DNA of 64,000 nt from Tricharina praecox (lineage: Eukaryota), in the NCBI RefSeq assembly GCF_024521635.1, contig NW_026250413.1, positions 992,001 to 1,056,000 on the forward strand, given 5' to 3'. A model generated the notes under the pieces. It saw only the letters and a list, made by a program, of their open reading frames with translations, was not told the origin of the DNA and did no database searches. Each line of letters begins with the position of its first letter. Positions within the stretch are counted from its first letter, which is position 1. The position numbers and the translations under genes are program-made. This document shows, in pieces, positions 1 to 64,000 of this stretch.

Positions 1-3000
1 TCCTCACATCATACTTCACTAGCAACCTCTTCATCCCGCATACCGTGTTATTCCTACGTCCCCTCCTCGGAGTAGTTTATCAATCGGCATCGGCGTGATG
101 GACTTTGCTGCATCTTTGGTGGATGGATGGGCATTGAGTCGGCGGTGGTGCTGGGAAATCTCGTTCCAGTGGGATTTCTCCAGCTGTTGTCGAGTAGGTG
201 TTGTCGCTAGTTATCGCCGTTTCTCTCGCCTCTCGAGGGCCGTAATAGCTACCTACGGTAGGTATGTAGTATTTGGCGGGACTCGGGCGACAAAGTGCTT
301 CCAGTTGTAGGATTGCAGGGCCGACTGGAGCGGCCATAGTAGATGAAGGTGCATATATGTACAAAAGCTGTAGATGAAGCTGATGGGGACCGAGATCATG
401 CATCTGTATGCATGCGGTGAGCAGTAACCACGAAAGTATGATTCATTGATAGATACATGACCGACGGACCGACCGTGACCACTCACGTTTCAACGGGGAG
501 GGGTAGGGGACCTCCCAGACTCAGACTCAGACTCAGACTCGGGTCTCAAAGCCCGCGCCATCGTATGTATTGTACATGCCATGTACATGCCAGAACCGAT
601 TCTACGGATCCTCCCATGTACCTACCGGCCGATGACTCAGTAAGAGGCCTGGAGCCTGGAAGCCTAGAGCCTGGAACCTGGAACCTGGAGCCTGGAGACG
701 CGATGTCAGCTGTTTGCTGTCTTGCTGTCTTGCTGTTTTGCTGTGTGCTTCAGCCACATGCACGTTCGGCACTTCGGATTGCTATGCGGCCGGGGTTCGA
801 CAGATCCGCAATGCGAAGAAAGGCGCGCCATCTGCCGAACGCGCTAGTCTCATGGCATGCGCAGGTGCTGTGTTTCGCGGTTCAGCCCGATGGCGGTATC
901 GCGAGGCATCCTCAGCAGTTGGATGGGTAGTTGGGTATGTATCAGAAGCTTTGAAGCTTGGTGCTGAAGCTGACATGGCCTGGAACTCAATGGCGATCTA
1001 AGCGGTAATCTGGGCACTTGGCCACAAGTACTAGTAGATGCGCACGAGATGCGCACGGGAATAAGAGCTTCCATTGCATCCGCTGTCAATGACTTCCGCT
1101 GTCAACGACTTCGAGAAAGAGCCCCATTCACGAGCTTAAGTTAGGTACCACAGCCGGTCCGGGGAGCGACATTGAGTATCGATGGAGCTCCCCACTTCCC
1201 ATTCAATTCATCCCCCGGCCACCACCACCATCACGTCACCGCATCCATCTCCCATCTCCATCTCCATCTCCATCTCCCCATCACCGGCGAAGTCTAAAAA
1301 CACCCTCCAATTGCAATCGCAACTTCCGAGTCCCGGGTCCCGACTCTTAAGTCTCCGCACCGGACATGTAGCCCATCTAGGCTCTCGCTGATACCGGTAC
1401 ATATCCTCCTTTTAGCTTTTCTGCAGCCTGCAGGTCCCATGATCCATCGCATCCCATGATGCATCCCATCCCATCCCATCCCGAAGCCTGCGAGTGTGCA
1501 TGTCCACACTGCTAGTAGATAACCAGCTACCGCCAGCCTCAATGTGTTCATATCCAGTAAGCCACCAGCACCACCACCGCCATCCTCCATCATGGGTACG
1601 CAATTCCTCGCTCATCAGTCTTTCCGACCGAGCGACCATTGAACATCCCCACCCATCCCCATCCATCCAGCAGCTTCTACCCACGCCCTAGTGGGCGCAG
1701 CAAACGCCCACATTCCCCAACCCAGCCAACACAACCACGGACTGGGACTGGGACTGGGATGAACCGACCGGGTGCGAGTCCGTCCATCTAGCGTCCATCA
1801 AATCCGTCCAATCCATCCAGTCCATCCAATCCGCCGAAACAGAGACACAGAGACAGACAGAGACAAGCAAGCCATCCATCCAGCTGCAGGTCCGAAACGA
1901 TAGCAACGCGGGGCTTTCGGGAGTTTTGGATTTCCTTGCTTTTCGTTGATTTTGCTTTTTGCTTTTTGTGTGTTTGCTTTTCCGGGTCACTCTCCATCTG
2001 CGTAGAGTAGAGTACATGCCTATCTTCGAGGCGGCCAGTGGGCTGGCTGGCTGGCTGGATGGCAATGGATGGATGGGAAGATGGGGCGAGCGGGCGGGCA
2101 TTCCTGCGCTGCTGCTGCTGCGCATGCACACAATTGCAGCCACGTCTCCCGCCCGGTGATAGGTAGGATGATAGGTAGGATGGAAGATAGGTGCAGAGAA
2201 GCGGCGAGAAAGAAAGATAGAAAGATAGAAAGAAGGGAAGGTCGTCATGCCATTGAGCGACAAATGCCTCTGTTGCTGCCAGGCTCATCCATCCACTGCC
2301 AGGTCCATCCATCCACTCCCAATGGCAAATCCCAATCGCCCGCCGGCCGTAACTATAGCGTACGGTACCTAGTATACCCGTAACCACTATCGTATATCCT
2401 CACTCTCCCACCAATTCATATCTGCCCCCAGGGCCCACCTCAATGGCCCACCATGCCCACGCACCGTCTCGTCCGCGTTTCACACGTCAGCCAACCCCCT
2501 CCCCCTCCCCCCCGCAGCCACCACCACTACTACCACCACCACGGGCCTGTCTTGGCAGGGGGCACAGCTCTAGGTTTAGTTCGATCCCCACTTCCCTCGT
2601 GTTCGCGTCCGGGGCGGCGTGCGGGGCCTGGGCTGACCATTCTTCCGTCGCACAAGATGGTGAGAAGAGAGAGAAGATGCTTTTTCTTCGCTGGTGAAGT
2701 GTAGGAGTGGGTGTGGGAGTGGGTGTGGGAAGTGAGGGGAATGGGGCGGGTGACTGACAAGTGACATCCCATCGCGCGCGGCTAACTGGTCACTTCCCTT
2801 CACTTCCCTTCCCTTCCTTCCTCTCCACCCAACAGGTTGGATTGGATTGGATTGTTCTCGCCCAGCCAGCTCCAACCGCTAGTTAGCTAGAGTACGCTGG
2901 TTATCTGTCTCTGCCTCTGTCTCTGCGCGGAACGAGGAACGAGGGAGGGGGCGACGGGGGGCGAGAGGGGAGTGGGAGGGGGAGGCACAAATAAGTAACC

Positions 3001-3298
3001 GGGCGAAGTGGGGGAATTGAGCTGGAGTCTACTCGTTCTGGAGTCTAGAGTACCAACATCTACATCATATGTATCATATCTACCTGAGTCCACCTAACTC
3101 GAGCTCGAGCGGGGTGGAGAGACACCGCTAGGTACTTCTAGATACTAGGTAGCAGCCTTGCTTCGCTCGTCAGTGGTGATCGTGATTGTGATTGGTCGGG
3201 TCACAAGTCGTCACAAGTCGTAAGCTCCTACGCCGCATCCGCCGCCGCCGCCGCCAACACAGGACACGGACAGGGCAGAGGGATTTCGCGAGCGAGCG

Positions 3299-3429
3299 AT
3301 TGAGTTGTTTGAGTTGTTTGAGTTGTTTGAGTTGTTTGAGTTCCTATGTATGCAACTACGAGTAGATTGCTGAGAGCGATTGAATCGAATTGAGTTGTTT
3401 GAGTTGTTTGAGTTGTTTGAGTTGAGTTA
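3299..3429. repeat. Two short arrays of the 9-mer TGAGTTGTT within a local duplication
   Basis: (TGAGTTGTT)n at ~3300-3343 and ~3390-3429. GAGTAGATTGCTG follows each array (3360, 3453). Confidence 0.85.
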
Positions 3430-4929
3430 CCATGTGAGTATGCACGGTATGTAGAGTAGATTGCTGCGAGAGGGGAAACAATCAATCGATCACCCGTGGG
3501 CCGTCGTGGATGAGTGAGTGAGGAGTCGCACGACCCGGTAGAGCGGAGTATCGCCCACCTCCCCTCCCTCCCCTCATGGGTACCGTATCCCCGCCCCGCG
3601 CAGTCGGACAAGCACAAGGTCCGAGGATTACCTATCACCCCTCCGACCCCTCCGACCCCTCCGACCCCTCCTCACCAATTTCTCGGTGCTGCTCGGTGCT
3701 CGCGATGCTGCTGCTCACGATCGGTGTGCGATATTTCAAATCGATAGATTATCTGACTGCTGCTGCGCCGCGACAGCGGTAAGGTTTGGATATAGTATAT
3801 TAATCATAATCATCCCCCCTCCTTCTCTCTCTCCGATCTCAAAATACGGTACGGAGTGAGGTGGGTGAGGTGAGTAAGAGTACCCTCCAGGCTCCACTCG
3901 ACTTGACTCTATATTCAGAGCATAGATAGCATAGGCAGCATGGTAGCATACCCAGCATGGTACGTAGAGGGGAAAGTTATATCCGTAACGAGACGAGGCG
4001 AATAGTATACCGGGACTCAGGTAAGCAGTGTCGTCATCACACATAGAGTACCTAGAGTGCATCAATCAGCAGCGGTGGAAGCAGCAGCAGCGGTGAAAGC
4101 ATCACTCGTAGGCATCTCTCTCCCTCTCTCTGTCGGTTTCTCTCCACTTTATTCCACTGCATGTTTCCGAAAAGCACAGACAAACAATGCGCTGGCGCTG
4201 GCGTTTCGATATCACAAGCAATTGAAATCAATCGCGCAGGAAACGCAGGCAGGCAGGTAATCAATCGCGCGCGCCCAACTCAATTCCAATCGCACAGTGC
4301 TCAATCGCTCAGTTCCAATCGCTCAGCGCTGTGCTCAGCGCTCAATCGACATTCCCTAACCATACTGCTGCTAGTGGGATGGTGGGATGGTTACTCTACT
4401 CTGCACCCAGCCTGCTCCAATGCTCCTTCAATCCGTGACGTTTACTCTAATCGCAGGGACTCCAGCATCACACTCCCGGAGTCCGGAATCAATTGCGCGC
4501 GTGGGTCGCACTTGTCGCACTCATCGCACTCGTGAGCCGTGACGTACGCATAGGCAGCCCAGCTGCAGCTCGGGAGGGGTAGTCTAATCTAGTCAGGGAG
4601 CTGGTGCTTGTGGTGCTGCTGCTGGAGCTGGTGGTTGAAGAGTCCAGACTCCAGAACTCTCCCAGCGCTAACTACTAGCCATCCGCCGCTGGATTAAAAA
4701 CCGCTCCCCTCTGGGCTCGCCAGTAGAATTGTTAGAGGTGCGTGACGTAGTGTGTGTATGTAGGGTGGGTGAGCATCCCGGGACGAGAATTGAGAGGCGA
4801 GAAAGAAGGGTCGAGATGCGCCGACCATCCATCCACGTTTTCTTTTTCCTTCTGCTTCTTCTTCCTTCCCTGGGAATCTTTCCGGCAAGTCGAATGTGCG
4901 CGGCGCTGGTATGTGCTTTTATGCCGGAC

Positions 4930-5016
4930 AGAGCAGAGGGTTTCAAGCTGAGGGTTTCTAGCAGAGCAGAGGGTTCCAAGCAGAGCAGACCAGAGGGTTC
5001 CAAGCAGAGAGCAGAT
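4930..5016. repeat. Degenerate tandem repeat AGAGCAGAGGGTT(T/C)C
   Basis: Four GAGGGTTYC cores spaced by CAGAG units. Confidence 0.7.
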
Positions 5017-5445
5017 GAGAGGGTATGTGGAGGAGAGACCAGAGCGAAAATGTGACCGCCTTACCCTCTTCACTTCCTCTTCGCTTCGAGCTCGCCGCGC
5101 CGCCCCGCCTTGCGCCGCCCCGCCTTGCGCCGCCCCAAGTCCCCCAAGTTCCAAGTCCCGCCCCGCCTCAAGTCCCAAGTCCTTACTCTAGTGGTCCCAC
5201 GCTATGCCTCGTGGCCCATGGCAGATGGATGATGGCAGTGGGTGCATCCGGCCGGAGCCTCACCACTTCACCACCTCACCACCAGTCAACGACCACGGGT
5301 CCACCAGACGGCCCTGCAGCAGTGAGTGCAGCAGTGAGTGCAGCCCCAGATCGTACATGCACAAAAGTAAGCAAGTAAAGATGTGGTTCAGGAAGTGGTT
5401 ATGTGGCTATGCACAGCCCCACGATTCGCGTCACGAACTTGCCGC

Positions 5446-5783
5446 CTCAATGTGTGCTCAATGCTCAATGCTCAATGCTCAATTACCTATCAAGGCTCAA
5501 GGCTCAAGGCCCAAGGCTCAATGTACCCCACCAGCAGCACCAGCAGCACCACTACCACGGCCTGACAGCAGTACAGCCCCAGATCGTACATAGTAAGGTT
5601 ATGCACAGCCCCACAAACTCCCTAACATGTGCTCAATGCTCAATTCTCAATGCTCAATTCTCAATTCTCACTGCTCAATTCTCACAGCTCGATTCTCAAT
5701 GCTCAATTCTCAATGCTCAATGCTCAATTCTCAATTCTCACTGCTCAATTCTCACAGCTCGATTCTCAATGCTCAATGCTCAA
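5446..5783. repeat. Heptamer minisatellite CTCAAT(G/T)
   Basis: Dozens of CTCAATG/CTCAATT/CTCAAGG units, with a near-perfect ~50-bp internal duplication (~5655 and ~5725). Confidence 0.9.
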
Positions 5784-7263
5784 GTAAAGCACCCAACCGC
5801 GCATCCGCGCACACCGCACACAGTCTTCAACCACAAAAGTAGGTGCGCCTCAACAGGTCAATTCGTAATCCTTCCGCCACCACCGCCACCTCCCACCGCC
5901 CACCTCCCACCACCGCCACCCGCGCATCCAGGGCTCGGTCCGAACCCAAATCACCGCATACTCTACCTTCCTCTAGGTACTTCACGCTCAATTCAAGGTT
6001 CCCGGCACCCAGCCAACCAGCCAGCAATTCAGGCACAAAGGGGTCGCGGGGGAAATAAAGACGTCCTGAGACGTCTCGCATATTCCAGGCACCTCCAGGC
6101 ACCCACCAGGCACGCTCCAGGAATCCTCCCGACATAGGTACAGTACATCAAATACCTACATCAAGATTCAAGATTAGCGGGGTCGTCGGATTTTTAATTC
6201 TTAAAACTCAAAGCTTCCATGTAGACTACCTACTTCCTACCCACATTTTTAACGAAGTACTTGGGTGCATAGGGACTCCACTCCACTCTTCCGGCTCCCC
6301 TCCCCCGCCATTTCACAATCACAATCACAATCACGAGCGATGCATGGAACAAAGCGTATGGTATGGTATGGTATTGTACCCGAATCCCCCCGCCCAAAAT
6401 CCCCCCTCCAAAATCCCCAATCTTCCTTCCCATCCCCCATCCCTTCCCATCCTCCCAAATTCCACCGTCCAGCTCCCCCGTCCACCGTCCAATGCCAATC
6501 TGCCCCTCCATCTCATATCCCATCCTAGAAAGAAAAGAAGAAGACAAAGAAAAAACGCCGATATAAACCCCCCCGATCCCCCCATCCCCATACAAAAAGT
6601 CCGGCGCATAAACAAAAATCTTCTGGCGCTGCGCAATGCAAAAAGGTAAGTAAGTAAAATATAAACAAAAGAGACCAGACCAGACCCAGAAACACCTCTC
6701 CCATGTGCCAGCGCGACAAAAAAAACCAACAAATACATGGTGTGATGAAGAGACAATAAAGAAGAAAAAAAAGACATGATAGTGATGCGCCGACCGACCC
6801 CCCTCCCATACCCCCCTTCCCATACCGATACCAGGTAATAGTGCTGCTCGTAGATGAAAGAAAAAAAAGGAAATTGTAGGAAAATACAAAAACTCCGACC
6901 GACCCGAAACCACAAAGACAAAGGGAGTTATACATGACCTCGTCCCTTGTTGTGCGAAAAAAAGAAAACCCCAACCCGGAAAGAAATACAAGTCAACACC
7001 AAACAAAAAACAAAAAACCCCAGTTCCGTGTGTACTGTAGCTGTAACTCATGCAAATCGTCCAGATCGTGGAAAAATAAAATAAGGGGAAATAAGTATGT
7101 AGAAAAAGGGGGGGAAAAGATGAAACCGAGCGAGGAACCCAAGAAATGATGCGTGTCTATGAAGGGTGGTAGGGAGGGGGGAGGGGGGAGGGGGAGGGGA
7201 GTCGTGATAGTTGGGCGGCCGGCGCGACAACGATGAAAGCCAAAAAACAAGCAATCAAGTCCT

Positions 7264-8469
7264 CTATGGCTCGATGGTAATCTCCTTGTCCATGTGCGGT
7301 TCGATCCATCTGCGCTCGAACCAGCCAACCTTGTCGAAAGCCGTCCACAGCTTCGATGCCTTGTTGACGTCAATCTTGCACGCCTTCTGCGAATCCGTCT
7401 TCCTGAACTCCTTCCCGATCTGTGTCCGTCGAACCTTCTCGATGAAGATCCTCCGCTTCGAGCTAAGGTAGATGGCTGGGGTGAGGCGCAGTGTGGACGC
7501 CAGCTTGGCTTCAGCCGGGTGGAGCTTCTCAAAGTGAGGCTCGTGCTCGATCGACAGAGGGTTGCCTCGCCAGTCCATCTGAAGCGAGCGATTGTGCGGT
7601 GGCAAGCTCTCGAGCGGCGGCGTCAGGTCGGGCAGGGCTTCAAAGTTGCTGTCTTCCCGAGTAGGTGCTGTGAGCCGCTGGCGGGTGGGCGCAGGGGTGC
7701 CATCGGCAGAGGAGCGCGGTGGAGTGTAGAGTTGGCGCTCAAAGCCATCAAGAGCGGCAAGCTTCGGTGTAGCTTTAGGGGCTCTCGCAGGGCGTTGGAT
7801 CTGTCGCTGAGGTGTTCCAGCGGGATTCGGTCGTGGCCGCGGCACGCTCATAGCTTTCCTGATGGGCGACATCGTCTTCATCGACGACGACTTGTGCACT
7901 CCAGCGCCGGTGCGATACATCGACATGTTTCGCTGCTCCTGTCGCAGCCATTCTCTCGGGTTGCTCTGGCACAGCCTCCACGCCGACGAGACGAACAATC
8001 CGTACTCCTCCGCAGATGGCCGCACGCTGGGCGCCTCCTGTGATCTCTTGGTGACCGCCTTGTGGATGAGAGGCTCGTCCTTCTCGGCGACGTTGAACAG
8101 TGGTGTCTCGAGCGAGATCGAAGCGCCATCCTCCGGCAACAACGGCTCGTCGGCCATAAGGATATCTCCGTCCGACGAGTGCATGTGTGGCGACGATCGC
8201 CGCAGCGAAACGTGCGACGTCTCAGGTGACTCGGGCGGTGAGAGCAAGCTCATGGGAGCTGGGTTGGTAGCGGCGGCGATCGACATCTTGTCTTGCAACC
8301 GATGGTGAATATGGGTAAGCGGGAACGGTTCCACCGAAAGACTGCGACTGCCAGTGGACGGAGAGGGTGAGATAAATCGGTCGTGTGTTCGTCGAAGCTC
8401 TGGGGGCGAAGCTAGGGAGTAATGTGAGGGAGCAGGGCTCTTGAGGTAGTTCTGAGGAGAGCGATCCAT
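7264..8469 (-). CDS. SWIRM-domain protein (Fun19/YOR338W-like), single exon, ~401 aa
   Basis: First ATG of the long ORF is at 8469 (MDRSPQ...). The C-terminal motif LPDLTPP..MDWRGNPL..LHPAEAKLASTLRL..YLSSKRRIF..FRKTDSQKACKIDVNKASKLWTAFDKVGWF is the fungal SWIRM domain of the Fun19 family. Confidence 0.9.
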   Translation of the reverse strand: MDRSPQNYLKSPAPSHYSLASPPELRRTHDRFISPSPSTGSRSLSVEPFPLTHIHHRLQDKMSIAAATNPAPMSLLSPPESPETSHVSLRRSSPHMHSSDGDILMADEPLLPEDGASISLETPLFNVAEKDEPLIHKAVTKRSQEAPSVRPSAEEYGLFVSSAWRLCQSNPREWLRQEQRNMSMYRTGAGVHKSSSMKTMSPIRKAMSVPRPRPNPAGTPQRQIQRPARAPKATPKLAALDGFERQLYTPPRSSADGTPAPTRQRLTAPTREDSNFEALPDLTPPLESLPPHNRSLQMDWRGNPLSIEHEPHFEKLHPAEAKLASTLRLTPAIYLSSKRRIFIEKVRRTQIGKEFRKTDSQKACKIDVNKASKLWTAFDKVGWFERRWIEPHMDKEITIEP

Positions 8470-11400
8470 AGCTTTAAGGCCTGGGGGGAGGGGAGGTTGG
8501 AAAGGGGTGTGGTTGCTAGAAGGGTTGGGATGGAGCTGTAGCCTGGAGCTGTAGCTCAGGGTATGTAGATTGAATGTGCGTCGAGTCGGGATCGATAGAT
8601 GCCAGAACAATCTCCAAGTCCGTCGGAATTCAAAGACAGCTATGGGGCATCAATGAGAGATAGCTGCCACTGGCAGCAGACAACACCGAGAGCCTTGTGA
8701 AGGCTATTGAACAAGGCGACAACTTAAAAGGAGCCGAGGGATTGAAAGGCGACACGGCGAATAGCTATAGAAGCCTGTTTTCAAAACTTGTTGCTGAGTC
8801 GAGAGAATTGCGGAAGGTTGACAGGCGAGCTGTGAATTGGGAGGGAGAGGTAAGTAAGTGTAGATAATCGGTGAGGTCGAAGCTATGGGGGGGAAGTCAA
8901 ATCAAGCGAAGAGGGATGAGGCAGAGGGGAACGGGCGTGTTAAGTACTCCGACAACCAGGCGCGCGAAGAAGGTCGCATGAGGCACAGGACCAAGGACAA
9001 GGACAAAGGGGGGTGTGTGAAGAGGGGGGGGGGGGGGTGTCATAGTGGTCATGGAGTGTGTATGGCGGTGGAGGCGGGATGGATGGCTGTGGGACCCAGA
9101 ATAGCTCAGGCTGGCAGGATGGCTCACTCACTCACTGCTCAATCACCGACTCCCAAACTCGGCTGCTTCGCTCCCTTCGCTCCTTCGCTCCCTGGCTCTC
9201 GCTGGGGCCCCAACTCACAAACGGATCCCCGTGTTCATCCTCCGTTATTTTTCACGTCGCACCGTCGCAGTTCGCAGCAGTTGCACTCCCTGTTTGGCGC
9301 TGTCGATGTCTCTCTCTCGCTGTCCGGTCCAGCTCACCGAATCGAAGAAACGTTTGTGCGTGCGTGTATGGTGTGCGTGCGTGTTTCGCTCCGTTGTCGC
9401 TGTCTGTCGCTGTCGCCCTCTTTTCTTTCTTTGAAGTGCCCGCCCCCCCCCCCCCCCCCCTTCCCCCCCCCCCCTTCCCCCTCCCTCTGCCCATTCTGTG
9501 TGAGCGCTGCCCAGACGAGCGAGTCGCTTGATCGCGCAGTCGGTGAAAGAACGATCTCTTGTTCCCTAATCCACCCGCTCTAATCAGTGGTTCCACCGCT
9601 ACCACCGCCGCAACCACCGCTACCACCACCCCCCCACCACCACCACCACTATCGTCATCATCAGCTCTCTGCGAGCACCCTCCGTCCGATCACCACATCT
9701 AGGCCCCAGTCTCAGCGCACGCATAGTGTGCGGCGAGCGGGGTGAATGTCTTTGATCTGACGCCCGACAATTGCTTCCCAGCTCGGTCCAGTTCCAGTTC
9801 GTGCGGTGGTGGTGGTGGTTGTGGTTGCGATGGTGGTGGTCGTGGCGAGCATGTTTGGTAGGTATCGGGAAGTCGAGGATCGTATCGTTAGAGTAGTTTT
9901 GCCGAAGAGCGAGAATCACCTAGGCGTAGGGTGTGAGTGTGCACATCGTGCGTGGTGTGGGTGCGTGGTGTGTGTGTGAGGCGGCGGCGTGTGACCGAGA
10001 TTGTGACCGGATCCTCGAGATGTGGATGCGGAGCAAGGTACACACACCATATGACTGGATGAAGGAACGAGGTGACTGACTTGGTGGACCTGGCTCTGCT
10101 GCGTTGATGGAAGGGAGGAAGAGTTACGGGGGTGGGACAGGCTGCCAAGAGAATGTGTGAGTGCGAATGGAAATCGATCCAACCTACCCAGTTATCGAGC
10201 TAAGGCTCGCTGCTCCAGACACAGAGCGATCTCCACGAAGGACACGAAAAGCGAGAGGAAACAAAGCGAACGACCACCAGAAGCACAACGTGGACCATCG
10301 GGCCCAGCTGGAAGAAGAAGCAGAGGATGAAGAAGCGCATTGGCATTGGGAATTGCCATTGTGGCTAGAGTAGATCTCCGCTGCACTGCCACATCGCATC
10401 ATTCGTTGGTTCTCACTCGTATTGTACAACGAGGTAAGTCGAGTACCCAGGGTAAGTACCCACCTATAGAGTAGTATGGCCAGTAACTACATGGTTACTC
10501 TGCCAGGTAAAACTGGCCGGTCGAGATTCGAGGGCTGCGGGGGCTGGCTGCGAATTGGATCCGTGCAGCCAGCCAAAACAGACGGGATGGAGGATCTGGG
10601 ATTCTGGGCGGCGACTCCAGGCAAGGCAGCCAGGCTGTGCCAGCAAATGCCATGATTGATTGATCCTCCAACAGCGAGTGAGTGAGTGTCACCGTACTCT
10701 ACCGACCAGCTGGCCAGTACCTAGGGTAGAACAGGTACGATGGTACCTTTGGCATAGTAGAGTAGAGCCAAACGAATTCCGCCCCCCTCCCCCCCAGAAA
10801 AGAACACACTGTCGTCTACCCCGAGCAGCTTTCCCCATAAATCATTCGCCCACTACTAACGCTGCAATGACAGCTCTCCGGGCCCCAACGGGTGCCACGG
10901 GCAGACCAGCAGACGGACAAGCATGACGAGAACGTTTGTCACCGATGAACGAACGGACGGCCAGCCCACCAGCCATCCAGCCATCCAGCCATCCAGCCAT
11001 CCATCCAGCCAGCCAGCCAGCCAGCCAGCCAGTGAGCCACCCAGCCAGCAAGCGTGTTTGCGGCGATTAGGTCTACATGGTTACCTCCGAATCCGAATTG
11101 CCTTCTCACATCCCTCCCCCATGTCGTGCCAATGTAGAGTGGGTACTCTAGAAGCTTCTTGGGCTTACGCACGTTACCCAGAGTGCCGTACGTGTGGAGG
11201 ATGCGAGCATGGGGAATGCGAAGGATGCGGAGGATGTGTGGGCATGTGGATATGTGGATGCTGTGTGTGGTTCTGCTCAATCGTATGGTCCTCGAGCCAC
11301 TCTATTACCGTGCACTACCCATACCATAGGTAGAGTACAGTAGGTACCGTGGCAATCCCATCCAGCCAGCCAGCCAGCCATCCAACCAGCCAGCTCGTGA

Positions 11401-12328
11401 ATCACAATCGATCGTATATGTATGATCCGTGTACCTGTCCCGCACGGTGCCCGCAGGCCGCTGCCGCTGCGATCTCAATTGACACATTTGCGTGCAGTGA
11501 CTCTGCCTTGTGCTGGTCGACCAGTTGAACTGCAGTGGTGGGCCACTCTAGTTTCCGCTCAGGGATGCGAATGGTTAGTTATGGCTGGCATTGGACTGCC
11601 AATTCGAAGGAACGACGACGTTGCACTGTTGCACTGTTGCAGCTTGACAGCGCAACAAGCTACAGGCAACAAGCAACGAGCACAGGTGCAAGCAGAATCT
11701 AGATGTTCCAGGTACGCCCCCTCCCCCCACCGACCCCACCGACCTCCGGTTACAGTTACAGCTGTAGCTGTGACCGCGGTGTTGGTGTTGGTGTTGTCCA
11801 GTTCTCGTTTCCCTCTCCCCCACGACCCATCCTGGTCGTTGGAGAGGAGGACGAGGCGAATGAGGCTCAGGCGATGACTGACCCACCCTTACAGATAGTC
11901 CGATTCACCGATTCGCCGAATGCATGAATGCGAATGCATCCACTGCATCCAATGCATCACCACCACCGTCATCACCACCGCCACGACTACGGTAGCCAAT
12001 CAGCTCGCTCCCCGTTGATGTTTGACATTTTTCACTCTCTTCGCTGTTCCCGCTATCATCTATGTAGGCATGTAGGAGGGTGCGGTTAAATACTGTGGAT
12101 TCTGCCTGGCCGGAGAGGAGGACGAGAGAAGGGGGGGATAAAAAAGAAAAAGAAAAACGCAGCTCGGGGCCTGGCCTGGCCAGTTTCCAGGCAGAAGCGA
12201 AACGCAGAAAACGCAGAAACGTAAAACGCAGAAACGCATGGCGCAAAACATACGCGATGCGATGCGACGTGCGCAACACGCAGGGGAAGGAAGGAAGGAA
12301 GGACGCATGATGTCGTCGGTGTCGCGCG

Positions 12329-12490
12329 TACTATTAGGATCTATAGAAAAGTACATAGGGTATAGAATGGCGATAGAAGAAGCTGCCACGGTATGGAATG
12401 GAATAGAATGGTATCTTTTCTATCGTTTCTATTTGCTTTTTCTATTTGTTCTTCTATTTTCTTTCTTCTTTCGTTCGAATTCTACTAGTA
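12329..12490. mobile_element. Putative foldback/MITE-like element (~160 bp)
   Basis: Ends TACTATTAGGA / TTCTACTAGTA form an imperfect 11-bp inverted repeat with TA at both termini. The left arm carries ATAGAA x4 and the right arm TTCTAT x4. It is AT-rich relative to the flanks. Confidence 0.5.
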
Positions 12491-13140
12491 ATCGTCTCGT
12501 GTTGGGGATGTCGAATGTCGAATGTCGCATGGCGAATGACAAATGACAAATGTCGCAATGTCGGATTGAGGATTCCTCATCAGCATCATCCCCCTTCCTC
12601 CCCTAAGTCCTCCTCGAGAAGAGAAAAAAGTTCCAATGGCTTCTCAGCCCCTTGCTCGCAGCGCAGGTCGATGTTGCTCATAGACACCGTGCGTATGTGC
12701 TGTAGATGTAGGAGTCCCTGCAGGAAATCCGCATCCACGCAGTCCAGTTCAGCTTCTGTGCAGTTTCTGTGCAGTGTGCACGACGCTTAAGACTCATCAT
12801 ATCACCACTGCTACTACGGAAGTGGGAAGTGGTATGCACATAGAGTAACTAATCCCCGCCCCGCCCCCGCCCCCGCCCCACGGGCACGAGCACAGCACAG
12901 GTCTGAGGTCACAGCGAACTTCGAAGGGGAATGGAAGGATAACTGCATACGTAGTGGATGTACTCATACATGCATATTTGCCTAAGTCACCCAGTACCTA
13001 CGCATGAAGCTTAAGAATGTGCGCCGCGCCGGGCTGTGGATACATGATACATCACAACTACGACGCGAACCGAACTCAATTCCTCAAAGAAGCGGATGGA
13101 ACCGTGGGACGCCGCTGACGATTGTGCTGACGAGCTGGTG

Positions 13141-13230
13141 GTAGCTGTGGTAGTGGTAGCTGTGGTAGTGGTAGCTGTGGTAGTGGTAGCTGTGGTAGTG
13201 GTAGCTGTGGTAGTGGTAGCTGTGGTAGTG
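13141..13230. repeat. 15-bp tandem repeat GTAGCTGTGGTAGTG x6
   Basis: Six perfect copies. Confidence 0.95.
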
Positions 13231-16200
13231 GTAGTGGTGGTGGCGGTCGGTGGTGGGCGGTCCGTGGCGGCGGGAGAAAGAAGCCATCGTGAATCGTGGA
13301 ACGAAGTGCGTGGAACGACGAGATGGTGGATGGTGGATGGTGGGGCTGTCCTACCGTCTACATTTGTACTCAATTCCTCACGCCTCGCGCCCCCCGGGCC
13401 CCCGCCAATCTGTCATCATCAAGCCTTAAGCCTCAAGCCTCAAGTCTCACGGCCGCGAATTGAATTATTGAATTATGCACCCCGGCGCCCGCGCTTCGCT
13501 CCCTTAATTCATCACCCCTGGGCCCTGGTTGCCCCAAGCCAGTCAGTCGGTCGGTCAGTCACAAGGCAGGAACGATGAGCCATCAATGATCAGCCATCCA
13601 ACCCAGCCGTCTATTGGGCTCGTACTACGAGTCTACGACGCGTACCCAGAGTACCCGTGTACTCTATGTGAGTGTGGTGGTGGTGGTGGGGTGTGTGTAC
13701 CGGCGCAACAACCGACCGACCTTCGCAATCAATCAATCAATCAGAACGTGAAGGCTCAGGGAGGCGAGCCGAAGTGTGGCGAAGCCGTGCTGTGGTATGT
13801 AGTATCTAGAGCACCTAGTAGCAGTAATAATGGTCGATACCTTCATTTTTCTATCTAGGCAGACATTTGCAATGCGCATCGCATCGCATCGCGTTGAGAT
13901 ATAAATAGCGACAACGGTGCGCCGTGCGGTTCGGTGTGGTCGGTTGGTGTGGTCGGTCGGTGTGGTCGCTGTAGTCGCCAGTCGGTGTGGAGTAACACTC
14001 GCCGAAGGCTGGATGAAGGCTGAAGTGATCGGAGTCTCTACGTTGGAGTGGAGTCTGGTGGGGCGTAAGTAACTCTATTACTCTAGGTATTACTCTGCTA
14101 TATAGTAGGCGACCGTGCTATATAGTGCTATATACTGCATGGCCCGAATTGGACGGCAGTGCAAGAATGGGTGTCTGTCTGTCTGTCTGTCGTACTCCAG
14201 TCGTACTCAAGCGAGGTCGATACCCACTATCAGAGAAACCGCAAGCTGAGACGGAGACTGAGACTGCGACTCTGAGACTGCGATGCAATATGGGCATCAT
14301 ACACACACACATACCGGTACATACAGACATACAGAAATAGTCCACACCGGCTACTTCGCAGCCCAATCCCGTATGTAGGCAACTCCCTACCTGTAACCTA
14401 CACACACATACTTCTCCAGCAGCCCGCGCACGGAGCGGACCAAAGCAGTTCTCCGGCGAAGTCACCGGAATCCCCGGAATCCCCGGAACACCGGGGACCC
14501 TCACCTGTACCCAAACCCAAGTATGCGGTCGTGATTACCTCAGCTGACCGTTGACCTTCCATGGACACATCCCGTTCAATTGCAGGTCCTCTCTCTCTTT
14601 CTCTCTCTTGCGGGGGTGGGGACGTTAATAGTAATCACAAGAAATCCGGAGAGGGCTCGGGCATTGGGCCGGCTTTTGGATGTGGCCGAACACGACGCGA
14701 CGCGACTCGGGGTTCACCAACTAAAATCCATCCGGACTGCGGGCCACAGCTGTGGGCCTGTGGCACGTAATCTTTTTCTGTTACCGACTGGCAATGACTG
14801 ACTGACTGACTGACTGACTGACTGACTCGGATGTACACCCCGAGAGAACTCCATCGAGAGAGAGGGAGGGAGAGAGGCATATGACTGGTCGCAGCCCCCC
14901 TCCCCCGACGGGTGCGATTGGCACGAGGTTGGCGTTTGCGACGTGCGTAAGTAGACCTTCAGGCTTCATAGTCCGTGACTCGGACTTTCCCCCCCGTACC
15001 GTCGATTGAGTCCTCTCCCCCCCCCTCCTCCCGCCCCCCGATAAGCAGCCAGTCAGCGATGATGATCATGCGGCCCCTCGACGCCCCAGATCATCATGGA
15101 TGCGAGATTGGGATCGAAAATAAAAAAAATGTTCGTGGAGAAAAACTACGAGTCTACGAGTCCATTTACACGCCTGACCCGCGCCCGACCATGTCCATGC
15201 ATGTTCACATGCCAATGCACCCCCCCCCGCTCCCTGCCCTCCTTCCTTCCCCGTTCTCCCCCGTCCTCCCCCGTCCCCGTCCCCTAGTCCCCCCAGTTCC
15301 CCATTGGTGTCGTCATCGATCGCAACGCGCGACGAGCGAGGGCGAGTGCTCTCGACTCTCGAGTCTCGCTGACCCGAAACTGTGTCTACCTATTTCGTGT
15401 ATTTTAAATCGAAAAATAAATAACAAATCCCTTCTATTCTATTCACTGCTACTATCGGAGCCCCGTGGCCATGCCATGCGATTCTCGTCCCCGGAACCCG
15501 ACTCCGCGCTCGCGGCGTCAGCCCCACGGTGGCAGCCTCGTCTCTCTCTCTCTCTCTTTTGTATAAGGCTGCGCAGACACTTACGTGCGATGAAGACGAA
15601 GACGGCGACGACGGCTCGCGCGCTCAACACAGCTGAGTGCTCTACATCCCATCCCGTCCCATCCCGTCCCCCCTCTTCTCCTTACAGAAAACCCCAACTC
15701 CAACGCGGTCGAGCACCAGCGTCCACAGTCCACGTGCTATGCAGGGTCTACATACATACCAGCAGCCAGACGAGACCAGACCAGACTCCAGCGACGAGAC
15801 CAAAGACCAAAGACGAGACCGCTCGCCCTCATCCCCATCCACCACCCATCTGGCTGTGACCCAGCGCCGGACCAACCCCTGCTGGGTATCATTATCATAT
15901 CATCGCTCCCCTAAATCCCCCCCAAAATTGTCTACATACATGCATGCGCGCCTGCGGGGCCTCGGATCAGTGCAGTGCAGTGCATCACACGATCTCCATC
16001 CACCATCCATCCATATCCATCTCTTTTCCTGTCCTCGCACTCCCCCTCCCACTCCCACTCCAACTCCCACTCCAACTCCCTAGCGAGCGAGCCCCCCCGG
16101 TCCGTGAGAAATACACACATACACACATACACACGCTGAAGTTCGAAGGTCTAGAGTCGCTCATCCGATGTTTCGCCGGTGGACTATGAACTAGGCTGGC

Positions 16201-16557
16201 GAACGTCATTGCGCAGGAGCGGGGTGGGCTGGGAGGGGGGAGGGTGCGAGGGGGGGAAGGGGGCGCTTATCGTGCTGTGGAAGTTGCGCGTGGAGCGGGG
16301 GATTGGAGAGGGATTGGGGGGGGGGGGGGGGGGGGCTTATCGGTGCGGTGCATGCTTCCCTACCTACGCACGTACTGGGGCACTCGGGGTCCGGGGGGGA
16401 GGGGGCGGGGGGAAGGGGGAGAAGAAACGTTGGGACGAGGCACAGAGATGGAGATGCACAGTACGGTGCAGTACGGTACGGTAACTATGGTATGGTATGG
16501 CATGGTGTGTTATGCTTGTGGTTGTGGTTGTGCTGTGGTGTTACGGGTACGCACGCA

Positions 16558-16638
16558 GACAGGCAGTTACAGACAGGCAGGCAGTTACGGACAGGCAGGC
16601 AGTTACGGACAGGCAGGCAGTTACGGACAGGCAGGCAG
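16558..16638. repeat. 18-bp tandem repeat GACAGGCAGGCAGTTAC(A/G)
   Basis: About 4.5 copies. Confidence 0.9.
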
Positions 16639-17460
16639 GACTTGCCCACTCCATCCCTCCTGCGCAGGGCAGAGACGAGTGTGGAGACGGTGCACGACTC
16701 GCGAGGACTTTCCTTCGCTCCCTGCCGGCCGGCCGGGTCTATCGTGTACGTACGGGTATGTATGTGTGGATGTAGGAACCATAGTACAAGGTATGGTACA
16801 GATCTCGCTCGCATCGCGATGGGGATGGAGATGAGGATGGAGATGAGGATGCGGACGGAAACCGTAGTGTACCACCTACAGCACCGTGAACGCCGTCCGC
16901 TCCCGCCCAATGCAATGCCCGCGTGGAGCATCACCGCCCGCAGACGCCCAATAGATACGGTCCGTAATCCCCCTTCACCCTTGTGTCTTCGCCCCTTCAC
17001 CACACCCCGCCCGTTCAAGATGCCAATCCCAATACTAGTAACCAGATCCTACTCGTGAGTCGCAAGTCGCCGTCCGTAGCCAATTCGCCAATTCGCTGTC
17101 TGTAGTCAGCGTGGAGGGGGAGGGGAGATGGGAGGTGGGAAGTAGTGCAGTGCGGGGCAAGAGTCGAGACTCCTACTCTACTCTACTCTAGTAGAGCGTA
17201 ACCACGCTCGTGCTCTGGCTCGTGCTCTGGCTCGAGAGTCGACACTTCCTACTGTCCTCACTTCCTACGTCCTCACTTGCTACTGTCCTACAGCTCTTCA
17301 GACAAGCAAGGGAAAAGGCAAGACCAGAACAAGCAAGACCAGGACAGAACAGGACAGGCCAGGCCAGGACAGGATGGGCAACAAGAGGCAAGGCCAGGAT
17401 AGGCAAGCAAAAGGCAAGCAAAAAACAAAACCAACCAGAAAAACCAACGAATGAATAACG

Positions 17461-17740
17461 AACGCATAAGAAACGAACGCATAAAACCCCAACGCATAAA
17501 ACCCGAACGCATAAAACCCAAACGCATAAAAACCCAACGAATAGAAAACGAACGCATAAAAAACGACCGAAGAAAAACTAACGCATAAGAAACGAACGAA
17601 GAAAACACCAACACAGTACGGAACTCCTTAGTATGGAAACGGCGAGGAAATGGTGTGTGGAAACGGCGTGGGGAAACGGCGTGAGGGAAACGGTATGGAA
17701 ACGGTGTAAAAACGGTGTGGGGAAACAGTGTGGGGAAACT
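17461..17740. repeat. Composite array: AACGCATAA units (~15-bp period) followed by GAAACGG units
   Basis: Seven AACGCATAA copies at 17461-17590, then repeated GGAAAC(G/A)G at 17636-17740. Confidence 0.8.
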
Positions 17741-18415
17741 TTCCGCTGGGGTTCTTCTCTGCCTACATACCGCCTACATACTATGCCTAGATACATGATC
17801 TGCACCGTTCCCCAGGGCCTCTTCCGAATCCGTTTCCTTGCTCTGTGCTCACTGCTCGCCCATTCACGACCCTTGACTCGTGACTCGTGATTTGTGGCGG
17901 GCTGCACATAAGGCTCACGCCTCACGAGGTAGAGCTCAATTCTTTTCGTTCGTGGTCGCAGCTCACGAGATGCAGGCCGCGAGGTGCAGCCTCTCTTCTC
18001 TGCATTAGGGCCTTCGTCGCAGCCCAGGTACATTCACTTCAACTGCACTCCTCAGTTGTGCGCAACATGAACCGGACATAACCTTGAATCACATCGGACA
18101 CGCACACAATGATGTTTGGCATCAATGACCCGAAACTTGCATAGCAATTCCTTTCTTCCTGATTCCCGTACAAGGAAGAAAGGGTCACAGAACTAGAATG
18201 CCGAAGGAAGACAAAAATGCCATGCAGAAATGAAAAAAACCCGTAGAAATGTAACTTTTCCAGAATGCCATGTGTCCCAATCGTCCCCTCCCGTTGTGTT
18301 TGCATTGAAAAAGGAAACAGTAGTTGCTGAGAAACAAAAGAAATCTCCCACCCGAAAGGAAACAGACTTGCTGGAATCAAACATTGCAACTGGCACTGCA
18401 CACCTTGTTGACCGT

Positions 18416-19760
18416 CTAGGCGTTCTGGCCCTCAGGGCAGGCGGCCATCACGTGACCGGGCTGCTTGCACCTGCAAAATTGTTAGAATGCGGACGGTCGG
18501 TCAGTGGAGGAAACTCACTTGTAGCAGACACGGTCCTGCTCGCTAGGGCATTCGCGCGACAAGTGACCGATCTGGCCGCAGTTGTAGCACTTCTGTCCCT
18601 GGGTACAGTCGCGAGACAAGTGACCTGAAGAGGATCGATTAGTAAAGGGTTGGGGGAGAGCTGTGAAAAGTGCGTACCGTAGCCGCCGCAAGAATAACAG
18701 GTCTGCTGACGACCACCTCCGAAACTGCCACCCTGGGCCTGGCCACCGAAGCTACCTCCACCTCCGTTGGTGGGGCACTGACGAGCGATGTGGCCAACCT
18801 TTCCGCACTTGTAGCACTCGGCACCACCTGCGCTGGCTCCGTAACCTCCATTACCACCAGTCTGGACGGCGTTGGGGTCGTTGCAGTCACGCGAAAGGTG
18901 ACCTATCAAGGATGGTTAGTAAGCCGCTATCCCCCGCAGGGTGAATCGGAATGGGCGTACCAGGCTGGTTGCAACGGTAGCAGGTCTTTTCCTTCTGGGG
19001 ACCGGTACACTCGCGACTCATGTGGCCGTCCTCTGAATGCGCCAAAGAGCGAGGGTTAGTCAATCATTCTCATCAATTCCGATTGCGACGTGCTTCAAAG
19101 AGCGTGGAGTGCAAGCGATCGGGCGGGGTAGAAAAATGCTGGTACATACGACCACAGTTGTAGCTACACAAGGGATCTTATGTCAGAAAAAACCGTTCCT
19201 GTGAAACAAAACAAGCTCGCCTGCATGGCGGGGTAGGTGCCATCATCGGCTTCAACATCAAAATAGGAGCAAACATACCACACGGGAGTTCCACGCTTGG
19301 GGCATTCACGAGCCTGATGGGGAAGAATGAGTTAGCTTCCATCATACTGCTGGACAGTGAGTTTCCTCTGCAAACCTGATGTCCAGACTCGCCGCCTGCA
19401 CCGTCACAATCAGCTCCACACCCCACCACAAAATGAAAAGACAAGCGACACCGGAAAAGGCGGGAGGGTGCGGGGCGGTGTGAGATGAGACTCACACACA
19501 CCGTCCGACCTTTTTTGACCTTTCCCGGCACGCAGCGGAATCGAACAAAATCACGGCTGGAGGCCGCAGCAGTGGCAACACAGCAAGCAACGACGGGCTC
19601 GGACCGACGGCTACACGAGCCGACCGGTCGGCATTGTGTTGCCTGACTGACGACAAGCAGAAACGCTTTTGGGGAAGGGGGGGTTCATGAAAGACATACA
19701 GTTGTAGCAAGCACGACCTCCAGCTGCTCCTCCGCCGTAGTTTCCACCCTGGAAATCCAT
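18416..19760 (-). CDS. GIS2: CNBP/Gis2/Byr3-type CCHC zinc-knuckle RNA-binding protein; exons 19760-19700, 19395-19376, 19313-19279, 19163-19150, 19032-18961, 18902-18678, 18624-18519, 18470-18416
   Basis: Splicing at GT..AG sites with CTRAY-like branch points gives MDFQGGNYGG..CYNCGESGHQAREC..CYNCGQDGHMSREC..CYRCNQPGHLSRDC..CYKCGKVGHIARQC..CYSCGGYGHLSRDC..CYNCGQIGHLSREC..CYKCKQPGHVMAAC: seven CX2CX4HX4C knuckles with Gly-rich linkers. Confidence 0.93.
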
Positions 19761-21445
19761 TGCGCTAGATGTTTGTTTGTAAGAGCGTACGTAGGTTTTC
19801 GAGAGGGTGCTGAGGCGTAAGACCGTACGGAACCGAAGAGAAAAAATGGTGGCGGTGTTTTTAAAGGAGGAGGGGAAGTGTAGATGTGGTGTGAGTTGGG
19901 AGAGGAAGGAAGAAGGTTGGTGGGGGAGGGGAAGTAGTGATTGAGAAAGTTGGGTTGGTGGTCGTTGGTGGAGAGCGAATGAGCAGACTAGCGCGGATGA
20001 AAAAATCAAAATAGTGAACTTCGTCCACTTTTGTATGTCTCGTGCTTTGACGCTGGGGGCACTTTTCATGCCTTTCTTTCTTCTCTCTCTTTCTTTCTCG
20101 TCTCTTCCTTTTTTCCGCTGCCTCCAAATCTCCCTGGTCTTTTTTTTTTCCTTCGTTCTTTTTTTTTTTTTTCTTCTTTCTTTTTTTACCCCGGTCCGTT
20201 CTCTGGTCGAGCCCAGGCGGCAAACCCTCTTCGCACACACAACAAAAGCCAGCAGTCAGAAGTGACGGTGTCCGGTACGTACTCGCTCTGCTCTAACTGA
20301 ATCTTCACAGCTAGAGCTCGAAGGGGAAACACGTGTGCTTGGTAGCTGCCAATCGAGGGCTTGCATGCGCTTAGTCAACACCACAATCGCCAGCCAGCAG
20401 GAAAGCGGCGAAAAAAAAGAGCAGCTGCGGCGGCGAAAATGATGCTGCCTTGCTGGCTGCTGCCGGTAGACGGGCTGCCGCGGTTTGTCTCGTAACGGTG
20501 ATCAAAGAACCCGGACCGGACAAGCCGGAAGGAAGCGTTTTCCCTTCGCCCCGTCAAACGGCCAGCTGCTACCAGCCAGAGATCCTCGCGAAGTGACAAT
20601 TTACTCGACCCTACTCGACTCGACCCTACTCGACTCGACCCTACGACTCGACCCGACTCGACTCGACTCGATCACTGCCGGCACATGGCAGTTGTCCCGC
20701 GCTGCGTGGTTCGTCCCTCCTTCGGAAATTCAAAGACCTCCAACCACGGTCCCCCTACTGTACCTGCCTCGCACGTCAGTCCTCGTCCCTCGCCCCCTCA
20801 GCGGACCGGAACTCTACATGGAGGAACTTATGCACCGCATGATCATGACGGAACCGATTGAGTAGAGCAGAGTAGTTGCATCACTTTGTCGTTTGCAACC
20901 CAGCGCAGGTGCGCGATACCTTCGTGCCCTCACGTACCTCCCTCGCCGTGTATGGCTGGCTAGCAATCCATCTTCCCCTCGTCGGTCGCTCTATGCGTTC
21001 GTCTAGCTGGCAATCACTGGGCAATCATTCGCAGCCGGTCGCACCGAGCCTTCCCTCCTCCCCACTCCCTCCCTCACCGCATGCACGGATCCATCAAAGC
21101 TTCTTCTGCCTGGCGGTCAGACAGACAGACACAGACCACCACTTTATCCATCCAACTTATCCAACCCGGCAAACCCAATCGCAGGAATACCGCTACCCCG
21201 GATTCCCATTGGCCATCTCGCTCATGGCCATGGCCCATGGTTTGTGCTGTGTGTGCTCCGAACGCAAGAGAAGCTTTCCCAACTCCATGCTCTATCAAGT
21301 GAACTCGCCTCCCCTACTCGACTCTACTGGAGATTCAAAACCGGCCCAACTGCTACTGCCACTGCGCGCACAACGTGTTTGATCTCATGACAGAGCACGA
21401 GCTCGCTGGTTGGGGGGAGCGAGGGATTGGGATTTCTTATTTTGT

Positions 21446-21590
21446 CGCACGTGAGCGGGGAATTATGATTGCTTCTTTTATCGCACGTGAGCGGGGGGTT
21501 CAGAATCAAATTCCTTGGTTTATCGGCACGTGAGTGAGCGAGGGAGCCGGATTGCTTGGTCTACTCTACTCTATCGGCACGTGAGCGGGA
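21446..21590. promoter_or_regulatory. Cluster of four CACGTGA (TCACGTG) bHLH E-boxes
   Basis: CACGTG at 21448, 21484, 21527 and 21578, each in the context TC(G)GCACGTGAG. Confidence 0.55.
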
Positions 21591-23330
21591 AGCCGGCTAC
21601 CTTCCCACAGACAAACCACCTACCTACAAAACCAGAGCAGGGTATAGAGTAGACGAGAGTTCGAAACGTCCTGGCCCACGCCACCGCTACGATGAAACGA
21701 AACTTCCCCCCACGAAACACACGGAGAAAGAATGAAACAAACAAAGCAAGCAAGCACGAAGGAAAGAACGAAGAACAAACCGAAACGAAACGGTGCCGAG
21801 AGATCTCCCGTAGTTACGCACCGTACCGTACCGTACCGTACCGTACCGTACCGGTACTAGCACGAGGAACCGCACGCACGCATCCAGATTCCATGACCCC
21901 CCTCCTCGTCTACCCTCCCCTCCCCTCCCCGTTTCCTCCAGCCGTTTCTCGTGATCGCGATAGAGCGATGGATAGATAAGCGAGCCAGCCAGCCCTCCAG
22001 CCTGCCAGAAGAAACAAAACCGTCACTGTCACGTCGATACATGCATACATATTCTACACGGCTCAATTCCTACATCCGTGTGGCCGTCACATGCCATGCA
22101 TGAACCTACCACCTACCACCGACCCCGACCACCAACCCCGACCGAGCGACCACTGACCGACCAGGGCAACAGCGAGCAGCGAACAGCGAGCAGGGAAGTC
22201 ATCTGGTCCCAAGATGCAGGTTGTTCCACGACGTCGAGCGACTGTGGGTGCACTGGGTGGGTGGGCGGGCAGACGGGCAGCTGCGAGATGGGAGTGATCT
22301 TGAGGTGCTGCACTGCACTGAAAAGGATGGGAAGTGAAGTGAAGTGAAGTGGAAGGGGGGGGAGGCGTGAATACCGAATACTGAAAGCGGCCAGACAGCA
22401 GGGGAAGAGGTCACAGCGACAATGATGAGTGTCTGTATGTCTGTATGTAGAGTACGCACGGCTCAGTTAGTTACGCAAGTGCAGATAAGTGCGTATCTGG
22501 TAGATGAGGTAAGAAGTCATAGGTAGGCAAAGAGCGATGATGACGGCGAGTTGCGAGTCGCCAGTCGCGACAGGTGATAGGTAATGCCGTCCCGGCCGGA
22601 TATCATCACCGGTTTGTACGTAGAGTAGGTAGGAGGTACGTATCATACGGTATCTCCACAAGTATCCACCGCAAGTATTATACCACGAGTAGGTAATTCG
22701 ACCACGCCAGCCCCTCCTCCTCCTCCCCATCTTCCTCACGAGCACAATTCAGCCTTCGTGTTTTGTATGCATAGGTTCTTATGTAAGTATTTACATGCTC
22801 GTGGAAGCGCCTTGGAAAAGTTGACACTCCTCCCCTCTCGCCTCTCCATGCGAACCTCCGCAGAATCCGCAGCCTTGTCGAATATCGAACGATTACGGTA
22901 GGTATGCAAGACTCAACTGTGCTGTAGAGTACCGTACCCCATGATCGCCCAGCTGCAGAACAATCCCAACGCAACCTTGCTCTGCTCTGCTCTATCATAT
23001 CATTCTACATATCATATCGTTCTACATATCATAGTAGAGTACTCTGATATGTACTGTATGTACTGTACATCTCGCGAGCCGCTCGGGATCTACCGCCGGT
23101 TAAACACCTGCGAGTCTGCGACACCACCACCTGCACAACCACCACCTGCACAACCACATCCAGACTCCAGACTCCACCTCCAGAGTCCACATCCAGAGTC
23201 CACATCCAGAGTCCACATCCAGAGTCCACCACCACCTCCAGAGTCCACCACCACCAGAGTCTACCACCACTACCAACTCCACTATGTACCATACCGTTGT
23301 TGCGATTGTTCCAATTGTTTGCCTCGCCTC

Positions 23331-23408
23331 GCTTTTGCTTTTGCTTTTGCTTTTGCTTTTGCTTTTGCTTTTGCTTTTGCTTTTGCTTTTGCTTTTGCTT
23401 TTGCTTTT
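23331..23408. repeat. (GCTTTT)13 microsatellite
   Basis: Thirteen perfect hexamers. Confidence 0.95.
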
Positions 23409-24806
23409 GCCTCGCTTTTACTTTACTTTGCTTTTGCTTCCTCGCTGCTTTATTTTTCGCTGCTTTTGTTTTGTTTTTTCCAGTACCCTATGTAGGTGTC
23501 TGCGGCCCTCTGGACTCTACATGGAGCTCGTAGGGAGCCAGCTTGGCTATTTTTACATTCGATTCTCCTTCGGGCCCTCCCTTCTCCACCATCGTCCACT
23601 TTGAGGGCTGAGGGTCGAGGGTCGAGAGGGCTCAGTCGAAGCGAGAGAAGGAGGCAGGGAGGGGCGGAGGGAGGTGAGGGGGACGGGAGAGAGCACTGCA
23701 GACAACCGAGCAGACAACCCGACCGGCGGGCAAGCAGGTAGGCAGGCAGCCTCGCCTCGACACGTGGATCCTACATGTACTCTGTATGTAGCCTACCGTC
23801 CTCTACCGCCCTCTACGCAGCGCAGCGCTGCAGCATTGAGCCATGGGAGCAGGAGGAGCACAGCACAGATGATCAACGTGCATGTCTGGGGGGACGGTGT
23901 GAGTGTGCAAGACTGGGAGTGTGGGACGGCGCGAGAGTGTGGGAGTGCGAGAGAGAGGCTCGATCGATCGCTGCTACCTTTGTCCTATGTAAGGTGATGG
24001 TGTTTGCGCTCCAGGTGAGGACACATATGTAGAGTACTTTTTTGAGCTCTCTCTGAGCTCTCTCTCGCACGGCTGACGATGCGGACGATGCGGAGGATGT
24101 GTCTATGCGGACGATGCGGAGGATGTGTCTATGCGGACGATAGCCATGGGGATCGGACGGTGGTTGTGGTGGTGACGGTGGTGGTGATGACGGTGGTGGT
24201 GGTGGTGGTGGTGCTGCTGGTGGTGGGGATCGAACATCTCGTAGGGAGCTCACCAGCTCCGCAGCTCCCAGCTGTGATGCAATACGATATGCAGTGAGGT
24301 CGAGCAGGAGCAGCAGCAGGAGCAGAAGAAGAAGAAAGGATTGCTACTTGATAACGTTACCGCTCGGCTTTGTCCAGCGGTGCTGGCGATCGTATGCTAT
24401 GCATCGAGGACGCATATTCCTGTCTCGTATGTACTACACATACCTGCCACTGTGTACGAGTACCTGTGAGAGTCGGTGAACCCGCTCTGCTCTGCGGTGG
24501 GAGTCATCATCGGCTGCGTTTCGAATGCTGATCCCCAAGGCCTCGCAGCTAGCCAAGCCTGGCCAAGGAAGGTTCATGCTCATGCTCATGCTCATGATCA
24601 CAAGGCTGAGCATTCTTCACCCCCCCCCCCCCCCCCGCCGCCCTCCCGGTTGTACGCATTTGCTGGACGTGGGAGTCGGGACCTCCTACATACATTCTGA
24701 CATACTTGGAACATTCACACTTTCACTTTTCTACCTGGGAGAACCGGGAGAACCGGGTGAGTGGACTGGACAGCTACAGCTACAGCTACTTGTGTACCTA
24801 CGGTAA

Positions 24807-24885
24807 GTATCCCAACTACGGAATCCCAACGACGGTATCCCAACTACGGTATCCCAACTACGGTATCACAACTACGGTATCCCAA
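24807..24885. repeat. 14-bp tandem repeat GTATCCCAACTACG x5.6
   Basis: Five full copies with few substitutions, plus a partial copy. Confidence 0.9.
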
Positions 24886-25713
24886 GGTGCAGAACACTCA
24901 ACACCAGTCGTCAATGAAGCCGCAGCCTCTCAGCCTCAGCAATCCGCCCATTCTCTCCCCTCCCGACCGCACGCCACGATCTGGGTGAGCACTGCCCTCA
25001 AGCCGTCAAGCCCAAGCCCTCGTACCTTCCACAAGGCAGCCATGATCGCCGCCGCTCCACATGAACGGATACACGCGCTTGCCGGACTCACGGCTCGCGG
25101 TTATATTCGCATCCTCCCCCTCCCCCTCCCCCTCCCTCTCCTGCTTCATTGATCGTCGGCGCTATATGCTGGTAACCACTCCACTCCGCACTTCAGACTT
25201 CAAAGAGTAGCTCGATTTCACCCTCGCCATAATGGAGGCTGGCGATCAAAGATGTGAGTGAGCACAATCGGTCCCACGCATCGTATGTGTGTACGGTATG
25301 TAGTAGTAGTAAAGTAGAGTAAATGTAGAGTACTGTACTGTAGATACTGCACTGTATCCCTCTAAAAAATTAAGCAAGCAAGCAAGGCAAGCAAGGCAAG
25401 GCAAGCATCGCCCAGCCCTCCCTCCCACCATATATCAGATCAGACCAGACACTGAAATTTTTCTTTTTTTTTGTGCCGTTGGTAGTAGGCCGGAAGAGTC
25501 GGAAAACCTACGGGTCAGCCAGTATTCCGCGTGTGCGTGTGTATGTAGGTAGTATGCAAGACATTTCTCCACACAGCACACATCCTCCGCGTTTGCCCCC
25601 CCTCCCCCTCCCCCTCCCCCCTTCCTCCCCCCTTCCCAAACATGACAGGAATGAAAAGCAAAGACAAGACAAGACAGGGCAGGAGAGAGAGAGAAGAGGT
25701 AGGTAGGGAGGTA

Positions 25714-28104
25714 TCATCTCGAAAAATCGTAAACTAACAATCGTGCGTCTTCCTTGAACACGACCACCTTCTCCTCATCGAAGCCGCCCAGCCTTCCGCG
25801 GGCCGTGTCATCTGCATCAGCACGGTGGTGGAAGACGACGTCATGCACCGGTTCGACGCGAACACTGGCGGCGTCCCTCCGGCGCTCGCTGACACCCCCC
25901 TCGAGCTCCCACACCCGCATCTCCCTTCCGGCACGGTCAACGGATACGGCCTTTCCCCTGCTGTCGACGAGGACATCCGATACTGCCGCCGTGTGACCGT
26001 ACAGTCGCTGGCCTGCGTCGATGATGAGTGCGGAGGACGTCGAGCGCACTAGGTGGAGTGTAAGCGTGTTGTCGGCGTGCGAAGTGACGAGGTAGCTAGG
26101 TGTGGGGCGAGGTTTCGTCAGCTGTAAAGCAACTGGGAGAGGAACATGCGCAACCATCGTTGTACGAGGTTATCTTTCCAGAATCATGGGGAAAGATTAG
26201 CGAGAGCGAATGGAGAGCGGAGGAGGGGGGTGAGGGGGTGTACGAATGCTTCACCGCCCCTCTCGAAGCCAAGGGTAAGCTCAGCCGGCGCCCATATACT
26301 CACTCTATGTAGATTGCTCTACTTGGAGGAGGAGCGAGGGTGGCATGCGCCGCCGCCGATCGCGCACGCATTGGACCGGAAAGGAGGGGGGGTGGAGGGG
26401 TGGCCTACGGATGACTGTAGCTCACACTGGTAGGCTGCGCCAACGGCGGATCGTAGTGCTGTGACCCGCCGTGACTCGACAGCATCCTTGCGGGTCCTGT
26501 CCCAACTCCCCCCGGTGAGCTGCCAGAATTGCCAGAATTGCCAGGAGTCCCACTCGCAGCACCGACAGGTGTGAACGCGGATGGGACAGATGTCGCAATC
26601 CGCGATTCTTCAAGGATGGTGGTGGGACTGGTCGAAAAGCGCAGCTCCTGCATGCCTACTGACCATCCAGCCGTGTAGAGCGGACTTGCATACACCACCG
26701 AGGCGAGGAGGGTGCCGTTGACAGATCGACGCAGCGATAGCGTTGATGGAGGCCATGCGGTCGACGATTGGAGCGAGGCTAGGAGCTTTGGAGGGGGCGC
26801 GTGAAGCTGCGGGGTGATTGAGTGTATCATGCGGTTGCTTTTTGTCGTTCCGGACGAGCTAGGAAGATTGCGCGAGATTGATGATGATGCTGCTGATGAT
26901 GTTGCTGCTGCTGCTGCTGATGATGACGAACTGCTTCTGCCGCTAAGATCGTCATCGTCAACTGAAACCACAACGTGGGCGGCTTTGGGCTCCCCCTCAC
27001 CGCTGCCTGTGGTGTCCGGGACATCAATCGCTCCGCGCTCATCTGCCCCGCTTGCTGCGCCTTCGAGTGAATCGGAAAAATCGTAAATTTCCCACGTCTG
27101 ACCCGCCATGGTGCTCAAGTACGGTCCCAGATAAGCCATTGCAGTGACCATCGTATTCGGGGCCTCGCGGCTGGTCCGATTTCCTGGGGGGCGAACGTGG
27201 CTGGTTCGAAATATGGGAGCTTCCTGCAGCATGTCCAGCTGATACGTCGCGAATGCACCTTTGCTGAAGCCAACCGCCACATTCACCCGGCCCGCCGTGC
27301 CCCCGCTCGCCTCATCCACCGCCAATGCCGTCGGAGCCCCAACGCCAGAAAAGGGAGCTGCATTGGAGTAGAGTGATGTACTCGCAATAAGCTCATCTGT
27401 GCTGTGCAATCTCCATGCACGGAGTCCGAGTGATGGTGAAGCCGTGAAGACAATCCCCTACCGAGCGATACCGTAAGCTCTCACACACCCACACACGCAC
27501 GCGCACCACACACATACACACACGCGCACAACTCGTCGGTCTGCCTTGGATGCAAAGTCATGGCCGACGACAATAGCAGGCCAACAAAAAACGCACGAGG
27601 CCATCGTACCTCGAACAGCCTGACCAGCAAGCCACTTTCCATCTGTAGTTCTTCCTCGCCGTCCACCACACCCCAAGCCCCATCAATCTCTCTGACCCCA
27701 CAAGCTCCCCTGACCCAATTATGTTTCAACCGGTACAGAGCTTTCCAGTTCGTTCCGACCTCCCGAGCGATTCCCTCTTCCTCTAACCATATTGACCTCC
27801 GCGACGAATAATCCCCCAGTTGTGTCCTCAGCAGCCCTGGAATCCTGGATGCCCTTGGCCGCACATACCGACGGTAATACAGCGCCTTCCAGATCTGGCC
27901 GTCGACTGCGATTCTGGAGCACCGATGTGACACGAGTTGAAGGGCTGCAAGGTCGCGCGTGGGCAGGTGCGAGGCGATACGGAGGAAGAGTTCGTCGCTC
28001 AGCCGCAGTATCGGAGTTGCACGGTTGGGCCTGTGGCGTTTTGGAGCTGGGTCGGGATCCGTGGAGCGTGAGCGTTGCCGCTTCACTTTCTTGGTGCAGG
28101 GCAT
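25714..28104 (-). CDS. F-box domain protein with WD40-like C-terminus; exons 28104-27610, 27457-26409, 26095-25714
   Basis: F-box LRLSDELFLRIASHLPTRDLAALQLVSHRCSRIAVDGQIWKALY, then NWKALYRLKHNW. The C-terminus has SYSHP|YLVTSHADNTL..RLYGHTAAVSDV..RVWELEGG. Splice phases join the three ORF pieces in frame. Confidence 0.85.
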
Positions 28105-28782
28105 GTCGAGAGGTATATATGTGTGGTTGGACTGGACTGGAGCTGGCCAATTGGCGGGAATGCGGAGATGTGGAGGAGTTGTGGGGGGGGGCGGTGGGAT
28201 GCCGATGGCTGCTGGATCTCCTCTCGTCTTGTTCTTGTGTATACCTGTAGAGTGCTGTATCCATCTGCACGATGAGCTGGCAAAGCAGCTCTCCCCCCAG
28301 GCAATCTGTGATGGGCGGAAGGTTAGGGTTACACACACTACGCCAAACTTTTGTCTCGCACAGGACCAGAACGGATGGAAGACCGAGGTGGGATCGGCTT
28401 GGGCACTGGGTATGATGTGATATGTTACCAGTGATTATCGGTATTAGTCACCTAGCGATTGCTGATAAGATAAGATGATCGCGATAAACCTACGCCCGAT
28501 AAGATCGTGTGCGAATCGCGCAACGATACGGTATGGTTAATACTGGTAACCTTGCTCAAGTACGATTCTGTGGTCGCGTATTCATCGATTCCAAGCTCGA
28601 GTGAGAGGCATCCTCCTTCGCGAACACCTCCGGACGAACTCGGTTGCAAACACCTCACTCGTTCTATCATACCACTGCTCTTGCTCGAATACCGGTTACA
28701 GACTTTCCAGCGACGACGTATGCACGGGTGCCGCCACTGATAGTCACGACATCCATCTCCGAGCTCCCTAGCAGCAGCAGAA

Positions 28783-31276
28783 ATGGACGAGTTCATGCGA
28801 CGCAGTCGCAATTCCCTTAATGACTGGGCGTACGAGCACTTCAAGGGCCTAGAGGAAGCAATCAAGAACAGCGAGGAGATGACGGCAAAGTTCGCACTCG
28901 TCATCGAAGAACGGGAGACGAAGATCCTACAGCTCAGGGAACAGCTTTCCAGGGATGAACTCACTACGGCGATACAGGTTGGCGAGCAAGACCTCGAGAT
29001 TGCACAGCTCAAGCAGCAGCTACAGGATGCTAGGAATCAAGTTGTTGCGTTGACCTCGGCGGAAGAGGAGAGGTTGAAGCGGACGTAAGTTGTATCAATT
29101 GAAGGTGGTGGTGCTGTGTTGATGCGAGGGATGCAGTGTCCAATCGACGAACGACAACGACGAGGATGGTAAACCTGTGAGGCCTTTGAAGACACTGGCG
29201 AAAGATGTGACGCCACCTGCTGGCTCGCCTGCCGGTATCGCACGACTTCGGCCTGCCATTTCAATGGACCCGGTACCACACATTGATTCGGGTACACAGA
29301 CGAACCATGGGCATCCACCATTACCTCTAGGCTTTGACTACCCCGAGGCATACGCCGAACTGCTTGCCAAATATCACGAGCTGGTGCAGGATCACGACGA
29401 GCAGATGGGGATGTACGGGGATTTGAAGCAAGAAAACACCAATTTGAAGAAGGAGATGGATTTGATCAGGAGCTTGAAGAGTTATAAGAATGCTTACGAT
29501 ATCCTCAACGAAAAGTATCACCAGGACAAGGCAAGATGGAAGGTGTGGCTTGAGAATTACAGGAAGAAAGAGGTTGCGAGGGCGGAGAGGAAACTGAACA
29601 CTGAAGTTGAAAACGTTTTGATGACTCCCGGCCCGACGAGCTCGCCGCCGAGACCTCCGGCGTCCTCGCCCGGTAGTTCGCTTGCCAACCCTAACGAGCT
29701 CTCAGTTGAGCTGGTCAGAACGGGCAGACTATTCTCGAACCTTCAGCCATCTAGGAAGGTCAATTTTCAGTTTGGGCCCAATGATGTCGGCGAACCCGAA
29801 AGGAATATTCCAAATGAGGAAGCAATCCATTCAGATGCTTCATCATATGCAATTCCTGAAACTCAGGAACAAGATCAACCCCAATTGCCGCAGTCAACTC
29901 AGAAGCCGGCCGGCAACCCGGACAGGAACACTGATCCAGACCACCCAACCAGTGACCTTACGTCGAGTGACACCGGTGACGAAGGTGAGATCACTCCGAG
30001 AGCGAAGATACCCATTGTCGATCAACAGATGCACCCTCCAACCCATTTCAAGACGCCAGTACCAGCAAACAAGGAGGGAGCGAGCTGGGCCAAACCCGTG
30101 GTGATCAAGAGTGAACCTCTGTCAAGCCAGGACGACCCCGGCTATCACCTGTTCGATCAGGAGAGTTTGGACCTGGACGATGTCGGACATCTCGCGCCCC
30201 AAGAACAGCAGATCACGCCGAGGAAGAGGCGGAAGGCGGATATCATCAAACAGGCCATCAAAGGTGAGGGAAGCGGAAACGGCGATGAGACTCACGATGG
30301 TGATGAAAATGACGTCTCTTTACCTCACAAAATTCGACCCAACATGATCGCTGAAGCGGATACATTATTGCCTCCTCCACCGCGTCCCAGAGTGCAGAAG
30401 CCAGTGTCCATCCCAGTTCAGAAAACAGACTCTCCTTCCGGCCGTCTCGGTCCCATCTCCACCTCGGCTTCCGCTTTCCGCACTCCCATCAAGGCTACCA
30501 AACGAGCTTTGCGCTCACGCAAGGGTGCTCATGTCCCCGTTTTAGAAGATGGTGCCGACGGAAAAAAGCCCGTGGGTCTCGGTGGAGATACCCCCAGCGT
30601 CCAAACCGCAGTCCGCCTCGATGACATCCTCTTTACACCGCCCCCCAAATCCGTCAGCCTCTCCGCCCTTAGTAAGGAAGCGATCAACACGCGCAGTGCT
30701 CCCCAGAACAGGCGCCCCAAACTGAGAGCGGAAGGAAAGGACATGTTGACCACGCCCAACAATCCCACTCTCAAGAAGCGGGACGCCGCCACGGACCCTC
30801 TCCCCAGCAAGAACATCCGGAAGCAGCCCGCCACCGCGGCCGACTTCGCCATCAACCCGGCCATGAACGACGGCATCGACTATGCGTACCACGAAGTCGT
30901 CCGCAACCGCGAAGCACGCAAGTGTCTCCCAGGCTGCACGCGCACCTGCTGCAAGGAAGTCGGCAAATTCGTCGAAGCCGCCGGTATGCCGCTGCTCACA
31001 AAGGCGGGTCCCCGCTGGCGCAGCAGCAGCCCCGAGCAGCCCGCCGAAAATACCGATGCCGTCGGCGAGAAGGAGTTCCTAGATCTCTATGGCCGCCACC
31101 GTGAGGCGTTCCCCAGACGCAATACGCCCCCGGGCTTCTGGGATAGTGACATGCCGGATACTCAGGCGCTCAAGAAGAGGAATGAGGAGGCGGATAAGCT
31201 GGATCGCGAGCGTGTGGAGCAGCGGAATAGGGAGGTGATGAAGGGTTCGAAGGGACGGTTTGTGAGGAAGTTCTAG
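28783..31276 (+). CDS. SAE2: DNA repair endonuclease cofactor Sae2/Ctp1/CtIP; exons 28783-29084, 29137-31276
   Basis: N-terminal coiled coil. The C-terminal signature EVVRNREARKCLPGCTRTCC...GRHR..NTPPGFWDSDMPDTQ contains the Cys cluster, RHR and TPPGFW motifs of the SAE2 family. The 52-nt GTAAGT..TGCAG intron joins the two ORFs in frame. Confidence 0.9.
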
Positions 31277-32389
31277 GGAGAGGGTTGCATTTGATGGTAT
31301 TCTTCGCTTTGGGGTTTTGGCGTCGGTGGTGGTCTTTGATTTGCACGTATTACTCCTTATTGTTGTACTGGCATACTTTACTTGATTTTTTTATTCTTTG
31401 CGGTGGCATACCATTTTTGCTCGCCTTTACTTTGCTCTCTGTATCTAAGTAAACTACTTGATGATTCTGGATGATACACCTTTACCTACGAGGTGTCATG
31501 TATGTACTATTGTACGTGGTGTATTGACTTTGTTCTACTCTTTACCTCATTTACTTGCTCTCACAGGTCATACTTCCATTTCCATGATCGGAACAATTAC
31601 CATCAACGCAGCAGCTTCCTTTTCCTCTCTCCGGATTGCACTCGCCAGCACTCGGCCATGAGCCACGGGATAGCCATATTAAACTACAACCGCGCAAAAC
31701 CATAGTCCTCGTATTTATGAGCTAGGTAATTGAAGGATATGGCCATCGAAGTAGTAGCCGCGCAACTCTCTCCCGGACGACGGCTGTTCTGTGTGCTGTG
31801 TGCTGTGTGCTGTGTGCTGTGTGCTGTGTGCTGTGTGTACTAACGGGCCGTCATGGCCTCGATGGTCGACCCGATGAACTCGAAGGGTAGGTAATTTACA
31901 TCCCTACATTACACCTCACACCTCACACTACCTAGTAGATGGTCCTAGTCCTCTATAGTAGGCTATCAAATCATTATCCAACTACAGGATGCATCATATG
32001 TACGAGTACGATTACGAAAAAAGGCGAACGAAGGTATTCAATCTCGACAATCGCAGAATAGAGTAACAGAAACAGATCAAATCAAGCACATCGCAAAAAA
32101 AACATAAGAAATCAGTTGACAACAGCAGAGGATTAGAGAGCCACCATACAATATTAGACCCCTTCGCAAATACAAAGGAAACAACAAGCCCAGATCGACA
32201 GGCAGACGGAGAAAAAACGAGATACGAGATACGAGATATGAAAATTGTCCAAATGGGGGTGTTCTGGGAGGGTGTGTTTTACAAAAGAAAAAATGTATTG
32301 GAAAAAAGTGCATATCCAAAACCGTAATACCAACAACAGCAACAAGAAAGTAAGAAAAACGATCGACCTAACAATACCTCCTGCTCAGG

Positions 32390-35300
32390 CTATGCTTCGT
32401 TGATGAGGGAATTGATAGCCTACACACCCGTCCCTCGTCAAAACTGCCACAAGTATACACTAGGAGGAGGCGGAATAACTCACTCGGTCAATATCCCATC
32501 CATTCTTCTCAAGCGCTTTCACCGAACTCTCTCTGTCAAAGCCCATTCCGGTCAACTTCTCAACTTTCCCATCATCTTCACCTTCCGAAATGGTAGTCGT
32601 CGTGGTAGGAGGACGATCAGAGGAGGAGAAAGATAGAGAAACACCGCCCTCACCGGGGTCCGTACCACTCTGATCTGCTGTTGCCACGGGCACAACATTC
32701 TCCTTCAATGGCTGTTGCTGGGCCGACGACGAGGGCACGACACAGTTGGCGAAGATGGCGTCCCAGTCTTGAGGACTGGCCGCTGGTTGTTTGTTCGCGT
32801 CGCCTTGAGCCTGACCTTGCTGCTGAGTGCCGTCGGTGTTGTAGTTGAATTCAAAGCCATCGTCCGCCGTGTTCTCCGCGCTGGGCTCGCCGAAGTTAAA
32901 GTCGCCACCAAAGCCAGAGGGATTAACGAAATCAATGTCTGCACTCTTCTCGTCTGCCTCTTTAGCCTCGGCGAGATCGCCAAACGCATCATCGTCGAAC
33001 TCGTCCTTAGCTGCCGTAGGAGTAGAAGGGAAGACGACGGCGTTAGTGCTGCCGCCAGGTGTGGGTGCATCGTGCTTCATAGGGTCGGTGCGAGATGGGA
33101 GGAGACCGCCAAATTCGTATGGCTTCTCACCGCTGTATGCTGGAGGCGATTGCTGGGCCGAGGCAGACGGCGGTGCGCCTGAGGTGGCATCTGTGGCAGC
33201 GGGATCAAAGTTCAAACCCTGGTTGGCATTAGTAGGAGTGGCCGATTCCAACTTTGCCTGAGGGCTGGCTGTGGTGAAGTTGTCATCAAAGCCAACATCA
33301 CTGTCACTATCGCTATCCGGCCGCACTTCTTTGATAGGAGGGAACTCGTCATGAAACTTGGAGGCACTAACGCTTCCAGAGCCACCGGTATGATGCTCCA
33401 CTGCCGTAAACTTGTTGAACGCCTCATCGAAATCCTTGCTGGATGCGCTCGCAGCCTCATTCTTACCGATGCTGAATGGATCGCCACCGAAAGCAGCGGC
33501 GCGACTGAAATTACTGCCTCTGCTCAAGTTGCTCATCGTGCTTTCACCAGTCGGCGTGGCCTTGATGGGTGTGCTGCTCTCTCCCATAGGGAATGCTCCA
33601 GGGACGTTGCTGTTAAAGCTGAACGAATCCATCTTCTCCAATCTGGGCTTGTTCTCGTCACCACCTGATGTCGTTCCAGTGATGTTCCGCTCAACGCCGG
33701 CGAATGGAGAGTCATTGCGACGATCGAAAGGCGAGAAAGCGGGCCGTCCCGATGCTTCGGTACCAGCATCACTCTTCACGCTGAAACTGCCACTCCTGTC
33801 TTCCCGCGCGGTCCGTCCAGGGGTTTCGACACTAGCGGTGGGTCCAAACACGCCGGTAGGAGTGTCAGGACGAGAGAAGTCGGTGTCCCGAATACTGGCA
33901 GAAGCATTAACCGCCACGGATGACGTCGTGGAATCTGCACGGTTAATAGGCAGGGGTAGGAAAGAGGATGTCATCTGCGATCCGACAGCGAGCGAGGGAG
34001 CCTCGGACGGCGGCGGCGAACCGTGGTAGGACGATGGAGGTGCCGAGGTAGTAGGCGTCGACCTGCCCCCATGGGCACTCTCAGTTCCGGAAAGAGTGTA
34101 GGTGCTGGAATCAGCTGGAGGCCTTGGGAAGCCGTGGCCGGGTGGCGGTGTGGAGGAAAACGCGGGTCCAAACACATCATCCATCGAGTGTCTGGGAGGA
34201 GCAAATGGCGAAGCCGAGAATCCACTCTCCGAGATAGGCGGAGGCGACTTACGGGCCGCAGCATGGAAGGGGTTGTGGCTGCCACCGATGCTTCCTGTGG
34301 AGAGGGTAGGGCTACCTGGAGGCGGCGGACTGGCAGCACGGGGTCTCTGTGCCTCTTCGATTCCACTCTTGAGCTTGTCACGTTCCTGCTCACTCTTCTC
34401 CACCTGCTTGCGGTTGATAGCCACCAAGCCCCTCTCCCGGCGCGCCTGCAATTGCAATCGCTCGAGTTCCTCCTTTAGCGACCGAGTTTCCGTGTTGACA
34501 GAGTTCATCCTCTCCTTAAGGTTCTCGTTCTCCCTCCTGTCCCCTTCCAGCTGAGACAAAAGCTCCTGCTTTTTGTACTGCAACTGGGTGAGCTCTGCAT
34601 CCATCTTGTGGTAATCCTGGGTCGCCGTAGCGGTATCTCGTCGGGAAATCGCAAGCTGCTCCTCCACTTGCATGACCTGGGCAGCCTCCTTCTCATAAGC
34701 GGCACGAAGCTGCGCCAACTGGGCTTCAATGTTCTGCTTCTGCGTGGTAAGTGACGATAGATCGGACTCTGCAGAAACACGTTTGATATTCAGCTCTTGC
34801 GTCTGCCTGGTCAGACTGCCAATTTGGTTGGAAAGATTGGCCAGCTCCATGGTTTCGTTGGTTACTTTTCTGCCCACTTCCGGATCAGCATCACCCAGCA
34901 AGTCATCCATATCTGGACCCTTCTGTTGCTGAGAGAACCCTCGGCTCGCAGCAGAGTGGTTGGATCCACCAGTATTGGATGGCAGGATAGACTGTCCAAA
35001 GCTCGATTGCGGCACAAACGTAGGTGTTGGCCTGCTAAGGAAGCTGGGAAGTTGGTTAGGAACTGGCGAATGAGCTCCGGAAATCGGCGGTGACACGTCC
35101 TGGGCCGTGGATGCTCCCCAGGTATCATTGTCGAACGGACCGGCAGAGGGAGTGGGTCCAGGGCCGGCTTGCGACTGTGCACCGCCCGAAGTAAAGTGGT
35201 CCAATCCGAAAAGATCGTCTGCCGCCGACTTCGGTGGAGGGGGTTGCTGCGGCAGAGGCGGGTCAAAGGGGCTTGGTGGCTGCACCACGGGGCCAGCTAC

Positions 35301-36837
35301 GAGACGCGTGTCAGCAGAGCTACGGAGCCAATGAATGGAGTATTACCTGGGCCTGTCAATTGACGCTGCTGACGCACATGGGGGGGGATCAGGTTGAGAG
35401 GCAGAGTCTCCGGGAGTGGCATTCCCGGATTACTTCGCTGCTGTACAATAAGGTACATGGCAATCGCGAACTCGTCACGGTTGAGCTGGCCCGCCTTGTG
35501 GATATCGGCCAGATCCCAAATTTGGGCGAGAACATCTTCGGGGAGGTTGGAGTTGCTGAAGAAGGGCACAGCCTCATCACCAGTGATGACTCCCCTGCCA
35601 GCCTTGTCGACAGTCAAGAACACCGCATCGAACCGTTGCTTATCTGCCGGTGTAACAGCCCAAGCCCCGCCTGCCACTCCACCTCCCGTAAGATCGCGCT
35701 GAATAGCATTTGCGTTCTGAGGAACAGGCGGCGTGAAGTTACGAGACAGAGGCGACTGTGCGCGCTGGGCCTGGGGACCACTGAACTGCTTCGGAATCGG
35801 CGGAATAGGAGGCATCGCCCGGCCGGGAGCTCTTCGATCCGGGCCGCTGCGTGTCGGAGGTCGGCCGGCGGCCGCGTCATACAGGCCCGGGGGGAGGATC
35901 TGCGGGAGAGCAGGCAGTTGGCCGCTCTTGCAACAAGTGATGAGATGCATCGCCACAACGAACTCAGCACAGCCTAGCGCTCCGCGGCCCTTCTGGTCGG
36001 CAAGGTTCCAGATCTGAATGAGTGTCGGGGTTGGCAGTCTCGAGCGCTGGAAGATGTCGCGAGCAATGTTGCCTACCAAAGATCAATACCCAAAGCACTC
36101 CATATCTGACATGACGTACGTACCCTGCAGGAGCCCATCAACCGCCCCAGACTTCTCGAACAGTATCGTAAACTTATCCACATCCTGGGGCATTAGATTC
36201 GGCACGCGAATCATGCCACCGGGTGGAGGACCAGGAGGCGGAGGCGGAATGACGGGCGCCGGAGCAGGAGGAGGAGGGGATGCGGTAGGGAGCGACGGGT
36301 AGACGACTGTGACGCCCTCGAAATGCGGTAATGGGCCAGCTACACCATAATCAATATCCCTTTATGAAGCAAGCAGAACTCTAGTGTAAATACGTTGCTG
36401 AGCCAACTCAGGCCGAGGGTGCTGTCCATTCTGGGCCTGCCCAATCAATCGCAGCGCGACGCTGAAGCCGACCTTCGTGAGCAGTCCTCGGTTCTCTGTA
36501 TCCGCGATTCCCCAGATCTACACACGGAGGACGTGTCAGTCGCGACCCTCATAGCTCACGAACGCGCATCTTACCTCTCCCAGAATGCGCGGACCCAGTC
36601 CAGACTTCTCAAAGAACTTAACCGCGAGTTCTCCCGTGACGACACCGAGGTTCTCGTTATCGGCTGCTTGGAACAGTTGCCCGAAGACTTTCTTCTCGTC
36701 AGGCGTTAGGACGATGTTGTGGTGGCCTCCTAAATGACGACAGAGTTCAACACGTTAGCTTCGCGGGAGGGAGTGAAGGAGGGTCTGGATTAGTTCGTAC
36801 CGGCCTCCGTTAAGGTCTCCCCTCGTGTGTCACTCAT
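32390..36837 (-). CDS. EDE1: Endocytic scaffold Ede1/Eps15 (3 EH domains, coiled coil, C-terminal UBA); exons 36837-36801, 36729-36575, 36517-36394, 36339-36124, 36072-35347, 35296-32484, 32419-32390
   Basis: Three EH repeats (VFGQLFQAAD..ILGEIWGIAD; LIQIWNLAD..EFVVAMHLI; LAQIWDLAD..EFAIAMYLI), a long heptad region, NPF/DPF motifs, and a UBA domain VEKLTGMGFDRESSVKALEKNGWDIDR|AINSLI. Confidence 0.92.
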
Positions 36838-37893
36838 GATGGGTGGTGATAGTGGAGGTTCTGAGCGCGCCCGGTCGATCGAGGGAGGCAGTTATCGGGG
36901 GAATAGTAGGTATGGATGGAGTCCGTCCGATCCGGCGTTCAGAAGGGCTGAGGTGAGTGTCTTTGCACGCTCGTTGCCGAAACGACGGTAAACAACAATG
37001 ACAGTGTGTATGGCTGGTCAAAGCTCCGTATGGTGGAGGGTTGGAGGGTTGGTGGAGTAATAGAGTGCTTTCTATGGTTGGTGCGAAGAAGGGGGGCTCC
37101 GTCGCTGTTGTGAACGATGACAGTGGTGATGATAGTTAGGGTAGTTATCCGGAGCGGTTAGTGGGCTGAATGGGATGGGGGGTGTTTGGGCAGGTTGCGA
37201 TCCCGGCTGGCTGGGAACAGTTTCGTCCGTCCACGGAGTACGAGCACAGTACGGTATACCTAGTACTGACGGCCTCCACAGTTTGTGTTCCCCACATCGA
37301 AATACGAACATCCCGATCACATCCTCCACCCAGGAAAGAAGAATGATATCGATCCATCGCATCATCGCCATCGATTTGCTCTCAGAAATCCCGAAACCCC
37401 TCAGCTCAGCATTCCTTGTTTGTCCTCCTAGAAATAACCACCAAGCAGAGAGGGAAGCGGGGTTGTCGTAGTTCGACTCTAACTAGACGATGCACAAGCT
37501 GCCCCGCAGCCAATATCTGCAGACTTCTTTGGTTCAGGTGAGCATGCAGCTAAGTAGGTAGATTACACTGCGTGGATGGGAGTGGGTGCAGTGCACGGCT
37601 GGACGGGCATGCTAGGTACGTAAGTTACATGCGAAGCTCGATTCAACCTCAACTTCAACTTTCGTCACGATTCCCGAAGAGATATGGCCCATGAAGATAA
37701 CCATGTGTTTAACAATAAGGATATTTAAGTAAGTAAGTAATTAACTGTAACGTACAGGCAATAACTAACCAACCCCGATGAAGTCCAGAATATCGAGGAG
37801 CCAACCAATCTCACGCCTCGGAAAGCATCCCAAGGACCGGACCTAATCGTCGAAGATATCCTTCTCCTCACCATCCTTCTCCTTATACTCATC

Positions 37894-38699
37894 CTAATAC
37901 TCATCCTCTTCCTCTTCCTCGGGCTCTTCCTCTTCCTCTTCCTCTTCCTCTTCCTCGGGATCTTCCTCGGGCTCTTCCTCTTCCTCTTCCTCAACCGCAG
38001 TTCTACCCTTCTTCTTAATCCGCATCGCAACCTCCCCCTCATCTTCATCTTCCTCTTCCTCTTCCTCTTCCTCTTCCTCTTCCTCTTCCTCTTCCTCTTC
38101 CTCTTCCTCTTCCTCTTCCTCAACCGCAGTTCTACCCTTCTTCTTAATCCATCTCACAGCCTTCTCTCCCTCTTTCTCACTGTCCGAGTCCGAGTCCGAG
38201 CTCTCCAGAGACTGAATCTTCCTCTTCTTACTCTTTGGACCCGGCCCCTTCACCTTCGTCACCTTCTCCTTCTTCTTCGATGACAGCGTGTCGAGCTTGG
38301 CCGCTCCCTTCTTTCCCTTTTTACCCTCCTCCTTCACTAACAGCGCTCCTCTATCCAACATCCTTTTCAATCTCTTACACCTATTCACATTCGCTATTAG
38401 CATCCCCATCTACCTCATCTTCACAGGGAAACTCACGCTGCATTATTCGAACAGTGCATACCCGCAGCAATAAACCTCCAGTCCACCGTTGGCCTATCCG
38501 AGCCCACGTAGGCGAGCGCGAATTCCACGAGCGGTACCAAATCTTCGCTACCGGCAAGGGAGGTGGGGAGGGAGGAGAGGGAGAATTCAATCTGGACGAG
38601 TTATCATAGGTAGTCGATAGGAGGAGATTTGGGGGTAAGGACCTTCATGAGAGAGAAGAGGTACACAAGGAGGAATTCCGCATTCGTGTAATATCTCAT
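37894..38699 (-). CDS. Hypothetical small nuclear protein with Myb-like N-terminal segment and poly-Glu tail; proposed exons 38699-38643, 38591-38437, 38380-37894
   Basis: The GTGAGT..GCTAAT..TAG intron (38436-38381) joins ..ALAYVGSDRPTVDWRFIAAGMHCSNNAA|CKRLKRMLDRG to a Lys-rich, NLS-like segment and (GAGGAA)n poly-E. The first intron has a weak GTCCTT donor, so the start is uncertain. Confidence 0.55.
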
Positions 38700-41600
38700 G
38701 CTGGGCGATGGGAGTAGGATTGTAGGATGTGTGTTGTAGAATGTGGACTTCTGAGAGGTGTAAGGAGGAAGAGAGGGCTGTAAGGCGGGTGGGGGTGGGG
38801 TTTATATTTCCCTTCCGCTTCCCCTTGAGACTCCCTATGTGCAATAGGTAGACCGGCATGGAAAGATCTAACCTTCTCCACAAGTAAGCCTACTATCAAC
38901 GGAAGGGTCGGGAATATCTGCTGATCAACCCATTCGAAGGAAGGCAGTTTGATATGGATTTATGGCCCGGAATCTCTCTCCAAGATGCCTACACTCAGAA
39001 GGAATCTTCAGGACGAGAGAGCCCAGGATCCACTTGCCGATACCACTAGACAATCTGACCGATTGTTGCAGTTTGTGCCTCGGGGTCTTTGTACATATCT
39101 CGGAAGATTCAAAGCCGTCGAGTAAAATTTGAGGTTTGACTCTGTCGATCAATCCCTCGATAGCACCTATCAAAGCAATTACCCGGAGCCTTTTGCACTC
39201 GAGCGCTCTAATAATACCCTGGGGGTTTCGGTCAGGGAGGCTTCAGGAACATCAACTCGAAGAGTTACGAACGCGTCATACCATTCATCCATAGCATATC
39301 ACTCGAGTTTCTGTCAGCCCGAAAAAATAATCCGAAAGTAGCAACCGAGATCACTCCCGCTGTTCCTCCCGCTGTTCCTGCCGCTGTTCCCTCTCCACAC
39401 CCTCCTTCATGGTATCTCCTGACGGAGAGGCAGGGGGTGAGGCGGAGTAGGGAGCGGAATTTACTTTTTCCTAGTGTTATTTCCTTTGTGCGCTCTAATC
39501 TACTTGTATCGCTGGAACAGGCCAGGGTGGAGGGCCGAGGAAGCCACATCGGGCTGCTTGACGAAAGTTGAGTTGAACAGTGGACAGTGGGCATGGAAAC
39601 GGAGTTTGTGTATATTGCTTTGATCTAGCTGGGTCGCATGCAATCAATGATTAAGTGTCTCAGGCCGTCTACAGAATTCCAGAATTATACACGATTCGGC
39701 TTAACCTTCGAGCAGGGAGAGACGGGAACTGGCCTGAAGATTGTAGGCTGCTACATGCTGCGATTGATCATTGATGGATGACGACAGTGCAGTCGGCCTG
39801 GTTCCAACCTCCAACCTCCAAACTCAAAGTTCAAACCGCCAGATAATCAAATACCTATGAGGATAGAATCTTCTAATTTACTCTATGCTGGCTGGATGTA
39901 CAACTAAGACGGACTGCTTCCATATAGGTAGTTAGTACCTACCGGCAACATGGAGTACAAAGAAGTGGAGGGATACTCCGAGTCCCACTCGCTTTACCCC
40001 TCGGTCTGTCAAATCTCACCCCAACTAAATCGTCTCAACTTCAGATGTTCCAAGTTTCATGCTCTAGGTACTTATCCCGCTTTCGTCAGAATTTACAATC
40101 CTGACCTTGGAAGCAGCATGGCCGTTAGGAGACTTCGCTCCATTACGGGGGGGGCTCATTCCGAGGGTCCGGACCATGACGAGATCGAGGAGACGGTCCT
40201 GGACGATGATACGCCGTATGAGATGCTTGTAGAGCTTGCACAACAGCAGTCTAGGGTAGGTAGGAGTCCTCTGCTTTGACAGTGAGCCGTGGTGAATAAA
40301 CATTTTGATTCTGCTAGTCACGTAAGTGGAGGACCGTCATTTATTGCGACGCAAGAGCTATAATGGGCTGTGTTGGGTTGGATTTAGGTATCCGAGCTTG
40401 AGTCGCTAGTCGCCGATGCGAGTTATCAACTGTGAATATTGGTGGGCAGAGTGCTTATTTGTGTATAGTAGACCTAAGAAACACCAAAATCCTGATGTAA
40501 AGCGGCCAGAGAAGGAGGGCAATTGAAGCAGCCAATACAATTGAGGTGTGCCCAGCCAGCCAGCGCTGGACTGTAGAAAACCTCCCAACATTTGAACTTA
40601 GATGGGTATCCACCTTGCACGAATACATATGCCTTGAACCAGTCTTCTCTGCGGAGTCATTTCGCCCAAGGAATAACTAAACCGCTATGATACCACGGCA
40701 TACATACAATCTGAACACTCCATTCTCTCTGCTCTATTGCTACGGTATTTGGGCGGGATACCTAGGTTACATTTCCCAGAAACCGTATCTTTGCCATCTT
40801 CAATAATTTCAGCATCATCTTGCTGGCCATCCGCTCTCCACTTTCCTCTGATCCATCGCAGGAATCAGACGAATTCTAGGTAGTTGAGAGGAAGTATCCA
40901 ATGCTGCCGTATTCCCTAACGACGTCCCCAACCCGCACGGACTCGTCAGACTCTCGATCACCGGCTCTGTATCGTTCCGGCCGGAACTTGGAAACTATTT
41001 CTAGTGCGACTATCTCCTCCTCTAGCGAATAATTCCTCTCGAGCTACCTATCTGAGGCTATCGGATGCAGCTAGTCGGCCAAGACCAACACCATGAAGAA
41101 GGGTCCACCCCCAGTCCCCAGTCCCCAGTACTCCATGTACCGCTGGAACCTCCGGGAGTGATCACAGACAGCACGCCTGGGGCTGGCAGCTGGCGCAGTG
41201 CTGATCCAAGGATGCGTCGCTCGGCTCGGCTCTGTTCATCCGAGAGCGGCCGCTGAGGCGTAACCCGAGAAAGTTACTAGATCCCGCTTCCGTCTGTCGG
41301 GGGAGCGGCGCGGCGCGGTGGTGGTGTTTCATTGACGGCCCGCTTCTAGTCGGGCCCGGCCGAGGGTCCTGGAAAGATCGGAGTATGTAAGCGTTGGCGA
41401 TGTTGATTGGGGAGAAGCTCCAATCCAAGTCTTCTTCGTGGGATTTTGCAATGTAACCGATAGCGGCCGGCACCTTGGAGGCGGGATATGGAAACTTTTA
41501 CTTGCAGTGACACTGCAACCGTTCGCAGCCTCCGGGAGATGTATCAGCAAAACGATGTACACGCCTAATCTTGTACGTTGAGGATCCTGCCGAATTCGAT

Positions 41601-42749
41601 TACGGAACCGCCTGCTCTCCTTTGCTCGGACGTCTACCGTCGACCCACGTCCCCCTTTGGCGGCCCCGGATCGGTGATCAGAACTATCATATCTACCACA
41701 GCGTTAGCTGTCACCATGATAATCCCAATGGTGCTTTTACAGCTGGATAGCAGCTTAACTACCGGACCAGTCTCGCTGCATACGTCGTAGAAACATGGAT
41801 GTGATTGGAGGAAGGCAAGGAATCGCCAAACAGAAGGCCACTGTCCTCCTGCTCTCCGAGGTCTTTTCGGAAAGGCTACATTGCAGCTCGTAGACAATGC
41901 GATATCTCCAGCCAGACAGGGTCGTGGAGAGTGGTGGTGAAGAGGGGAGGAATTTCTTTGATGGATGAGGTGAATGACTGCGGTAGATATTCTATGGAAG
42001 GTACAGTAGACAATGTGGTGGTACTACCCTCTCTTTGCGAAAACGGTAGTGACGTGGTACTATGACACGGTCAAAGTATGTACGGTAGGTACGTGTTTTT
42101 GATGCCGATACGATACCAATATTCGTCCAGAGCAAGTTTGAGTACAAAGTCGAAAGTATGGACTCGGGCCGCATTCCCCACCAACAGACCGGCTATGTTG
42201 ACAAAACTATCTCCTGGTCACCGAATCAAGTCAAGAATATTGGGGTGCACAGCAGCATATCTAACCGTTGAGCTCTGGAGGTCTCACTTGATCATGGTGT
42301 TGAACTACAAATTCTCCTCAGATGGGAGGCGGTTGAAAAAGGCGGCTTGGCAGGGACAATCAACAAGGCCGTCTTTGCTCTGCGGAACGTCCGCGCTGCG
42401 AGGGAACCTGTGTCTCTAATAGTCTATGATCTTTAAGTGGGATTTCAGACATAAGGTAAAAGGAGTGGTTATTCTATATGTGGCAGGTAGGGTTATCTAT
42501 CACGATTCACCAGCGTTGTCCCGGTCTTAGGCCCAATTGCAAGCGGGACTTTGCATACAGACGAGTGCATACAAACGAGTGCGTACATAGAGCACATTAG
42601 GTACATAGCCGGCCGTGAGTGTCCGTACTTTTATGCTTTCACGAACGTCCAGTCCAAGTCCAGCCTTACCTATCCAGTCGCTACATATCTGCGGCAACAC
42701 AAGTCCACTTCGAGCACATCCTACCTTATAGGCGGACGATCCCACTGTC

Positions 42750-42755
42750 CACGTG
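42750..42755. promoter_or_regulatory. CACGTG Pho4/NUC-1-type site ~280 bp upstream of VTC2/3
   Basis: The motif is present. VTC genes are established PHO-regulon targets, but a single 6-mer can occur by chance. Confidence 0.45.
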
Positions 42756-43035
42756 CATCCACGCCGGGTGAACTGTGATTTGCCGAGATTTTTCGTATCG
42801 CATCCATCCATCAAGACCGTCCCGTCCCAACCATATCGTCATCCCTCCCAGCCCAATATCTAGTTAATCCACAACACCAGCCACCCCAATACTTGCATCC
42901 ACGGCCGCGAAAAAAAGAACTCCTCCACCCTCCCACCTCCCGCCTCCTCCCCAATTCCTCACGAGTTACGACCAACGAGCAGATACACACACACACAGAC
43001 ACACGGAGAAGACAGGAAGATAGCGACCCTCCAAA

Positions 43036-45655
43036 ATGCGTTTCGGCAAAACCCTGCAGTCGTCCGTGTACCCGCCGTGGCGCGACCACTACATAGACTA
43101 CAGCAAGCTCAAGCAGCTTTTGCGCGAAGTCTCGGACAGCGACGAGTCGGCGGGCTCCGGCGGCGTCGGGGGCGACGAGCGCGAGTGGACCGACGAGGAC
43201 GAGTCGCGCTTCGTCGACGAGCTGATCAATGTGCAGCTCGAGAAGGTGCACCGGTTCCAGCGGGAAATGAATACCGCGCTTAATGAGCGCACGGCGAGGT
43301 GTGAGCAGCGCCTCGAGAAGTTCGTGGGAGGCGGCGACGGTGAGGAGAGAAGAAAGGAGGCCCTCGAGATCAGTCTTAAGGAGCTGGATGGCATCACGAA
43401 AGATATCAATGAGCTGGAGAGGTTCTCGAGAATTAATTTCACGGGGTTTTTGAAGGCCGCGAAGAAGCATGATCGGAGATCGAGAGGCGCGGGATCCGGC
43501 GCGAAAGGGAAGGGCAAGGCTGGGGATCCGAAGGTGAAGCCGTTGTTGCAGGTGCGGCTGAGCCATCTGGAATTCAATAAGGAGGATTACAGTCCCCTGC
43601 TCTACAGGTGTGTTCCGTGTGGATTGAGGGGGGTGGATTGGGATGAATTGTGGGGCTGATAAGTGAACAGGCTATCGACCATGTATGATTTCGTCCGGCG
43701 CTCGCTCAACGAGGAGCAAGTCGAGGGCTTCGAGCAGAATTCATCGCCGCATCCGGGGAATAATCCCAACAACAAGAAGTATACGTCGCTCAAATTCTGG
43801 GTGCACCCCGACAACATCATCGAAGTCAAGACCTTCATCCTGCGGCGGCTGCCAGTGCTGGTGTACAATCCGCAGCGCTCGAAGGAACTGGAAACCAATG
43901 GCAAGGACCCGACCATTACGTCGCTCTACTTCGATAATCCCAGGTTCCAGCTGTACACCGATAAGGTGTTGAAGACTAACGATGCTTCTTCGCTGCGTTT
44001 GCGGTGGTACGGACAGCTCGCCGAGGCGTCGGAGATCTTCTTGGAGCGAAAGACTATCCGCAATGGTGCCGATGACTCCGAGGGTGCCATCGAGGAGAGG
44101 ATCGCGCTCAAGGAGAAGTATGTCAATGACTTCCTTAAGGGCGAATACTCGCTCGAGAAGAAGGTGCAGAAGCTCAAGGACCGAAATGCCGACGAAGAGG
44201 CAGAGAAGTACCGCAGTCTGGTCTGCAGCATCCAGAACCAGATCCAGGACTACGATCTGCAGCCCGTGCTCAGAGCATCATACACGCGCACAGCGTTTCA
44301 GATCCCCGGCGACGATCGCATCAGAGTCAGTCTTGACACGGAGCTGGCGTTGATTCGCGAGGATGCCCTGGACAGCAATCGGCCGTGCAGGGAACCGGAC
44401 AACTGGCACCGTCGCGACATCGACGAGGCAAGGATGGACTACCCATTCTCGAGCCTTAGAACGGGCGAAATATCGCGATTCGGATACGCCCTGCTCGAGA
44501 TCAAGCTGCGCGAGAGCGAATTGCACAAGCGCACGAACGAGTGGGTGCAGGAACTCATTTCTTCGCATCTTGTCCACGCGGCACCTAGGTTCTCGAAGTT
44601 TTTGCATGGAGTTGCTGTCCTGTTCGATGACTACGTCAACAGTTTTCCGTTCTGGCTCGGAGAGATGGAGGAGGATATCCGGAAGGACCCCCGAAAGGCC
44701 TGGGATGCCGAGCAGGAGCGCAAGAAAAAGCAGATTGAGGCCGAGACTGCCGTTGGCAGTTTCCGTACCACTGTGCGCGACTTCGGTGGCAGAGGTGCGA
44801 CGCCTCCGGCTGGCGGCCACAGTTACAAAGCCACTCCGCCCCAGGCTTCGGGGACACCCGATAGATTCCCCAAGACGGCTCCTCAGGGTTCTTACGATAC
44901 CAGGATGTTGCCCAGTGAGGATGTAGTCGAGGTGGCCGAAGAGGACGAAGAGGACCACGACGATAACGAGGACTCGGATGAAGAAGACGAGGAGGAAGCG
45001 CCTCGCGATTCGACCACCACGCTCGATGGCCTGCGTCAACTGTTCCCCTCGTTCTCGTCATCCCGGTACGGTCGCGCGCACTCTGGCCGCCGAGACGTGG
45101 TCCTGCCCGCTGGCGTGCACAAGCCGCAGCAATTGCTCATGTATTCCGGCGAGGTCAAGGTGGAGGCCAAGGTATGGTTGGCGAACCAACGCACGTTCAT
45201 CAAGTGGATGCACATTGTTGTCCTGCTCGCGTCGCTCAGTGTTGCGCTCTCCAACGCCGCAGAAGCGGACAACACCACGGCGAAGTACATCTCCATGGCC
45301 TACACGGCCATCGCGCTCTTTGCTGGTGTGTGGGGGTGGGCCATGTACATGTGGAGGAGCACGTTGATTCGCCAACGGAGCGGGAGGGATTTCGATAGTG
45401 TTTTTGGACCCGTGGTTGTGTGCATTGCGCTTGCGGTTGCGCTGGTCGCCAATTTCGTCTTCAAGGTATGTCCATGTCTTTTCGGGGATTTTTTCCGTTC
45501 CTTTTTTTTTCTTGCATGCGGACACTCACTGACTGATGGGTAAATAGTACCAAGCGGTTGCGAGGAAATCTCGTGGCGGCGATGTTCATGGGAATGAAAC
45601 GATTGGGTATGGCATGGACGATGACTTGATGATGATGATGGGACAGGAGTTGTGA
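43036..45655 (+). CDS. VTC2: Vacuolar transporter chaperone (polyphosphate polymerase complex) subunit Vtc2/Vtc3: SPX + VTC + DUF202 TM domains; exons 43036-43607, 43671-45465, 45548-45655
   Basis: SPX start MRFGKTL..W..YIDYSKLK..INFTGFLKAAKKHDR. VTC domain KFWVHPDN..EVKTFILRRLPVLVY..SLRLRWYG..YTRTAFQIPGDDRIR..FSKFLHG. C-terminal VKVEAKVWLANQRTFIKW is followed by three TM helices. Confidence 0.93.
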
Positions 45656-46521
45656 AGTGTTTTTGAGGACGACGAATTAGTTTTAGCAGGTGGTGGGAAT
45701 GGGGTTGGCACGACACATGGCGGACAGTGTATTGTATCCGAGGATGTGCGGTGGCATTTGAAATTGAACTGGCCCATTGTGATGGCGATGATGATCGCGA
45801 TGAAGCAATTGGGCTTTGGTGATGCTTTCCGCTTGCTGCCTACGTGGAACCGGCGCATCCAGGCTGTTTGTCCAGCACACACACATGGCTGGCAGAGGAC
45901 CACCAGCGGCCGGCACAGCTCGCCTTTCTCGCGTCCTATGTACCAACCATTCTTCTTCCAGCAGCACCTCCCAAGTTCCAACTCCCCTGCTAATTCTCCT
46001 TCGCAGCCAGCCCCATCGATTTTTTCCGTCTTCTTTCGGCTTACCCGATCGTTCAGGTCTGCCTTTGCCGCGGCCCTGCGAAAAGGCCTAGCATCCAGCA
46101 CCCTGTCCGCCGGACGCCTCGCCAATCAGCTCGGGAGACGAGTGGCCGTGCGTTGCGCTGCGGCGCAAACTAACTAAACCTTGGCTTCCCCTCTTCTTCT
46201 CTTCTCTTCTTCTTCATCTTCTCGCCTCCCTCTTCACCTAGGGAGAATCCAGTGCAACACAACCAACCCCAGAAAAACGTGTCGACTGCAGATGATACTA
46301 TGCCTACAGCGACGACGACGACTGCGACAGTGCGCCTCTGACTCCCTTTCACCCTCCGTCCCTCATATGTCTCGCGGCACTTCCCACCACTCCGCACCCC
46401 GCCGCCGACCCGCGAACGCCGCAGAACAGCTGTCTCGTCCGCCATAACATAGTCACGTCTCCCCCACACACGTCCTCTCCACCGCCACCGAACCCACGAA
46501 ACCCATCGAACCCTATAAATA

Positions 46522-47415
46522 ATGGCATCATCTTCTTCACCGCCCTCCCCCAGCGTCAGCGCAAAAAGCAGCAAAAGCAGCAATAGCACAAAAAAGCCCT
46601 CGCCCACCTCCACCTCCACCTCTACCACCGCCGTCGCCCCGCCCGCCTTTCGCACTCCCGACGAATCCCGCAAACGCGGCTCGCCATGCTGTGGTGCCAG
46701 CAGCAGCCCGACCACCGCGGTCGCAAGCACCGCCACATCCCCTCCCGGCTCGCCCCCCAAGCGCCGGCGCCGCCACCAAGACGGGAACATCAAGGTGCTC
46801 CCCAAGCTCTACCAGACCACACAGTCGGCGGACCTGGTGATTTTGATCTCGGACATGCTGCAGGAGCTGGTGGGGCTCAACGATCGGATTCCGCTCAGTG
46901 GCGCCGGGTTGACTAGGTTTCATTCGCGGTATGTTTGTTTGTCTGTGTGTGTGTGTGCGGGGCATGCTGCGGCTGGTGGCGCAAGGGTGTGTGGCTGATG
47001 TGGGTGTTGTGCGTGGGATAGCGCTCCGCCGACCATAAGCATCACGGACTACCTCCAACGCCTCTCCATTCACGCGTCCCTGCAGCAGTCCATCCTCTTG
47101 AGCATGGTTTACTACATCGACATCCTGTCCACGCACTACCCGCCTTTTGTCGTGTCCAGCCTCACCGTACATCGCTTCCTCATCACCGCGGCAACAGTCG
47201 CCAGCAAGGGCCTCTGCGACACGTTTCTCACAAACAGTTTCTACGCTAGAGTCGGAGGAATCAGTCTTGTGGAACTGAACATGTTGGAGCTCGAGTTTTT
47301 GGTAAGAGTCGGCTGGAGGATCGTGCCCAAGCCGGAAGTGCTGGAGGAATATTACAGGAGCTTGGTGATGCGCATGGGAGGGAGATATAGGGTCGAGGAC
47401 GACGAAGGGGGCTAG
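46522..47415 (+). CDS. PHO80: Pho80-like cyclin (Neurospora PREG orthologue); exons 46522-46928, 47022-47415
   Basis: DLVILISDMLQELVGLND..LTRFHSR|APPTISITDYLQRL..SMVYYID..SSLTVHRFLITAATVASKGLCD.F.TN..YARVGGIS..ELNMLELEFL..GWRIVP is the Pho80/PREG cyclin fold. Confidence 0.92.
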
Positions 47416-47512
47416 TAAGAGAGGGAGGGGGAGGGGAGGGAGGGGAGGGGGGCACAGCGACTGTAATATAGGCAGCGCAATGCAGTAAATACTTTTGTTT
47501 GTTTATGTTATT

Positions 47513-47613
47513 GGAAGATGGGTAGAGTTGTTTATCCCGATGGGCGATGAGCGCGGACGGAAGATGGGTAGAGTTGTTTATCCCGATGGGCGATGAGCGC
47601 GGACGGAAGATGG
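47513..47613. repeat. Perfect 46-bp tandem duplication downstream of PHO80
   Basis: GGAAGATGGGTAGAGTTGTTTATCCCGATGGGCGATGAGCGCGGAC at 47513 and 47559, followed by a 9-bp GGAAGATGG. Confidence 0.95.
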
Positions 47614-50600
47614 TACAAGAGTCTCAATGCAATGGCCTCAAGTGTCGTTGGACAAAACTACAAAAGCTACAGCTTCGGCTCGAGATCGGGTGTTCTAGAT
47701 CCCGTGTGAGTGAGTGATCAATCGGACCAAACAACCGGCCGACAGAGTTCAATCCACACTGCGCAATAGATCCCCACTGGAGTCTCTGAGGGGCAGCGGC
47801 GGGTTATGGCCACCGATAAGTTCCCACGGCACTTTGTCCCACCCCGCCCCGCCTCGCCCCGCCCCCGCCCCCACAGAGTGCATATATTGGCCCATTGCCG
47901 AGAACAGCATCGGCACGTGGGGGCCAGCAATGCCATAGGTTGTAGGATGGATATGTATGATAGGATGGATATGTGGGATGGCGATCGTTGACCTTGAACT
48001 TTGAAGCGCCATGATCTACTGCCTATCGCGAGTGTGAACGGAGGCGGCTTCCCGTCGTGGAGAGGGAGGTGGCGGTGGTGCTGCTGCTGCTGGTGTGGGG
48101 AGCGGAGTGGAGGTTTGCGAACTGGAGACCTGGAGTGCTACATACCGTAGCTACCGTACCTACTCCAGGTGCTCTGGGGTGCCTGCTTAACCTACGGTAC
48201 CATCATAATTTGAAGGTCTGGGGGAAAGGCAAAAGGATGTTATTCTTAATGTAGGACCGGGAAGGACGTACCGGTAAGGATGTAGATGCCGGTACTATGG
48301 TAGGGTTTAGGTTCTTGGAGTTGGACTTGGACTTGGACTTGCGATATATCCACTGTAGATCATGGCAATACGGTACACACGGCTTCCATGCCCACTGTCC
48401 ACTGTCCACTGTCCACTGTCCACTGTCCACTGCCCAACCCGACCGGGATCAAGCGGCCCGAATCGATGTGGCTTTTTCTACCCTCCACCCTCCGTCGTGG
48501 ACTTTCCCGAAGAAATCTATTCCCGAAGATATGATACATGTAGAGTAGAGTAGAGGGTACCAAGGAAATAGATAAAGCTGCCTAGGAAAACGAAATAGCC
48601 TTGTCCCCAGCCTCTGGAGTCTTCACCAGAGGATTCCATGAAGGAGGAGGGTGTGCACTGTGCACTGTGGGGAGGAACAGCCGGGGTAGTTGTGTAACCC
48701 CAGCTGCTCAAAGTCAACACCCACATCAGTGGTGGCGAGAAAGTACCTAAGTACAGAATGGTCGCAGACGTCACAGTCCTTGAAGCGATCCTTGCTCTTG
48801 CCCCTCCCCTCCCCGTCTCCAGTCGCACCTCTACCCACCTCTACTCACAGGATCTGCGGCTTGCTCTTCCGCTAGCTCTTCCGTCCAGAATCTGGGGCAG
48901 CACTTGGAACCGGTCTTGGAACCGGCCTTGGAAGGGTGGTGGCGTACAGTAGCACTGTAGCGAGGTGATTATTCGTGATGCTTGGAGAAGCAGGCATGGA
49001 TGGTCACTCGTATTAATGGATTGCGTCTTCGAGACAGCGACGTTTTGCCCTCAGGATAACCAAGACTACCCTGCGGGTGTTTAGGTATTCGAGGTTAGAA
49101 GTAGCATCGTCACAATATCCACTGCAACGAACCGTATGCACGTGGAGTACCGATACTAGGCGGGAGCCCGTGTACCATAGCGGAGCACCGAAGCTCGCTC
49201 GCATACATACCTAGCCAAGCGGCGAAGAGTCATCGCACCGACCCGGACCTCAGTACTCCACATTCATCGCCGTCGTGCACGTGAGTCTTGAGTCTTAGTG
49301 GCGTGACCCCCATCAACACATCACGCAACGACACGCCGGATCACTCGTTTCGACGCTTTCGACGGAAGACTCCAGAACCTGCTGGAATCGCCCGCGACCC
49401 TAAAAACACGGGTGGCGAGAATGACTCACGCGGATGGTTGGGCCAGGTCTAGAGCCCACTTAAACGTCACGAGCTGAACTGGGCTGTAACTTGTTGGGAG
49501 TGAGTGGAATGAGGGGGGGTGGATGGCTGCCGTGAAACGGTGACGGGATCGGATGTGGGATGTGGGATGCTGGAAGGTTCGGGGTTTGACCTGCGCTGGT
49601 ACTTGGGTGGCGGTATATGTGTTTAGATGTCGGTAGAGCAGAACCTGGGGAGGAACGGGTTTGAAGCGGAGGCGGTGGAGACATTGAGGCTCCACCTCTG
49701 AGCGGCGTGCGCTGGTAGCTACTCGATAGGTAGAGCTTTCTGGCGGTAATTGTCTGCACTGGGTTTTCTTACACGACAGTGAAGCTATTGCTAGGTAGTT
49801 GAGTGCACCTAGTAGTGGTTTTATCAGATTCGTGTTGATGAGGAACGAGCACCGAGCAACGAGTAGTTCGATTGCCACTGGAAAACCTGGTGATGTTGGT
49901 TTTAATTACTTTGTTTGCTTCCATAGACACTTGGAACTCGGCTCCGTCATTTGGCTCTAGGCTCAACGAGCGACAGGACATATGAAGGTTTATACGATGA
50001 GTACAGACAAACTCCAGTATTCCAAGCGCGGAAGCCGACTCTAAGCGCAATAAACGCGCGATCACAGGGGCTACCCGTCCAATACCCGCGCAAAACCCGA
50101 AATAGTGGACCAAATGCACGAAGCCACTCGCCCTGCCATCCCGAAGCCGGTATCCAGCCATTGGTGATCTGGATGCATTTCGCGATTTTCCGCTCCGAGT
50201 CACGCCTCGTGGAGCGGGCACTCAGTCGGGGAGGGTCCGGGGGTTTAGTGTGGGGGAGATAGCGCGGAAGCTTACCAACAATAACGACCACACTTGCCAA
50301 CTCCCCAGTAAATATCCGATCGCAATTGGCCACTGTTTTATCTGACCACTGAGCTTTACCGGACGGGGGGTTGCCTTTCAAGCTGCCGGAACCTGTGTAC
50401 CGTTTCGGGTTGGGGTCGAGCCGCCAAAGCGGGTGCGTTCTCTCCGTCCGTATTCGTTGGCCTGTATTTGGTTGGAGGCCCTCGTAAAACATAAGGCGAA
50501 TATATGCCCAATATCTGTGTGGCTCGTCGCAGCCAACGACCCAGCTGGCTCGTGATATCGATCGGACTCGATTCGTTCGATTCCCGCCTTTACATAGGGG

Positions 50601-51332
50601 ATATGTGGTGCTGGTGGTGTCATGGGTTCGCTTCTTTGACCCGATGGCCTTCCTTCCATCCCTCCGCCAGAGCTGCAAAGGGGCTTCTCGATCGTGCTGG
50701 CCTGCCGCTTCTTATCGTTCCTCCCTTTCTTCGTCCCGGCAACGCTTTGGGTGATGGTCTGTGCAGATATATGCATGCCTGGTGGGCCTGGCGGGCCTGC
50801 TTGTCTGCATCAGGTGGCAGAATGCGCGCTTTGCGTTAGACGTCGACGATGGAGATGTGCTCGGATGAGATGGAGACCCTTTTCCTCGCCGCCCGCAATT
50901 CGGATATTCGAATGACAAATTCGGAGCTCCCCCCAGCACTCGCCGCCCTGCCCCCCCCGATCGGGCAATCGTCTTCCCTGGTTGGCCCGCCCTCGCTGAG
51001 TCGTCCGCCCCCGCCAAGGCTTTCCTCTTTGGCGGTGCTGCCACTCCCGGTTAGCCCCCCTCGCACGGCCCACCCCCTGCGTGCTCTGACAAAGTAAATG
51101 TCTCTGGCGTCGTCGGCACCACGCAAAAAAAAACAACACACACCTACCCTACTTCTTTAAACCAAAGCGTCCCTTCCCGTTCTTCTTCCCTCCACGCGGT
51201 GGTTGCTTCTCCCTTTCTTCTCCCTTCTCTTCCACAACAACCCCCCCAACACTTCACGACAGTCAACGAGTCCATCCTCCATCTCCACACATCTTCTTAT
51301 TACCATCCAACCATCACCTTACATCTTTAATC

Positions 51333-53400
51333 ATGAGAGAAGTCATCTCCCTTAACGGTGCGTACCCACTCCAGCAGCAGCTGTTGCGGCAAAAACAACT
51401 TACCCCGCCGTTTCAACGACACCTACCCCTTATCCCCCAACACGCGTGATCCCAACACCAATCGATGCTTCATCCCGGAAACTTGCAGAGAGCTGCCCTT
51501 GCTGACCTACGTTCGCGATAATAGTCGGTCAGGCCGGTTGCCAAATTGCCAATTCTTGCTGGGAGGTGGGTTCATCGATTCCGAGCTCTATATAGTGGAA
51601 CTCAGAATATGCTGACAACGGTTCTTTCAGTTGTACTGCCTTGAGCACGGTATCCAGGTACATTCATCTCCATCCATCCTCCGGGGTCAAACCGGTTCGC
51701 CACCTATAGTTGTCGACGCGATTTGCAAGACGGCGGCGGTGGTGGGACGGTGGTGGCTGCGGATGCGGTGGCGGCCTCGACGCCACCTCGCATATGCACG
51801 TTCATCGATGAGCATCGTAGCTAACGCGTGGTCTTTGTTTGTAGCCTGATGGTTACCTCACCGAGGAGCGTCGGCAGGGTCCTCAGGACCAGGGGTTCAG
51901 CACCTTCTTCTCCGAGACAGGTACGCGAAATTCTACCATCCCCCAACCTTCTCCCGCCATCATCGGCGGCGACCTTGCCGAGAGCTTGCCCGGGTCGGAT
52001 GATGGTGGGTGGATTGCGAGAGAACAAAGCTGATGGAAAAAAGGTCAGGGAAAGTACGTTCCTAGGACAATCTACGTCGACTTGGAGCCCAATGTGGTCG
52101 ACGAGGTGCGGACTGGTATCTACCGAAACCTGTTCCACCCCGAGCAGATGATTACAGGAAAGGAGGATGCTTCGAACAACTACGCCCGTGGTCACTACAC
52201 CGTCGGAAAGGAGTTGATTGACCAGGTTCTCGACAAGATCCGCCGTGTTGCCGGTACGTTTAGCTATATATCCTGGCCACCGATGGTCATCCAAACGCGA
52301 TTGCTAACGTTCTACTCCAGATAACTGCGGTGGTCTCCAAGGTTTCTTGGTCTTCCACTCCTTCGGTGGTGGAACCGGTTCCGGATTCGGAGCTCTGTTG
52401 ATGGAGCGCCTGTCCGTTGATTACGGAAAGAAGTGCAAGCTCGAGTTCTCCGTCTACCCTGCTCCCCAGGTGTCGACTGCCGTCGTTGAGCCTTACAACT
52501 CCATCCTGACCACCCACACCACCCTCGAGCACTCCGACTGTTCGTTCATGGTCGACAACGAGGCCATCTACGACATCTGCCGCAGAAACTTGGACATCGA
52601 GCGCCCCAACTACGAGAACCTTAACAGGCTCATCGCCCAGGTCGTCTCTTCCATCACCGCGTCGCTCCGTTTCGATGGTTCCCTCAACGTCGATCTCAAC
52701 GAGTTCCAGACCAACCTGGTGCCCTACCCCCGTATCCACTTTCCTCTCGTGTCGTACGCCCCCGTCATCTCGGCGGCCAAGGCCTCGCACGAGGCGAACT
52801 CGGTCCAAGAGATCTCCAACTCTTGCTTCGAGCCCCACAACCAGATGGTGAAGTGCGACCCCCGTAACGGAAAATACATGGCCACCTGTCTGTTGTATCG
52901 CGGGGACGTCGTGCCCAAGGAGGTTCACGCCGCCGTTGCCAGCATCAAGACCAAGAGGACCATCCAGTTCGTCGACTGGTGCCCGACCGGATTCAAGATC
53001 GGTATCTGTTACCAGCCTCCCCAGCTCGTTCCCAACGGTGACTTGGCTAAGGTTAACCGTGCTGTGTATGTTACCCTGCATTGTCCGTCATGTGTTTCCC
53101 CTGACTAATGATCGCGTTTAGATGCATGTTGTCGAACACCACCGCTATCGCCGAGGCATGGGGTGCTCTTAGCGCGAAGTTCGACCTTATGTACAGCAAG
53201 CGTGCCTTCGTGCACTGGTACGTTGGTGAGGGTATGGAGGAGGGAGAGTTCTCCGAGGCTCGTGAGGATTTGGCTGCTCTTGGTAAGATTCCTGTTCTTC
53301 TACCGACAATGAGCGTCACTAATGCTCCAGTGCAGAGCGGGATTACGAGGAGGTTGCCACCGACTCCGTCACCGACGATGTCGAGGAGGCCGAGTACTAA
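51333..53400 (+). CDS. TUB1: Alpha-tubulin; exons 51333-51357, 51525-51565, 51631-51657, 51845-51920, 52044-52253, 52321-53065, 53122-53282, 53336-53400
   Basis: [34 protein letters not shown].., GGGTGSG GTP-binding motif, [38 protein letters not shown]. Confidence 0.97.
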
Positions 53401-54097
53401 ACGGCGGAATCACTTAATTGGGATGGGTAGCAGTTTGGGAGGGGGACGGCGATCGAGGCAGCGAACCAGACAAAAAAAAGCAGCGGGTTCCTTGTGATCA
53501 AGTGTGTTTGTTTTATTCGCTTCTCGCGCACCACACCACCACTTACCTTTGAATCGTACTATCCATATCCTTCGTTTTCGCTTGTCTTCGTCGTACCTGT
53601 AGTTCAGCCCTTCCTTTTTGTTACCTCAAGACTTCCTTTCTCATTTCTTTTTTTGTTCTCGGGTTTCTGCGCGTCGTACTTTCTTTTTAATTCATGTTTT
53701 GATCCGTGAATACGTCAGTGGACCGTGAACGTGACGAATTTTGGCCCAGTCATGAGTGCGCGGATGTGGAATGCTGCGACCGCGTTCTAGTGTCTGGATC
53801 GTGATTTCGGGTTCTTGGGTTCCGTGACTAGGAATCAATAGAGATGGGTGAGAGTGAGAGTTTTGTGTGTGACGGTCGGGATTAGTCACGGGACATGAGG
53901 TAGCACTCGGGTTTGTTCATGCGCGTAAATTCGTAATACAAGAGTCAAATGTCCATTGTCTTTACAACTACAAGTCCAGAAATACCAGTCCCGTCCATCC
54001 CATCCAATCTCATCCCATGGAATCCGAACCAAAGAAAACTAAAGTAAAAACTTCAACAGTCAAAGAACCAAAGAAAATTGATGTACCTGTTAGTTAG

Positions 54098-55355
54098 TTA
54101 ATCCTCAGCCTCGATACACATAGTAATGAGCTCGGGCTCGGGGGTGAGCTCGATGACCATGTCCTCGGCGACGGCGTCGACGGAGTCATTGGTAATGTCC
54201 AGCTTGATGGCCGGTTCAGGCTCGATGTAGTTAAGGGAGCTGACGGCGGCGGCGGCGGCGTCGTCGGCGGGGAGGAGGTGCTGCTCGATCGTGTCTTGCT
54301 GCTCGTGTTCGATGTCTATCTGCTGCTCGATCTCGATCTCGACCTCGATCTCTGACTTGATGTTGACGGGCATGACGTCGAACTCTGGCTTGATGTTGAC
54401 CTCCGCTGGCATGATGTCGAACTCTGGCTTGATGTCGACGTGCTGCTGGTGCGCGATGATCGGCGAGATGTCGGCCCCGCTATGCTGGACGGCGGGCTCG
54501 ACGGCGATGGGCTCGGCGGCGATGGGCTCGTGGGCGATGGCGAAATCATTGCCCGGCTCGCAGGCGAGGTTGCCGATGGCTGCTGCCTGGCCGAGCCCAG
54601 CACCCACATGCGCCTGGAAAAACTCCTGTGCACCGCCTATCTCCTCCACGTGCGGCCCCGCCGCCGCCCCCGCTCCACCCAACACCAACCCGCCCATAAC
54701 GCCCACCAAGCCCCCGCCCGTCCCAGCTCCGCCGCCCTCCCTCCCCCTCCCCCTCCACCTAATCCTCTCCAAAGCGCCCTTAATCATCGGCACCTCCTCC
54801 GCATCGACCTCCTCATCATCCTGCAGCCCCAGCCCCAGCCCCAGCTCCATCTTAACCCCGCCGTGCTCCATCTTGAACCGTGGCTCCTCGTCGTCAAAGA
54901 GCTTTGCACCCTTGCCCCCCTTTGCCACCCCACCTCCCCCGCTAGACCCAGACCAGCCCTTCTTGCGCTTTCCTCCTCCTCCAATAGGAGGCGACGCCGT
55001 CGCAATAGGCTCGTCGTCAGGGTCGAAGGCGTATGGATTATCTCGCCGGTATGCGTTCGCTTTGTCTTTGATCTTCGAGATCCGGTGTGATATCGCCTTT
55101 GGGGTTACGGCTGTGGGTGGGGTTAGCCGGGGGTCAGGGGGAGGGGGAGGGGAAGGGAAAGGAAGAGTTACTGTTGCCCATGGCCTTTGCCAGCGCGATG
55201 TAGTCCAGCTTGACGACGTGCAGCTTGAGGACGTTGGCGAAGAGCTGTTTCAGTTCACCGTTAGTCCCGTGCCCTTCGCCCGTGCGTGCAGAAAAAGGTA
55301 GGTAGGTAGGTAGCCATACCCGCGCATCGGCCTGATCATTCCACTGCATCGGCAT
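54098..55355 (-). CDS. Small Myb/SANT-like helical-domain protein A with acidic tail; exons 55355-55320, 55244-55172, 55110-54098
   Basis: Spliced N-terminus MPMQWNDQADAR|LFANVLKLHVVKLDYIALAKAMGN|TVTPKAISHRISKIKDKA. Both introns have CTAAC branch points and keep the frame into the 276-aa ORF. Confidence 0.8.
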
Positions 55356-58193
55356 CTTTGGCGGTCTTTTGCTGTCTCTGCTTTGCTGTCCAGTTGTCGT
55401 GTACTACGTATACACGAAAGAGAGGAATATCCGGCTTCTGCGGATAATGTGGGACGTTCGGTCTGGCGGCGAGGGAAGGGAATGGAAGGGGCGGTTTTGT
55501 GGCGGGGCCGTCCGCTGGCCGTGGAGGTGGGGCTGGGAAGGACCTGCCTGCGGGGGATTGTTTGCTTCTTTGCTCCGTTGGGCGGGCGGGCCTGCGGTGT
55601 TTGACGGGTGGCTCGCAGATGTTTGCCGGACCGCCACGCCTTTGATGATTTGATACGGTTGATTGACGGAAGCCCACGGAAAAGTGGAAAACAACAATGG
55701 ATCGCGGACCGCGCTGCGGGGCCGCACCTGCCCGTATATGTGCGGGTGCGGGTGCGCCAGCGGACAAAAAAGGCCCAAATGGGCCAAATGGGTCGAGTGA
55801 CAATCATTGCTCGCCTCAATGCCCGGGCGGTGGGGTTGACATCCGTGATAATGGGAAATTGCTGCGGACAGATGTGGGTAATCTGTATGTGCTGGCTGGC
55901 TGCGTGTGTGGGCGTGATGGAGGCGGGCGTGGAGGCGGGCATAGCGTTTGTGTATTTACATACGTAGAAAGCCCCCAGAAGCACGGCAAGTCATTTGGAT
56001 TTTGTTCACTGGCCATCCACGACTGGTCTGGTCGGCCATAGACATGTCGCAGGATGTGTGGCGTACGCGTACAGGCGTGCTCATCACTCATAGGTGAGGA
56101 TGGCCGATATATCTGTGGCGTTGCGGCGGGCTTGCACATCATATTGTGTTTGTGCTCGCAGAAAGCCACCCAATGTGGCGGTACATACACTGCGAATCAT
56201 GCATTCTCATCCACGCTCGGGCATAGAGTACCTAAAGTTCATATGCATGGCCGTTTCTTCCCAGCCCACATATCCCAGCCCAATTGTCTACCAGCTCCGC
56301 CAACCCTCTGCGCCCCTTCCACGCTTCCATCAAACACCCCCATTGCGAAATGGGAACACGTGGGACGGGACGGGAGGACGGTGGGGTACCTACAGCAGAG
56401 GCCAGACTGCAGGGTATCATTGGCGGGCTTTGGCGGGAGCACCAGAGTATCACTCGGCTCGGAATTTCTAATCCCACGTAACTATGGGATATTCAGGCGA
56501 TCCTACGGGGGCAGGCAGTGGAGAAGTGCACTTGTCCGTGACGAAGCATGATACCAGTGATTTTCGACGTGCAAAATATCCACGCTACGACGGGATGGTG
56601 ATTCCAAAAAATGGAGCGGGAAGCCCGTTGGTGGCCAGGTTCTCGCGATACGCAGTCATCCGGAGGGGAATTGCACTTCTGAGCAAGAAAAGTGAGAAAG
56701 TGATGCATATGTTGTGGTAGTGTTTGCCTTTAGTGGACCGCGACTGACGACTAGGTAGTTGTGGCCAAAAGTTCGTCTTATGATTTATCCGATGCCGCCA
56801 GATTCCCGAATTCCGATCCACGGTGAACTTTGAAGCCCCGTGGCCGTAGCCGTGAAATCTGACTACTACTGGCACTTCCCCGAAGGTAGCGCGGCTTCGA
56901 TACTCGCAAGGGCAGGATGCTAGTTTCGAGTTTCAAATGCTGAAGCTTTCGCGCATGCCATTTGTACATATTCGGGAATCGGCATCGGCGCTTCGAAACG
57001 TAAACGGTATGTAATTGTATTCGCCGTTCGGGCCACAGGGCCACAGGGCCACAATCCGGCTCGAAAAAGGTGCTGAAACGGGCTTGGTTAGAAGCTGTCG
57101 AAGTTCCAGAATATGAATTGGCCATGGCTTACCCATCCGATGTTGGAACTTGGGCTGAACAAAAACCTTAGGATCGGGAGGCAAGGAGACGGAGGTGGCT
57201 CGGTAGGCTGGACGGTGCACATCGCGTCACTCGACTTTCCATATCGACGGAAGCTGGCTTGCCTCCATGGCCCGTGAAAAGTGCAGGCTGGAGTGTGATG
57301 GCTACGGTGGCTGAAGCCGCAGGAGCCGTATCGATAGATATACCACTATGGAGGGACGATTTGATAACAGATCGTGTCTCAGCCTGTAGAAGATGCAATA
57401 TCGACCGCGAGGAAGCAGCTCAGCTATGTTTCTACCCATATCGAGTCATGGACCGGTAATGCCCCCTCATACCCCGGTCCTTTTCACCGAACGTCTGAAA
57501 CCGTCGGTGCCCGTTAATCCTCAGGTAGCCGGCAGAGAGGGCGGCGTTGACTCGTGGTACGACAAGGCCGGCAATTTCTCGTGCAGATGATGCCAAAGAA
57601 TACACCAATATGTGACAATATAGATCTCAGGAGACGACTTCCTCTTGCACCTAGACGGAAATAATCTACCTATGCAATCACTGTCCCAAAAAAAAGCTTG
57701 CTGTTCACCGTGCGGCGGAGGCAAATCATAGATGCCGGAATCACTTCGGCCCCCCACCCGGCATGGAAGTGCAACTCCAGTCGCTTCGATGTCTCATGAT
57801 ACGGGCTCCTCTGGTCCAATGACAGAAGCCGAGCTCCCAATCGACAGTTTCTACCCTACATCCTACGTCCAGAAGATATTCGCCATTCTCACGGGAGGTT
57901 GCACACGGGCGAAACAGACAGACAGGACTGGTGGCCTCGCGGGCACGTGAGTATTCCTCGGGCAGTTTGCTATCTCAGGGCTGAGTGACCACATCCTGGC
58001 GGAGGGAGATGGTGTGTATGATACTATAGTACTTCCGCAGCCTTCCACAGCCCTTCGATTCTTCGAGCCATCTCCACGCATGGAAATCCACCGACCGACC
58101 TTCCTCATAAGCACCCGGGCCCCCATCCGCCCGCATCCTGTCCTGTCCGCCACCGACACCCCACGCGCAACAGGCATAGCTACAACCCGAACG

Positions 58194-58786
58194 ATGTCCC
58201 GAAAGCAATCCCCCACATCAAGCCTCACGCCCGACGCACGGTTCATGCGTCTGTGCTGCGCCGTCCTCGAGAGCATGGTCAACACGCCCAAGGTACTTAG
58301 TTCCTTCTCCTCCATCCTCTCCACCAACCAACTAACCCTCCTCTCACACAGATCAACTACACCCTCCTCGCGCAGAAGATGGGATACGCGAACGCGCGGG
58401 TCGCACAAGACAGCTACTGCCGCTTCCGAGCTCGACTCCGCGGCGACGCGAACTACGCCAATCGTGGCGGCGGCAAGAGCAAGAGCAAGAGCAAGGAGAA
58501 GTACCTGGCGAAGGTTAGGGGGTTGGGGGATGGCGAGCCGCCGAAGCATTACGATGAGCCGGTTGACGATGATGAGGAGGAGGTGAAGGGGAAGGGGAAA
58601 TGGCTGGTTGACGGGGAGGTGAAGGTGAAGGTCAAGGTGGAGAAGGAGGAGGAGGAGGAGGTGAAAGTGAAGGTGGAACAGAAGGTGGAGGTGGAAGAGA
58701 GAATGTATTGGGTGGTTAAGACGGAGCCTGATACCGAAGTGTGGGTCTGGGAGGGCGCGGATGTGAGTCATGAGCATCATGACTAG
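58194..58786 (+). CDS. Small Myb-like DNA-binding-domain protein B with basic then acidic tail; exons 58194-58292, 58352-58786
   Basis: MSRKQSPTSSLTPDARFMRLCCAVLESMVNTPK|INYTLLAQKMGYANARVAQDSYCRFRARLRG. The 59-nt GTACTT..CTAAC..CAG intron is phase 0. Confidence 0.78.
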
Positions 58787-58800
58787 TATTATCCCTAGAG

Positions 58801-60247
58801 TACACGCAATGCGTCAAATACGCATTGCAGGCGAGTGATGCGTTTTGCAGTGCGTCTGCAATGCGTCTGCAATGCGTTTTGCAATGCATTTTGCGATGCG
58901 TTCTTTTAGGTAATTTGCAGTGTTATCAAATGCGTTGCATTAATCTATAGTACTAGATACATCTGTGCCTTGTCCTCCTATGCCTTCCTACAGTTGCCTC
59001 GCTGCATATCACACTCCCACCGCCGCGAATAGCAAACTCTCCCTGCCATGAATACCACACTCCATCCATCTCTGCGGATAGCACATTTCCGTCGCCGGTG
59101 CCATAGCCGTCCTCGTCGCCGTTGTTGTTGCTGTCCTGCGCTGGCTGTCAGCATTTGGTCTTCACACACTCATCCCTCCCCAGATACCACGGTTCCATCA
59201 CTGTGGATGCCACACCCCACCCGCTGCCCTCGCTGTACTTGTTGTCCTTGCTGTCCTATGCCGGCTGCCAGCCAAGTTGGTCTTTCCACAGTGTCCACGC
59301 CGCGAATGGTAGCCCGCTGGCATTGTGGCGGAGTGATGGAGGAGCTGTCTGTGAGTGGAGCTATCAGCGAGAGGAAACGAATGTGGTAGTAGTGAGCATC
59401 AACTTTGGTGGGCATTGCGGGGTCGGCCGAATGAGGAGGGGGGGACTTAGGCTGGCACCCACAGGTTTTCTTCTTCTTTCTTGATCATCTATCGAATAGA
59501 CGGTTAACCTCCCATCTCCGCTCTCTCCTCTGTGTGTGCTCCTATCCTCGCCATGCCGGTCGACCTGGAGAAGATTCGCAGTAAAGACAGTGTACGATGC
59601 AGAAGTAAAAGAGAGAGTGTACAAAAGGACACGTTGTGATACCGAGTTTAACTTCTTGGTGACGAGGCCACAAACCTAGGTGGCGAGGTCATAAACTTAG
59701 CCACGGTGGCCTACCGCCGCCGGTGCTTCACCAGAAGAGCTTCACAGGTGGTGGATGTGGTGATGATGATGGTGATGAGAGAGAGCGCAGAGCACGGCGG
59801 CAGTATACCTAGGCAGGAGTACTCCAACATCACATGATGCGCATCGCGAAGGCCAGCATCATCGCACTGTCGACATGAACTTCAATAGACTATCGAGGTC
59901 GGGTTTTTATTGGAGTCTCGCGGGTTTACTCAGTCATTCCTACTCGGTGACTGGAGTCATTCCTTTAACGACTAGAGTCATTCTCTAACTGTGTGGTTTG
60001 ATTGAATCTTCCAAAGCTTCCCGGATGACATCTGTACGTAACAAAGACTAATACAACAACTTTCCCTCTCAAAGCTACTCCTCGTCTACCTTTAAAGTTT
60101 AGAGCATACCTCAGAGTAAAGCTTGGCAGAATTCGCGCATTTTTGGTAATAACGCAATTTTCACGGTGCGTATCTGTCACTAAAACTGTGCAACGCATTT
60201 TACGACAATTCGGGTGCAATAAACGCGTGATCAACGCATTGCCTGTA
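58801..60247. mobile_element. Possible degenerate non-autonomous TIR element
   Basis: TACACGCAATGCGT (58801-58814) matches the reverse complement of ACGCATTGCCTGTA (60234-60247) at 13/14 positions, with TA termini and ATGCGT/ACGCAT subterminal repeats on both sides. No transposase ORF inside. Confidence 0.4.
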
Positions 60248-61034
60248 CCCCAGGGATTAGGACTAGAGGATCGTAGGATCCCGGGTTTTAGTGTTTTGTA
60301 GGGACACTCAGGTGGATATGGATGGGAAGGCTTTGCGCGGTATGTGGTTGTGTACCTCGTCATAACGTTGGTCCTTCCGTTGGTCTATAATCAAGCACTT
60401 TTGTGGCCAGTGGTCGGCTTCGACACATGCTAGATCACTCGGCTTTTGGTTTGATATGAAGTCATCTAAAGTCGCTGTGTATAGTCTTTCACTCATAAGA
60501 TCTATACCTCTGGTGGTAAGTAGTGAAGGCAAACAACAGCAGAATCTTGCTAGCCGGTTTGGCACAGATCACGAATCGTGGAGAGCAAGACGAGTGAGCA
60601 GTGAGATCTCAGAACATGATATGTAAATTACACCAAGTAGGTAGTGCTTACGGGCTCGGCTTGGATATCAACATGGCTACGGTCCACAGAGCCTAGGCAG
60701 AAACAACAAACGAGGTCAACAAAAGCGTGAGACCATAAGTACGGTAGCCATCTCTCGTCCGGTATCGCCAAACAGAAGAGATTCAGAAGCCGAGCGAATG
60801 GACTGAGAGAGCATCATTGCAGGATCAAACGCCTACTAATATGGCCAAACTATAAAACTACAGAAACAAATACAACCAAAGCCCTCTACACAGCCCGCCC
60901 CGCCCCGTGCCGTCCTACCGAACCCATCAAAAAGTTCCCTCAGAAAAACTCAAAGACATTCTCCGCCTTTGTATCAGGCGACAACGGACTGGGCGGTCTC
61001 TCCATCTCCCCGTAGGCCTTCTGCACCCCCCTTC

Positions 61035-61588
61035 TCACCTCCCCGTCATATCCGCCGCCTTCCTTTTCCCCGTCACCGCGGGGATATCATACAGCCCCTC
61101 ATCGTCACTATCTAGCAAAAGCACCACGCCATTTTCATCAACATCCTCCAGCTTGATCTTCCGGCGTTCGCTGTTCCACTCAGGCTCGGGCTCGAGCTTA
61201 ACCTTGACGTCCTCATCCTCATTCTCCTCGTCATCCTGCACGCCGCCCAGGGCGGGACTGAAGCCTTTCCCCTCCACCCCCTTTGGGCTCTTTACTTTGC
61301 GAGGCGTTGCGAACGGCGATGGCGATGCTGCATCGGCGCTGAGCCGCGCTTCGCGCCGGAGCTTGGTGAATTGCGCGCTGTGGGGGGCGTTAATGAGGGG
61401 TGAAACAGTGGAAGGAGGGCGGGAGGGGGAGGGGGGAGGGGGGAAGACTTGATGGCACATGCAGTGTACGCTTCTAGACGCCCGATCCGGCGGACTTTCG
61501 CCCAGGAGATGCCCTTGAAGCCGACTTCTTCGCAGATGGCGATGAGTAGGCGGAGGTTGTGCGCGTCGGTCCAGCGGTTCTTGGGCAT
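61035..61588 (-). CDS. Small Myb/SANT-like protein C; exons 61588-61449, 61377-61035 (C-terminus may extend to 60940 if a 1-nt frameshift is corrected)
   Basis: MPKNRWTDAHNLRLLIAICEEVGFKGISWAKVRRIGRLEAYTACAI|NAQFTKLRREA. The intron has a GTCTTC donor, ATTAAC branch and CAG acceptor. The tail contains ATPRKVKSPK and acidic patches. Confidence 0.75.
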
Positions 61589-62626
61589 GATTGCTGGGTG
61601 GGGCGGAAGAATATGCGGTCAGGTGCGCCGGAATAGAGGCCGAGGTGAATGTATTGAGCAGTTGGGGAAGTAGTCGTCGTAGGTCGCAGTGGAACAGGAG
61701 GGAAGAGCGGTAGTTTATGAATAAGTAGATATTCCATGCCCGCGCCGCGGACTATCCATATCTTTCCATGGATCATGGCTGAAACTCGGGGATCTATCTC
61801 CGCGGTGTCGGATGCCAGAGTGCCACACACACACCCGATGTTGCACTTGTACGTACGGGAGCACGGCGGACGACCACGCAAACACCGATTCCGGTAGAGC
61901 GGTACGGTAGCGTCCAGGGGCCTTCTAGAAGCCGTTTTGATTCTTGCTCGTTCCATCGGCAAATAGGTACCCAACAACCCAGTCTTCCGAATGTCAAAGG
62001 GCCGTGTCAGAATGGCTGTTTCTGCCAAAAGCTGTTTCTGGAGTATGTATGCGGAGGTGTTGCAATCTTGGAGTTGAAGTCACTGGGAGTGGTTTCTGGC
62101 AAGCAGTTGGGCGGACCGTGGACGGTGACAAGAGAATAGCCATACGGCCAGACGACGGTAATATCACGTTACTCGAGGTGATTGAATCTGTGGCGTAGGT
62201 GTGGTTCAATATGAGGCTGAGGAAAGCTCAAAGAGTGAAGCTTGCAATGTGGGCGGAGTGGGAAAAATAACTGTTGAGATTGTAAAAAATAGGTGTGGAG
62301 ACTTCCAGTAGGAGCTGGAGCAAGTAGTCCGCCATGGCGGTGATGATAATGTGATAGCTGAAAGCCACACTTGAGCCACAGCTGTTCTTACTCCGAGTAA
62401 CGTGACCTGATCTGGCCGTGTGAATAGTGGCTGTATGCCGAATGTCCCCGAATCGCCCAGCAACGACAACATGGAAAAAACAAGCATACCATTTATTACC
62501 CATAGACAAGCCAAAGCACCTGCCCCATATGACTACAAAATCAATCAAACAGACCAAAAACAAAAATACAAACAGACCTTAATCCCGATATAATGAAAGA
62601 CAAACCACCGCCCGCTAAACCAAGCG

Positions 62627-63301
62627 TTAGGGCTTCTTCTTGACTCCCCAAAACGTATGAAGGCCTTCCTTCGGTCCACCATCCTTATCCCTCCGTGCTT
62701 CCCAGGACTTATCTCCCTTCCCATCTGCCACAGTCGCCGGATCGATCTCTGGTCTATCCTTCCTCCTCCCCGAGACGCCGGCTCGGGGAGGATCGAACTC
62801 GATCGGTTTTCTATCTGTTGGTTCTACCATTCCCACATCAGCAGTGGGCCCTATCTTACTCAAGAGCTAAAGAATATGTAAAGAAGGAGGAGGAGGAGAG
62901 GGGAAAGTACTGCGCTCTGTAGGCTGAAGCGGCGCAGCCGTAGTCATGCCGATGTCTTTGATCCCGCTAGGCTCGGCTATGAAGTGGTGGAACATTGTGG
63001 GCTGGTTTGAGCCGTTGGGGGGCACGTGTAAGTTCCGGAATACTGTGCCTGTCGGAGAGCAGGTGCTTGAGGGGGATTTGCGGTAGGAACCGCTAGAGGA
63101 GGAAGATCTTGCGGTGTCGGGAATGCTAGCGGCATAGTTGGCTGTGGGGGTAATTGCGTCAGTAATGGGGAATCCAGAAGTAGGAAGATGGGACTAACCG
63201 GGACGGGGAGGGGTGACTGGAGCTGAAGCTGAAGTAGGAGAAGAGGAAGGAGGAGGAGAAGGCGAAGGAGTGTCATGGTTTATAAGTGAACGGATATCCA
63301 T
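62627..63301 (-). CDS. Hypothetical Ser/Pro-rich protein; exons 63301-63199, 63141-62911, 62850-62627
   Basis: MDIRSLINHD (MDIxxL(I/L)N-type start). Intron 1 (GTTAGT..ACTGAC..CACAG, 57 nt) and intron 2 (GTACTT..ATAG, 60 nt) each remove an in-frame TAG and give one continuous frame. Confidence 0.6.
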
Positions 63302-64000
63302 TGGTGTTATGTGTGTGAGAACGAGTGCTTCGGGGTTTTCTGGTCTCTGGAAGCTTTTTGAAAACCGAAGCTCGTTAGCTGATGTGCATATCCAGGTGAC
63401 AAGCAAACAAAAATGGAGTATGGATGATGGTGGGTGATACGACAGGCAGCAGTGGAACTAGCATGCGGATAATCGGATCCTTCACATACCACGCCGGCCG
63501 TGGGAGGAAGAAGCTTGGTATCATTAGGAAGGAGGAAGATGGATATGACACTTGGTACGCACCCCGATCGTCGCCTAGGTCTTTGACGTAGATGCCGTAA
63601 GTGACTTCGAAGATTAGCTCAGAGTTGCTACTTCGTCGATGGGCCGGAGCAAGCTGGAGGGACGAAAAAGGCTGGATGGTTCAAATCCTCGAATATGGGG
63701 TGATTCGGAGCATTCGAAGACGACGGACGAGGTTCCATTCTTAAACATATCCCCTCCGGCAGGATTGCTACCTCGAGGGGAGAGGTGGGCGAACTTTACC
63801 AATTGTGGCACGATAGGGCTAGTATACAAGAGTGTTCAATCGTCTATGGGCCTCTTTCACCTCACATTTTCACAATCAAACCGCGAGGAACGACAGCCCA
63901 GATCGTAAAAGGCGGTTCAGAATAGGGCTTGCTTATGGCGACTTAAAGAGCATTCTACTGCAGCCGCACATAGGTACATAGCAGAACTCTGGAAGCCGAG

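Follow-up and report, generated by a model that had tools for sequence, protein, structure and literature searches.

Introduction

The closest described relatives of the proteins considered here belong to the fungal Pfam family PF22980 (Myb_DNA-bind_8), whose members are likewise small, with a three-helix domain of about 50 residues at the N-terminus and a disordered tail. The family entry is silent on clustering. Fungi also have two-repeat Myb factors, among them MYT3 and MylA. In plants, the single Myb repeats of RADIALIS and CAPRICE sequester partners rather than bind DNA. SANT domains, which are acidic on one face, are found in subunits of large complexes. A conserved cluster of paralogous regulators is known from the Hox and ParaHox genes of animals; conserved gene clusters in fungi are mostly metabolic. 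The literature search, which had most subscription papers outside its scope, yielded no publication dealing with PF22980, with six member identifiers or with a cluster of this kind.

Organization of the array

Eight single-domain Myb-like genes, designated A–H, were located within 19.4 kb of the 38.4 Mb genome of Tricharina praecox, bordered by alpha-tubulin on the left and YME2 on the right (Table 1). The window, that is the whole stretch of 64,000 nucleotides that was analyzed, holds the first three; the remaining five members lie beyond its end, past which the array runs for a further 9.5 kb. A preliminary description of the window had placed A, B and C at the coordinates and in the orientation (-,+,-) given here, and all three genes were found as described. 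The array also contains a 5S rRNA gene and a non-Myb gene, X, which is single copy, kept beside D and mostly of low complexity with three short conserved motifs; no Pfam match was obtained for X and the ESM Atlas gave nothing useful. Searches of the same genome with family queries returned one further clear member outside the array, on contig C14.

Public gene models merge neighbors, G and H being fused in P0011 and P0004 being another fused annotation. A true fusion of G and H was rejected: both genes have a start and a stop of their own, and orthologs of each stand alone. CLOCI, a general cluster finder, by its own statement misses clusters of tandem homologs (PMC11381361). The array is easily overlooked on account of this, of the fused annotation (P0004, P0011) and of the Pfam cut-offs that most members miss.

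Table 1. Features of the array and its flanks. Numbering of the window is continued beyond its end; adding 992000 gives the position on contig C8.
Feature	Position	Strand	Details
Alpha-tubulin gene, 3' part	52308..53400	+	left flank, outside array
Gene A	54098..55355	-	exons 55355-55320, 55244-55172, 55110-54098; 373 aa
Gene A introns	55319-55245, 55171-55111	-	phase 0, phase 1
Gene B	58194..58786	+	exons 58194-58292, 58352-58786; 177 aa
Gene B intron	58293-58351	+	phase 0
Gene C	61035..61588	-	exons 61588-61449, 61377-61035; 160 aa
Gene C intron	61448-61378	-	phase 2
Gene X	62627..63301	-	non-Myb, about 175-185 aa
Gene X introns	63198-63142; second from 62910	-	acceptor of second uncertain (62851, 62824 or 62815)
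Spacer at window edge	63302..64000		array carries on past edge
5S rRNA	66036-66155	+	RF00001, 101.7 bits
Gene D	67078-66589	-	134 aa; passes PF22980; identical to public model P0018
Gene E	68694-69032	+	112 aa; without coding intron; identical to public model P0012
Gene F	70750-71358	+	179 aa
Gene G	71821-72491	+	175 aa; most conserved member
Gene H	73035-73493	+	131 aa
YME2/RNA12	75973-73772 (main coding stretch)	-	right flank; profile match
LIN1-like GYF gene	after YME2/RNA12		right flank; profile match

Gene models

Judged from their sequences, A, B and C are genuine genes that are spliced, each intron being backed by relatives. Gene A encodes a single Myb-like domain (aa 1-56) followed by a long basic/acidic tail. 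Its modeled domain was identical at 46-51 of 54 positions in the A orthologs of five genera (5/5 compared), and its introns, at position 12 (phase 0) and position 36 (phase 1), recur in the metagenome loci L014, L016, L019 and L023. The splice junction of B is identical in public model P0020. The splice donor of C is weak; the C-type genes of L016, L018, L019 and L023 have a phase-2 intron at the corresponding position, and in L014, where the automatic model took a phase-0 site one codon off, the phase-2 site is readable. Intron positions differ among A, B and C, in line with what had been noted before. One intron place is common to B, D, F and the W type, which is found in other genomes, and another to A and G. 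The automatic models L018_A, L018_B and L023_B were wrong and were left out of the tree and the dN/dS calculations, and are present in the motif listing. Pseudogenes and chance open reading frames were rejected on the basis of the conserved introns and low dN/dS, and a transposon origin on the basis of single-copy members and the lack of any transposon Pfam match.

Domain fold and profile matches

The AlphaFold2 model of E contains helices at residues 6-19, 26-33 and 39-61 (pLDDT 79-91) and that of the C-type relative P0116 at 6-20, 30-37 and 43-59 (pLDDT 79-92). In both, the last two helices form a helix-turn-helix and the protein carries a single repeat and lacks any other folded domain. Of the Myb/SANT-like fold originally proposed, a shared three-helix Myb-like fold was thus retained on the basis of these models and of profiles; the SANT assignment was dropped, the domains being net basic. 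By residue count, K+R exceeded D+E over residues 38-60 in all eight array domains. Structural neighbor lists were rich in Myb domains and headed by Myb-type ones, with bacterial HTH domains following within 1-1.5 Z; the best matches (Z 7.8 to 2cjj and 6.1 to 2jmw; best Foldseek E 0.57) are within the range usual for unrelated small helical domains (Foldseek E >0.5). A PDB sequence search returned nothing with E <0.2, and a weak profile match to c-Myb (E 0.23) aligned the first two aromatic positions. The three-tryptophan Myb pattern was not found: the third tryptophan is replaced except in D, and the first is absent in B and D.

Gene D passed the PF22980 cut-off of 27 bits, with 50 bits for the gene and 33 bits from exon 2 alone, and was the only one of A–H to do so. 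B and E scored 14.0 and 14.2 bits, G, H and the entry for F gave no match, no match was seen in seven A orthologs, and C-type relatives scored 14.7-16.9 bits, below the cut-off. Searching Pfam with the separate exons of A, B and C brought no Myb match, and the ESM Atlas offered a weak lead from the A domain to a PF22980 cluster (0.82). Classical Myb (PF00249) had 24 matches in the genome over 13 contigs and none in the array in an exon-wise search; relatives of the array genes scored 15-21 bits against its cut-off of 24.4.

The model of E comes closest in structure to the RAD single-Myb domain (Z 7.8, rmsd 2.6, 59 aligned), CPC/WER-EGL3 complexes also appear among the structural neighbors, and there is one repeat with no further folded domain. 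These matches would suit protein-binding micro-regulators resembling RADIALIS or CAPRICE, which would sequester partners of larger transcription factors and not bind DNA. However, differences in Z of less than 1 amount to ties, DNA-bound GARP domains score alike, a net basic charge marks the helix 3 region of 8/8 array domains, and AT-hook-like motifs occur in 20/131 relatives; such a role is considered highly improbable.

Relatedness and selection

The domains of A, B and C are pairwise 21-24% identical (12/57, 14/63 and 14/58), a signal that is weak when taken alone (shuffle p: A-B 0.008, B-C 0.025, A-C 0.149). Profile-profile comparison linked A and C directly (97.7%), and a chain reached B via D and W (B-D 94.6%, D-W 96.9%, H-W 97.2%, A-H 99.3%). 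The direct values were 49.6% for A-B and only 3.2% for B-C, with reversed controls at 0.1-7.8%. A tree built from 62 columns and 53 rows, in which 19/50 forks are open, resolved three old clades: B/D/W (support 96/91), C/F (96/85) and A/E/G/H/I (87/90). A, B and C fall in three different clades, the nearest array relative of B being D, outside the window. For each of A, B, C, D, G and H, the nearer relatives are in other genomes and not among the array neighbors; C and F are tied only loosely to their supposed orthologs. A recent tandem duplication, already discounted in the preliminary description, was rejected given the 21-24% identity and clades that predate the genera, and the old origin is upheld by the tree. 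The eight intact spliced genes share common ancestry.

Purifying selection acts on A-D and W, the members tested: dN/dS of the domain was 0.02-0.36 in 13/15 pairs, the other 2/15 being saturated, and for A it was 0.02-0.05 against L014 and L016. The domain of G has 35 invariant columns over 15 sequences from Pezizomycetes and Orbiliomycetes, with 44/54 residues identical between T. praecox and Orbilia. In A, 41 domain columns are invariant. Subtypes differ in their third helix, which hardly varies among A sequences or among G sequences. Family searches of the T. praecox genome detected neither the W nor the I type; W is present in the L016 and L018 arrays and I in that of L018, these being Tuber-like and/or Wilcoxina-like.

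Conservation of A and G over the whole domain, beyond the recognition helix, is as expected for interaction surfaces, and members could be tied to one another by the SUMO sites of A and B and the SIM-like motif of C. An obligate heteromeric complex, assembled via the Myb-like domains into one DNA or chromatin machine with clustering keeping dosage balanced, could account for both. Subunit sets nevertheless differ, as seen for W and I, different pairs are neighbors in different genomes, and evolution is much quicker in B, C and D than in A (identity to L014 at 37-41 of 58-60 residues, compared to 58/60). We regard such a complex as improbable.

Linkage in other genomes

Linkage was investigated in metagenome loci comprising 20-kb stretches around A orthologs. 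Further members were found within 10 kb of A at 10/10 loci, which represent about 5 genotypes and 3 lineages. The long-term clustering proposed for A, B and C stands in so far as members co-locate in three lineages; the unit consists of at least eight genes rather than three. Member order and flanks are shuffled among the 10 loci. The X-5S-D block is inverted in L014, C-type, X and D genes lie on the opposite side of A in Tuber-like loci, and alpha-tubulin adjoins A in only 2/10. Neighbor pairs vary from genome to genome and membership between genera. Shared non-coding DNA, the 5S gene apart, was seen only with the closest locus, L014.

Linkage of A and G, judged by accession distance, was seen in 4/6 genomes at 4-10 accessions apart (Trichophaea hybrida 10, Tuber brumale 4, T. 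magnatum 5, T. aestivum 5). No linkage is seen in the other 2/6: the two genes lie on different scaffolds (489 and 755 kb) in Pyronema omphalodes and on separate short contigs in Rhizina. In P. confluens the distance between tubulin and YME2 is 11.6 kb, with septin and two unknown genes in between, and is thus too small to hold the array. Among the 10,655 rows of Table S2 covered for this species, neither accession nor length singled out the family orthologs, and PCON_07631-07644, beside tubulin and YME2, could not be linked to the family.

Different subtypes are fused in gene models of Aspergillus nanangensis, Psora testacea and Xylographa bjoerkii, and two C-types in one of Exophiala spinifera, which suggests adjacency in Aspergillus, Exophiala and lichens. 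Adjacency outside Pezizomycetes is seen as fused gene models only, which could be genuine multi-domain proteins.

Pyronema and Tuber split at least 260 Mya, and microsynteny persists in many regions between them (PMC3778014). As to retention versus ordinary synteny, flanks change around the members, yet microsynteny is common at this depth.

The linkage could be a relic of tandem birth, in which real, independently acting regulators were never separated and linkage has no function. This reading, unlikely in our view, draws on the high background microsynteny (PMC3778014), the split array of P. omphalodes, the unrelated X and 5S genes carried inside, and the freedom of order and orientation to change. 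It is opposed by the persistence of members while flanks change, as with tubulin beside A in 2/10 loci, by the narrow tubulin–YME2 interval of P. confluens, in which the array would not fit, and by fused models that indicate adjacency in two further classes.

Tails and proposed function

SUMO-acceptor and CDK-like motifs abound in the tails of the family, which sometimes have AT-hook-like motifs as well. The SUMO-acceptor motif psiKxE was observed 127 times compared to 18.2 expected, an increase of about sevenfold, in 131 single-domain proteins that are relatives and not independent samples; four control motifs were flat. Gene A has five such motifs and B three. At the end of the C tail, a psiKxE site precedes a SIM-like hydrophobic/acidic motif, and most other C-type proteins have this SIM-like motif as well.

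At slightly better than an even chance, we favor an ancient paralog cluster of SUMO-regulated DNA or chromatin regulators that have distinct recognition helices and whose locus is regulated as a unit. Single-repeat Myb-like HTH genes would have arisen through local duplication before the Pezizomycetes diverged, probably early in Pezizomycotina. Each subtype may encode a small nuclear regulator that recognizes DNA or chromatin through its third helix, with a specificity fixed for that subtype, since this helix varies between subtypes and hardly at all within A or within G. The disordered tail would act as a switch that recruits or releases co-regulators by way of SUMO attachment, cell-cycle phosphorylation and, in C-types, SUMO binding. 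As a single Myb repeat is a weak DNA binder, the members probably work in combination. Least certain is that the genes might be kept together by unit regulation of the locus and not by one fixed complex.

Comparison with known systems

Within PF22980, D passes and B, the W type and Aspergillus relatives group with the family, whereas every array type other than D (A, B, C, E, F, G and H) scores too low for the cut-off or has no match. The predicted fold and basic third helix are those of the classical Myb repeat (PF00249; c-Myb), but array proteins carry one repeat and the 24 PF00249 matches of the genome are dispersed. A long third helix is shared with plant single-repeat Myb and GARP domains (RADIALIS 2cjj, ARR1 8xas, PHR1/PHR2, LUX, GT-1, CPC), which are the top neighbors of the E and C-type models; identities are however 12-21%, scores lie in the background range and there is no sign of orthology. 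SANT domains (NCoR2, ISWI, Ada2, DMAP1) have the same fold and are present among the structural neighbors, whereas the array proteins are stand-alone and net basic by residue count, which is not a surface calculation.

A cluster that consists of paralogous regulators and includes members conserved to the degree of G would be a different genome organization for Pezizomycotina, and the array offers a defined, deletable locus for asking what the proteins do and what causes their linkage. A further-reaching proposal, which we hold to be rather doubtful, is that of an overlooked cluster several hundred million years old in filamentous ascomycetes, where about 8-10 single-Myb subtypes and a non-Myb partner X at one regulated locus would form a combinatorial SUMO-linked chromatin code, for example in tissue or sexual development, as a fungal counterpart of the Hox cluster. 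Like Hox and ParaHox, the array consists of old tandem paralogs at one locus with subtype-specific conserved putative DNA-binding helices; unlike them, it has another domain, its order and orientation are not kept, and it is known here from its genes alone.

Extent and gene content of the array

The spliced models of A, B and C agree with the positions given for three neighbouring genes in the preliminary description (see table). These are live genes of a 38.4 Mb fungal genome, in which the window spans C8:992001-1056000; the products of adjacent genes are 100% identical to Tricharina praecox entries. The domain of A is identical at 46–51 of 54 residues in orthologues from five pezizomycete genera and both A introns are kept in A orthologues, while the B splice junction is identical in the public model P0020. 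The donor of C is weak, but four related loci have a phase-2 intron in the corresponding position. The domains are under selection, with dN/dS of 0.02–0.36 in 13 of 15 pairs, namely those with finite dS. No entry returned by protein searches was identical to A or C. Annotation errors include a 109-aa upstream extension of B in P0020 and a fusion of the Wilcoxina W, a further subtype, to A in P0004. Sphaerosporella brunnea carries two A-type copies (P0003, P0008) three accessions apart, the second with an apparent frameshift after helix 2.

The trio proved to be part of a larger array. A search of the genome with PF22980 gave a match 2.8 kb beyond the window end, and reading the sequence onward revealed five more genes of like build, D–H. 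The array covers 19.4 kb and is flanked by alpha-tubulin and YME2/LIN1. Public entries P0018 and P0012 match D and E exactly; P0011 erroneously fuses G and H. Genome searches with family queries, from which member counts are lower bounds, found one clear member outside the array, on contig C14, whereas the control gave 24 classical Myb matches over 13 contigs and none in the array.

Features of the array, its surroundings and other loci (D–H in continued window numbering)
Feature	Position	Strand	Remarks
A	55355-54098	-	two introns, 373 aa
B	58194-58786	+	one intron, 177 aa
C	61588-61035	-	one intron, 160 aa
X	63301-62627	-	non-Myb, single copy, within array
D	67078-66589	-	
E	68694-69032	+	
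F	70750-71358	+	
G	71821-72491	+	
H	73035-73493	+	
5S rRNA gene	L004:5036-5155		dispersed type, within array
5S rRNA gene, closest relative	L014:3562-3681		same place, between X and D
Lone PF22980 gene	G000:C14:661364-661456 (L001, L007)		outside the array; phase-0 intron ahead of helix 2 apparently shared with B, D, F and W
Small intronless genes	C28:972065-973291 (L009)		head-to-head pair; one PF00249 repeat in each, then similar helical stretch
Ordinary neighbours	window 7267-53400		SWIRM, zinc knuckle, F-box/WD40, SAE2/CtIP, EH/UBA (Ede1-like), VTC, cyclin, alpha-tubulin domains
Similar non-coding stretches	window ~59370-59440; L005 ~8775-8850		noticed by eye; may be what is left of a single repeat element

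Relationships and fold of the domains

A, B and C share 21–24% identity, and comparing them in pairs gives a weak signal. Profile-profile comparison linked A to C (97.7%) and H (99.3%), D to B (94.6%) and W (96.9%), and H to W (97.2%); A-B reached 49.6% and B-C 3.2%, with reversed controls at 0.1–7.8%. A tree of 53 domains and 62 columns, with 19 of its 50 forks open, grouped B/D/W (96/91), C/F (96/85) and A/E/G/H/I (87/90), I being another subtype found in relatives. Each of A, B, C, D, G and H pairs with a relative from another genome and not with an array neighbour; E has no settled position, and F sits on a long branch. A phase-0 intron before helix 2 is common to B, D, F and W, and a phase-1 intron before helix 3 to A and G. 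A, B and C thus belong to three different clades.

In the AlphaFold2 models of E and of a C-type relative, three helices are predicted with confidence and the tail is disordered. The nearest solved structures are mostly of Myb type: for E they include RAD (Z 7.8, rmsd 2.6, 59 aligned), SNAPc, PHR2, Cdc5 and ARR1, and for the C-type relative GT-1 (Z 6.1) and Cdc5. The Z scores lie in the range that the tool gives for models lacking a clear match; no Foldseek hit fell below E 0.5. Only D passed the PF22980 cut-off of 27 bits, scoring 50, while B and E scored 14. Basic residues exceed acidic ones between positions 38 and 60 in 8/8 array members, a better fit to Myb than to SANT.

The full profile search gave 1172 matches at E ≤0.001, which include classical multi-repeat Mybs. 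Four of ten matches inspected held separate family domains within one gene model: D, B-like and W in Aspergillus nanangensis, W and H in Psora testacea, H with a different type in Xylographa bjoerkii, and a pair of C-type domains in Exophiala spinifera. The fused P0011 shows that such models arise from neighbouring genes, though these four may be real fusions. In the relatives P0056, P0064, P0138 and P0175, among them proteins of Phlyctema and Nemania, a full domain is followed by two to six more helix 2-3 units; they represent a multi-repeat form of the family.

Conservation of the array in other genomes

A scan of metagenome contigs yielded 10 loci around A orthologues, from about five genotypes in three lineages. 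Further members lie within 10 kb of A in all ten, as anticipated by the earlier proposal of lasting clustering. The order in L014/L015 is tubulin-A-B-C-D with the X-5S-D block inverted; L016/L017 contain D, X, a C-type, B, W and A, and tubulin is absent from the 10 kb after A. Within the reach of each contig, Tuber-like loci carry B-type, W, A, C-type, D, X and I. By GenBank accession A and G are linked in 4/6 genomes, with gaps of 10 in Trichophaea hybrida and of 4, 5 and 5 in three Tuber species on contigs of equal size; they occupy different scaffolds in Pyronema omphalodes and separate short contigs in Rhizina. G is identical at 44/54 residues in Orbilia. That this linkage is a functionless relic of tandem birth is unlikely, though the strongest of the alternatives. 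The preliminary description had suggested a heteromeric module; a fixed complex of the cluster products is improbable, being weakened by variable membership between arrays and uneven evolutionary rates among members.

According to PMC3778014, Pyronema separated from Tuber no later than 260 Mya, but the two still share many microsyntenic regions. Its Table S2 shows LIN1, YME2 and alpha-tubulin still linked in P. confluens, where the interval holds a septin and two unknown genes, and the array is therefore not tied to these flanks. The same table lists PCON_07634, 07641, 07643 and 07644 on scaffold 340, small unknown genes near alpha-tubulin/LIN1 induced in sexual tissue; no tie to the Myb-like family was found for them.

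X adjoins D in every compared locus (L014, L016/L017, L018/L019/L023), its last exon being 80% identical in L014, 57% in L016/L017 and about 40% in L018/L019/L023. No family was found for it in Pfam or Atlas. Its protein has conserved central and C-terminal motifs and an EAR-like motif at the N-terminus.

Tail motifs and interpretation

Across 131 single-domain relatives the tails held the SUMO-acceptor motif psiKxE 127 times against 18.2 expected, and 84 of the proteins had it where 16.7 were expected; four control motifs were flat. Also in excess were CDK-like motifs, with 136 occurrences for 23.9 expected, and AT-hook-like motifs, with 41 for 1.0; these counts do not amount to 131 independent tests because the proteins are related. 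Among A–G, psiKxE was counted five times in A, three in B, twice each in C and G, and not in D, E or F. Most C-type proteins, but not the one of L016, end in a psiKxE site and then a hydrophobic, acidic segment resembling a SIM.

The most likely reading, favoured with modest confidence, is that these old paralogues are small nuclear regulators acting in combination. Each would bind DNA through its own conserved recognition helix, its tail may be controlled by SUMO and phosphorylation, and regulation at the level of the locus, with co-expression, would keep the genes together. Micro-proteins that sequester partners are a very improbable alternative to such combinatorial regulators. A literature search covering few subscription papers found the family and cluster nowhere described. 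The domain type is already known, one array member belonging to a Pfam family, and clusters of paralogous regulators are known from animals and plants.
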